Shown here in pieces: positions 1-64,000 of a stretch of 64,000 nt of DNA (position 1 is the first letter of the stretch; each line of letters opens with the position of its first letter). The notes beneath the pieces were generated by a model. The model was not told the origin of the DNA. It ran no database searches and worked only from the letters and a program-made list of their open reading frames with translations. The translations under genes were made by a program, and so were the position numbers. This DNA is from Vitrella brassicaformis CCMP3155 (taxonomy: Eukaryota > Protista > Chromerida), in contig CDMY01000464.1 of NCBI GenBank assembly GCA_001179505.1, positions 1 through 64,000 on the forward strand, read 5' to 3'.

Positions 1-32
1 GTGCCCACCTTGGACGCCTTGTCACTCGTCAG

Positions 33-2270
33 GTGCCACCTTCTCGCCCGGCATCCACTACATCGGCGAGCGGACTGTTACCGATGACGACACCTGGCTG
101 ACCGCCAAAATGATTGCCATTGCCGGCGACCCCGAGTACCCCATCTCGTGGCACAAGATGGGCTACGAGAACGAAGACACGCATGAGAGAGACGGCACCG
201 GCAAGGGCGCATACGATGTCATCAAGATTGCTGACCAACCGCTGGTCAGGTGAGAGAGAGGGCGGGAGGGGACCGGAGAGAGGCTAATGAGATGAACACA
301 CACAGGGAGGCTCATTGCTGCCGTCTGTGTATGTGGGCGGTAGGTTGCGTGCTGGCACTGATGAGTACGAGAAGGAGTTGTGTCGCCATTTCCCTGGCAA
401 GGAGCGGGCCGTGTCGGAGTGGATCAAGACGGTTAAGGAGGCTGCGGCAGAGACAATGGTGTTCTTAGTCTCCCGCGCATGGACACCAACGGTGCAGCGG
501 ATCTGGCGCGCTCTGCTGGGCCGCAACGGCTTCAAGTGGGCCGGCAAGACAACACACGAGGTGAGCACACATCCATCCATCCATCCACGCCCGCATTGTG
601 TGTCTTGTGTAAAGGTCATCGCCAGTCTTGGTTTCTCTGCGCGCGAAGAGCAGATCCTCTGCGGCCAACACGGCACCACGGGCGAGGCGCCTCGCGACTT
701 GTGCTTCCTCCTCCACGCGTGGGTCGTACACCATTTCATCAATGGAGGCTACTTCCCTGTCGGCGGCCCGATGTCGATCGTCAAGACACTCTCGTCGACC
801 ATCCACAAGGCAGGCGGTCGGGTGTTCGTGAGGGCGCATGTCGAGAGGATCCCCGTGGAGAACGGTGACTTGAGCAGGGATGAGATGAGATGCGTGCCAC
901 GAGGCAGCCGTGCTGAGGAATTGGTGGTGCCGTGTGTGTATGCAGGCGAGGCTGTTGGTGTTGTTCTCGCCAACGGTGACACAATCAAGAGCCGCATGGG
1001 CGTGATATCAGCTGCAGGGCTGTCAGCGACACTGGTGATGCTGCCATACGCCACATACACGGCATCCCTGCTCATGGTCTCCTTTTTCGCTTGCTTCGCA
1101 GCATCACCTGCTGTCGCCTGCTGACGTGGAGCGCTATATGGCGGCTGAGATGAAGTTCCTCCGCCAGGTCGGCGGGGGGGTGTCGTGTGTGTGTGGGTTT
1201 GTTGGCATTAATGGCACCGCCGAGGAGCTCAAACTGCCCTCCAGCAACTTGTGGGGGTTCCCTGAGGAGGCAACTGAGGTCAGCTAGGCGCAGAAGACGC
1301 TAACGTGTTCTCATGGTGTGTCGTGTCTGTTAATATCAATCAGGGTCATGACATGGACGAGATCATCATGAAGTACCGCAACAACCTGCTAGACTTCTCA
1401 GTCGAAGACGGCTTTTGCTTCATTTGTGCGCGCGATGCACCTAATCCCATGTGCTTCAATTGACGCAAATGGCCTCTCTCTTGTTTGGTTGGCTGGCTTG
1501 TGCAGCCTTCCTGTCTGCGCGTGACCCTGCCTACACGCATCTGCACCCCGACACCACTTCCTGCTTCATCGCGGCGGAGGCAGCACCAGAGGCATACGAG
1601 CAGCTCAATGAAGGTGGGTCACTGTCAGGGGATGGATCGGCAGGGACTGCGATCTGATTGGCCGTCTCTGCCTCCTGTGTGTGGTTTGACAGCGCTGGGA
1701 GGGGCTCACACGGAGAGGCGCACCAAGGCCTACAAAAATACCAAGAAGCAGCTGGAGACCAAACTCAAAAACCTGCTGCTCAAACACTTCCCGCAGCTGG
1801 AAGGTCGGCCATAGATATACCTGAGGGTCCCTGCAGGTGTCTAAGGTGCGCCTGTGTATCTTGTGTGCTTGCAGGTCGAATCACGAGTTTCGACGTCTCC
1901 ACTCCATTGTCGATGTACCACTACCTCAAGAGATTCGCAAGCTACGGCCTCCGCCAGACTCCCGAGCGCTTCACCCACACCCTGCCTCGCGTCGGCACGG
2001 CCATCCGCAAATTCTACCTGACAGGCGAAGACCTGGTATCGGGCGGATTCATAGGTGAGCAGATCCCCCATAAATGCAGCCGGCATGACCAATGGGCGTG
2101 TGTGCGTTTCAGCCGCTGTGGCGTCTGCGATGGTGACGGCGACTCACGTGCTGGGCTACACGCCGCTGGACATTCTGACCGGCCATCATCTGCTGAATGA
2201 CCTCCCCAATGTGCCCCAGCCACCCACACTCGAACAGCTGACTCAGGCAGCCAAGACAGAGGCGATGTGA
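33..2270 (+). CDS. FAD-dependent oxidoreductase of the all-trans-retinol 13,14-reductase (RetSat)/phytoene desaturase family; multi-exon, 5' end outside the window
   Basis: Spliced translation gives FSPGIHYIG, GGYFPVGGPMSIVKTL, AVGVVLANGD and STPLSMYHYL..SYGL..TPERF...FYLTGEDL, all typical of this family. GT-AG introns; stop TGA at 2268-2270. Confidence 0.8.
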
Positions 2271-2717
2271 ACTATGAGGAAAAGATAAGTGGCCCGTCTT
2301 TTTTGTCCAGCTGTCGTGTGTCTTTTTGAGCTGACCTGTCGACATGTGCATGTGTGATGGTCGCTGTCGTCGTTCCTGTGCTGTGTGTTCGATGTCGTTT
2401 GTGTCACTCAGTTTTATGTCGGTAGCTGCCTGCCTGCCGTGAGGATAGTCCTCACCTGACGTCTTTTTCGACCGGCATTCTTCTGGCTGTGTGTGTTTAT
2501 CCAGCAGTCTAGGTACTGGGGTGCGAACATTTTTGGCTCCGCTGCATCCAACGGGACGGGAATGTAGTGTAGGCAGCTGTCTGTATGTTGTGTCGCGCCT
2601 CGTCCATGCAACTGTGTGTCGTGAGCGATATTGGGTGTTGGGTGCAGACTGACTGCCTCACTGCTGTCCACTCTCACCTACGTGAGTTTGTTTTCACTCT
2701 TCACGACCTGTCTTTCA

Positions 2718-2964
2718 TTAGCAACTCACTTTTCCCCCGCCACCAGTGAGGCAGTGACCCAGCTTCTTGATCATGAGACCATGATTCATTGATGGGCCCG
2801 TGGCATGGATTGTCGTCGTCCTTTCCGCGTCCCCTGTTTGTTAGCAACTCACTTTTCCCCCGCCACCAGTGAGGCAGTGACCCAGCTACTTGATCATGAG
2901 ACCATGATTCATTGATGGGCCCGTGGCATGGATTGTCGGTCGTCCTTTCCGCGTCCCCTGTTTG
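2718..2964. repeat. Near-perfect tandem duplication, 123 bp + 124 bp
   Basis: The unit ttagcaactcac...cccctgtttg occurs at 2718-2840 and 2841-2964. The copies differ by one substitution (cttct/ctact) and one inserted base. Confidence 0.95.
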
Positions 2965-3354
2965 TTCACTCTTCAAGTGCCTGCCAGCGGTCTGTGCCAG
3001 CTGGTGGGAGGGGTATCCACACCTCATCGTTTCTCATCGACTCAAAGACGCATCGTGGACGCTGTGCATTTCTTTTCATTTGTCTTCACGCCTCACGAGC
3101 AATAGTCTGTGTCCACGTTCGAAATGAAAGTACATTCGAGCATCTATTGCCGACACTTTTGGCGATCCCGCGGCTCGGCAGCACCACGGGAGGCATGGAG
3201 GGCTGCCCCGACGACCGCCCTTTCCCGCACGAGCCGACAAGGCAGGAGCCGCTCGCGAGGCCAGGAGCCGATCAGAAGGCCTGAAGAGGCCGGATTCTGT
3301 TTTGATCAGACGACCAGCAGAGAACGAAGGAGCAAAACACGAATCGTCCCTCTG

Positions 3355-6300
3355 ATGGTCATCAGAGAGCCCAGGCGGCGGCATCGGCAGAGCGCACCAC
3401 AACACGGCTGGCTCCTGATCCTTGCAGCCCTCCCAGCCTTGATAGGTGAGCCAGCCACACGAAGCTGAGGCCCGAGCCATACCAGAGCATCTGTCCTTCT
3501 GTGCAGTGGTTGTATCCGCCCAGTCTTGGCGAGCTCCGGTTGGCGACCCCGAGCCCCTGTCAGAGGATACACTGGACCGCAGTGATGACGAGTTCCTCGC
3601 TCCCAACGCCACTAAGCAGTCACTGCTGCGAGATGTCAGCCCATGGAGGCAGAATGGTACGCCGCACACGCCCTCTCCTTGTTCTGGGCGCACCATATGG
3701 GGATGGTCTCTGTGTGCAGGTCCCTGGTCAGACGCAGAAGACGCCTCCACAACCGATGCTGAGGACACCGAAGAGGTCACGCCCCACGTGTCGTGCGAGG
3801 AGCTGGGCGGCCTCCTCGACCCCGTCACCAACACGTGCTGCCCCGAGTCATGCGGCCAGTGCGGCGGGCCCTTCTGTCACCTCCTCCCGTCAGGCCCATT
3901 CCACTGCTGTCCCCTACAGGTCGAGACACTCGGGCTCAAATGCGACGAGACCAACGAGCCGCCGTGTATCCTCGCGCCGCCCCGTGAGAAGGGTGCGCTG
4001 ATCGGTTCTGAGAGCTACCAGGAGTCGGTGTGTGCGTATGTGGGTGGGGTGTGGGAGGGGGAGGGGAGCGACGTGTGCTGTGGCAAGGGGTGCGGTTTGT
4101 GTGGCGGGTTTGGGTGCGACGGGCGGCCGGGAGGAAAGGACGAGTGCTGCGGCAGGGCGGTACTGGAGAAGAATGAGGGCTGTCTGGACAAAGGGGAAGC
4201 GCCGTGTGTCACAGGTATAAACGCACAATGGTCCACCTTGGGATGCTATGTCGATCTCTCGTACGTCTATTTGTTCGAACGTGTTCAGAGCCGTTCATCC
4301 CTCCCCCTCCATCCGAGGGCGTCTACATCAATGCAGGCGGCCCCTCCGTCGCCCACGACGGCATCGTCTACCAGCAGGACACCTATGCCGACGGCGGCAC
4401 GCAGGTCACTTTGGAGACCCTCTCGAGCAACCCCCTCCTCCTCACCACCCACACCTTCGACACATCCGATCTGTCCACCAGCAGCGGCTACACCATCCCC
4501 GCGGCCGCACTCTTCCCCTCGGAGCACCACAAGGGCGATGTCTGCCTGCAAATCGTCTTATCCGAGCTCACATTTAGCACCAAAGGGTCTCGTCTCTTCG
4601 ACATTTTGGTCAATGGGAAGGTCTGGGCGCGGCGAGTGGATGTGTATGAGCTGGGAGGGGGGCGGCAGAAGCCGATTGTGTTGCAGAGGTGCGTCGCGGT
4701 CGGCAAGGAGGGGCTGCGCGTGGGGTTTGCGGCCGTGCGGGAGGAGGCGAGCGTGGTGGGGCTGCGGGCGTTCGCAGTGAAGAACCCCACAACACAAGGG
4801 GAGATCTTCTGCCCCACACTGCTGACCAAGCTACCCCCACCAAGTGAGCAGATCAGCCAAACAAAGACGCATATGCCTGCGCACAATTTGCGTCTCTCAG
4901 GTTGCTATGAAGCCAACACCAGGCTGCTGGGGCCGTCTGTATCCAACACGACCCTGAAGGCGCGCACTGTGCGTGAGTGCCAGAAGCACTGTGGTGAGAC
5001 GGCAGAGTGCATCGCCTTTACCTATGAGGAAGCCAGCCTCACGTGTGTCCTCAAGACCGACCTTGAAAGCCGCGAGACCGCCGCACACATCCTCTCTGGG
5101 CCCAAGTCGTGCGAGAAAGGTAGGATGGCCACCAGCCACAACGGAGACAGAGGCAATGTGCCGGTGTCGATCAGAATGTTTTGAGGAGGGTGTGGATTAC
5201 TACGGGAATGATCTGGAGGCCTATCAGGATGTGGTGGGGCCTGTGGAGTGTCAGTACCAGTGTCAGGACCACCCCGAGTGCCGATTCTTCACATATCAAC
5301 CACACAACAACTGGTGACCTACACTACACAACAGACACTCCCCCGCTACCCTGTTCACTCTCCGTGTCCATCCATTCAGGTGCTTCCTGAAACGTGGCGG
5401 CTCCGGCCGCACCCGTGAGACCGATTCCATTTCGTCCAAGTCCATTTCCGGCCCGAAATACTGCCTGGAGTCGCCCCAAGACTTCTGCCACCGCATAGGC
5501 GGCACCTACGCCGGCCCACACAGCCCAGTCGCATCACCACACCAATGGGACATCAAGACCCACGCGGACATGCCAAGACGAGACGGTGGCATCGAGGGGC
5601 GCCTCAAGGCCGGGCGGCACGTGAGCGGCGCGTGCTGCCCGGCCGACTGCGGCGAGTGTGGGGGAGAGACGTGTGCAAAGGGGAGGAGTGAGTGCTGCGC
5701 AGCTGCCGGGCGAATGGCGGAGGACTGCGCCGTCAAGGGCAAGCCCCCGTGCTATGCCGGTGTGGCGCGGGGGCCCTCTCCTCCGTCCCAGTGCGCCTCA
5801 CCCTACGCCCTTACACACACGTGGCAGGGCGACTCAATGCTGTCGGCTTTCCACTTTGCGTCCTCATCAACACCAGCGACAGCGACAGCGACAGCAACAT
5901 CATCTGAAGGGCCGGCGAGGTTTGTTGGCCGACAGGAGGCGGTGGACGGCGGGATGGTGGAGGTGACCAAGGATGGAGACGTCATTGTGCGGGTGGACAC
6001 GGCAGAGGGAGAGGGAGAGGTCGGCAAAGATGAGGGGCGGAAGACCGTCAGCCTGAGGTCGCTGGACGCATTTGATGCGGTCGGTGAGGGGGCGCCAAGA
6101 AAGGCATGGTTCTTGTCTCATGTGCTGAGGAGGGTTGATTTTGATTGGATGGATGTGTGCAGGGGCTGTTTGTCTTCCATATTGCGCACGTGCCTTTCGG
6201 CTGTGGCGTATGGCCGTCGCTTTCCCTCCAGGGGCCTCACATGGACAAGGACGCACAGATCAACCTCATCGAAGGCACGACCACCACCCACCGCCACGAT

Positions 6301-7982
6301 ACCTGCTATTGCGCAATATGTGGTGTGGTGTGGTGTGCAGGCATCCACAATGGCGCTCGGAACCACTTCAGCGTCAGTGTGGGCGCGTCGTCCCCCTGTG
6401 TGCAGGCGGGGGCGGACCAGTCGCTCACCAGTGGGCACTGGGAGGCATCCAGACTCCTGCTCGACAACATACGTATGCACGCCACGCCCAGCCACACACA
6501 CCACACCACACCCATGTGCATCAATCATCCCGTGCTTATGATATCGTCAGGTCAACCATCGCGGCACTGTTCCTCCATCGATGAGCTGCAGTACCCCAGC
6601 CAGGCGTGCACCCTCCTCCCAGAAGAGCCCTTCCTCGGCCCCTCCCAGCCCTCAGAAGGCGGCTACTTCGTCGTGGAGCTAGACTCAGACCGACACATCA
6701 AGTACTGGTTCTTCCGCTCGTCCGAGGCGCCCCAAGACCTGCTCAACGACCACCCCACACCGACACCAGACGCATGGAAGCGCCCGCACGGCCTGGTGTC
6801 CCTGCAGACGGACACGTGCCCGGGATGGGACAACTTCAGGCAGATGCAGGTGGTGCTCAGGACGGGGCTGTGTGGGGATAGGAGAGGGGGGAATGCGGCG
6901 TTCGAGTGGGCCTGTCCTGGGCTGGGGAGGTGCGAGGACCACGTGCGCAAGAACGGCACGGCGCTGCGAGACGCGTATTGGGACATTCGTTCGGCGCGGG
7001 TGTTCCAGAAGGCGCCTACAGACCCATTCGATCCCGTCTGCTCAGGTGAGAACACTTGCGACCACACAGAGAAAGAATGGGACCTGTTTCATTTCACCTA
7101 CTTTCTTTGAAATCAGTGTGTGTGGAGTATGAGCGAGATGTGGAGTACCCATCCAACGAGCTGCGGACGATCGAGTCGATTGAGCCGCCCACTCCAGAGG
7201 GGTGCTGGCAGCACTGCCAGAGGGACGCCGAGTGCGCGGGGTTCGTGTTCGATGGAGGCAAGGGCGAGGAGGGGAAGGTTTCCTGTGTGCTCAAGCACGG
7301 CCTGGAGAGCCGCAAAGTCAGCAAAGGCAAAGTCGCGGGCATCAACAAATGCACCAAACAAGCACCAAGTAAGCTCCCTTCCCTTCCAATGGATCTTCCC
7401 TCACACATGGATGGATGGATGGATGGCTGCAGAGTGTGTGGTGTTTGAGGCCGACTACGCCTACACCTCCCAGTCGGCTCTCTCCCCCTCCCCCCTGGCC
7501 GACCGGCGCGACGTGACGTCCCCCTACTCCTGCTGGCAGCTCTGCGACACACACGCCGGCTGCAGCGCATTCACATTCCATGGGCAAGACAGACGGTGTG
7601 TGCTGATGCGGGAGCCGCTCTCACGGCAATATGAACCGAACAAAGGCAAGGTCTCGGGGTTCAAGCAGTGCGAGCACGACAGAGGTAAGCTGCCAACAGA
7701 GAGACACACCCGTCCACCATAGCACATGTATGCCTCTCTCTCTCAGTGTTGGATTGTTTTGCGTTCGAGCGGCATTACGAGGTGCTGGGAGCACCTATGG
7801 CGTCCATCCTCGCCCCCTCCCCCACACAGTGTGCGGCTGCCTGTGCGGCCCGGGGCAGGTGTCGGGCTGTGAGCTACGAGTGGGACACACAGCGGTGTGA
7901 GCTCCAGGCCGAGGGCCACCACCGTGTGTATCGTGGGCAGAGGAGGGCCGTCATGGCCGCGATCAAGACATGCGACAAATAA
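3355..7982 (+). CDS. Large secreted modular protein: signal peptide, 2 Cys-rich CCxxxCGxCGG repeats, malectin, 2 PAN/apple, 1 Cys-rich repeat, catalytically degenerate GH16 (Lam16A-type), 3 PAN/apple
   Basis: Signal peptide GWLLILAALPALIVVVSAQ. Malectin VYINAGG...RLFDILVNG...ASVVGL (~4320-4775). PAN motifs such as ECQKHC..C.AFTY...C.LK. GH16 GRKTVSL...GLFVFHIAHVPFGCGVWP...QINLIEGIHN...GGYFVVE...IKYWFF...TGLCGD...AYWDIRS. Stop TAA at 7980-7982. An alternative upstream in-frame ATG lies at 3124. Confidence 0.85.
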
Positions 7983-9666
7983 GGAGGGGGAGGGAGAGAG
8001 TTTGCGCGATGTGCATATTAATTACTGGATTGGTGCCGAGGCATGTGCGTGTGGCGTGGCGTGACAGTTCTGCGCTTCGCTGTGGATGCACGTGAGTGTC
8101 TCGTTTGTCTGCACTTTTTGGCTTGGGTGGATTTTGCGCTAGTTGTGATTTCTGTCGCGCAGACAGCAATGTAGGTAGGTAGGTAGGACACCACACGCGT
8201 ACACACCCATACATACGAGTAGAAGTGAGTGGGGTTGCTGGCTGGGCGTGGCGACGTTGTACATGGCGAGTGTGTGGCACTGTGTGCACGTCTGTATGGT
8301 GCGGATGTGTGACCAAAGCAGTAATTCTTCCGATGGCACCAATCGATTGGTTGGTCATTTACATGAGCTGTCTATGATCAGCGGTTCATGCGCAAGGCAA
8401 ACGTAATCGGTGTCTCTTCCAACCACCCAACCATGGCATCCATCCACCCAACAGCCACCAACACCAAGCCCGTGCTACCTCTCCACCCATGCACATCCGT
8501 GTGCTCGTGTAATGTGATGTGATTGATGTGTTGGATCGTCCCTCACCCCACCCCTCCCAACCCCCCCTCTCTCTCTGTCTCGCTCTCTTGTCTCTGTGCA
8601 GCCCAGAACGTTGTCATGCTGGTTGGTCGTTGGGGCATACATGAGTGAGAGAGGACATAGAGAGGGAGAGAGGACGGCAAGGGGGAGGGGCAGAGAGGCG
8701 GGCGAAAGTGGTAGCTAGACAAAACTGCTGTGTGTGCTGTGGGTGTTGTGTGTGTTGGTGGGATTGGTGGCTTACAACGAGGCGTGCCGTTTTGGCTACC
8801 GAACGAGCAAACAAGCATGCGAGCGAGCGAATCCATCCATCCATCCAGCAAAAATATCAGCGATGGTGTATGGGTGGAATGGGTGGGTGGGGTGTGGCGG
8901 GATAGGAAAGCAGCAAAGGCTGATCAGCATAGCTTAGATAGATAGATGTATAGATGTACATATTTAGGTATACGTATGTCTTTACGTATGCAAGACAATA
9001 GGATAGGATAGGACGGGGCATAGGATAGGTAGGGATCAATCATGACATGCACGACCTACCTGCACGTCCACACCACCGACAAATGCAATCAATGCAGACA
9101 TCACTGCACGAAGCGGCCAGGCCATCATATCATCAGCAACCCAAATCAGTCGAATCAATCCACACGCAAGACGTTGACTGACAAGGCGGACAGCCAGGCG
9201 AAGAGAGTGGCGTTGGTTGGGTGGTGGGTGGGTCATCTCACTCACTTAACGAACAGGCGGGCACAGGAGAGCCACGTCACGTATGCAGACGGACGGATCG
9301 GTGTGTGTGTTGGTTTGCACACATCCCTCTCTCTCTCTCTCTCTCTTCGGCCCTTTGTGTCATTTCTCTGCGTATGTGTGGGCGTGTGCCGATTGTGTTG
9401 TGTTGGGGTGTGTTGGGTGTCTGCAAGAGGTGGATAGGCGTCTCTGTGTGATCTGACTGACTTGTCCTATGAGCTATGAGCTATGGCTATCACCACACGC
9501 ACGTCACGTACGCAAGCAGGCCATAAATATGAAATCACACCAGACCACAATCCACGACATCCATCCATTCATCCATCCATCCATGTGTGAATGCAACGCC
9601 ATGCAATCAATGGAGGTACGTCACCAAGCCAGTAGTATGTGTATGTGTATGTGTATGTGTGGTTAC

Positions 9667-11855
9667 TCACATGACAGGTGCGGGTCCAGCGGCGCCCTCC
9701 GCGCCCTGCTGCTGGCCCGGCAGGCCATACGGCGCCATGGGTGCCCCGGGAGACGGCACGTACGGGCCGCCCAACGGGTACATGCCCTGCACCGCGCCCA
9801 CCATCTGCGGCGGCACGGCAGGCACGCCGCCCATCGTCACGCCAGGGAGCGGGCCTGATGGCATGACCACGGGTGCGCCCCCTCCGGGCGGGATGACGGC
9901 CTGTGCTTGCGAGGGGTAGAAGAGGTGGCTGGGGCCGGTGGTGGCGAGCTCCCCGCGGACCGTGTAGCCCAGCTGCAGCTGCGGCACGTGGTGGTAGTAC
10001 ACCTGGCCGATCTCCCCCTGAGGACCCTGCACACAGTCATGACAGACACAGACATTCATGGATGGAGGGAGGGAGGGAGGGAGGGTGTGTTTGGGTGCGG
10101 TGGGTTACCACGACGGAGGGGATCTGTGCGTAGTCTATGAAATATCTGAACTCGGCGGCCTTCATCTGCTGCTCGTACTGACTGCAATCAATATTGATCA
10201 CACAACCACAACCACCACACACTTCTCTGTCTGCTGCGTGCCTGTCTGTGCTTGTGTTTGGTGTGTGGTGCGCTGCTGCGTACGTGTGAATGGGATCGGC
10301 TACGTCCACCTCCTTCTGCACCTTGACCTCATGCGGCACCGGCACCTCCCTGACAAACCAGGCCATCCCAGCAAACACACACACACACACGTGTGCAGAT
10401 TGATGGTCTCACTGTGAGTGTGCTGTGCTGTGCTGTTGTGTGTACCTTTCGACGATTTTCTCGACAGGTTTGTCTCGGTAGACGTGTTTGGGCACCTCGA
10501 TGGTCTTCTCCATCTCCTTGTACTGAGGCACCGGCACCTGACGCTCAGTGATGCTCACCTAACCAGCCCCCCACACACAGCGCACCAGAACACACAGAAC
10601 ACACAAAACACACAAAACACACATACACACGTGCATGGCTGGGTGCATCACGTAACACACCTTCCTCTCTCTCTCTCTCTCTCCTTCTCTCTCTGTGTGT
10701 GTGTGCTTGCTTACGGCGAGTTGGGGCACCTCGACCAGTTTTTCGACGGGGACCTGGCGTTCGACTCGGTAGGGCACGTCCACCTTCTTGGTCAGCACCT
10801 GCGTGTACACCTGAGGCACCTCGATGCGCTTCTCGTACGGAACCTACACACCACACAACCACACACACACACAGACACACAGAAAGGCGAATATGGGTGT
10901 GTTGTGTTGGTGTCTGTAGGGTGTGATGTGTGGGTGCGGACGATGGGTACCACACATACCATTTGCAGAGCGTAGTGTGGGACTTCGACGAGTTTGTGTT
11001 CGTAGACGGGCTTGGGGACGTGCACCTCGCGCTCCTCCACCACGGGCTTGGGCACGTACACGACGTTCTCCTGCGTCACCTCCTCCACCTGCTCTATCAA
11101 CTTCTCCTCATACTATACCACACCACCAACACACACACACACACACATTTGTGGGTGCGTGCGTGTTGTGTGTGGGTGTGTGTTGGCGGGGTGCGGCTGG
11201 CCACCTCACCTTGTACTGGGGGACTTCGATGAGTCGTTCCTCGGTCATGTACTTGGGCACGTGCTTGACGCGCTCCTGCAGCTCGATCTTGGGCACGGGC
11301 ACTACCTTCTCGTGGACAATCATGTGGCTCACGGGCTGCTCCTTGACCTGGTACGTCACCTGCGGCACCTCAACCTCCGTCACCACAGGCACCGGACGCA
11401 ACACCTCACCAACAATACGTTGCTGAACCACACAACACACAACACAACACACAGCCACAGAGAGACCACAACACACACATCAGATGACGGTCTTTCGCCC
11501 TCCCCAGTGTCTTTCCTCTCTCTGGTTCCGCCCCCCCAGCGCCCCTCTCTCCCTCCCCTCTGCCCGAACTCATGCCCACCTGCACGATGCGGTCTCCCTC
11601 CTTGTAGCTCTGCCCCAGCTGGTGTGGAGTGGGTCTGAAGACCGAGCCCTCCTTCGCGGGCAGGCCACCAGGGTACCCAGGGGCACCAGGGGCACCAGGG
11701 GCGCCGAAAGGAGGGGCAGCACCGGGCGGCATGGCTCCAGGAGGGCCGGGCATGGCGCCAGGTGGGAAACCGTAGGGCACGGCACCGGGCGGCATGGCTC
11801 CGGGGTAGGGAGGCACACCAGGGGGCACACTGGGAGGGGGAGGACCGCCGTACAT
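9667..11855 (-). CDS. Alveolin / inner membrane complex (IMC) family protein with Pro/Gly-rich termini
   Basis: Repeated EKIVEVP-like V/P/E/K motifs over several exons (EKVVPVPKIELQERVKHVPK, EHKLVEVPHY, VEKLVEVPQ, EKTIEVPK). ATG at 11855, TGA at 9667-9669. Confidence 0.85.
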
Positions 11856-11971
11856 CGTCAATTAGCTATCACAAAGGGAAAACTCGTCAAACAGGCGACG
11901 GAACCGGGTTTTGCACAGGGTTCAGCGTTCGCCTAGGGTGCTCCCTGAAACCGCTGCTGCAGGATTCATCA

Positions 11972-13731
11972 ATGGGCGCTTGTCTCGCGGCCTCGCCACT
12001 TTCTGCTGGCGTCCATCCCCTGTCATCCCCGTCTGCTGCATTCTCGTGGCCGCCGCACCCTGCCCACTTGTCTACCAGAAGAAGGGTGGCGCGCCGGTCG
12101 AGGCTTTCAGCAGTGACGGTGGCAGATCTTCTCAACGACGTGCTCAGCCACAGGGAGAGGGAGCGGCTAGGTGCGGGTGCTGATGAAGGGCAACAAGACG
12201 TGGACAGAGAGCCGGGCCGTTTGCCTGCCTTGCCCGAAAGCTATGAGTTCGGCGAGGTGGTTGACCGAGAGGCTTTGCTGCGGAGGAATGTTGATGACGG
12301 CATTGTGGCGGTGGTTAGCCATCGTGAGGCTGAGAGCATTGTGGATAGCTATCACTCGTTGGATGGGCCTTCAGAGGTGTCCGTCACCGTGGATCTGGGT
12401 CTGCGGGAGATGAGGCTGCTGCTGAGCGAGGAAGGCGTCGCGCTGCTGGACCACCCTGATCGCATCCTTGCGTCCTGGGAGGTACCCAGCAGCAGTTGGA
12501 AGGAAAAGCTTCCTACCTGTGCGTATGTGTGTGCATCCGCCCATCCATTCGTTCAGGAGCTGGGTGACATTGTGGATAGGGGCCGGAAGGGGAGGGGCGG
12601 GTGCTACGAGCTTGTCGGCGACGGGGAGCACAAACCTCAGAGAGTGGCGAGCATCAGCGAGTCGACCGGGCGGCAGGCGGCGCTGATCCCGCCGCTCACC
12701 GACAATGGTACTTACTACCCAACTAACGAACACCGCACAGGAGACCCAATGCATCACTCCTTATTCCTCGTTCACTGGCTGCAGGTGCTCCGACGATGCT
12801 CCTTGCCGGCTTTGCCATGCACCGAGTCGTCAGCGATTCATCGGCATCGCCAGCATCAAAGCGCCGGTCATCGCCTGCAGATGACCCCCTCGCCACAGCA
12901 CGCGACCGCAAGCGGCGAAAAGACCGAGAGGACAGGCAGAAGCGACGGACGAGAGGCAGGACTCGCCCGAGTGACGATGGGTCGATGGAGCCGTGGAAGG
13001 ACACAATGAGGAAGCTGGAGAGCCTGGGGCCTGGGGGCGTGATGGGCCGAGTGCTAGACATCTGCACGGGGCTTGGCTACACAGCCATTGCCGCCAGCAG
13101 GGAGGAGGGGGCGCCTGCAGTGCTGACCATCGAGCTTGATGAAGTGTCCCTCGACATGTGCAGGTGTGAGAGGGACAGAGATTCACAAGGGAAAGGTGCG
13201 GATGGAATGCAATGCCTCTGTCGTGTGCTCAGGCGCAACCCCTGGTCCCGGGAGCTCCTGACGAGCGACAAAATCACCATGCTCAGAGGCGATGCCAGCG
13301 AACTCATCACCGAACTGCCCGACGGTACGACAATTGGCAGTGCTCTCATCTATCAATTGGTGCATTTCTGTCCCTTCCAACAGAGTCGTTTTCGGTGGTG
13401 ATCCACGACCCACCTGCCCGCGCCCTCTGCAAGGAAGGCGATCTGTTCGGCGAGGTCTTCTACAGCGAGCTTTATCGCGTGCTGCGGCGGGGTGGGCGGC
13501 TGTTTCACTACCTGGGCAACCCTGACGGGAGGGAAGGGCCCTCCCTCTACAAGTGAGAATGTCGATCATATCATCCTGTGTGTGCATGGGTATCGGTCTG
13601 TCACAAGTGCTGTTGCTGTGTTGTTGTCCTGTTGATGTGTGTACAGGGGTGTGATGGAGCGTCTGAGTCAGCAGGGGTTCTGGTCAATCAGAAAAGTGCC
13701 GAGAGCGTTCGGCTTAGTGGCCAGGAAGTGA
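11972..13731 (+). CDS. SAM-dependent methyltransferase of the COG2521 (predicted archaeal methyltransferase) type, with an N-terminal extension
   Basis: APTMLLAGFAMHR...RVLDICTGLGYTAI...NPWSRELL...IHDPPAR...FYSELYRVLRRGGRLFHYLGNP...GVMERL, matching the recalled family consensus. Confidence 0.8.
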
Positions 13732-13984
13732 CACGATGTGGGCGGGTGGGTGGATGACCAGAGGCTGTGTCGATGGCGAGTGAATGAGACTCTTACTACA
13801 CGTCTGCGTGCATATGGATGGATTGACAAAAGGGGCGAGTGGATGCCGCTCAGAGAGCCCACATACAATCACTTATGGAGACGCACGTGAGCGGGGCATC
13901 GATCACCCGTCCACACACAACACACGTCCACCCATAGCTATGCCGCGCAGATCTGTCCATCCATCAGTGACATGTGTATGTTCT

Positions 13985-14904
13985 TTAGCCAGCTCGCTTC
14001 AGAATGCGCAGGAACTCATCCTCGCTAACCATGCCGTCCTCGTCCTTGTCAGCCTCACGAATCATCTCGCGTAGCTGAACACACACACACAGATGCACCA
14101 TGTACCCCTGCCTCTCTTCGGTGTCTCTTTGGCTCGCTCACGCTGACCTCTTCATCGGACATGGTCTCGCCCAGCTCCTGCGCCACCCTCTTCAGGTCCT
14201 CAAAGGCAATCTGACCCGAGGCACCCGCAAACAACCTGTACGCCTTCTGGACCTGCTCACGGCTGTCCTTCTCGCTCTGCGTGCACCACAACCGGCACGA
14301 TACACACAGACAGACAGACAGACAGACAGAGAGAGATGGACACCGGCCTCCCCGCCTGGCCTGGCTGTGTGTCACCCCTTACCATTTTCTGCGTCATGAC
14401 AGCAAGGAAGCCGTTGAAGTCGAGCAGCTGCTGTGACTGGCCCTGCCCGCCTGCACCAGCAGGCGGCACTCCCGGGGCCGTCGCCCCGTGACCGCCCTTC
14501 TCGAGATCTCCAACGAGCTTCTTGAGCTCTTCTTTCCTGGGCTCGAACCCCAGTGCGCGGAGGGCAACTTTCAGCTCCTTGGCGTCAATGGTGCCTGATG
14601 CCAACATGCAAAAGGAGAGGCGGGGGGTGCATGGCATGCAGCGAAGAAGAAAGCAGTGTATGTGCGTGCAGTACAGTACCCGTGCCGTCGGTATCGAAAA
14701 GATCAAAGGCCTCCTTTATCTCTGCAGATACATACGCACGCATGCCACCCTTCGGCTGTCCCATCCCGACCCTGCATGCCATGACGTCTCCCTTTTACCT
14801 GCTTTCTGCTCTTCCTTGAGGTCTATCCGAGCCTTGCCACGAATCTTGCTCCTGCGCCCAGGACCACCCTGCGCAGCAGCCCCTGCCGCACCCGTAGTAG
14901 CCAT
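13985..14904 (-). CDS. Centrin (caltractin) family EF-hand protein, divergent
   Basis: [37 protein letters not shown]; [41 protein letters not shown] at 13985-13987. Confidence 0.92.
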
Positions 14905-15086
14905 CAGCAGCTGCCAAGCAAAGAAGCGCCTTCAAGTTTTCCACCGGCAGTCTCCGATCGACATGGGGGCTGAGGGGGCCGTTTGCGCTTGCTGTAGTAG
15001 GAAGATCGGGGCCCCGCCATCGCGTCGTCCACAGACGAAACATCCGAGGCTATTCTGCGACCTTTCACGCAAGCCCGCTGAACAGG

Positions 15087-18000
15087 ATGGAGGGTGACTT
15101 CGCAACGAGTGCAGCCAGCCCCGAAGTGGCGACCCTCCCCTTGGCGCCTCCGTTTGACCTCGACGATACCCCCGTTCCCCTCGACGAGCCCATACCCATC
15201 CTCCTCATCGAAGATGAACAGGAACAAGCCGAGCAAGAGGGAGCCCATTCTGCAAAGGCCGACGCCAAGACGAACGAGGCCCTGGCTCGTGCGGCCTCTG
15301 ATGCGCTGCTCCACCGGCCCCTCACAGCTGCCGCCGCGGCGCATGCTTCTGCTCTGGCCAACGTGCCATCCCGAAAGGGCACCTCTCATTCAGAGGAGCA
15401 GAGGAGCGACCGCCTGTCCAAGATCTCGTCTTCGGACTCCCGCGTGCCGTCCAAGGGAGGTCAGCGCAGGAACCGCAAGAGCCTCATCCTGCGTGTGACG
15501 CCGACCAACATTGCTGGTGCGATGAGTGCGTTCTTCGACGGGGGGTGCGTCAACTCGCCCACACTCGAGTATGCCAGGTCGACGAAGGCTGTGGGGCGGG
15601 ATTTCCAGAAGCACCGCGTCAAGAGTGTCGACCCTTTCCTGTACGACATCGCCGTGAGGATTCTGGACCAAGTCAAAGTGGGTGTGGTTGAAATTTGGGG
15701 AGGCGAAGAGGATAAATAGAGAAGACTGTCTGTGTATGACGTGTGTCTTGTGTGTCTTTGCCAGGGCACCTATGGCAACACGAGGGCGTATTTGTCCGCA
15801 TTGTATGGCGAGGAGCAGGCCAAGCCTGAACAGATGCGGGAGCAGGTCATCCAGTACATCGCCGCCCTAGGTAACCGCATAGAGACAAAGACACACACAC
15901 ACCAGGTGACCTCCATCTCTCCCTGTTGTGTGCGTTAATCCAGCGTTGAAGACGAGGGTCAAGGTGGTGTTGGCCAAGAGTCTGCTGTCCGTCGCCAATA
16001 TCTTCAAGGCGTCGCCAGAGGACCCTTTCATCCTCTACCTGCAGAACGCCCCCCTGGCCAAAGGGATGGTGCTGCCCGTGTGCGACCACGAGATCGGCAC
16101 GCACCTGCTGCGAATGATGAACGAGGAGAGGCAGTGCTGGCACCGAAATCGACACAAGTGAGTGTGAGTGGTAACACAGACAGATATCGAGGATTGAGGG
16201 CGGGAGTAGAGATGGCTGTGTGGTGGACTGATGTGCAGGTATGACCTGAGGAACCATTTGACGACCGAGGAGGGCCTGGCGGCTCTCAACTCGCTACTGT
16301 CTCTGCCCATTCTGCTGCTCTGGTCGCCAGCACTGAGATACTACGCCACAGCCAAGGTCACAGGGAGAGACACAATGAAGCCATGCATGGGAAGCTTCCG
16401 TATCCCTGTCTATGCTGTCCAAAGGCTACTGAGTTGGGTTTCGCTGAGTTGTTTCATGACCTTGAAAAGTACCTGGAGGATCCGCAGAAACGATTCCGAT
16501 TGTGCATCAGGTGCCTGCCTTTCAGAGGACCTGATGGCAGGACAAGAATACTTGCATCCTTTTTGTCTCACTCGTCAGAGTGAAGAGGGGCCTGATCGAC
16601 ACCGCACAGGCAGGATCATTCGACCTCGACCAGGTACAAACGCGGTGTGCTCGGAGATTGTGTCTCAGCTCACTGGCCGCGTATGTGTTCGTGTGTTTGT
16701 GTGTTTGTGTGTTTGTGTAGACGTACTTGAATGGTGCTGTGCAGTTGCTGATGCACCGCCATGAGATCGACTTCCCCCTCCTCTACTCGGGGCAGCTGGA
16801 CCTCAACGACCTGCCCAGGGTAGGGCAATGGAGGCAAAGATGCGGGCGTGTAGTGCCCAAGAGGATGGCCTTTGTGTGTTGTGCTGCGTGTGTTAGGCCA
16901 AGCGGATGGCTCGTCGTGACTGTCTCAAGCTGCCATCCTTCCTGAAATCGCCCAAACAGGTGTGGTGCTGCTACCTTACCTTTCACACCAACATACAGAA
17001 AGACGTCTATGTCCTTGTGACTTCTGGTGGTTGGTGCAGGTGTGGACGTATCGCCGTTTTCTGGACAAGGTAGCTGAGGCCAACCACATCCCCGACCCCA
17101 TGGCGCCACTGTTCAGACCGCCTCTGTTCAACGGCAGGGACTATGCCACAGCAAACGGGGTACCTACCGTACACAAATCGATCAAATCAATACACTCCCG
17201 TCGTGTCTCATCGTCTCATCTATCTATTTGACTTGCTTGAACCCTTCCCTCATTCAGTCGACCTTGTTCAAGCTCCGCAAGCCGTCATCCACGGACCACA
17301 TGGCAGCCTACTACCAGAGGGTCGCTCCCCGCCTGGTCGCCTCATCCACCGTCTCCAACCTCACCGACCTCACACGGATCGCACGGGCCGCCACCAGCCC
17401 CCCAGGGGCGCACCACACCTACGTCATGTACCGTACCACCACACCGGACACCAACGCCACAACCACCTGCAGCAACAATACTGGAGCTGCAGGCGTGATG
17501 GCCCCTCTGAAGCTGCCCAAATCGGCCACTGCTGCCAAGCACGCTGCTGCCGCGAGCAAGCCCGCGACCACCAGGCCACCGAAGGACGCGAAGCATGACA
17601 AGAGGAAGGAGGTAGACACGAGGATAAGGCGGTCCAACTCCACTGCCGCAGTGATGGCCAGCCCGCTCAACAAAAGCACCACCAGACGGCGGCATCATGA
17701 CGCAATGAATCAGAAGAGGAAGGAGGCTGCACCGGAGGGCGAGACGGACAACGACAAGAAGGAGGAGGAGGCATCAGCGGAAGACAAGGCTGCCGAGAGG
17801 ATCGTGTACGGCACTGCTGCTGAAGAGCCGCACAAACCTGACGCAGAGAAACCCATGGACGAGACACCGCAGCAGCGGCAGCAGCAGCAGCAGCAGGAGT
17901 TCACGGAACAGCCGACGAAGGACGATAGTAGAGCCGAGCTGGCAGAGACACAGGACAGAGCCAGCCCTACTGACAAAGTGAAGAGCCCCAGACCGCCCCC

Positions 18001-18490
18001 TCCTGCTGCTGCGTCCCCGCGCCACAGCCCACACCTCGGCAGGAAGAAAGTCAATCGTGGCGCTAGTGGCACCCATCCCCATCCCCACCCCCCCCCTCGC
18101 TCACCCAACCAACAACCAGCCAAACAGTTCGCCTCCCGGCTGACCCGGCGGGCCACCACAGGCAGCCTCAACACCAAGACCACCAAAGTCAAAAGAAGAA
18201 AGAAGGCTGACGCGCCCAAGCGAAAGAGGAGCTCGGCCGATAACAATGTGGGTGTGCACAAGGCCAAGAGAGTGGTGCGCAAGCGGAAGGGCACGGCAGA
18301 CAGGCGGGGGAGGGACGGGGGAGAGGGAGAAGCGGAGGGGGAGGCGGATGACTTCGTGGGGGTTGATGAGGGTGAGGGTGAGGGCGAGGGTGAGAGTGTG
18401 TGTTCTGCGGTGTACACTGGCCCCGACGCTGCCTCGTGGCAGCTGCCGATGGACATGCCCCTGCCGCTGGCAAAGACCTCGGCAGAGTGA
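15087..18490 (+). CDS. MATCAP/KIAA0895-like (DUF1704) metallo-carboxypeptidase, putative tubulin detyrosinase, with a long low-complexity C-terminus
   Basis: Atypical HExxxH motif DHEIGTH (16084-16104), TEEGLAALNS, ALRYY, FAELFHDLEKYLEDP, VKRGLIDT..G.F..DQ.YL.G and IDFPLLYSG. Confidence 0.85.
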
Positions 18491-18782
18491 ATGAATGAAT
18501 GGGTCTCGTGTGCTGTGCTGTTTTGCGTGGCTGTGCATGTGTGTGGTGTGATTGATTGAGGGAGAGGGCTCTGTGTGTGTTTGTATTGTATGTCTGCACA
18601 GCACAAAATAGATGGATTGAGTGACCGAGTGAGTCGACAGCCAGACAGACAGCCACCACGGTAACTGTACTGTACGTCTTCTAGACACACATAACATATG
18701 CACCGCACCAACGTACACACATACATATGATATGTACATAGACACATTCATTCATAGACACCACACATGGACATATCGCTAC

Positions 18783-19947
18783 TCAATCGTCATCACCCTC
18801 CTGCTGCTCCAGTGGAGCACCATTGTGTGTGCCCCCCTCCCTCTCAATGCCCTCGTCAATGGCCGTCAGCTTGGCGGGCGGCATGTGGTGCCGCCCCCAC
18901 AGCGGCCCAGCATTCACCATGGCGTCTCCTGCCCCTCCGTGTGTGCTTATCGCCAAGAGGCCCATGGGCGCCGAGATGTGCATGTTGAAGTAGGACGAGT
19001 AGAAGCTGTTGAAGTCTATGCGGGTCAGCAGGTTCACCAGGTGGTGCTCGTACTTGCTACGGCTGATTGAACCAACAGGTAGGGAAGGAGAGGAAGGTGC
19101 AGTCAGTGCAAGAGGGAGCAGGGGGTGTGTGTAGGGTGTGGTGTGTGGGTTTGCGTACTTACCTGTGTGTGACGAGGTGTTGCAGGAAGTCTCTCAGGTG
19201 TTTGTCGAAGGTCTTCTCGAACTTCTGAACCATCCTGAGAGGGAGGAACAGACAAGGCCGGGCAAGCAACACAACACAATGATGATCCCATCTTGTTTGC
19301 CTGTGTGCTGTGTATGATAGACGTGCCTGAAGTATTTCTTCTCCGACATCATCTTGGAGAGGTTCTCACCCCGCAGCTGCATCCGGGCGGTCCGCCGCTC
19401 CCACGAGTTGCCGCCCAGCACACCATCCTCACCGGCCAGAGACCCCTGACAGACAGACACACGCCACTCCACTTCACACGTGGCAATGATGGATGTGTGA
19501 TGCACATGCTGCTACCTTGGGGCCGGTGTCGGATCCTCTGAACTTGGTGCTGGCAGTGGAGTGGCAGTGCAGTCGATGCAGACGCACAGCGAGGGAGGAC
19601 ACATGCATGACATATATGGGTGGATTGTGTGTCCGCCCCTTGCAGTGCTTGCACCACCCACCTGAAGCGCCACAAGTTCTGTGCGAAGAGTGAACATGAG
19701 GTCAGGATCTTGGACAACGACTTGACCAACACTGACGCCTTCAGGTGATGACACACACAGAGATAAAGAACGAAGCAGACGTGCATGTGGTCAAGTCGGG
19801 GGTTGCCTCTGCTGCCTGCCTTCCTACATACCTCTGTGAGAAGCGATTCCTTGAGGCAGTTGTCCAGGAACCGTTCGTGTCGCTCCAGCACCTCGTCGAA
19901 CGAACGCACAGTCTGAAGCTCACTCATGAACTGAGCGCGCGCGCGCG

Positions 19948-19981
<34 letters not shown>

Positions 19982-22900
19982 TAAACACACACACACATAC
20001 ACAGACACAGAGGGCTGGTGCTATTGAATGGATCTCTCTCTGTGTGGGCGTGAGTGAGTCACCTAACCTACCTGGTGCCACTGTGGTTCCAGTACTTCTA
20101 CGGTGAAGTAGTAGACGTAGTTGCGGCAGAAGTGCAGCATTCGCTGCCGGGTGAAGTACGAGTTGAGCAGCGCGTTGTGCAGGTTCAGCTCCTTCGTGTG
20201 CTGGTGATCCTGAACGAACAAGAAGCCAAGCCACACACACCACACCACACCACACCAACCTGGCCATCGACGGTGCGTCGAGTGCATCATCAGATGAACC
20301 ATACCTGCCAGACGTCGCACAATTTTCTCTCGACGAATTTGCAGAAGAGCAGGTGCCGAAATATTAGCTCGTACTTGAGCATCGACACTCGAGTAAACAA
20401 CTGCAGCCAACCACCCATAACATGCAACCACATCCACCATCCCCTCCCTCTCCTGCCTCTACCTACCTACGCACCCACCAGGTTGAGTGGCCATTCCGCC
20501 GTGTATCTGATGGAGAATGCGTGGAAGCCGTACGATGGCGCCTGCTGCTTGGGGTCGGGAATGGCTGTGCTCGACGTGGCCGGCACTGTGTCTGAGAACA
20601 GGAAGGCCGGCAGAGGCTTGGGGGCTGCTGCTGGTGGGACTGGTGCTGGTGCTGGAGGGGGTGCGACGGGAGGGTCCGCCACTGATGGCTGCAGGGCGGT
20701 GGGGTGCTTGCCCTTGTCTGAAGAGGCCAGGTAGTTGCAGGCATTCTGGCGGACAGAGGGAGAGAGACGAACATGCATAGGCAGACACGGGTAGGGTGCC
20801 CGTGGGCTGGGCGTGGTGTGGTGCGTTTGAGTACATACCAGGTACATGTATGGTCGGAGGGTGCAGGTGATGCTGTCACGGTAGGGGTCTGATGGAACGA
20901 ACGGAGAGAGAACCGGAGAGGCGTGGCATCCAAACACGACACGTGCACACGTGTGCACATGACATGATGTGTGTGTATGCTTGTACCGACCTTACCGTTG
21001 GCAGTGGATGAGGTGCGTATGGCGAGGTCCAGCAGGGACTCCAGCTTGCTCAGCGCCACACACGACACGCTCTTCTCCAACTCCTGCACATGATTATAAA
21101 CACGACCAAGTGACGCGCAGCGCCACACATGTCAGTCAAGGTGTCAAGGAATCGATGAATGACGTAAGTACATCATTGGCCGCCTCCAGGAACTGGTAGA
21201 AGAAATCGGCCCTGCAAACCAAACCACACAACACACACGCACCGCACACACCACACATCACATGCAGGCAAACGGCTGAGTGCATCCTATCCATGTCGTG
21301 TTTGTGTGTCTTACTTGTCGAGTAGGAAGAAGTGCTTGACAGACAGTAGGCGGCCCTTGAGGTCCAGCTGCCGCCAACAAAACTCTACCAGACTCATCGA
21401 AGCCCACTCGTACGCAGCCTCTACCAACTCAGTGTACGTTCTGCATTGCATTCATTGCAATCAACACACAGCACAGCACAACCAACACTCATGGACGTAC
21501 GTATACGGACTGACGGCATGATGGCGCGTCTTTTTTTCGCCAGCCAGCTCTTACTTACGCGAATTGGTTTGTGTACTTGATCTTGGGGGTCTCTCTCGAC
21601 TTGAGTGCGGCCGCCTCGCTGCCCCCCTGGCACGACAGCAGCACGTTCAGATACTTGCCCGTCTCCAAAATCTGCACACACACATCGTGAGGCATTCACT
21701 CCACAGTGTTGGACGGACGGATGTTGGCCGCCACCTGCTGTGCTGCCGGCTGAGCTGACCTTTTTCTTGGTCTCCTCCAGGAAGACGGGAACTCTTGTGT
21801 CGTCTAGGACGAATTTGCGTTCCCAGTAGCGGTCGCCGGTGCCGCCCTCAGTGTCGATTGGCATGAGGGAGGGATCGGACATGATAAAGAACTCATCGTA
21901 CGGGTCGTCCAGACAACCCTGGTGGATGGCATCACGCACACGGGTTGGATGTGTGGTGTGGTGAGGCGTGGTGGGGTGGGGCGGCTGTACTATACGTGGT
22001 ATAGCCATTTGGTGAGCATGTCGAACAGCGGCTCTGACGCCCTCGTCAGCAGAAACTCACCCAACTTGCGCGAATTCGGGGCACTGACATACACACATGC
22101 AATGCACAATCCAGACAGACAGACAGACAGAAACGGTGTGGTGTGTGTATGTTGTGTGTCTGCCTGGATTGTGCATTGCATGTGTGTATGCGATGCGTGT
22201 GGTGTGACCTGCTGGTCTCGAATGTGACGCTACGTATGCCGCTAAGCAAATCGCCACCCTTGCGCCTAAGCACAACAAACAAGACAAGAGATGGATAAGT
22301 GCGTGTGTGTATACTCACTGGTGTGTCGGACAACACCCCCCCACCCCCCGACCTGTAGTTTCGTTTGGCGACGCAGTGTAGCATCTGCATGGTCTCGCGT
22401 GCTGGCTGCATGAGGAACCACAGCTTGGATATCCGAAGCGTGCCGCGACGCAACTCCGTCTCCAACTGGGACACAAACACCTGCACCATTGGACGGACAT
22501 GGTGGACGGGACGTCCACGCGTCCACACACATACGAACAAATGCACCCGTGAGTGTGTGGAATGTGCTGCACTGCACCAAAGGCCCGACCTGGTACTCCC
22601 CCAGGAGCGTCTGCATGGCTGCGCAGAGGGCCTGTGACACCAACCTGACCAACAGAGGACGGGAAGCGACACAAAAGTAAATAAATACTCACAGGAGAGG
22701 GCGGGGTGGTGTCGGTCGCTGCCTCCTGGGTGTTGTGGTGCTGTTGCTGCCCACCCGTAGTCATGCCGCCAGTGGGTTTCCACGAAGGCACACACAGAGC
22801 GGTGGAAGGTGCAGAGGTTCGTCACATTCTCCACCATCTGCAGCTCGCCTCGCCACACATGCGACGCGACACACATGATATGATTCCCATTTCTCTCTGT

Positions 22901-23084
22901 CCGTACGTCAATGAGTGCATCCATTCATCACATGCATCACATCCCATACCCGGACGAGCGACGGGTCGGCAGCAGGGTCACCCTTGAGGTTGGTGTCGAT
23001 TCTGAAGTCGTAGATGGGCAGGTCGTAGGGAGCTGACACATCCAGATGTCCAGAATGTGTGCAGGTCAGGTGTGTGAGCACCCC

Positions 23085-23115
<31 letters not shown>

Positions 23116-23969
23116 TGTGTGCCGTCCGAGCACACACACACACACACACACACACACGCGCACACACGTACAGATGCGTCTGTCAGATGCCTGGATGTAG
23201 GTGCCCTGACGGCCCATGAGGACGAACAGTATGTCCTCCAGCAACACGGCCTCCTGCTCCTCTAACTGATCGATCCACACATCACATCACACAGACACAC
23301 AGGGCAGGTGTGTGATATGCGCATGCAGCCAGTGTTGCGTGTCTGTGCGTACGTACCGATAGCTGCGACAGCTGCACGTTGGCCGGCGTCCGCGCATTCG
23401 ACTCTGACAAGACAAGCACACACTCGGCCAGCCACGTGGATACTGTGCGTGTCTGTCCTCCAGGCAGTGAGTGCATATATCACCATCCTACCGAGTGCTG
23501 CTCGCTGTCGCCTCTCCTCTTCACCTTGTTGGGGGGATGGATATCACATAAGCTAAGCTGTGTGTACTGCGCCAGTGTGTAGTGTACCTCTGGCCGAATG
23601 TACGAGTGCGGGTCGCTTCATCAGCCACTCGGGAGCCGGCGGCACGTCAGCCTTCAGCAAACGCCACTGAGCACGCGATGTACCCGACGCTGCACACACA
23701 CACAAGGAAGCACTTACGGCCATTCAGCTATGGCTATTGGTTTCCTCACACGTACTTCCGTCGGCCCGCACACAGGTGGTTTGCGATTTGGTGGAGCCGC
23801 GGGGCACCTCAGTGGGCAGCGGGAGCTCCTGCACAAGAGAGCACACAACACGCCCACAGTGTGGTGTGTGTGAAGGTCTATAAATGCGCCCCCCGTCCGT
23901 ACTGTGAGTGCGGGTGTGGCCATGGTGGTCAGATACTGCCCGAACTTGGACCGCAGCAGCACTGACAAC

Positions 23970-24004
<35 letters not shown>

Positions 24005-25260
24005 CAAGTTGTCCACACATCCTCTCCGTCAGTATCCAGTGAATGTGTGTGTGTGTGTGTGTGCCTGGTTGGTTGAGTCTGACGTCGGACCGATCGTCGG
24101 CTGGGTCGTCGGGATTTACTACTGTCCAACGACACAATTCAGAACCTGATATTGAAGACGCACGCACACACGCTCGTCGTCCGTCCGTCTATCGGCCGGC
24201 CGGTATTGTTGCTTCCGTGGACTGAGTGAGTATACGCGCCTGTAGCGTCGTGCGATTTTAGTGTTTCGATGGTGACTGTCGACTGAGCCGTCACCGACAG
24301 CAAACCCGCACACTCACACGTACCTGCACAAGGACAGAAGACCATCCGCTACGCCTTTGTATCAACATGGTTTCTCCTGCTGGTGCACCGACCAGGGCTG
24401 GGCTGCCTCTGCAGGGCTACCGTGTCCAGGAAACGAACCGTCTTGGCATACTTCCTGCACACACAGACCAGACCCCCACTCACACTCACGCACCAACACA
24501 CACACACACACACACATCTGCCAATATCTTTACTGCACTGCACCTGTCGTCGAAGTTGAGTATGACAAACTCGGATGGCGGGGTGGGCGACTCCCCGGGA
24601 GGGTCAAACAGACGGGGGGAGGGATGGGTGCCGCTCAGGTCCACACAGTAGGACGGCGGCCGGCTGCTGCTGTCTGTCTGCCCGCTCAGACTGCCTGCGT
24701 CGGGTGTGGCCGCGAGATACGGCTGTGGCTCGCTGCATGACCGGATGCCGATCTGCAACACCAACAGAACAGCGGCGAACAGACTGAATGATTGGCGCTT
24801 AGCGTCCGTCCACCCATTATATTATATTGATGGCTGGCCCACCTACCTTTGTGCGATAGAAGAGGTGCTCGTGGAAGACCTGCTCCTTCCCCCGCGATGC
24901 ATCCTTCTCCCTTCCACGCCCCTCTACGCCGCCCACATGACCGGTCCAGCCGTCAGCCGCCGACCGCCCCTCCCACCTGCCCCTGCCGCCCCGCTCCACA
25001 TCCCAGTTTCCTATACCAGCGGGGGATGGTCCCGATGGGCCTGCAATCGTGTTCGGCATGCTAGGCAGCGGCCGTCTGTAGCTCGGCTGGTGTGTGTCGT
25101 CGCCATTGAGGGTGGGGATGGGTGGCTCATCCGCCGGTTTGTTGTGTGTGACGCCGTTGAGCCTTGGCTGTCGGTCTGGAAGTGTGGTGGATGAAGGGCG
25201 GAGCCGGGTGCTGTCCTGGGCGGCCTCGCGAGCTCTGTCCACGGGAATGTGGCCTGCCAT
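18783..25260 (-). CDS. TUBGCP2: Gamma-tubulin complex component 2 (Spc97/GCP2 family), many exons
   Basis: QEAVLLEDILFVLMGRQGTYI, ASEPLFDMLTKWLYHGCLDDPYDEFFI, YWERKF, ILETGKYLNV, YELIFRHLLFCKFVERKL, RQRMLHFCRNYVYYFTVEVLEPQW and LLTRIDFNSFY. Confidence 0.9.
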
Positions 25261-25460
25261 GACGGAATAGTGGACAGGCGATGGATGGATAGCTGAGAGC
25301 AGGTGAGAGCTACGAGGTGAGGCGGATCTTTGTCGAAGGAATCGGGAAGATCAGCTCAAAAGATCTTCCAATCAGCCATCCTCAGGCTACGTGGCTGGTT
25401 CGTGTCGTCCTTTCCTCCTTGTTCTGTTTTTCTCGTCCCTTGTGTCCGCACGGATGCCGG

Positions 25461-25481
25461 AAACCCTAAACCCTAAACCCT
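25461..25481. promoter_or_regulatory. (AAACCCT)3 telomere-type/telo-box motif in a divergent promoter
   Basis: aaaccctaaaccctaaaccct lies between the ATGs at 25260 (-) and 25592 (+). A regulatory role is inferred only. Confidence 0.45.
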
Positions 25482-25591
25482 GCAACGCAATGCAGCGTGG
25501 TTCTTCCTTATGGTCTGGAACGTGATTTGACGGCCCGTTGCACTGCACCTTTGCCGAGCCCCCGACCCCTTCTGCCGTAGAGCCCTCGCCC

Positions 25592-28285
25592 ATGTCATTC
25601 CACTCGTCCACTGCTCCCGCAGAGTCGGGACACCCGTACCACTCCTCTGCCGTGGCCCCTCAGGCCAGTCTAGCACCGCCTGACATCGCATTCTTCGCAC
25701 AGGAGTCGACAGCCACAGCCGGGAGGAAGAAAAAGAAGAACAACAGTAAGGCCGCCAAGGGGCTTGACGAGAAGAGGCAATACAAGAGGCGGGGCGTCCC
25801 GCAGTTCTTCAACCCCCGCATCCAGAAGGTCTTCGTTGATGCGGACGGATGTAAGCGTACCAGCACGAGAAGGGAAGAAGGAGGGAAGAGGACGCGTGTG
25901 AACCTGCGGCGGAGCGGATGCATGCATCTTCTGTGGTGCAGGTTTGCAGCACTTCCACGGTTTGGGGAAGAGCCAGGGTTACGTGAAGGTGGCGCGTAGT
26001 CTGTGTGGCGGGGGAACGTTGCTCAAGTGTAGCTGCGAGAGGATGTGGGGCGTCTGCAGGAGCCAGGTGGAGGGCCACCCCGGACTGCACTCCGTCATCC
26101 GCGGCGCACTCAGGCACACAGACTGTGCCAACTTCCCTCTGGAGGAATTCTACAGGGAAGGTCGGCCATGGATGGGAGGGACAACACACATGGGCAAGAC
26201 GAGGTATGCATTGCATTGATTAATGTGTGTGTGTAGCTGCGCTGATGTGGGCCGAGTCGGCTCAGAGCAACCATGTGCGTCTGCTGCTGGTGACGGCCGA
26301 GAGTTTCCTGAGGGACTTCGAGGGGGGCCACCAGGCGTACATGTTGCTCCTCCCCTGCCCCGAGTGCAGCAGCATCGTGCGGCCTACAGACGACATGTCC
26401 TGCCCCGTCTGCGACGAACATGTAAGCCGACAGACGGAAAGAGACGCTGATAATCCCCTCCATCCATCCATCCATCCTCTTCTTCTTTGTCTGCTCCTTC
26501 TCTCAGCTGCCGCCTCGCAGTGTGTTCCTCCAGACCGCCATCCTGAGCACCAACCCTCCCCGGCCGCTCCAATCGGCCCCGGTTAACACCACACTCCAGC
26601 CCGGCCCGGCCCCTGCCCCCCCTGACTCGCCTGCGTCGTCTAGCCCCAGCCACGAGTCACCGTCATACCCACACCAGCACCAGCAGGGGCCGTACGCGGC
26701 CGTTCCGGGTCCGCCATCGCACATGGGATGGGGAGTGGGCGTGGGAGGGCTGCAGGAGGGGGACATCAAGGGCGAACATGAGGCGGGACCTAGCAAACGT
26801 GAGAAAGACGCCGAGAAACTCATCCCATCTGTGTATGCACGTGTGTGACGCGTGTGCACATCTTATCATCTGCAGGTCTTGCCGGGTGTCCTTGTGACCG
26901 AGGTTTGTCGGTGTCTAGCCAGTTGTCGTCTATCGGATCCATATCCAACAACGCAAGCACTGTGGTCCGTCATTGAGACACGCACGGCCCCCGAGACCCA
27001 TATGCATGTTGTGTCCTTGCTTCAGCCGTCGGGATCTACGAATTCCGGCGGCCACCCTCAGCCCGACGGAGCGCCGTCACGGCAGCGACTCCTGTACATC
27101 AACCCAGGAACCATCAACCCATCTGGGGTGAGCAGAAGACAAGACACACCGGTGTTCTTTTCTCTCTTCACGTCTTCTGTCTGTGTGCATATGTGTGTGT
27201 GTGTCAGGGCGAGGTAGTGATATGTGTGAAGAAGGACATCAAGCCCGACGCGTATGACCAGGTGCTCATCCACCTCGTCTCCACCAACGGACAAGTCGTC
27301 ACACTCAGGTGAACTAGCCTGACAAAACACCCACCATTCTAATGATGCGACTTTCTCTGTCATGTCGCCCTCCCTCAGACCCAAGGGCATCCGTAAGGAG
27401 CGCAAGCTGAGCGTGCAGATCCCCGCCCTGCCCGCGGCAGACTACGACGTCCGGCTGGCGTATGGGTGCAAGGTGCTGCACGGGGCCATTCCGCTGGGTG
27501 TGCGGGACAACTCGGACTCCGAAGGCTGTAGCGAGGAGGGCGACCGATTCGTCCCAGACGAGCAGCCGGCGTGCGTGCCTCCTGACCGGTATCTCTTCTC
27601 CCCATCTGCGTCGGCCCCGTCGTATGCGGACCCGTCGCGCGTCAAGGCCGAGATGATGAGGCCGCCTCCAGTGCCTTTGGGCGTCCTGAACATCCCTCCT
27701 CCCTCCCACTGGCCCCACCCGGCCCCCCACATCGCAACCCACGGCCCAATGGGTGAGGAGATGGACTCCAAGCCGCCGAGGCTCGACCTCTCGTCCGAGT
27801 CGAGCAATGAGCCCACACCGAAGATGGCGAATGCGCGGAGCATGATGCCCATGCAGCGCAGGGCTTTCCGGCCGTGGGTAGGAGGGACGTCGGGGATGCC
27901 TCCGGGCATGGTTGAGGGTGCTCGTGCCGTCATGGAAGAGCTCAAGAGGGAGGGGTTCCTGGGGATAGAGGGAATGGGGCTGCACCAGGGGGGACGCAAC
28001 AGCGCTGAGGACGACTTCGAACGGAGTGAGCGGCCCACAATAAGACACACACGCGACAGCCATCTGCATGTGCCATTGCCCTTGTGTGTGTTTTCAGGTG
28101 TGTGGCGGAGTGCGTCCGAAGGGTACCAGCACGACGCCCACTCCATGCAGTGTGACGATCCCGAGCCGATGGGGCTGCAGCCAGACGCCGCGATGCTGCC
28201 GAACCTACCCCCACCACCGTCCCTCTTCGACCCACACGCAGCCCCATTTGGCCTCCCGCCGCTGAATGACATGGACTGCAGCTGA
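25592..28285 (+). CDS. Uncharacterised protein: basic NLS, Cys/His-rich domain, CxxC-x11-CxxC ribbon, IPT/TIG-like domain, Pro/Met-rich tail
   Basis: Clean GT-AG exon chain. RKKKKN..KRQYKRRG; CPEC..CPVC (26356-26412); LLYINPGTINPSGGEVVI...LSVQIPALPAADYDVRL (~27090-27505). Confidence 0.6.
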
Positions 28286-28940
28286 CGGGATTTTTCCCGT
28301 TGCTGCAGTGAGGCCAAGACACACCTCGGCAGCTGAGTCTGTCGTGAGTGGGGTTAACTGCATCGATGTTGTCTTTTGATATGACTGTGAATTGCTCGCG
28401 GCTAAGTCGTCTCGCCGAAGCCTTAGCCTTCGGATTGCCTTTTCTTTCTGCCATACCGTGTGTGTGAAGGGCTGGGGACGGTGGGGAGGAGATGGTCTCA
28501 GAGAGACGAATGCACGGCTGCGTGTAAGTAGATAAAGCACAACAGACTGTAGTGGGCAAGGTGCATAAGGGTGGCTGGCAGAGACCGCTGCACGAATCGC
28601 ATAAGCTGCTGAACAAGGGAACCGAGTGGCAGGAAGCTGCAGGATACACTGCACGCATCTTGACAACCGTTAATTTCACTGGGACAGTTATGCAATGAAT
28701 TCGATCCTTCTGTTGCGAGCTTGACCTGCGAATTCCTGCTTGGCGCGTGACGTCACTGGACGTCAGCTGACAGCGATCAGACGCAGCCATATTTCCAGCT
28801 CAGAGCTTTCGACAAGCAAGATCTGTTGCTCTCGTGCCTTCCTCGCTTCACGCCAGTCAGCTGTTGCTGTGCTCTGATCCCCCTCTCGCCTCTGCACCCG
28901 CCGCCCCCCTTCACTCGTTTCCACTCAGCTATCTTCATCC

Positions 28941-31900
28941 ATGGCGTACTACGAAGTCTGCTCCACTGACGCTCACTGCAAGCGCACATTGCAGACACGA
29001 CTGGATGCCATCGAGGAGGTCCGCGGGGTGCTGGAGAGTGAAGGCATCGAGGTGCCCGGTGTTGTCGTATGCGGTAGGGAGGCTGCAAGGTGGAAGATGG
29101 GAGGATAACAACAGGTCACGGCTCGGTGTTGTGTGCGTCTGTGTGTCACTTCTTACTCACGGCAGGTGATCAGTCTGCGGGCAAGTCGTCGGTGTTGGAG
29201 CGCATCATGGGGGTGCCCTTCCCGCGAGCACAGGGGTGACCACTGCAGTGCACTGCACTGCACAGATGGGTGGCCTGTGCACTTGCTGGCCTTCTTCTAT
29301 CTGTGTGACCGCACAGGACCTGCACCAAGACGCCGACGATTCTGATGGGCGAGACCGACGCATCTGCCGACGGGGTCAGCGTGTGGGTGTCACTCAAGGA
29401 GGACATCACCGACGCTGAGGAGTTGAACGACATCAAGGACATCGGGAACAAGATCACCGAGCTGACGGACGACCTCGTCCGGCAAGAGGGCAGCGCCATC
29501 GTCAACCGGCCCATCTACGTAACCCAGTGCAGCGGGCAGCAGCTCTGTTGGTCTTGTCTTCGTCCATCTCTGCTGTGCGGTGTGTGTGCGTAGGTGCGGA
29601 TCCGTGGCAAGAATGTGCCGACTCTCACCGTCACCGATCTTCCTGGCCTGCTGTACAACAAGAAGGGCGACGAAAACATCCACGCCGAGGTCGTGGCGAT
29701 GGTCAACGAGTACATCGAGAAGGAGAAGACAGTCATCCTCTGTGTCGTGCCGGCGGGCGGCGACTTCCTGTCCACATCAGAGGTGCGTCGGGCAGGCACA
29801 CGTGCACCCATAAGGGTAGCTGCACACTTTGTGTTGTCTTCAGGCCATCAAGTTGGCCAAGGACGTTGACCCGGAGCGCCATAGGACCATTGTGGTCGTC
29901 ACCAAAACCGACAAGATCGAGCCCGGCGAGGAGGGTCGTCATTTCCTCAAGTCCATCAAGCAAGGCCAGGACGAGATCGGCGGCAAGAAGCTCAAGTGCA
30001 TCGCCCTCCGCAACAGAAAGCCAGATGAGGTACGGCAGACGATACACGGTGTCATGCATGGACAATTGTGTGCGCAGATCGTCCTGGACATTGACGCTGA
30101 GCAAGAGGAGGCGGCCTTCTTCGAGCGGCATCCGGACCTGTGCAAGCTGCTCAGTGAAGAGTGGGGCATCACGACGCTCGTCAAGCGCATCACCGACATA
30201 CAGGTCGTCTACGTGGACGAGTTCATGAAGGACATCAAGGGGAAACTCACCGAGAGTAAGTTAAGCACACCAGGGCGGATGATGAGGGGACCACAGCGGC
30301 TCCTGTGTCGGGTGTGTGTGTATCGTCAATCAGAGATTGAGTCGGTGACTGCTAAGCTGGCCACGCTGCGGCCTCCGTGTGTTGACATCAAGGACAAGAA
30401 CCGCTGCATGAACGACATCCTCATCGAGCTCGACCAGCTCCTCAAGCAGGTCAGACACCTGACTCCCACACGTCCGCACCACCGGACTCATCAGATCTGC
30501 CTTGTGATGTTTGTTGTCCAGCGAGGTTCTATCCGGCTGAGTGATGGAGATGACCGCGACTCGATTCAGTATGGCCTTCGTGAGCGTCTTGAGGACTACG
30601 CAAAAAGAATGAAGAATATCGACATCAACTTCTTCACAGAAGACATTTACAAACAGGTACGTACAAACAGAGGCACATCCCATATAGACACAGCCACGGA
30701 CACGTTGCGGCCAGGTGCTTGACCGTCTGGAGCGTTGTTGTGGGTTCGATGCGCCGCCCGAGCTGCCGCATCCAGATGTGTTCCAGGAGATGTATGTGGA
30801 CGCTTTCGAGCGCAAGCTGCAGGTCGAACACTACTCGCGCATCCTCGCGGAACACGCCTGCGGATTCATCAAGGTGGGCCAGCAGCATCCACACTCGGGA
30901 GGGAGATAATGGCAACCAGTAAGTATGCGCTTTCGTGTCAGTCTGAGTTGGACATTCTTGTCGAAAGCGTTGCTGATGCGTTCCCTTCATTCGTCGATGC
31001 ACTCCAGGTGAACGCAGCGTGCCTTCTTATGGGCATGGAGAAGTGCGTGTCTGTCTGTCTGTCTGTGTGTGTGTGTGTGTGTGTGCAGGGCAAGATAGCG
31101 TCGCTGCTAGACAGCAAGAAGCAGGAGGTGCTGTCCGCCATCGGATCGCTCATCCGCAGCCAGGGGGCCGTCTTTACTGCCAACCAAGTCTACAGCGAGG
31201 TAGGATCTTCTAAGGCTGCGCAGACGAGCCCCTCTTTGCCTGATGGGTCGCCCTTGCCCGCTGCAGATGGTCCAGAAGGGCCTGGCTGGTGTGCTGTCGG
31301 ACAACCACTTCTGGACCAACACCAGGATCGGGCGGAAGATGTCGATGAAGGTCTACAAGCAATCCAACCAGCCCATCCTCTTCAATCAGCTGAATGAGTG
31401 GTGGAACATGGGCCGCAAGTACCAGAGTGCCGTGACAATTCAGGTGTCGCTACACTTCTACGTGACCACGATGCTCGACCGTGTGGCCGACGACGTGGCC
31501 CTCATGGTGAGTGATGCTTTATTCTTTGTTGGCGTGTGTGGATTTGTGATGCTTTGATGGCTTGTATTGTGCTGGTTGGTCGCAGGTGCATCGGTTCCTG
31601 TATGCCGATCTGCGTGACACCTTCCTCACCGACATGCTCGTCGCATTCAGGTGTGACTAGATACATACCAGAGTGTGGCTCACTTGAGTGTCTCTGTCCA
31701 TATGTTTGGTGCTCATCTGTTCTGTCCAGGGACGACAGTTTGGTTGACGAGTGCATGGAGATGGAGCACTCGAAGCGACAGGCATACGAACTGACGAGCT
31801 GGTCAGCAGCAGCGGCCGTCAAGAGGATCTGCCACACACGGCGTGGAGGATGTACTGTGTGTGTGTATTGCAGGAAGAAGGACGAGCTGATCAAGGCCAT

Positions 31901-31961
31901 GATGACCCTGAGCGCGTCGGCTCCTTCGGCAGACAGCCTCACCAGACAGCGAGGCGCATAG
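28941..31961 (+). CDS. Dynamin-related (Mx-like) large GTPase, no PH domain
   Basis: G1 VVVCGDQSAGKSSVLE, G3 TDLPG and G4 VVTKTD, followed by a helical stalk/GED-like C-terminus. TAG at 31959-31961. Confidence 0.9.
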
Positions 31962-32404
31962 ATAGACAACCACAACACACAGCAGAGGCGGCCGTGTTTT
32001 TGAGCGGCCGTGTTTTTGGGCCTCTTGCTGAAGTTTTGTACATACGTTGGCAACTACTGCGTGTACTAGATAGATGTGTCGGGTGCGGTGCGTGTGTCCC
32101 TTTTTTTCCTCGATGCATGGTGCTGATGCAGGCAGGTAGACGTCATTAGTGCGTCCTCAACTTGACTGCTGTGGCTCTTTGATTGATGTCGTTGCTTTGC
32201 ATGCGCTGGGCGTTCTGCTGCATGTGTGGCAACAGTGTATATTTGTGGCGGGTGGAGGGAAATCTGAGCGCTTTTGTGGATGTTCGTGTGTGTGCTGGGG
32301 CAAGCTGCTTTATGATCATGGGAGACTTAGTCGCATCAAATGAAGGTCACACGGCTGCTTACGCATCGTGTTACCATCCATCCGTCTTTCCAACAGCTCC
32401 TCAG

Positions 32405-35400
32405 TCACGATCCCAGCTCTTCATTGTCACCACACGACAAGACACGAAATCGACCCCGCCACACCGATGCATCCAGCCAATCGATACACACGTCCTCTTC
32501 AGCGGCCGCACCATCATTGTCACCCCCTCCCTCTCCCTCTTCCCCCGCTGCCACCGTCGGCCCCGCCCTCCGTTTGGGCAGCAGGAGTTTCATCCGATTG
32601 TACAGCGCATCACCACTCGTCACGCGAATGTCGTCGCCCTCACTCCCCACACCCTTCCTGCTGCCCTTCCGCCTCTGGGGTGATGCAGCAGATGGTCCCT
32701 CGCTCCCCTGATGGTCTGTCTGGCACAGCAGCACCTCGTTGATGTCCTCTGGCACCCGGAACTGCACCACGTGGGGGAAAACGGCACAAAGGGAGCGGTG
32801 GGCGTTCTGCCGTGCCGTGACCGATCGGGTGACTAGGTTGATGGCGAGCAGGCCACCGGGGAGCAGGCGGCTCGCGAGCTGCTGCAGGAAGACCGGCTGC
32901 AGGACCTCGCTGGGTGGGCATGTGAGGTGGCTGTCTGGCTGGTTGGTGTTGATGTCCACTATGATGATGTGCTGCAGTGCGGGGCACACGCGGCTCAGCT
33001 CGGAGGTCGATACCATCGCCAAAGCATCGCCGATCATATATTCCACTCTGTTGGCCGGTGCCGGTGGATCTGCCGGCTTCTCTTGGGCTGCTGCGGCCTC
33101 GGCTGGTTCGGCAGCAGAGTCATTGCCGGTGTTGGTGTGGCCGTCTGTGTCTTTGGTGAGGACCTTCTGCATGACGGCCTGCACCGTCTGGCTCGCCAGG
33201 TGGGAGGCCTCAGCAATGTTCTCTTCGGGCGACTTCATCGGCATGCCCTCAAAGCCGAAATGCTGCACACACGAAAAGTAAGCAGTGAGGCACATGTGTG
33301 AGGACGTGTGTGTGTAAAAGTAACGGCAGACTGACCTGTTTGGCCATCTGCAGGACTTTCTCGTCGTTGTCGACGCCGATAATGTGCACACCCCATCCCC
33401 AATACGAGCACAAGGCAGACAGAGTCGACGCCAGGATGCCAGCACCCAGGCCGAGTATGGTCACACGCAGCCTGGGCTGCTCGTTGGCCGTGAAGGCAGA
33501 TGAGGGCGCCGTGGGGTCGTCGAGCAGCGACGAAGGGGAGCTGGCCGGCGATGCGTTGAGTTCCAGCAGCCATGAGGGCGGGAGGCAGGCCAGGCCCACT
33601 ATGATGGCCTCGTGGTACCTGCAGGTGGGGTGGAGGAAGTTGAACCGGAACGGCTGGGGGGCATCGGTTGTGGCGTCGTCAACCTGTGGCTCCTCGGACG
33701 GCTGTGGCTGTGGCTGTGACGACTTCTTCTTGCGCGAGCCGCGGCCACCCCTGCAGCCAAGCAGCCAGTGATCGGTGCACCAGACCAGCGCATGTGTGTG
33801 TGGTGCTGTCACGTACCTTCGTTTCGGTGAGGTCCGCCGTGCGGATGGTTCATCGTCCGTCTTGGTCCAGACCTCATATAGCACCTCCGACTGCACCGTG
33901 CCAGGATTGCAGGCAAACACCATCTGCACACACAACACACACAGGTAGGTAGGACAAAATGCTATGGCTACTTCTCTACTCCTCCTTAATCTACCTGTCT
34001 GGCAAAGGACTTCCAGCTCATTGCTGGCTGCGCCGCGTTGGCCTCTCTGCGGCTGCGATATCGCTTTGTGCCCTCGGGCTCGATGCGCACGTCACGGACC
34101 AAGATGCGTCCGGCGTGCTTGGACATCACCTCTGCCACGGGTGTGGAGGTGTCGGTCTCGCTGCCTAGAGTCATGATCTTGGGGGCCTCCTCCTGACCAA
34201 GCGGACAATTGGATATTTTGTCTCTGTGTGTGTGTGTGTGTGTGTTCTGTGTGTTGTGTGGTGCGGGCGTACTGATGTGGACGGGAGGACGAGCTCTCTG
34301 AAGAAGGGCTGCAGCTCGGCCTTGACGTCGTCCATGGAGGGGGTGTGGTGGGACGAGTCACACATCCCTGTCAGCCAGGCATGGACACACACATGACATG
34401 ACGCGTACGTCTAAGGTATCCGTCTGTGAGCGATGGATTGGCTGGTCGGTTGCCTACCCACCGAAGGTGGTGACAAGAAGCCGCTTGACGTAAACTTGAG
34501 AGGCCAACTGCACCACAACACGCACACGCACACGCAAAGAGATAGACACAGCTAAGCTCCTCTGCTGGCCGTGCCGTATATATTGTGGGTTGTTTGCCTT
34601 GCCTGGCTGGGCTGGCTGTGTGACTGACCTCCTGGCTGCCCTCTGGTGTCGAAAACATCCACTCATTCTCGCGACCCTGATGTGAGGGATTCACACAACA
34701 GACAGACAACATGCATGACATGGCATGACCCATCCATACGTGGCCGGCCGGCCTGGGTACCCGTGGCACAATGATGACGGCCGACGTGTTCTTTCTCTTC
34801 ATCGAGTGCTGGGGGTTGTCGAACACAGCTATGTGGTACTTGGCAGAGATGTCATACACCTCGCCACCACCGCCGTCAGACTGCCGTGCCGCTGCTGCTG
34901 TGGCCGGCGGGGGCTTGTTGGGGGCAGATGAAGATGAGGATGACCCTCCTGCTGCTGCTGTGCGTGGTGGGATGAGGTTGATGACCTCGTACTGTCCCGG
35001 CCTGTAGGTAGCGATGGTCTCCTTCCACACACGATGCTTGTTGATCTCCAAGACATGCTCTGAGGCCCCCACATGCACACGTCAGTATAAGCAGGCAGGA
35101 GAGAAGGGGAGACTCGTGCATCCACTCACTCACTCACTGGGCAGCTCGAATATCGACGTGTCTTGCAATGGCTCCATGGCGCTCTCAGGTCCATCCTTGC
35201 CGGCCGGGCCCTCTCCATTCTGGTGCTGCTGCTCCGCCGCCATGCTCTCGGGGTAGATGGCGCACTTGGCAACCTTTACCGACTTATCATTTCTGAGCAA
35301 ACGAACAGCGACAGACATCCGCATTCGGCCTCTCTGCTATCATTCTCTCTCACCCAGATGCTGTTTGCGGCATTTTCTGGAAGATCAGCATGAAGGGCTG

Positions 35401-36369
35401 CAGCCGTGCCTGCCGCTCAGCGGACGGAATGTCCCCCCTCTGATGCCTGGCGGACGACGTGTGTGTGGTGGCTGCATCGGAGATCGAGAAGGGATGGCAC
35501 CGGACGCCCACACGGCGACTGAAGAAATACCGAACCTGCAGAGGAGACGCGGGAGAGGAGAGCAATGGTGACAGCATGAAGGCCTGTCTGCTTGTTGTCT
35601 CATCACCAGTTCCTTGATGATGTAGTCCTGCGCCAGTGTGATGCACACGTAGTGCCCCCCGTCACACAGCAGCCGCCACATCTCGTCCAGAAAACGAGTC
35701 GCCTCCCGACGCAAATCGACGCCCTCGCCTGTCGCCACACGAAATGGGTGCGTGGATGGATACCAAAGAAGAATGAGTCCTGCAGCGCAGCGTGCCCTGC
35801 CATTTCACCAGTGAGGAATGCGTCGAGTGCGCCCTTGTCGATGACCAGGTCGAACAGCCCTTGCCTGAATGCCGTTCGAGTCATGTCCATGCAGCACCAC
35901 TCCAGCCCAGCCGACGACACACTCTTGGCGCGCATTGCCTGCATGATGGAAGGAATAAGATGTGAGCAGACACACGGAGCGTGTGTGTTTGTTCACCTTA
36001 AGGACGAGATCTGAGAAGTCCACATTCCATATGTTCAGATACCTGACACCAAAAGAAACACACTCACAGACACACACAACAGATGCGCACTCACCCTGAG
36101 CCACCCGTTGCAGTGTCTGTGTCTGTGTCTTACCCATCGTCAAACATCTGGCCGCTCAGCTCAGAGTTGCCGCACCCCACATTCAGCACGAACAGCGAGC
36201 TGGGCGGCGCATGCGGCCCCGAACCCTCATCGCCCAGCCCCCGCAGAATGGCGCGGATGTCGCGGTACTCTCCATACCACTCGAAGGCCTTCCTCCCCCT
36301 CCGGAGGAAGAATCGATCCCAGAATGACCGCTGCCGAAACTGCTGCAGCTCGGAGGGCAGCAGCTCCAT
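32405..36369 (-). CDS. METTL13: eEF1A lysine and N-terminal methyltransferase (METTL13/EEF1AKNMT)
   Basis: N-domain FRQRSFWDRFF...FEWYGEY...VGCGNSELS...DKGALDA. C-terminal spermidine-synthase-like domain ILGLGAG...GDAL...TCPPSEV...PGGLLAINLVTR...EDINEVL. Confidence 0.9.
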
Positions 36370-36588
36370 GGAGGAGAGAGGTGCTGATTGAGACGGTGGC
36401 GGTGCGCTTTCTGTCGGACTGCGGTTGGGACGGTCAGGCGATGAATGGCGAGCAAGATCTGATGATCTGGATCAGGCGCACCGTCTGTGCAGCTTCAAAC
36501 CACCTGTTTTCCGGAAGATCCCGCCTTCCGCCTGAGCAGCTGATGGAGTCTGAAGCACCAGCCTTCCCCTTCTGCAAGCATAGCTCCT

Positions 36589-39500
36589 ATGGTTTTGAAG
36601 CTCGCAGTCCAAGTGGAGGCTTCTCGTGCGTCTGTTGTTGCTTGGCGGGCTGGCCATTGCCAAGATCTGGAGGCCATCGTGGCTGAATTCGGCTCACCCC
36701 TTGTCAGCATTATCAGTGCAGGCGTCGCATTCATCCTCCTTGTGGTCGTTTGCCCCTGCGCATTGGGCCTTCGCATCTCTTCACTGACGCCACGGATGGC
36801 CATGAAGCCTCCTGATCCGATCGTCAAAGATCTGGTGAGTCTTGAGGAAGCACGATGGATCAGCCACATCGATGGAGGAATGCATGTGTGTCTGTCAGGT
36901 GTTGGTAGGAGGCGGCCATGCCCATGTACAGGTGCTCAAGAGCTTCGGGATGGATCCCATCCCCGGGGTGCGGGTGACGCTCATCAGCAGAGATGTGGAC
37001 ACGCCATACAGCGGCATGTTGCCTGGTCAGTCAGCACATGCATGGGCCGGTCATCATCTTGTTTCCTGTATGTACGCCTCAGTGACTTGTGTGGGGTGTG
37101 GGTGAGTGGTGCAGGTCACATTGCTGGTCACTACACAGCCGATGAGTGCCACATTGATCTGCAGCGCCTCTGCAGATTCGCAAAGGCCGCACTCATACAT
37201 GTTAGGCCGGAAATGGCCCACAGGGATCACATCACCTCGTTCGTTCAGAATTCGTGGTACATGTGTGTATATGCAGACCGAGGCGTGCGGCCTTGACACG
37301 GCCAACCGTCGGGTCGTCTGCAAAGACGGACGGCCGCCGGTGGCCTACGACGTCCTTTCCATCGACATCGGGTGCGTGCACACAACACAGACAGACTCAT
37401 ATCTCATCTCCACAACTCACCACCTCCTCACCTGTGTGTGTGTTCCGCAGGTCCACCCCCAGCCTCAAGTTCCCCGACGCCCCGCGGCTGGCTGCCGTCA
37501 AGCCCATCGACCGCCTCTCACACAAGTGGGGCCTCATCAAGGAGAGAATCATGCACCATACACAAGACGACAAGGCCGCTCCTCTGAGGGTGCTGGTGGT
37601 GGGCGGCGGGGCCGCTGGTGTGGAGATGGCCCTGGCGATGCAGCATCGGCTCAAGGGCATGGGAGCTGGCGGCAGTGAGAGGCTCAAGTTCACCATACTT
37701 ACCAAGGGCCCGGCCATTCTGCAGGGGCATGCTGGCGGCGTGCAGGTAGAACCAGAACACGCCACAACAAGCACATGCGTGTTGTGCGATGTGTCTGTCT
37801 GTCTGTGTTGTGTTGTGTTGTGTTGTGTTGTTGTGTGATTGCCAGCGTGCGATGCAACGCGTGTTGCGCGACCGGCATGTGGAGGTGGCGTGCGGGTGCG
37901 ATGTGGTCGACGTCAAGGGCCGCGACGACCACAAGGGCGGCACACTCGCATGCGCTGACGGCCGCACGTTCGAGTACGACGAGTGCATCTGGTGCACACA
38001 CGCGTCGGCACAGCAGTGGCTGACGGCGGCTGGCCTAGACCTTGACGCAGAGGGGTTCATCCGCGTCGATGCCACCCTTCAGTCAACCAACACACCAAAC
38101 GTCTTCGCGGCAGGTGGGCAAACACACATACACACACACACACACACGCAGCCTCTCATGAGATGTGTGTGTATGTGTGTCAGGGGATATTGCGTCAGTG
38201 GTGCCCCATCCACGCCCGAAAGCGGGCGTATTTGCGGTCCGTCAAGGGCCTCCGCTCACGGCCAACCTTCGCAGAGCGCTGCTGGGTCAGCCGCTGGTGC
38301 CCTTCACGCCGCAGAAGGAGTTCTTGAGCCTCATCAGCACTGGGGACAAGTATGCGGTGGCGTCGCGGGGGGCCTTCTGCTTTGAGGGAGGCTACTGGTG
38401 GACATTGAAGGTGAGGGTGGATGCAGGCAGGATACATCCATCCATGCATGGCATTCCGACACGACTTGCATGCGTTGGTCAGGACTACATCGATCGGGCG
38501 TTCATGCAGAAGTTCACCGACCTCCCATCGATGGCCGACGACGCCATCTCCCCTCCCCCATCACACCCCAAGCGCACCTTCAACCCCCATTCCGCCTCGG
38601 TAGCCTTCGCCCTCCCCCCTCACCCCACAATGCGGTGTGCGGGGTGCGGCGGAAAGATCGGTGCGTCCATCCTGACGCGAGTGCTCAAGAGGCTGCAGGG
38701 GCAGGTGCCCAGGAGAGACGAGGTGGTGGTTGGCATGGACGATCCTGACGATGCGGCGGTGCTGACGATTCCTGCCGACGACCCGACGGCCAAGGCGCCG
38801 AGCACGTCCATTGTCCAGACCATCGACTTTTTCAGGTGAGGGAGGGGGGCGGGCATCACTCAGTTGCAATGTGTTGTGATGCTCTGCTGTGTGTGCGCAG
38901 GGCGTTTATGGACGACCCCTATGTGTTTGGCCAGATCTGCGCCACACACGCCCTGTCCGACTGCTACGCCATGGGCGCCAAACCTCTCTCAGCCCTTGCA
39001 ATGGTCTCACTACCATTCGCTGCGGACAACAAAGTAAGATACCCCCCCACATGCACCCACCCGCCCCCCTTATTCACAAACACAAACTCATGCCCCCCGT
39101 GTGTCATGCAGCTGGAGGAGCAGCTCTTCCAGCTGATGAGTGGCGCGTGCAAGTCCCTCTCATCGGCCAACTGTGCTCTGGTGGGCGGCCACACGGCCGA
39201 GAGCGACGGGCCTTCGCCGTGCTTGGGTTTCACCATCACCGGCACGCTCAACACAGCTGCTGAGGGTGATGGTGATGGTGAGGGCAGGTTGCTCTCCAAA
39301 GGTGGCATGAGGGGCGGTGACAAGGTGATGCTGACCAAGGCCATTGGGACGGGCTGTCTGTTTGCCGCTGACATGAAGGGCAAGGCCAGAGGCAGGTCGG
39401 TCTGTCGGTCGGATGAATGAGGTGTGGCGTGCAGTGCAGTGCAGGTGGATTGTGTGTGTGTGATGTGTGTGTGGTCACCTCAGGTGGATGCGGGGTGCGG

Positions 39501-40300
39501 TGGCCTCGATGCTTCAGTCGAACGGCCCTGCAGCCGATGTCTTGAGGAAATACCACGCCACTGCCTGCACCGACATCACCGGTGCGTACGCCCCCTCACC
39601 TCCCCACCCACCCTACCAAATACCCCCCCAAGCACCAACACAACACCTGTTCATAGACATCCGTGTGTGGTTGGTGTGCAGGTTTTGGCCTACTCGGTCA
39701 TCTGAGCGAGATGGTGCGGTCGAGCCAGGCGAGAGACCCCTCCTGCGGCATCCGTGTGCGGCTGGACCCCTCACAAGTGCCGCTGCTCGATGGCGCACTC
39801 GAGTGCGTGAAAGACGGACATCTCTCGACACTACAGGAGTCAAATGAAAGGTGCGATGACGGACAGATGTGTGCAGTGGGTGAGTGTGTTTGTTGGTGGT
39901 GTGCGTGTGTGTAGAGTGAGTCGTTTCATCATCGATGCGGGAGGGGCTGCATCGTCAACGCCATCGTGTCGGCTGCTCTTCGACCCCCAGACGTCGGGCG
40001 GGCTCATCGCCACGGTGAGCAAGGCGTGCCTCTCTGCCTGCATGGCAGGGATGGGAGCTGTCTGTGTCGCAGGTGCCTGCATCAGCTGCAGCTGCGTGCA
40101 TTGAAGATCTACGCGCATCAGGGTATGTAGAGTAGAGGAGACGCAGCCAGAGCATCGCACAGCTCACCCACACACGATGCGATCGATGCGTCTGTGTCTG
40201 TGTATTGGCCAGCCACGGTTGTGCATCGGTCATCGGCGATGTGGAGACGACAGCCGAGGCCATGGCCGAGGATGAGCCGTTCATTTCGCTGGCTGGCTAA
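36589..40300 (+). CDS. selD: Selenide, water dikinase (selenophosphate synthetase) fused to an N-terminal NADH-dehydrogenase-like FAD domain
   Basis: [40 protein letters not shown], then [29 protein letters not shown]...[30 protein letters not shown] and [10 protein letters not shown]. The start may be 36589 or 36796/36802. Confidence 0.92.
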
Positions 40301-40310
40301 TGTCAGCTGA

Positions 40311-42091
40311 TCAAGGAGTGGATGTCATGTGGATGTGAAGACGACTTTTGTATTTTTGCTGGGGTAGATAATCAGAGGAAAGTGAAGTAGGACTAAGGAC
40401 CCGTGCAGTGCAGTACATACGCGACTGTCCTTCGTTCGATGACATGAATCCAAATGCAGCCGAGCTACTGCGCAGCCATACTGACTGCACACGGGGGGAT
40501 GGGGGGATGGACCAACCGACGGAGAGACACGTAGTGGCTGCACACTTCACATCAAACCGGTCGATCCGCATGCAATAGTCACTGAGTAACAAACCAACGG
40601 ATATAAAATGCAGGCAGCGATCCCGCCGCTTCCTCATCATCGAGCATGTCGTCCCGCTCTTCCTCTCCTGTCCCCTTGAATGGTGCGATGAACACACTAC
40701 TCCCCTGACAGACAGACAGACAGACAGAAGAGCACGGATGACACGGCCCCGCCTGCCTGAATCTTCCCTCTGTGTGTGTTTGTACCTGTCTGTGTGGTTT
40801 CGACAGTGTGGGTGTCGGCCATATGCAGCACCCCGACAATCTGCATCCATCCATCCATCCATCCAACACAGACAGAGACACAGACACAGTGAGGTGAGTG
40901 TGCTGTATGTATGTGTTTGAGTGTGGTGTGTTATATATGTGAGTATGTGTGTCGTGCCCATACAGTGAGTGTGTGGCATAATCGGCAAACGTGTGGGCCC
41001 CACCCCGCCTCCGCCCGCGAATGCCATTGCAGGCAGGTCATGGTGGCCCTCGTAAGCATACTGACCACCTGATAGATAGACAGAGATGGATGAATAACAA
41101 ACAAAGAGACAGACAGGTGCATCGCATCCATCATGTCATGAATGATGGATGGATGACGAGGGGAGGTGTGTCTTTATTTACCGCACCGCATGTGTAAAGA
41201 CACTTACTTACAGCAAATGGTCGCAGCCCCATTTCGAAATGAATGCCTGCCCTTACCACTATAGGCCTCGCAGCGCCATAGCCCACCCTCTGCACACCAC
41301 AACACAACACAACACACATGCAGACATACATACCCCCACACAGACACAGACACACAGCGCATCTCTCGCCTGCTGCCATCACTCCCCCTCTCTCTCTCCC
41401 CGTCACTTACGGCATAAGGATATGGATAGCGCGGCACGTCACTTGGAAGAGGGTTGGGATGCGGCTGGTCCCAGGGCGTCGGCCAGATGACTGGCGGGGG
41501 GAAGGCCGGCCCAATCGCCTCATACGGCACCGCTGCAGCAGCAGCCGTGGGGCTGGCCAGCGATGAGTCGGTGAACACGCTGCCGTGGGGAAGCTGGCGT
41601 CGAGTGGTCCTGCAGCGTGTAGTTGTTGAAGGGCAGTGGGTGGGGGGGAGAGACTATGGTCGCCGGGGAACCGAGTACCGACACACGCCTGAAACAGCAC
41701 ATGCAGCAAGCCATGAGTGATGGAGGGCGACGTATGTGTGTGTTGGCCATTCCCTCCCTCCTCTCTCTCTCTCTCTCTCTCTCCCTCTGTCTGTCTGTCT
41801 GTCTCTCTCTCTATCTGTCTGTCTCCATCACCCACCTTGGAAGGATCCGCTCATCCACTGGCCCACGCCCATCTGCTGGAAGTCTTCATCGCATGCCTCA
41901 TCGACATCGCGACATCCCAATCCCCCCGCCCAACTGGTGAATGCAGCAGCGTCACCACCCAGGCGACTCCCACTCGCCGCTGTCGGTCCTTCTCGAAGCT
42001 CCGCCTGACCTCCCTGCCAGTGGTGGTGCTGCTGCCGTTGTGGGTCAAACCGCATCGCCGTGTGCTGGTGGTGCATGCTTCTCAAGGCCAT
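40311..42091 (-). pseudogene. Frameshifted copy of the orphan His/Pro-rich gene; 3' end uncertain
   Basis: Exon 2 has 19-nt and 23-nt deletions relative to copy B. The shifted frame meets TAG (GVCRYSVPRRP*). Confidence 0.55.
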
Positions 42092-42323
42092 GGGAGGCTG
42101 CTGGACTCATGGACCGAAGCCGTCCTGACTATTGCGTCCTCGTCGTCTTTGTCGGAACGACAACCAGCAAAGAGAGGAATATATCTCACCATATCCAAAC
42201 GCAACTCGTGGATGGTCACCAACACATCGCATTCTAAGAGGAATCTGGAAAGAAAGAAGGCGACTCAGAGGCGTGTGCAGTGGTCACGATCCTCCGTGTG
42301 TACACCGCCATCTTTGTTGTGTC
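40682..42323. repeat. Segmental duplication, copy A (~1.64 kb)
   Basis: Collinear with 44681-46347 through both exons and microsatellite introns; high but imperfect identity by eye. Confidence 0.95.
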
Positions 42324-42476
42324 ACCTGGTCTAGCTTGTCCCTCAGTGTGGCCAGCTCCTGTCTGCACCCACACAAATCACAACAAACGCAGCCAGCACG
42401 AGAAAGACATGTGTGTGGATGACAGACGCTGGCTGCCTTTCATGAAATCGCGCCCGCTCGTGTGCCAATCAATTGC

Positions 42477-42810
42477 TTACTGGAGCATCTCCCGGTGGGC
42501 CCTCTGTCTGCCCAGCTCGGCTGCCAAGTCGCGGTAGAGGCACGAGTCCTTCGACGGTTCGGGCCACTCCTCGTTGAGCATGTCGTACACCTCCTGCATG
42601 CACCAGTCCGCTGGGACCCCGGACCTCGCCAGAAGCTCACTCACCAAGTTGGAGTAGTGCTCGAAGTTGGTTTTCTCCTCTTCGAGAACACACACACACA
42701 CACACACACAAGTCGACCATCCATCTCTCTCTTACTCCAGCCTTGGTCCGCTGCAGCTCAGCCCGCAGAACAGCCACCTTCCTCACACAGAGGATTCTCG
42801 TCGCTGCACA
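42477..42810 (-). other. Orphan coding-like exon(s): ILCVRKVAVLRAELQRTKAG / EKTNFEHYSNLVSELLARSGVPADWCMQEVYDMLNEEWPEPSKDSCLYRDLAAELGRQRAHREMLQ
   Basis: Protein-like helical composition flanked by splice-like signals; parent gene unclear. Confidence 0.35.
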
Positions 42811-43041
42811 TAGACAGCCGGTAACAAAACACAGAAAGCAGCCTTTGTTGCGTCTCGCATTGCAACTTGTCATGCTAAAAAACCCAGTCCTCCTGTGTGT
42901 AACGCCATTGCGAATCCTCGGCACCACGCTTGATATCTGTGTGCTTTACGTTACGTGCCACAAAACAAACAAAGGATATAAGATGTAGGCAGCGATCATC
43001 CTTACGCACGCCACACGGAGAAGGCAAGGGCGAGTGATGAC

Positions 43042-43155
43042 GTTGTCGAAGCTGACGTAGTCTCTGATCGCCGGTGGGAGCTCGCATGCAGCAACCGCAT
43101 TGCGCATCAGACACCAGGTCATGCGAGTGCGACTCCACTGATTGCGAATGCGTCC
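43042..43155 (-). pseudogene. Frameshifted paralogous fragment of the last exon of the 46991-48505 gene
   Basis: THSQSVESHSHDLVSDA..LPPAIRDYVSFDN aligns to THSLSVKRHSFDLVSAA..LPPLIRGYLRFDN (46997-47112) only with two 1-nt deletions. Confidence 0.7.
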
Positions 43156-43610
43156 GTGTGTATGTTATGTGGTTGTGTGGATGCGAGCGTACCCCTGCGA
43201 TGCGCGAGAGGCCTTTGCCGTAGGCCCGGTACCTCGCCACACATCCTCACCAATACCACCACTAGCAGCAGCAGCAGGGGGTGTGTCTCTCTGAAACACA
43301 AGACACACACATCGAGACGTATGGGCCATGATGGCAAAATCCTCTTTCTCTCTTTCTCTGTGTGCCTGTGCGACCGCCTCTGGCTTCGAGTAGCACCTCC
43401 ATCCAGCCCTGTGACCCCTGTCGTAGAACAGCGTCAGGAAGTCATCCTGCCCCACATGCATGATGGACAACAATGATGTGTATGTATGTAACTCATGGCA
43501 GGTGGGCACCTCCCCTTCTCTCCCCTGCGTGCCTTTTCTGTTAACACTGCAGCCATAACACATATTCGATGCGTGTCATTCAGTGTCTCTCTTCTCTGCG
43601 TCTGTGGTAC

Positions 43611-44130
43611 CCAGCATGACTTTCCCGTCTGCGTATATCTCGGCGAGACGGCATATCTGCTCCGTCATCCACCCGTACAACCCAGGACTCACGTGACACT
43701 CTCCTACACACACGACACACATGGGCACACAATGTCATCCCCATCTCTCATGCGCGCAATTGTGGGCTCACCCAGGGGGTCGAACTCTACAGCTTCCATG
43801 CCATGTGGTGTACCACAGGCACGATGACGTGCTTGAAGATGGCGTAAAGGTTGAGTGTGGCGCCATAGCCATAGCCATCGCTCTCCCCCATCTCGTCCAT
43901 GTCACCCGTGTTCTGATCAGACACCAGCAACGGATCCGTTGCTGGAATGATTTCCGTTGCTGGCAGGCTTACGGGGCAGAAAGATGAGTATCTGTGTATC
44001 GAACAAAAGAACACATCAGGGTCAGTCCAGAAGATGTTCTGGGTGCCGTTGCCTGACACGCTCACAGACACACACACACACACGCCATATGATTGACGTG
44101 CCATCCATGTTGCGACGATGTTGAGGCGTG
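43611..44130 (-). pseudogene. Class II histone deacetylase catalytic-domain relic with internal deletions
   Basis: Spliced reading GNGTQNIFWTDPDVFFCSIHRYSSFCPNTGDMDEMGESDGYG..YAIFKHVIVP..EFDP/LGECHVSPGLYGWMTEQICRLAEIYADGKVML. The SAGFD segment is missing and there is an in-frame TAG at 43787-43789. Confidence 0.75.
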
Positions 44131-44492
44131 TCTCTCTTTAGGCTTACCCTCTTAGTAGGCGGCTTGTACGTGTAAAAACACGTGGGGTTGATGTCTCACG
44201 GCCCAAAAAATATAAAATGTAGGCAACGATGAGCAGGCTCGACACTCTCGCTGGGCGCAATCACGGCCAACCACACGCACGCACGAGCGCACCCCCACGC
44301 ATTCATGGCAGTGTTAGTCGCCCCACTGGGGGCAGGCCAAATCACCGCTGTGATCTCCAGCCACGAGATCTGGAACACACACACACACACCACCGACACG
44401 AAGATGGTCACACATACGCAGACACCGCGCGGCGGCTCGCTCACTGGGAAGGACGCAATGAAGTAAGTAGTCGTCGAGGGCCTTGGCTGATG

Positions 44493-46124
44493 TCACCTCG
44501 GGTTGCAGATCAACCATGTGGAGCGCGAGAGCCTCTTGAGGGGTCCGTCTGCGGCTGTCTGGTCGCCTCCCCCGTTGGACGGCATGTGCCTGTGGGCCCC
44601 GGTGGCCACCAGTGGGTGGGATGGCGCGGCTAATCGACGGTGGGGTGGCGGGGGTCGGAAGGGGGGACGACCGCTGGAGGGGTGCGATGAACACACTACT
44701 CCCCTGACAGACAGACAGACAGACAGAATAGAACGGATGACACGGCCCCGCCTACCTGAGTCTTTATTCTGTGTGTGTTTGTACCTGTCTGTGTGGTTTC
44801 GGCAGTGTGGGTGTCGGCCATATGCAGCACCCCGACAGTCTGCATCCATCCATCCATCCATCCATGCATCCAACACAGACAGAGACACAGACACAGTGAG
44901 GTGAGTGTGCTGTATGTATGTGTTTGAGTGTGGTGTGTTATATATGTGAGTATGTGTGTCGTGCCCATACAGTGAGTGTGTGGGATAATCGGCACACGTG
45001 TGGGCCCCGGCCCGCCTCCGCCCGCGAATGCCATTGCAGGCAGGTCATGGTGGCCCTTGTAAGCATACTGACCACCTGATAGATAGACAGAGATGGATAA
45101 ATAACAAACAGACAGACAGACGGATGCGATGCATCGCATCCATCATGTCATGAATGATGGATCCATGGATGGGGAGGTGTGTCTTTATTTACCGCACCGC
45201 ATGTGTAAAGACACTTACTTACCAGCAAATGGTCGCAGTCCCACTTCGAAATGAATGCCTGTCCTCACCACCATGGGCCTCGCAGGGCCATAGCCCACCC
45301 TCTGCACGACACAACACAACACACATGCAGACATGCATACATACCCCCACACAGACACAGACACACAGCGCATCTCTCGCCTGCTGCTCTCTCTCTCTCT
45401 CTCTCTCTCTCCGTCACTTACGGCATAAGGATTTGGATAGCGCGGGACGTCACTTGGGCGAGGGTGGGCATGGGGGTGGTCCCAGGACGTCGGCAAGATG
45501 ACTGGCGGGGGGAATGCCGGCCCAATCGCCTCATACGGCACCGCTGCAGCAGCCGTGGGGCTGGCCAGCGATGAGTCGGTGAACACCACGCTGCCGTCGG
45601 GAAGCTGTATCCGGTTGACGCCCGCTGACGCTGACGAGTGGCCCTGCAGCGTGTCGTTGTTGAACGGCAGTGGGTGGGGGGGAGAGACGATGGTCGCCGG
45701 GGAACCGTCGCCGCCATGACTACACGAGTACTCACACACGCCTGAAACAAACAGCACATGCAGCAAGCCATGAGTGATGGAGGGCGACGTATGTGTGTGT
45801 TGGCCATTCCCTCCCTCCTCTCTCTCTCTCTCTCTCTATGTCTGTCTGTCTGTCTGTCTGTCCCCATCACCCACCTTGGAAGGATCCGTTCATCCACTGG
45901 TCCACGCCCATCTGCTGGAAGTCTTCACCGCATACCTCATCGACACCGCGACATCCCAATCCCCCCGCCCAACTGGTGAATGGAACTGTGTCAGCATTCA
46001 GGCGACTCCCACTCGCCCCTGTCGGTCCTTCTCGAAGCTCAGCCTGACCTCCCTGGTGGTGCTGCGGCCGTTGTGGATCATCCCGCACCGCCGCGTGCTG
46101 GTGGTGCATGCTTCTGAACGCCAT
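44493..46124 (-). CDS. Orphan His/Pro-rich protein with a possible C-x10-C-x9-C-x2-H motif; apparently intact copy, 3' end uncertain
   Basis: Six exons splice in a consistent phase. Compared with copy A, exon 1 has an in-frame indel and the YCRG exon has synonymous changes (TAT/TAC, TGT/TGC). Confidence 0.5.
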
Positions 46125-46347
46125 GGGAGGCTGCTGGACTCATGGACAGAAGCCGTCCTCACTATTGCGTCCTGTCCATGAGACAACCAGCAAAGAGAGG
46201 AATATATCTCACCAAATCCAAACGCAACTCGTTGACTGGTCACCAACACATCGCATTCTAAGAGGAATCTGGAAAGAAAGAAGGCGACTCAGAGGCGTGT
46301 GCAGTGGTCAGGATCCTCCGTGTGTACACCGCCATCTTTGTTGTGTC
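44681..46347. repeat. Segmental duplication, copy B (~1.67 kb)
   Basis: Direct repeat of 40682-42323, offset about 4.0 kb. Confidence 0.95.
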
Positions 46348-46990
46348 TTACGTGGGCTGCTGGCCAAGCCGCCTCAACATGGCTGCCTCCCATCCACTGC
46401 AGGTGTCGCTTGACTTGCTTTCCGCCGATTCCTGGGGCTAAAGCAGCAAGAAGAAACGATGAGAAGAGACAGCGACATTGCCAGCGGAATGGCTGACCAC
46501 ATGCAGCAGGTAGGCTCTCCGCATGGCCTCATCGACACGCCCGGCCAGCAACGATGCGATGTATGCGAGCGGCGCCTCTCCGGCATCGGCTAGCGACGAG
46601 AAGGACGCTGCAACCAATAATGTAACGTAGGTATGTATAGTCTGTTCTTGGTGATTTTCTCATTCTCTCTTTCCTTGTCCGACAATGGCCCGCACGTCCT
46701 CATATCGCCGCATCACGAAGAATGGCCATGCAAGACGGCGTGCCTTGTACCGCCTCAGCTGTGGCAGCAGATCTCCTTGGTCTCTGCTCGCACCCGCCCA
46801 CATCAACTCACTGGACGACACCAAAATGAAGCGGCGACAGCAGGCATCAGCACCGCATTCATCCACTTGCTCTTGCGTACCTGCGCACTTCAGAAGTCAT
46901 GATGTCGACGGCCTGTTGATAGTCCTGCTCGCGGTCACTGCATAAAGACAACAAGGGTTTGTGATGAGTGATGATCGAGCGCCCTTTCAC

Positions 46991-48505
46991 TCACGCGTTG
47001 TCGAAACGGAGGTAGCCTCTGATGAGCGGGGGGAGCGGCGTCTGCAGCAACCACATATGCGCAGCAGACACCAGGTCAAATGAATGTCTCTTGACTGACA
47101 ACGAGTGCGTCCAGCTGACCAGCATGTCCTCATCTCTGCACAATTTGCGGCTCTCAACATAATGCGCGACCACCGGCCCAACTGCCAAATGGCGGTGGGG
47201 ACTGTCCTTGCAAAGATCCTCACTCACCTGAGCAAAAAGGAGAAGGGAAATCACTGGCGAGACGACACACGTGACATCCTCTCACCTCCCGCAGCAGCCT
47301 GCACCCCTTTTTTGGGTCGTCCGGCACCGACAGCTTTATCGACAGAAACGTTCGTATCCCCAACTATGCCAATCCTGCCCCAAACAGAGAAGAAAACCCA
47401 CGGAAAGAAGAGAAGAGAATCCAATTTGTGTGTATTAGCTCGGTCTCCATTTGCTTCTCCGGTCGAGACGCTGGCACAGACAGACAGCCAGACAGACAGA
47501 CAGCAGACAGTCCGTGGATGTATCCTTGTCTGGTGCATTCGATCGCCGCCTTTTTGCTGGTCGAGGGCTTCGGCTCCGGCGCAGGTGTCTGCGCCATCCT
47601 TGGATGTCTGTCAGCACCTGCCCTGCCCCGGTCTTCCTGGCGGCCATCTCCTTAGCGGCATGAAACAGTCAGCTGCACCGAAGAACACAAGAAGTATCTT
47701 TGGCATCTCTGCAAGGCTGTCCTGTCCTTACACGACATCCTTTCAACGACGAAGATAAAGTCTTTCTTGAGGGTCGCAATGAGTAGAGGGATGAATCTGG
47801 CCTCAGTTGTCGCTTGCTCATGGCCAACACCTGACCAGCCGCACTCACAACTATAAGAACAACCTTCACCCTCTTCTTTTCTCACGCGCTTGGTGGTTGC
47901 TGGCGGGTGGTGCTTCTGCCTGCTTGGGAAGGGGCTGCTGGGGCGTCTGCGCCGGCACCTGCCGCTCAACAATAAGCCTGTTCACTCTGGCGTTGATGTC
48001 CGCAGTCCTTGCCGCAATAACCCGGAGAATCTCGCAGCTCGACAGCTCAGAGCTGCACCAAGAGATAAAGACACAGTGTAGGCCCCAATGGAGATCAATC
48101 CTTCTTCCCTTGCCTTGTTCGTACCATTCGTCGGTCATTGGTCCGCACGGTTCCCTCGGTGTGGCAGACGGGCCTGCCGACGATGGGCTTGGCGCCGAGT
48201 TTGGCGGCTGTCTTCTCCCGCTGAAGATGCCCACCACGAGCAGACAGATCCTTGTTCGTGTATCGCGCGCGTGTGTGTGTGTCGGTGTGTATTCATTCGT
48301 TCGCCCACCTGCTCTGCGAGGTGCAGGCATTCGGTGCAATACGCCCTCGCACGGCCAAAATAAGGGAAGTCCAAGCCGGGCCAGGGCGAGCACAAAATGA
48401 CAGCACACGAATGAGAAACGTACAGACGGGAGGAGGGACGTGCATTGCGGCCGTCTGCCGTCCTGCCGTCCTCTTCCTTATCCCCTTCTCGCCTCCTCGC
48501 ACCAT
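46991..48505 (-). CDS. Hypothetical lineage-specific protein, multi-exon
   Basis: Chainable exons (RICLLVVG..IAARTADINARVNRLIVERQ; EARFIPLLIATLKKDFIFVVE; last exon ending LPPLIRGYLRFDNA*). Start and internal structure uncertain. Confidence 0.4.
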
Positions 48506-48711
48506 GGTCTGCCTTCGCGGTGGTGGTGCGGACAACGCGAACGGCAAGTCGATGTCGATGCTTGAATGAACGGGAGCACGGGAAAAGGCGAAGAACGAGG
48601 GGATGAAAAAGGGGAACACAGGCGAAGAAAAAAGAAAAAAGAGTTCCCGTCTCGTCCCTCAATTTTCTCGACGGGCGAGCTTTTGAGCTCCGAGAAGGAA
48701 AGCACAAAACC

Positions 48712-50318
48712 ATGTCGAAAGTGTGCACAGACATCAGCACCACCTACCCACCTTCGGCAAGAAACGCCATCGCCCCGAATCCCTTCATCGCATGGGCGCT
48801 GACCACATTTCGTGCTGTCGAAGAGCCGCAGAAGACCGCGGAGGGCGGCGGAAAGGCGCGCCTGATCTCGATACCAGGCGAGCAGACACACCTGCGCCTC
48901 TGATCATTGCCAGATCTGGCTGACTAATGTCTGCTGTGTGTTGCGTGTTGCAGTGTCTCATTTCACCGAGAAGGTGCGGTGGGCTCTCGACCTGAGTGGA
49001 GATGACTACGTTGAGGACGCCCACCCGCCCGGCATGCACGCGCACTACACACTCGAGGCCACCAAAGGTGAGTGAGCGCGAGGGTGGGTGAACGGACACA
49101 ACCGACACAGACACGCAGACAGAGATGCACACATAGCGGGCTGATGACTGGTCTCCGCTGCGTGTGTGCATCATGTAGGTGCATCGACGATGGTGCCCGT
49201 GCTGGTGCTGCCTGACGGCAAGGTGCTAACGGACTCGTCAGACATTCTCGACTTCATCGCTGAGAAGCATCCTGAGCTCAACCTCTACCCCGCTGAGCAC
49301 AAGGAGGAGATCAAGGCATTCGAGAGGGTCAGCCAATGAGCTTTTACATGCGCTTGCACGCAGGCAGACGTATCACTCACTGCATGTGATAGATCGTGAA
49401 CGAGAAGCTGGCGCCGGCAGTGCGGTCGATGGCCTACACGATATATGGCAAGGACGCATCAGCCAAGATCAAGATAGCCCGGGTGTTCATGTCGCACGGA
49501 TCCGTCGTCGAAAACATGATGGCGCCATTCGTCCTCCCTGTGGTGCGCAGCACATGCGCGCAATTCCGGGACTGATGATTGCTGGATGGCGTATCCCCGT
49601 GTGTGGATGTGTGTGCGTCCTGCAGATGGCAGGCATCATGACAAAGGCGTTCGGTCTGTCGTGGGACAGGCTGGATGAGTACCAGAAGGAGGTCATGGAT
49701 GTCTTCACACTTGTCGAAAACAAACTCAGGTCCGCCCGCAAACCACTCACACAATCACCGTGAGCGATGGATGGATGGATGGTTTCTCTGTGTGCGTGTG
49801 TGTGAAGCGACGGTCGGCAGTACCTCTTCGGATCGTCCTTCACTGCTGCCGACCTGGTCAGTCACTGAGTGACACAGCACGCGACCATCCATCCATCCAT
49901 CAATCAATCCATCCATCCATCCGTGTGTCCATTGCCTCACTCACCCGTTTCGTCCACAGACGTTCGCTGCCATCGCAAACGTGCTTGTCGGCGTTCCCCA
50001 GATGAGCGGCGTCTTCGGCCAGTCCGAGTCCTATGACGCTTCGCCGCCAGAACTCGAGAAGAGAGTACGCACACACTCACATAAACACACACACACACTC
50101 ACACACACACAGAGCACAAGATGCATTCTCCTTTCTCTCTCTGTGTGTGTGCACGTGTCCGTCTGTTTGTTCAGAGAGGTCAGCTTCGGTCGACCAAGGC
50201 CGGGCAGCACTGTCTGAAGGTCTACGAGACTTGCCGGTTCCCCGAGAAGCACGGGGGCGACGGCAAGGTGCGCATCAAGACCGGCAAGGTCAACAAGATA
50301 CTCGGCTACAGATTCTGA
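48712..50318 (+). CDS. Glutathione S-transferase family protein (GST N-terminal thioredoxin fold plus C-domain)
   Basis: LISIPVSHFTEKVRWALD, VPVLVLPDGKVLTDSSDILDF and YLFGSSFTAADLTFAA. Intron 1 (48878-48953) is GC-AG. Confidence 0.88.
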
Positions 50319-51284
50319 TCCACCACACACTCAGACCGACCGACGAGGGTGCATACGGGCATACACACATATGACCAGGTTTGAACGTATGTGTGTGTCA
50401 GTTTTGTGAGTATTCGTACAGACACGTAGTGGTAGTTAGTGAAGGCTGGCTAGGAATTAAACGTGTGCTGCCCTATGGGCGTCATTTTGTTGCCCTCACT
50501 TTATGCATGGCATGCAACGCGATGGATGGATGTGACGGTTCGATGGCTGGCTGCCGAGAGAGGGACTGGCTGAGATGGCTTTTCGTTGGTCTCGTTTGCC
50601 TGCTCTCATGCAGTTGTTCGGCATGTGATCAGGCATCCTGCAGTCGACGGAATGCCCGATAGCGTGCTGGTCAACGGCGTCACGAGAGCTGGCAGACAGA
50701 CAGACAGACAGAGGAAACGGCGATCAAGGAGGCCGTAACGAGAGTCTTGGGTCAGTGAGCAGGCTTTTCTGCTCTGTGTCCGTCCATGCAAGTGCTGGTG
50801 TGGTGTGCTGTGCTGTGTTGTGTCATGTCACGTGGGCCTTCGTACGGACTCACAGCAGTCATTGCAGCTGTGAGTGAGAACAACGATAAATGACGAACGG
50901 AACGGCAATGCCTTTTTTTCGTGCCACTAGGTCATAAAGATTGCTGGTTTTCCACGACGACGACGTGTGTTTCCATGGATTGCGGTGGGGTGGTGCGCCT
51001 CTGTTCGGTCTCGTTGGGTTCCTCGCTTCGTTGGCCCCACAGACGGGGGACAGCGAAGGCAGGAGGATGACGACACCGAACAGAGACCATCGACACCCCT
51101 TGCCGACGGGTTGAGAGAAGGAATGTTCTGGTAATGGGAGAGACGACTCGACATATGAGAATGAACACATTGAGGAAATCAATCAATGCAGTCCGTCCGT
51201 CACAAGCCATGGGCCACAAGACACTCTCGGTTAGGTCCAATCCAACCCAATCCAAGCCAGCCCCGTGTCAGTCTGTCCCATTAT

Positions 51285-53642
51285 CTATCGCATGTCCAAT
51301 GTATTATCCATCTCTGGTCCATCCCCATCGCCCGCCCCTTCGCCGCCCTGCCCCTCTTGCTGCTGAGACGCTTCCTGCTCAGGCTGCCCTGCCTCCTGCT
51401 GCTGCTGGTGGTGCTGTTCGTCCTTCTTGCCCCTTCCCTTGGCCGACCTGCTCCTGCTCCCCGCTGAGGAGGTCCGCCTCTTGCTGCTGGCTGCTTTCCT
51501 CTGCAGGATGCGCTTGGTGGAGATGGTCTGCTGCCGCTCCATGGCCACGCCACGGGGCACCTCCGACAGCAGCCGGTCGCGCATCCGCTGAGACTTGAGC
51601 TTCAGGTGGTTGCGGATCTGGGTGAGCGTCTTCTTGTCGAACCAGCCTGATGGGTGGCACATAGATACATCCACACACACATCCACGCCACGCACATACA
51701 TGGACCATCCATGAGCAGAGGGGCGGGGCGGGGGGGCCTTGCCTGTGTCGATTTTTGGCTGTTGGAGGAGCTGTGCCTCCTTGAGGACCTTCTGGAGGGG
51801 GGCGTCGTCGATGTCGCCGAGTATGTACATCTGGTTCATCATCTTGGGCGGCACCTGGAACCGCATCAGCTGCTCGAACGTCGGCTCCTTCTCCTCAGCA
51901 CCCTCCTGCTGCCCCTCCTGGCCCTCCTGACCACCAGCCACCGCGGCTGCTGCAGCAGCAGCTGCTGATGGTTTGCCCTTGGTCTTCTCTTGTTGTGGGT
52001 TGTAGGCCGTGCTCCTGAAGTAGGGGTCGCGGAAATCGATCACCTGGACACAGGGAGGTGCATTCAGATGTCCGTGTGGTGTGGTGAATTTATGGGTGCA
52101 GTGACTGCACCTGGAAGAATCGCCCCTCTGGGTCTTGTCTTGGGTCATAGCCCCACCGACACAGCGCAAGCCGCCACGGACCATCTGCACACACACCCAC
52201 AGCACACACCACATCACACCAAGCAAAATTGCACGCGCCCGCACGTGCATGCATTTCGCCCATCCATCGGTTTGTCGCGTTGTCAGGCGCACCTTGCCAC
52301 GAGTAAGAGTGGTACGCGATGACGCGTCGCAGGGACCAGTCGCTGACACCTGTGAGGGGCTCCTTCTCCCTCAGCCGCGCCCTCGCGAAGTAATCCACCT
52401 GGGGACGCAGCCAGATGGGCTTCTCCTCAAACAGCCGCGCCACAATCTCACTCACCGCCGCACCTGAACGAACACCACAACCGATTATTGATGCTCGCCA
52501 GCTTCGTGTACTGTGTTGCGCTGTCATTCACCTGGTTTGAAGTCGATGTCAGATGGCCGTGCAGGTATGCCTTGGTCACTGAACTTGGCCAGGAACACCA
52601 GCTGCACCTGAGCCTTCTTGTCCTTGGCCGCCGACGGTGCCGGCACCACCGCCGTGCTCGTGTCTGCAACCTCCCTGCCCTCTCCTCCGGCCGGCGTCGC
52701 AGCAGCAGCTGTTGCTGCTGCTGCTGGTGGTGACGCCTCTCCCTCCTCCTGCTCGATGGCCGGCGTGGCCTCAGCCCACTTGCGGGCGAAAGTCCGCCTG
52801 GCGCCCCTCCCCGACGGCTTTTTCTTGGCCTCCGGATTCATCTCCTCTGGCTCCTCCTTGACCATTTCCATCGCCCCCTCACCTTCGTCACCAGCAGCAG
52901 CAGCAGCCGCAGCCGCGGCAGGAGCAGCCTCGCCCTCGGCCTTCGCAGCAGCCGCTTTGGCCTTTGCCTTTGCCTTTGCGGCAGCGGGTGGTGGCTCCTC
53001 GGGCAGCTGGAAGTCGAAAGAGTCATAGAGCTTGGAGAAGTAGGGAGGTCGGAAGAAGGCCATCTCGTCTTCAGGGATCCGGATGTCGTCCAGATCGAGG
53101 ACCGGCCTGCTCCGGGCGGTCTCAGGGGGCGTGAAGTAGAAGTCAGCCAAAGCACGGAAGCGATACGCGCGGGTCACGTAGCCCACTGGCTGGAAATTGA
53201 CGATCTCCTGCCGGCCATCAGCGTACTTGCGCCTCCTCACGCGCACCAGAAGGTCACTCGTGTCGCAGTGCCGAGATGGAACGGGCGTCGCGAAGCGGTC
53301 ATTCTCGCCCAGCCGGATGCTGAGAGGTCTGTCTGGGTCGTCGTCCCTCACGGCGGCAGAGATTTCGTCCTCGCCTCCCATGGCCTTGATGACTGCCTGC
53401 GGGTCCTGGACAGTGCCGGGCACCTCGATGCGGATAAATTCCGGCAGGGGAGGGCCGGGAGGGGGCCGAGTAGGGGCGACAGGGGAGGGAGATGCAGCCG
53501 CTGCAGCTGCTGCAGCCGCCGCTGGTGCTGCTGGTCCTGGCTCGGGTGCTTGCGGCATGTGAGTGTCGCCATTGATGGCTTGTCCGGTGTGGTGTGCCGA
53601 AGGGGCTGCAGGTGCCACATCTTCCATGAGTGAATCATCCAT
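51285..53642 (-). CDS. GTF3C5: RNA polymerase III transcription factor IIIC subunit tau95 (Tfc1/GTF3C5)
   Basis: IEVPGTVQDPQAVIKAMGG...VGYVTRAYRFRALADF; LFEEKPIWLR...GPWRLALCRWGYDPRQDPEGRFFQVIDFR. Confidence 0.85.
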
Positions 53643-54293
53643 GCCTCTTCAAAGGCTGCGTTCCTTCTTGCGACGCGTTCCTTCTTGATGGGCGGTTTCC
53701 TTCTTGAAGCTGCGAGCCCAGCTGGAGGATGCGATGCCAGATGCAGGGTGGTAGGAAGAGTTGCATTGCTGGCACTGCGCACAAACCAAAGCGCCCCGCC
53801 AGCAATTGGAAACGAACAAATCGATTTCATCCCCAGCCTGGGTCGAGATGCGCCTCACCCCAATAGATTGGTCCGACATTCATCCCAATGCATTGCATGA
53901 AGGAAGGGTCTGTCCACATAACATACACACAGGCGGTTAGCCAGCCAGCCAGCCAGCCGTAGATAGAAAGCACATCGATTTGCAGCCAACCCTCCCTCCC
54001 TCACACGCCAGCCATACATACCACACATACACCGGTCCACCCATTCGATTCGTGAAAAAACCGTATCATCCATCCATCCATGCGGTCCCCTCAGCCACCA
54101 TAAGTCCAACAATCCATAGCACCCATCTAATGTACACGCACTCAGCAACAGCCAGCCAACCGCGCCAACACCAACGCAACGCACCCACACACGAATGCAG
54201 TGAGGGGAGGGAGGGAGGGAGGGAGGGAAGGGAAAGAGTACGTCGGGTTTCGATCCTCGTTACGAGCAGGCAGACAGGCTGGAAGGTTCACCG

Positions 54294-55105
54294 CTAAAAC
54301 TTGCCGTCGCCGCGCAGGCGCCGCGCTGATGGAAGGAAAGATGCAGACAGGACCAGACAGGACCAGACAGACACACCGACAGACAAGAGCAGGAGATGTC
54401 ACGTCATGGCTTGCATACGCTGCTTCAGTGGCTCGCCCACCTAGTCGTATGTCGTTGAGCATGAGAGTGACCCGCTTCGCATGAAAAGAACACAGCTGCC
54501 TGCAAACACACACACAGCACAGCACAGCACACCACAGACACAGACACAGACAGGCCACACACGGCTGCTCGTGTTGTAAGTGTGTTGTGCGCGTTTCTTC
54601 CTATGTAAGTAATGCGGGCGTACGCATCGGCAAATATGCCGGTGAGGTGTGCCTCGGCGGCCGTCTGGACGCACTGGAGGGCCTCCACTGACCAGCGGAA
54701 GTGCTCGCCGAACAGCTTGTAGGTGGTCTCCTTGACCAGACGGGCGAACGGCAGCTTGGGAATCAGCAAATCCGTCGACTTCTGGTATTTGCGAATCTCA
54801 CGCAGCGCACGGAAACCTGAGGGACGGTGACATGACAAGAACCGCAGCGCACACGACGCACAGCAGTCGTCAATCCCATTCCTCCCAATCCCCCTCCCAC
54901 CTCTCTGACACGAATACAGTCGTGCATGCGCACTGACGTCCGTACCTGGTCGGTGTCTGATCTTCTTGCGTCCCTCCGGGCTGTCCCGCCGTCTCGCCGA
55001 CGTGCCCCTCTGCTGCTGCTCGCCCTCATCCCGCCCCCCGCCACGCCTGCTACCTCCCGTCGACGCTCGCGCACTTCCAGAACGACTCTTGCGGGTCCGC
55101 GCCAT
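54294..55105 (-). CDS. CENH3: Centromeric histone H3 variant (CENP-A/CenH3), 4 exons
   Basis: Non-canonical N-tail. [53 protein letters not shown]. CenH3 hallmarks: Q68 to A, F84 to W, no T107, longer loop 1. Confidence 0.88.
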
Positions 55106-55537
55106 CACATATCAATCATACACGCCCGGCAAAGACGCCACCAATAACACCTCGGTATATCAACCGGTCTCAGGTAATGTCTGCAACTGGGAAGCGGCCT
55201 CCGCAGCGATGCAAACTGACGCAGGGGCCGTGGATGAGCAACCGAGGGCTGCAGCAAGGCCGAATGGTGCTCTTGATGAGCCGGGAAGGCCGGCTTCAAC
55301 TTGGGCGGATCGTCTGAGCACCGCCGGAACCTGCGAGACCTTAGAAGCCTTCACCGACCAATGAGCTGAGGGTATCAGCGACGGCGGCACAGAAATCCAA
55401 CTACCTGGCACCCCCTCCCGAAGCATTTGAGCTCGCAAAAAAAGGAGGCGAGGAGCCCCCCTTCCGAAGGGCATCGGCGAGCTCGGCGCGTCCCTTGTGG
55501 TCGGCATCTAGCCGACTCGACACCCTGCACAGCCAGG

Positions 55538-56813
55538 ATGGCCCTCCGCCCGCTGCTCTCATCGGGCCTTCGGCGCCCTCTGTCGCAAGGATCCGCCTCG
55601 TCGATGGTCAGCTTGATGCCGTCCAGCACTGGCTTGTCCCTCCCCGTCCCCCCGCAGCACCGCCGCTCGTACCACAACTGGAGTCGTACGTGGGGTCACG
55701 ACTGGGAGCTGCCCAAGGACACCATGCCCAAGGACATCAAGAAGCTCATGCGCAAGGACCCCACACAGATGAACTTTTTCGAGAACTACTGGTACTGGCA
55801 GCTGCGGGGCCAGGCCTCCCTGGTCAACCCCGAACGGCTCCCGACCCTCAGCTACCGGCAGCTGGCGCGCGACATGGGTTTCGCCAAGATCCACGAGCCC
55901 GCCGAGCACATGGTGGGCCTCATCGAGCTGTACGAGTACCTCTGCCAGTCGCCATTCATCGGACCCTTCGGCACCGTCGAAAACCCCTGCCTCGTCCCGT
56001 CCGTCCACAACATGCGGTGAGGCAGTGAGTGAGGCAATCATGCACACCCGGCCGGGACACACTGCTTACGGGTGGGTGGGTGGGTGCGTGTGTGTGTGTG
56101 TGTCAGTGGTGTGGGTTGCACTGGCGGCACGGGCGACAACGAGCACCACGCTCTGTGGTTCTTCTGCCGTGAGGGGTTCCTCTACCGCTGCGGCGAGTGC
56201 GACCAGATCTTCATGCTCGTCAGGGTCCAGTACGACCTGCCGGACGGGTCAGAGCCATTCCCCGTCGATGAAGACGTAAGAGCACACACACACACACACA
56301 GTCGGCCACATGCACGGACAGGAATGGACAGCGTCCACCGGTGTTGTGGGTTTTGTGTTGTGTGTCATGCAGATTGACGACATTTTTGACTACAGTCTGA
56401 TCGAGAAGGGCCAGAAGATGTGGAACGCCGGCGACTACGTCCACTGGGGCGAAGGCGATGTCGCCTACAGGGACGTTTACCTATACGGTACGTCGGTACA
56501 CACCTGACACTCACACTCACACTCACACTCACACACCCATCATCCCTCTCACTCACACCGATTCACACACCAATGGGGGTGGCTGCCTCTGTCTTTTCCT
56601 TCTTGTCGTGGACGTCTTGTAGGTGGGGGTCCTCCTGACGAGACCGAGTTGCTCGAGGAGAACATCACGCCCGAGCATCTGGCGGAGCTCAAGAAGGAGC
56701 AGCTCCGCGGCTACTGGAGCGAGCACCTCAAGGCGGGCGAGACATCCATCCCCGCACCGGACCCCAAGTACGACAAGCAGCAAATCGAGAGCAGCGAGGG
56801 AGGCAGCAAGTGA
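55538..56813 (+). CDS. COX5B: Cytochrome c oxidase subunit 5B, apicomplexan/myzozoan long type, with a mitochondrial presequence
   Basis: [26 protein letters not shown]...[18 protein letters not shown] Zn-binding motif; Arg/Ser/Leu-rich N-terminus. Confidence 0.9.
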
Positions 56814-57182
56814 TAATGGGGGCGGGAGCAGTCGTGTTGTCATGCGAGGCTGTGAGCTGTGTTGCGGTGTGTGCCGGAGGGAGGGAGGGAGGCGAGAGCT
56901 GCGTGTTTCGTGTGCTGGTAGTGGTCTGTCTGTCTGTTGTGGGCCAGGAGTGTAGCCTCTTAGCTACGCTACGGTGTCATCTGTGGGAATGGATGGTATC
57001 ACCAATCACACGCGAAAGCTCATGGCACGACAGACAGACAGACAGACAGACAGACAGGGAGGGAGGGAGGGAGGGGGGAAGAGGCAGCGCTCATTGACTC
57101 CAAAGCGACGAATTGTCCTGTCGTAGAGAGTGCACGTACGTATGTGTGAAGTGACCGATTCGGTTCGTTCAGTCTCTCTCGT

Positions 57183-57288
57183 ATGGGGGCTGGGCTCTCC
57201 GTCGGAGCCGTTCTCGAGTGGCACCTGCTCACGGCTCAGTCAGCTGCAGGTGCCACTCGACGGTGCGGATGGATGGCCGCCCCCATGT
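57183..57288. other. Nested inverted repeats forming a stable predicted RNA structure (candidate ncRNA or UTR element)
   Basis: Perfect 15-bp stem 57214-57228/57246-57260, enclosed by atgggggc...gcccccat, plus a small ggctc..gagcc hairpin. Confidence 0.4.
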
Positions 57289-57960
57289 GCAGAATGCAGA
57301 CGTCATCGAACGAACGAACCCAGGCTGTGTGTGTGGTTGGCGCACTGTTTCAACGGGTGTTCGTCCTGTCTGTCTGCCTGGCTGGCTGTTGTGTCGTTTG
57401 TCTACGTGTGGCGGCCGCTGTATACATAATGCGTACCGGTGCTGACATCGAAGCGTGCAGTGATGTGACTGCACCCACACAGACAGACCACCCGAACACG
57501 ACAAGTGGCGCTGTTTTTTCGCGTGTGATGGGCCGGCCGGGGTGAATGGACACAGCACACACTCTTCTGTGCGGACCCAGCAACTTACGTTAACTGATCG
57601 GTGGTAAATGAAGATTGTCAACACTGCACAATACTTACACAGATGAGTCAGCGACAGCATCCTTGGCCGTACTGGTTCCTTCTGCGGCCCTCTGTCTCTG
57701 TACGACGACGCACAGCAATCTGCCAATCAGTGCGGATCGTGCTCTGGTCGACACACATCCGATGCGCCGTGGTACGCGAGACGAAGGGCCAGAGAGATCA
57801 CACGACAGCTGACTGGAACCAGGGGGAAAGCACCCACGAGCCAGCAACACAAGCTCGCTGACACCAACAGAAGCCACGAAAAAGACTCGCACCAGCAGGG
57901 TCTCCATCCCTCTCTCTCTGTGCACACCACACACAACACACCTCTAAGCCCGACCATTGA

Positions 57961-59026
57961 TCACAGCCTGCTGTGTATCTCGACAATGCCGGGCTCCTCC
58001 CTCTGACTCGACGGCTCCACACCCGTCCCCCCCGGCCCCTTCCACGGCAGCCTCAGCAAGAAGGCCATCTGGTTGATGCGGTCCGCGCCAAAGAACATCT
58101 CCTCGTCGGCCTCGCCCACCGCACCCTCTCTCGCCATCCAGTCGCGCACGTCAGGAGGGAAGTGGGCGCGCTTGACGAAAAAGGTGGGGCAGCCGAAGGC
58201 GCCGCGCCGCACCGCCTCGTCCGTGGCCTTCCTGAGGGCCTTTTTGACGTCCGGGTCGTCGATGGCGTTGCAGTGCGCCTCTGCCTCTGCGGGCGAGAAG
58301 TGCGCCTTGTGGATGAGGGCCCTCTGGAGGGTGTGGACCTCGCTGATGTCGTCGTTGTCGACCCAGTAGGTGCGGAAGAGGGCGTCGGTGGCGTCCTCGA
58401 GCTGGGTGGGGGTGCAGCTCATCGAGATGGACGTCAGCAGACGCATCACCTATACCATCCACACATCCATTCATTGTCGCAGCCAAGATGGATGGAATGC
58501 GGCCTGGTGTTTGATGAGGCAGGCTGGGCTGTGATTGGTCGTGGTCGTACCTTGAGAGTGTTGGCTGGGAAGTTGAGCGGCACCTTTGCGGGCACCCTCA
58601 TGTACTCGGCTGTGCGCTTGGTGTCCTGAAGAGCACACACATGGCCACACACACACACACACACTCATGGACCACCATCCAGTCCAGCGCCACGCCAGCG
58701 TACTTACTACCTTCATAACGTATACTCTCCTAGCGGGCAGCGCGGCCGGCATCTGGTTGCCCGTGGCCTTGAATATGCCCCCGATGAGGCATGGCCGCAG
58801 CTTCACTTGCACCTTGCCTCGCCAGAGCGCCGGAGAGCTCGTGTACCGGTGCAGCACGGAGCAGGCGAAGTACGAGTACATGCTGCCGATGTCTGGCAGT
58901 CACAACGGGAAGCGGGAACGAGAGCAGGGTGCCTCTCCGTGAGTAGAGTGTGTGTGCCGTCAGATGCATACCGTAGAAAACCTCCACAAGCACGGGAGCT
59001 GTAGATGAAGAGGTCAATGACGCCAT
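57961..59026 (-). CDS. GSTK1: Glutathione S-transferase kappa / 2-hydroxychromene-2-carboxylate isomerase (DsbA family), C-terminal PTS1
   Basis: VEVFYDIGSMYSYFA, LRPCLIGGIFKATGN, FPANTLKVMRLL, RGAFGCPTFFV and FFGADRI; the protein ends in SRL*. Confidence 0.88.
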
Positions 59027-59124
59027 CCTCCTAACTGGAAGATCTGAACAAACTGGGAGGGGGGGAAGATTGCCTTTTTTTTGCGCCGGCCGTCAGAAAT
59101 AAAAGTACGTCTGGCAGGAGGACA

Positions 59125-60326
59125 ATGCCTTTCTGCCTGTTGCTGCTTCTCCTTCTCGCCACGGCGCCCCCTGCGTTCGCCCTGTCGTCGCGGCAGATAT
59201 GCCTCCTGGTGGGCGGCCGGCTGGGCTCGAGATCAGACATTGTGTGCTGTCCCAAGAGCTGCCCCGTTGCCGATGAGGGTGAGTGCTGCCTGGAGCAGGA
59301 CGCCGGGGCCAAATTCTGCTCGCTGGCGGGCGAGGCGCCCTGTATTGCTGGTGCGTACGTGAGCGAGACGACGGACGAAGCACAGCACTCCGGTTCTCGA
59401 TGTTCTCGCTCTCTCTTTCCTACTGTGTGTGGAGCAGTCCATCCGGACCCAGAGAGTGAAGAGAAGATGGAGCAGGTGACAGCCAAGGAACAAAAGGAGC
59501 CCGCCGACAAGAAGCCTGCGAAGAAGCCCCTGCAGAAGAAGCAACAACTCAAGAAGAAACCCCCTCCTCCAAAAGGACCGCAGAAGAAGCAGGGGCCTTC
59601 CAAGCCTGACGGCCCTCCGAAGGAGAGAGACAGATATACTCCACCTGGAGAGGAGAAGAAGAGGCAGCCCCGCTCTGCCGAGAAGCGGCACGAGAAAGAG
59701 TTGAACAAACCAGCTGCGAAGCCGAGTGTCAAAGACAGGCAGTGCCTTGAGGCGGGTGGCATTCTTGACCAGGAGAGGGGTGTGGCGTGCTGCCCGGCGG
59801 TGTGCGGCCGGTGTGGTGGGGCGGGGTGTGGCAAGAGAGAGGGCGGACTGGACTGCTGTGTGGGCTATGTGGAGGAGGTCTACCAAAGCTGCAGCCACAA
59901 GAAGACCGCTCCCTGCACATGTATGTGAGCACCCCACCCAGATCACATTCATCACATGTGCAGTGCTGTGCATGGCATGGTCTCTCTCTTTCTGCCGTGC
60001 CGCTGTCAGTCATGTCAGTCGGTGAACACAAGACCTACGGCAAACACGTCAAGCCAGCACAGACAGCCCAGGTGTCGCTTGTCGATGACAAGGCCAAGGC
60101 CGCGGGAGAGGAGCAGTGCAAGAGGGTGGGAGGCGTCATGAGCCAACACGACGACGAGCAGAGGGCCCTCGCCTGCTGCCCGGCTTCATGTGGGGTGTGT
60201 GGCGGGGAGGGGTGCGGCGAGAGGGAGGGCGGGATGGACTGCTGTGCGGGGTATGTGAGTGATGTGTACGATTCCTGCACTGAGACAGGCAAGGCCCCGT
60301 GCAGTGCAAGACAGACGGGCGGCTGA
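59125..60326 (+). CDS. Small secreted protein with three Cys-rich CC-x3-C...CC...APC repeats and a Lys/Pro-rich linker
   Basis: Signal peptide MPFCLLLLLLLATAPPAFA. Repeats CCPKSC..CC..APC, CCPAVCGRCGGAGC..GGLDCC..APC and CCPASCGVCGGEGC..GGMDCC..APC. Three exons. Confidence 0.8.
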
Positions 60327-60811
60327 CAGGTAGATAGATAGAGCGGGAGGGAATGCATTGCAGGCCAGGCCCTGGATGTGTGTATGTATTTGTGTGTTTG
60401 TTCGCATTTGTTCGAATATATGTGCGTGGTGGTTAGTCGAGTCGGCTCAGTGAGTGTCTGTATGTATACCTGCTTATTTGTGCAGACAGACATTTGTAGA
60501 AGAGAAGACAGCCAGCCGATCGAGCGGGACGAAAAGTGCCCGCTGACGAGGTTAGTGGCAGGCAGGTTGACGGTGCGTACGTGCGTGTCCGTGAATTCAA
60601 TTAAGCAAACATGCACACACTCACGTACTGTACACGTGTCCACGCCTCGCCTCAACACATGAAGATCCGTCAGTCAGGCCGCATGACTTGAGTCTAAGAT
60701 GTGTCGGTCGGCAGCCATCCACCACCTGAAAGTACACCGGCACGCGCAAATCGACACATGCGCAGCGGCCCCGCTGCACGTGGTCGACACGACCCACCGA
60801 TATGCGATTTG

Positions 60812-62539
60812 TTACTTAGTCCTCTGTCGCCTCTCCCTGACTCTCAGGCTGTTGCTGGTGCTGCTGGTGGTGGTGGTGTCCGTCCTCCAAACCTGGTCGA
60901 CAAGAGGGGAGAGTCGACGGCCAGTGGTTGAGGTGGCCTGCATACCTGTATCGTCATCGTCATTGCTGCTGTTGTCCTCATCCTCGCCGGCATTGCCAGC
61001 ACCTTGGTGACACCCATATACACAGACCCACAACAGACATACCGAGATGTGTCAGTCGGGCACCGTTCTCAATGCGTCTCCTCTCTCGTCACCATCATTG
61101 TCCGAATCCTCTCCGTCGAAGACGATGTCTGCGATGGGACTCAGGAACCTACGGGCCATCGCGGCCGTCCGCCGGAAGCGGGCGACAAACGGGGCATCAG
61201 ACACACCCACTGCTGGCGGCTCACTCGTGTACACGTCAAGAAACACTGGCACGTGCACGAGCACACAGAAAAGGAAAAGCACATGCGTCTGCATTCTGAT
61301 CATCTTCGGTGTTGGCAAGTACCTGAGTCATCATTATCGTCAGACACCACCACATCGATCCAGGCGACGAAAGGATCGGTGAAGGATGTGAGCAGGAACT
61401 TCCGCCCGCTTAAGTCACCTTCTTCACCCCCCTGACTCCAACCGATGACCGTGGTGCACCCCTCCACCGGCAGGCGGGGCGACTGCGTCATGATGCCCAC
61501 CAACCAACCACCGCGGGAACGCCTGAGAAGGAAGGAATCAGGGTGACACATGCATGACTTATGTGTCTCTATCTAGTCACTGACTCACAGGAACTCGCCG
61601 ACATAGGTCGCTTTAGCCATCGTCTCTCTTGGGCATAAGATACCTCCCATGAGGAGGTCTGAGAAGGACGACTCGGTCACGAGCGATTCGTCCTCGACGA
61701 CCCACGTGATACTGTCATCGTAGAAGATGTGGTGCCGCACAGGAGGGTCCTGCGGGTCGCTGTGTGGGTGGAGGGGGTGGGTGGGGGGAAGGGGGGTGGA
61801 GTCGAGGCGGTACTCGGGCGCGTCATGGAAGACTCGCAGGTCGCCATTGCTGTGGTCGAACAGCTCGAACCTCCCCCCCTGACTACCGAGGTCGACGTTT
61901 TGGCCGACCATCTTCCACTGGGCGACAACACGAGGCTCACGCAAATAGGCCTGCCACAACACACAACACGAGCAGAACAGACGAGTGCATCCACCCCTCT
62001 TCCCGATCCCTCACTTCTCGCCTGTCGTGCGCACCTGTTTGCTACGATGTTTCTCCAGGTCTTGCTGCGTGACGATGACGGGCAGCTCACAGAAGCCCCG
62101 CTGATGAGCCAGTCGCAGTGCATCGGCCGCCTCGTCCCAGCTCTGATGCTCCACCAGCCAACACGACTGCACACACACACACACTCCATGCAATGCAGAC
62201 TCATCCATCCATCCATACATCCATCCATCCCACGTGTGCAAGGCAGCCATACCTGCAGCAGTAGCTGATCCTCTAGGTGCTCGTCATCGAACGTCAGCAC
62301 GGCGTCCAGCGGCGTCCCGTCAGCCAGGTGCTTTTCGTGCAGGCAGCGGCCGAGGCGACTGCGGAGCGCGTCGGCGTCGAAATCGACGCCGGAGAGGAAG
62401 CGGGCGCTGCATCGGAGGCAGCCAGGTCCTTGAGTGTGTGCAACCCATCCCGCTCGTCCCGATGGATGAAGTCAGGGCACTGGCCACGAATTGCTGGCCA
62501 GTCCTCGTCGTTGCTCCTCCTGCTCACGTTAGCGCCCAT
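60812..62539 (-). CDS. Hypothetical multi-exon protein with a possible N-myristoylation site (MGANVS); 3' end uncertain
   Basis: Exons chain in phase using intron 62429-62487: RFLSGVDFDADALRSRLG..; VAQWKMVGQNVD..; GGWLVGIMTQSP..; acidic C-terminus. Confidence 0.5.
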
Positions 62540-63150
62540 CGTGCCTTGAGATGTTGGATCCGACGAGCATAAAGCCAAGGGTTTGCAACCCTAACCCGGC
62601 ATACCCAAACCCTTCTTCCTGCCCGTCCTCGAGTCGAGGCGCGGCAGGGATCCGCCGACGACGCGCCCCCGAACGGAGTCGTCTTTCGAGCGGAGTCGAG
62701 GGGTTCCCATCCTGCAACTGACCCGTATCTAGCGGATGGAGCTTCCGGCGCCGAGGGGGGACGACTCTGCGGCGTGGGGGAGGCCCGGGGTGGCGCATCT
62801 CAGGAGCGACTCGGCCAGATCTACGACTTAGTCCAGCAAACGACTCGTATTCAGCGGACGGCCGTGGGTTTCGGTCTGGAGGCCTCGTGAGTGTGTTCCT
62901 TGGGTTCCTCTGTGCATGTGGAGCGTGCGTGGGTGATTTCTGTTGCGTGTCGTCGTTTGACTGTGCGTGAAAGACATGGGACTTGGCCATCAGGCCGCTT
63001 AGGACATTCTGTGAAACCGCTCCCCCCCAAACCCTGACGAAAACCCGAACAGCGAACCACGCCGATGAAAAAACCGCTGAATCGGTGCCACCGTGACAAC
63101 AGTACAAGCGGCCTCTCATCGATCTCATCTGTCCATCCATCCCATTGGCC

Positions 63151-64000
63151 ATGGTAGACCGTCTTACATGTGTGGGCAAGACCGTCGCCGCGCCCAACCT
63201 CACTCAGTCACGCAAGTGCTCCGTGCCCTCATCCTTCCCTCCCCGACCAACCTCCACCCAGGCCTGGGATGAAGCCGAAGCACTGGCCGAGATCCCACAT
63301 GACGCCCACGAGGAGCTGCTGATCCGGGGCAGACCAGCGGGGCTCCGTCCTTCCACCGCCCCGTTGCATCCACCCGGCACTCGGGACACTGGCAGCGGTG
63401 GTGGTGGTGGTGGTGGCAGTAGGTCGCGTCGGTTCAGTCAAGCCGACAGGTTTCTGCAGCGGCTGTGTGAGCAGAGCCAACAGGAGCTCAACAGCGGCAT
63501 CTATGCAGAGGGCGGCTACCATCGGAGCTCTACCCATCCTGATGCCGCTGCAAGAGGACCACCACCAGCAGCAGCAGCATCGGCATCGGCGCAGAGCCAG
63601 GCGGGGGCGGCTTCACCGTTCTCGCGTCCCGCGCGGCCGAATCGTCCACCGATTTCACCCACATGGCCTACCCTGCAGTCGAGTCCGTCTTACCATGCGG
63701 CACATGCGGTGAGCAGGGCGGCGAGGGAGAGGGGCACGCTGCCGTATCAGCGGCCCGATGGTGTGGCGCCCCTTCTGCCCCCTTCCTGGCGGCAGCACCC
63801 CTTTGCCGGCCTCTCGTCCTCAACCAGCAGCCATGCGACGACCGTCAGGAGCCTTGCAAGAGAACACGAAGGCCAAGACGGTGACAAATCTCCGCCGAAG
63901 CAGCAGCAGCAGCAGCAGCAGGAGAACGGCGAAGAAACGGATATGTTGACAATTCACGTGGCGGACGACCGGCGGGGCGTGCAGAAGGAGTATCGGTGCT
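63151..64000 (+). CDS. 5' part of a probable DUF3342/SANBR (KIAA1841)-like protein, truncated by the window end
   Basis: Stop-free frame from ATG 63151 to the window end (absent from the ORF track because it has no stop). It ends MLTIHVADDRRGVQKEYRC, resembling the recalled DUF3342 start (IHV.DE....DF.C). Confidence 0.5.
   Translation, partial: MVDRLTCVGKTVAAPNLTQSRKCSVPSSFPPRPTSTQAWDEAEALAEIPHDAHEELLIRGRPAGLRPSTAPLHPPGTRDTGSGGGGGGGSRSRRFSQADRFLQRLCEQSQQELNSGIYAEGGYHRSSTHPDAAARGPPPAAAASASAQSQAGAASPFSRPARPNRPPISPTWPTLQSSPSYHAAHAVSRAARERGTLPYQRPDGVAPLLPPSWRQHPFAGLSSSTSSHATTVRSLAREHEGQDGDKSPPKQQQQQQQENGEETDMLTIHVADDRRGVQKEYRC

What the first reader, a model, noticed from the sequence alone, without database searches (positions are those of the whole stretch)
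5770..7000. GH16 domain with a knocked-out catalytic motif inside a multi-lectin secreted protein: candidate non-catalytic beta-glucan sensor or adhesin
Seen: the spliced exons give a full Lam16A-type GH16 fold, but the ExDxxE motif reads Q-I-N-L-I-E (CAG 6256, AAC 6262, GAA 6271), and the conserved WPAFW reads WPSLS. Known: the first Glu is the nucleophile and the Asp assists it; GH16 domains that lose these residues act as glucan-binding receptors (insect GNBP/betaGRP). PAN/apple modules are adhesive domains of apicomplexan microneme proteins such as MIC4. Inferred: malectin + 5 PAN + dead GH16 + 3 Cys repeats is a carbohydrate-recognition or wall-scaffold protein in a free-living relative of apicomplexans, an architecture I do not recognise as described.
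Basis: partly seen in the sequence, partly recalled or inferred. Interest (0 to 1): 0.8.

Follow-up and report, generated by a model that had tools for sequence, protein, structure and literature searches.

The report
Dead glucanase domain in algal lectin protein
A nuclear gene of the alga Vitrella brassicaformis encodes a secreted 1275-residue protein made of sugar-binding and adhesion modules around a well-folded beta-glucanase domain that has lost its catalytic residues. It is a duplicated enzyme turned non-enzyme, a known kind of event, and the gene is already in public databases without a functional name.

Summary
Window 3355-7982 (+) is one 13-exon gene of Vitrella brassicaformis. It is already deposited as CEM15032.1 / A0A0G4FN79 (1275 aa, "Apple domain-containing protein").

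Its layout is: signal peptide, two 8-Cys modules, malectin, two PAN, a third 8-Cys module, a GH16_1 (Lam16A-type) domain, three PAN.

The GH16 domain aligns end to end with Lam16A (2CL2, E 1.2e-23). Its model superposes at TM 0.81/0.91. The catalytic strand reads Q-I-N-L-I-E, whereas 138 of 143 relatives have E-x-D-x-x-E.

Five more groove positions are changed: the second Trp of WPAxW, the WPx loop, His133 and Trp257. All eight conserved cysteines are kept.

The sister gene in the same genome (CEL96886.1) has the same PAN/8-Cys/GH16/PAN core, shares four intron positions, and has an intact motif. A coccidian glucanase (Besnoitia) also carries PAN.

I conclude that this is a duplicated PAN-flanked glucanase that lost catalysis. 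The "beta-glucan sensor" reading is only partly supported, because the canonical sugar groove is eroded too. Binding more likely rests on the malectin, PAN and Cys modules.

The scan had already noted other glucanase-PAN genes, one of them a pseudo-enzyme, elsewhere in this genome. Interest is moderate to low.

The parts
3355..3445 (+). Exon 1: start codon and the first part of the signal peptide
   Evidence: P0156 residues 1-30 map here. GTGAGC donor.
3507..3656 (+). Exon 2: end of the hydrophobic signal core (LLILAALPALIVVVSA) and an acidic linker
   Evidence: P0156 residues 31-81. I missed this exon in my own model.
3720..4214 (+). Exon 3: two 8-Cys modules (3782-3973 and 4025-4213) with no Pfam family
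   Evidence: Aligned with the third copy and with the P0002 copy; 17 invariant columns. No Pfam hit.
4289..4843 (+). Exon 4: malectin domain (about 4324-4791)
   Evidence: PF11721, E 1.2e-12 and 1.6e-11, profile positions 4-159 of 163.
4901..5119 (+). Exon 5: PAN/Apple domain 1
   Evidence: PAN_1 E 1.4e-7. In the same stop-free frame as malectin.
5175..5313 (+). Exon 6: first half of PAN/Apple domain 2
   Evidence: PAN_1 E 1.5e-6.
5380..6079 (+). Exon 7: end of PAN 2, third 8-Cys module (5477-5762), and the N-terminal strands of GH16 (from about 5789)
   Evidence: Collinear with P0002 residues 195-387, E 8e-18. Family model positions 13-94.
6163..6274 (+). Exon 8: catalytic strand of GH16. WPSLS at 6211-6225, M-D in place of the WPx loop at 6241-6246, Q-I-N-L-I-E at 6256-6273
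6275..6340 (+). GC-AG intron, 66 nt, in frame and free of stops
   Evidence: Same position and phase as a GT-AG intron of the paralogue. Spliced out in the deposited protein. Low pLDDT when translated.
6341..6472 (+). Exon 9: the strand next to the catalytic strand. The conserved L-H-T reads V-S-V (Ser833 at 6376-6378)
6551..7045 (+). Exon 10: C-terminal half of GH16. Arg975 at 6880-6882 stands where Lam16A has Trp257
   Evidence: Family model positions 165-315, 119.7 bits..
7117..7368 (+). Exon 11: PAN/Apple domain 3
   Evidence: PAN_4 E 2.4e-8. The splice is confirmed by the P0001 fragment.
7433..7684 (+). Exon 12: PAN/Apple domain 4
7747..7982 (+). Exon 13: PAN/Apple domain 5 and the TAA stop (7980-7982). 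No C-terminal hydrophobic segment

Best explanation
Window 3355-7982 (+) is an intact gene for a secreted modular protein. Transcript support is direct for its last four exons. The GH16_1 (Lam16A-type) domain keeps its beta-jelly-roll fold but cannot hydrolyse glucan by the family's double-displacement mechanism.

The gene arose by duplication of a PAN-flanked, active beta-1,3(4)-glucanase gene. The surviving active sister is CEL96886.1, and coccidian apicomplexans have the same kind of PAN-linked enzyme.

After duplication this copy changed the nucleophile Glu to Gln and the helper Asp to Asn. It also changed several residues that line the sugar groove. It kept every fold-determining cysteine.

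Inferred, not shown: the protein works outside the cell, in the wall or matrix, as a multivalent carbohydrate-binding or scaffolding protein. Binding is carried mainly by the malectin, PAN and 8-Cys modules. The dead GH16 shell serves as a structural spacer or has acquired a different ligand.
For: Gene and organism:
- The deposited protein P0156 (CEM15032.1, V. brassicaformis) is encoded at exactly these coordinates on CDMY01000464.1.
- The frame is open through 13 exons. GC3 is 0.63-0.82 in the 12 exons checked, against 0.42-0.61 GC in the introns.
- The P0001 fragment matches the last four exons joined without their introns.
- Deposited models used RNA-seq intron evidence (PMC4501334).

Fold:
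- 2CL2 matches at E 1.2e-23, end to end.
- The model has pLDDT 88.9 and TM 0.81/0.91 to 2CL2. The nine best structures are all GH16_1.

Loss of catalysis:
- Q-x-N-x-x-E here, against E-x-D-x-x-E in 138 of 143 relatives.
- There is no second copy of the catalytic exon in the window.

Pattern of change:
- Of 55 family columns conserved at 80% or more, this domain keeps 37, including all 8 Cys, and loses 18.
- Ten of the 18 losses fall in the 15 conserved columns around the catalytic strand (Fisher p 0.003). The paralogue keeps 48.

Origin:
- It is sister to P0002 (support 0.88), with a branch 1.9 times longer.
- Four intron positions and phases are shared.
- P0002 is collinear from PAN 1 to the end.
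- Besnoitia P0079 and P0011 also join this GH16 type to PAN.
Against: - No binding, activity or localisation data exist.
- No close orthologue exists, so purifying selection on the dead domain cannot be measured. The next relative is 41% identical.
- The signal peptide is judged by eye and hydropathy only.
- The acid/base Glu is retained, which random decay would not favour.
Confidence: 0.62

Rival explanations
1. The dead GH16 domain itself still binds beta-1,3 or beta-1,3/1,4-glucan in its groove and acts as the sensing or adhesive lectin of the protein.
For: - The fold and groove-forming strands are kept with high model confidence.
- The first Trp of WPAxW and the acid/base Glu are kept.
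- A nucleophile-disabled Lam16A mutant still holds laminariheptaose (title of 2WLQ).
- Non-catalytic GH16 binding proteins are known in GH16_4 (PMC6827312).
Against: - Trp at family column 110 (98% conserved) is Ser.
- The W-P of the WPx loop (94% and 93% conserved) is M-D.
- His (98% conserved) is Ser or Gly, depending on the aligner.
- Asn191 (95% conserved) is Gln.
- The Trp257 position, which shapes the positive subsites, is Arg (PMC6827312).
Confidence: 0.2
2. The GH16 part is a decaying relic with no function of its own, or the whole gene is a young expressed pseudogene.
For: - The branch is 1.9 times longer than the paralogue's.
- 18 of 55 conserved positions are lost.
- There is no orthologue to show constraint.
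Against: - There are no stops or frameshifts in 3828 nt, and all 12 introns keep usable splice sites.
- All 8 conserved Cys and the core Trp and Gly residues are kept, and losses cluster at the active site rather than at random.
- GC3 of the GH16 exons equals that of the other exons.
- The model is confident.
Confidence: 0.1
3. The domain is still an enzyme, for example using another carboxylate as nucleophile or acting on another substrate.
For: - The acid/base Glu820 is retained.
- New acidic residues lie in the loop before the motif (M-D-K-D).
- GH16_1 includes hyaluronidases and a transglucosylase (PMC6827312).
Against: - Both the nucleophile and the assisting Asp are amides.
- Family-wide, 98% keep both.
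- E-to-S or E-to-A changes at the nucleophile are the standard inactive mutants in this subfamily (2WLQ and 3WDY titles).
Confidence: 0.04
4. The exons belong to more than one gene, or the catalytic exon is mis-spliced in the model.
For: One intron has a GC donor.
Against: - My own model and the deposited one use the same splice sites.
- Malectin and PAN 1 share one stop-free frame.
- The paralogue is collinear and has introns at the same four positions, and itself uses a GCACGC donor elsewhere.
- The translated introns fold with pLDDT below 50.
Confidence: 0.04

Closest known systems
Lam16A of Phanerochaete chrysosporium (PDB 2CL2/2WLQ) and PtLic16A (3WDT), subfamily GH16_1
   Same: Same fold and sequence family. 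E 1.2e-23 over residues 6-298, TM 0.81/0.91. Same E-x-D-x-x-E spacing with the beta-bulge, conserved cysteines and C-terminal helices.
   Different: Nucleophile Glu115, Asp117, Trp103, Trp110-Pro111, His133 and Trp257 are all replaced. The domain is embedded in a 1275-residue multidomain protein. The organism is an alveolate, whereas CAZy GH16_1 is almost exclusively fungal (PMC6827312).
Vitrella paralogue CEL96886.1 / A0A0G4EK41 (P0002, 990 aa)
   Same: Sister in the tree. Same core order (PAN, PAN, 8-Cys module, GH16_1, three PAN), four shared intron positions, and a signal peptide.
   Different: P0002 keeps G-E-I-D-V-I-E-G, His and the Trp257 equivalent. It lacks the N-terminal pair of 8-Cys modules and the malectin domain.
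Besnoitia besnoiti '1,3(4)-beta-glucanase' XP_029218066.1 (P0079) and unnamed P0011/P0151
   Same: Same clade of GH16_1 (support 0.95) and fused to PAN domains. The PAN-glucanase fusion is therefore shared by chromerids and coccidia.
   Different: Catalytic motif intact. Fewer modules. No malectin found.
Non-catalytic GH16_4 homologues of animals (betaGRP/GNBP type)
   Same: GH16 fold retained with catalytic residues mutated, in secreted recognition proteins.
   Different: Different subfamily (GH16_4, derived from GH16_3) and different partner domains. Glucan binding there is cited for an N-terminal domain. The loss arose independently.
PAN/Apple wall and adhesion lectins (Toxoplasma MIC4; Phytophthora CBEL); from my own knowledge, not tested here
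   Same: Secreted proteins that combine PAN/Apple modules with carbohydrate-binding modules.
   Different: None of them contains a GH16 domain or malectin.

Membership tests
Glycoside hydrolase family 16, subfamily GH16_1 (fold membership) | Beta-jelly-roll fold with sequence similarity to characterised GH16_1 members | tested here: met
   2CL2 E 1.2e-23 end to end. The top nine Foldseek hits are all GH16_1, TM 0.78-0.82 / 0.88-0.91. Precomputed PF26113 GH16_XgeA hit on the deposited protein.
Glycoside hydrolase family 16, subfamily GH16_1 (fold membership) | Helical elements added to the core, two N-terminal and four C-terminal (PMC6827312) | tested here: met
   The model has helices at 15-19 and 48-53, and at 240-243, 270-273, 293-299 and 306-317.
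Glycoside hydrolase family 16, subfamily GH16_1 (fold membership) | Sequence pattern WPA ... WPX (PMC6827312) | tested here: not met
   WPS is present, but the WPX loop reads M-D-K. The active paralogue also lacks the second Trp (G-P-A).
Active retaining GH16 hydrolase | Nucleophile Glu, first residue of E-x-D-x-x-E | tested here: not met
   Gln815 (CAG 6256-6258). Glu in 127 of 130 relatives.
Active retaining GH16 hydrolase | Assisting Asp | tested here: not met
   Asn817 (AAC 6262-6264). Asp in 127 of 130 relatives.
Active retaining GH16 hydrolase | General acid/base Glu | tested here: met
   Glu820 (GAA 6271-6273).
Active retaining GH16 hydrolase | Hydrolytic activity on beta-glucan | not testable with these tools
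   Needs a recombinant enzyme assay.
Non-catalytic GH16 glucan-binding protein (betaGRP/GNBP-like function) | Catalytic residues lost while the fold is kept | tested here: met
Non-catalytic GH16 glucan-binding protein (betaGRP/GNBP-like function) | Demonstrated beta-1,3-glucan binding | not testable with these tools
   The sequence argues against an intact canonical groove.
Non-catalytic GH16 glucan-binding protein (betaGRP/GNBP-like function) | Membership of subfamily GH16_4 | tested here: not met
   All significant sequence hits and the nine best structural hits are GH16_1.
PAN/Apple domain proteins | Pfam PAN_1/PAN_4 matches above the curated cut-off | tested here: met
   PAN_1 at 117.9 bits with 4 stretches; PAN_4 at 91 bits with 5 stretches.
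Malectin / malectin-like domain | Pfam PF11721 match above the cut-off over the whole profile | tested here: met
   44.9-48.6 bits against a cut-off of 23, profile positions 4-159 of 163.

The most novel reading that the evidence does not exclude
The dead GH16_1 shell has been re-specified as a lectin for a different, possibly charged, wall or foreign polysaccharide. New Arg-Arg and Asp-Lys-Asp residues line the former groove. Together with malectin, five PAN and three 8-Cys modules, it would form a pattern-recognition or wall-assembly protein of the chromerid sporangium wall. That would be an alveolate parallel, evolved independently, to animal betaGRP/GNBP receptors. It would be linked to the beta-glucan wall scaffold known from coccidian oocysts.
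Probability: 0.15. Interest if true: 0.55.

Novelty: new variant of a known kind. Interest (0 to 1): 0.33.

Why it matters
Glucanase-PAN fusions appear to be a shared toolkit of chromerids and coccidian parasites. Coccidian oocyst walls contain a beta-1,3-glucan scaffold (PMC3518913).

An active/dead paralogue pair with identical core architecture in one culturable alga is a clean natural experiment. It could show how a wall enzyme becomes a non-enzymatic wall or recognition protein, and what PAN modules and the unassigned 8-Cys module bind.

This does not open a new class of system. Loss of catalytic residues in GH16 is documented, at about 1% outside GH16_4 (PMC6827312). The protein is also already in public databases.

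Tried and rejected
Tools that gave nothing usable:
No RNA reads could be found or laid.
- Pfam scans of single exons and of window:6163-7044 gave no GH16 hit. This means nothing: the same Pfam copy also fails on P0002 and P0005, so it lacks PF26113.
- Word searches with window:6163-7044, P0002 residues 296-650 and window:5375-6079 found only P0001 or the query itself. The full-length deposited protein was hidden because its 90% cluster is represented by the 305-aa fragment. It came out only through the listing of cluster members.
- The atlas search of the 8-Cys region gave a best score of 0.75, with no lead.
- Literature searches for Vitrella plus GH16 returned 0 papers. For Vitrella wall composition, nothing on the polymer was found.

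Readings rejected:
- An alternative or duplicated catalytic exon in the window: none found.
- The 66-nt and 78-nt in-frame stretches as coding inserts. They lie at paralogue intron positions, are absent from the deposited protein, and have low pLDDT when translated.
- My own first exon model (12 exons, 1225 aa) missed exon 3507-3656. The deposited 13-exon model is better.

Exons were searched one by one by reference, or through the stop-free read-through window:6163-7044. The spliced protein was used only as the deposited entry P0156.
Full report
**What is there**

The window is nuclear DNA of Vitrella brassicaformis CCMP3155, contig CDMY01000464.1. The deposited protein CEM15032.1 / A0A0G4FN79 (P0156, 1275 aa) is named only "unnamed protein product" or "Apple domain-containing protein". 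It is encoded at record positions 3355-7982, which are the window's own coordinates.

I first built an exon model by eye. It had consistent phases, no internal stops, and GC3 of 0.63-0.82 in exons against 0.42-0.61 GC in introns. It agrees with the deposited model at every splice site. The one difference is an extra exon (3507-3656) that I had missed. That exon completes a convincing signal peptide, with a hydrophobic core LLILAALPALIVVVSA.

I never joined exons myself. Exons were searched singly by reference, or through the stop-free read-through window:6163-7044. The spliced protein was used only as the deposited entry.

**Transcript evidence**

The UniRef entry A0A7S1NY54 (P0001, 305 aa) matches the last four exons exactly, joined without their introns, through to the TAA stop at 7980-7982. 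Its accession series suggests a transcriptome origin; that is my knowledge, not something tested here.

The deposited models were predicted with Augustus, using strand-specific RNA-seq as intron evidence (PMC4501334).

The intron after the catalytic motif (6275-6340) has a GC donor. Four things support it:
- It lies at the same position and phase as a GT-AG intron of the paralogue.
- The paralogue's own deposited model uses a GCACGC donor elsewhere.
- It is removed in the deposited protein.
- When translated, it folds with pLDDT below 50.

**The GH16 domain**

- P0156:680-1025 aligns with Lam16A (2CL2) residues 6-298, E 1.2e-23.
- The four exons tile a family model built from 130 relatives, in order and without overlap.
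- An AlphaFold model of residues 687-1022, built with 75 relatives, has pLDDT 88.9 and pTM 0.90.
- That model superposes on 2CL2 at TM 0.81/0.91, rmsd 2.2 A.
- The nine best PDB matches are all GH16_1 structures.
- The only disordered stretch is a Thr/Ala low-complexity insert.

The local Pfam copy lacks PF26113, so the blank scans are uninformative. The precomputed annotation of the deposited protein does list GH16_XgeA.

**The active site**

Lam16A G-G-E115-V-D117-I-I-E120-G aligns with D-A-Q815-I-N817-L-I-E820-G. Among the best 150 of 1037 relatives, 143 cover the motif. Of those, 138 have E-x-D-x-x-E. The five deviants are scattered in the tree, each next to intact relatives, so such losses recur independently.

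The erosion goes beyond the chemistry:

| Family position | Conservation in relatives | This domain |
|---|---|---|
| Second Trp of WPAxW | 98% | Ser |
| W-P of the WPx loop, bordering the negative subsites | 94% and 93% | M-D |
| Gly before the nucleophile | 98% | Ala |
| L-H-T on the neighbouring strand (His133) | His 98% | V-S-V |
| Asn191 | 95% | Gln |
| Lam16A Trp257 position, pointing into the positive subsites (PMC6827312) | W 55%; W/L/Y/F 92% | Arg975 |

All eight conserved cysteines and the core Trp and Gly residues are kept. Of 55 columns conserved at 80% or more, this domain keeps 37 and the paralogue keeps 48. Ten of the 18 losses lie in the 15 conserved columns around the catalytic strand (Fisher p 0.003).

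This is the pattern of a fold-preserving pseudo-enzyme, not of random decay. It also argues against an intact canonical glucan groove.

**Origin and relatives**

The closest relative is a paralogue in the same genome, CEL96886.1 (P0002, 990 aa, 41% identity).
- Its layout is signal peptide, two PAN, one 8-Cys module, GH16_1 with G-E-I-D-V-I-E-G, then three PAN.
- It is collinear with the window from PAN 1 to the end.
- It shares four intron positions and phases.

On the C-terminal half of the domain the two are sisters (support 0.88). The window copy has the longer branch, 1.09 against 0.59.

The next clade (support 0.95) contains the Besnoitia besnoiti "1,3(4)-beta-glucanase" and unnamed proteins P0011/P0151. 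These also carry PAN domains and intact motifs.

So the PAN-glucanase fusion predates Vitrella and is shared with coccidia. The dead copy is a lineage-specific derivative. Compared with its sister it also carries two extra 8-Cys modules and a malectin domain at the N-terminus.

Earlier notes of this scan, unchecked by me, list many other glucanase-PAN genes in this genome. One is a bacterial-type GH16 that lost its acid/base.

**How it most likely works**

Shown:
- An intact gene whose product has a probable signal peptide and no membrane anchor.
- Direct transcript support for the last four exons.
- A folded GH16_1 domain without nucleophile and helper Asp.

From established knowledge of retaining GH16 enzymes, this abolishes double-displacement hydrolysis. 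Nucleophile mutants of this very subfamily are the standard inactive forms (2WLQ and 3WDY titles).

Inferred: the protein acts extracellularly as a multivalent binding or scaffolding protein. Binding is carried mainly by the malectin, PAN and 8-Cys modules.

Context: coccidian oocyst walls contain a beta-1,3-glucan scaffold. A Toxoplasma GH17 hydrolase has a Cys-rich glucan-binding domain just before its catalytic domain (PMC3518913). The 8-Cys module lies directly before GH16 in both Vitrella paralogues and could play that role. This was not tested.

[quoted passage not shown] I found nothing on the polymer composition of its wall.

**Verdict**

This is a new variant of a known kind. Non-catalytic GH16 homologues are known, and about 1% of GH16 members outside GH16_4 have lost catalytic residues (PMC6827312). 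The protein is already in public databases, but I found no paper describing it or its dead motif.

Noticed in passing
window 3782-3973, 4025-4213, 5477-5762; P0002 residues 223-293: An 8-Cys module of about 60 residues with no Pfam family and no atlas lead. The pattern is C-x3-GG ... CC-x3-CG-x-CGG-x2-C ... CC ... C ... P-C. There are three copies here and one in the active paralogue, always directly before GH16 or malectin. It could be a glucan-binding module like the Cys-rich domain of Toxoplasma GH17.
   Followed up: partly
window 5510-5620: The third 8-Cys module carries a 35-residue insert absent from the other copies. The deposited model keeps it as coding. Whether it is an unrecognised in-frame intron is open without RNA reads.
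   Followed up: no
window 6275-6340; L001 about 5451-5529: GC-AG introns with the same GCACG donor occur in both paralogues, at different positions. Both introns flanking exon 9 (66 and 78 nt) are in frame and stop-free. A retained-intron mRNA would therefore still encode a full-length protein.
   Followed up: partly
P0045, P0014, P0096, P0049, P0126 (relatives from metagenomes, other assemblies and one named fungus, Nemania serpens): Five other GH16_1 relatives lack the nucleophile or Asp: V-I-N-I-I-E, K-L-D-I-V-E, R-I-N-I-I-E, D-I-V-F-M-Q and E-I-N-I-I-E. The four that are in the tree are scattered. P0045 and P0014 have a C-terminal hydrophobic segment, giving a receptor-like layout.
   Followed up: partly
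P0079 (Besnoitia besnoiti XP_029218066.1): A coccidian protein named '1,3(4)-beta-glucanase' joins the same GH16_1 type (residues 240-569) to a C-terminal PAN domain (637-687). The mBio 2012 paper on oocyst-wall glucan lists only GH17 and GH81 hydrolases.
   Followed up: partly
window 22049-22924 (-), 29829-30719 (+), 52527-53642 (-): The neighbouring open frames match a gamma-tubulin complex component N-terminal domain (below the curated cut-off), the dynamin central region and the TFIIIC Tau95 triple-barrel domain. These are ordinary nuclear housekeeping genes, with no clustering of wall genes.
   Followed up: no
window 8000-9600: The stretch downstream of the stop is lower in GC (0.52-0.54), with no long open frame and short TG/CA-type runs. 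It is probably 3' UTR and intergenic DNA.
   Followed up: no
protein collection (tool behaviour): The 1275-aa deposited protein is clustered at 90% identity under a 305-aa fragment as representative. Length-filtered searches and the representative library therefore showed only the fragment. Other 'unannotated' calls in this scan may have the same cause.
   Followed up: yes
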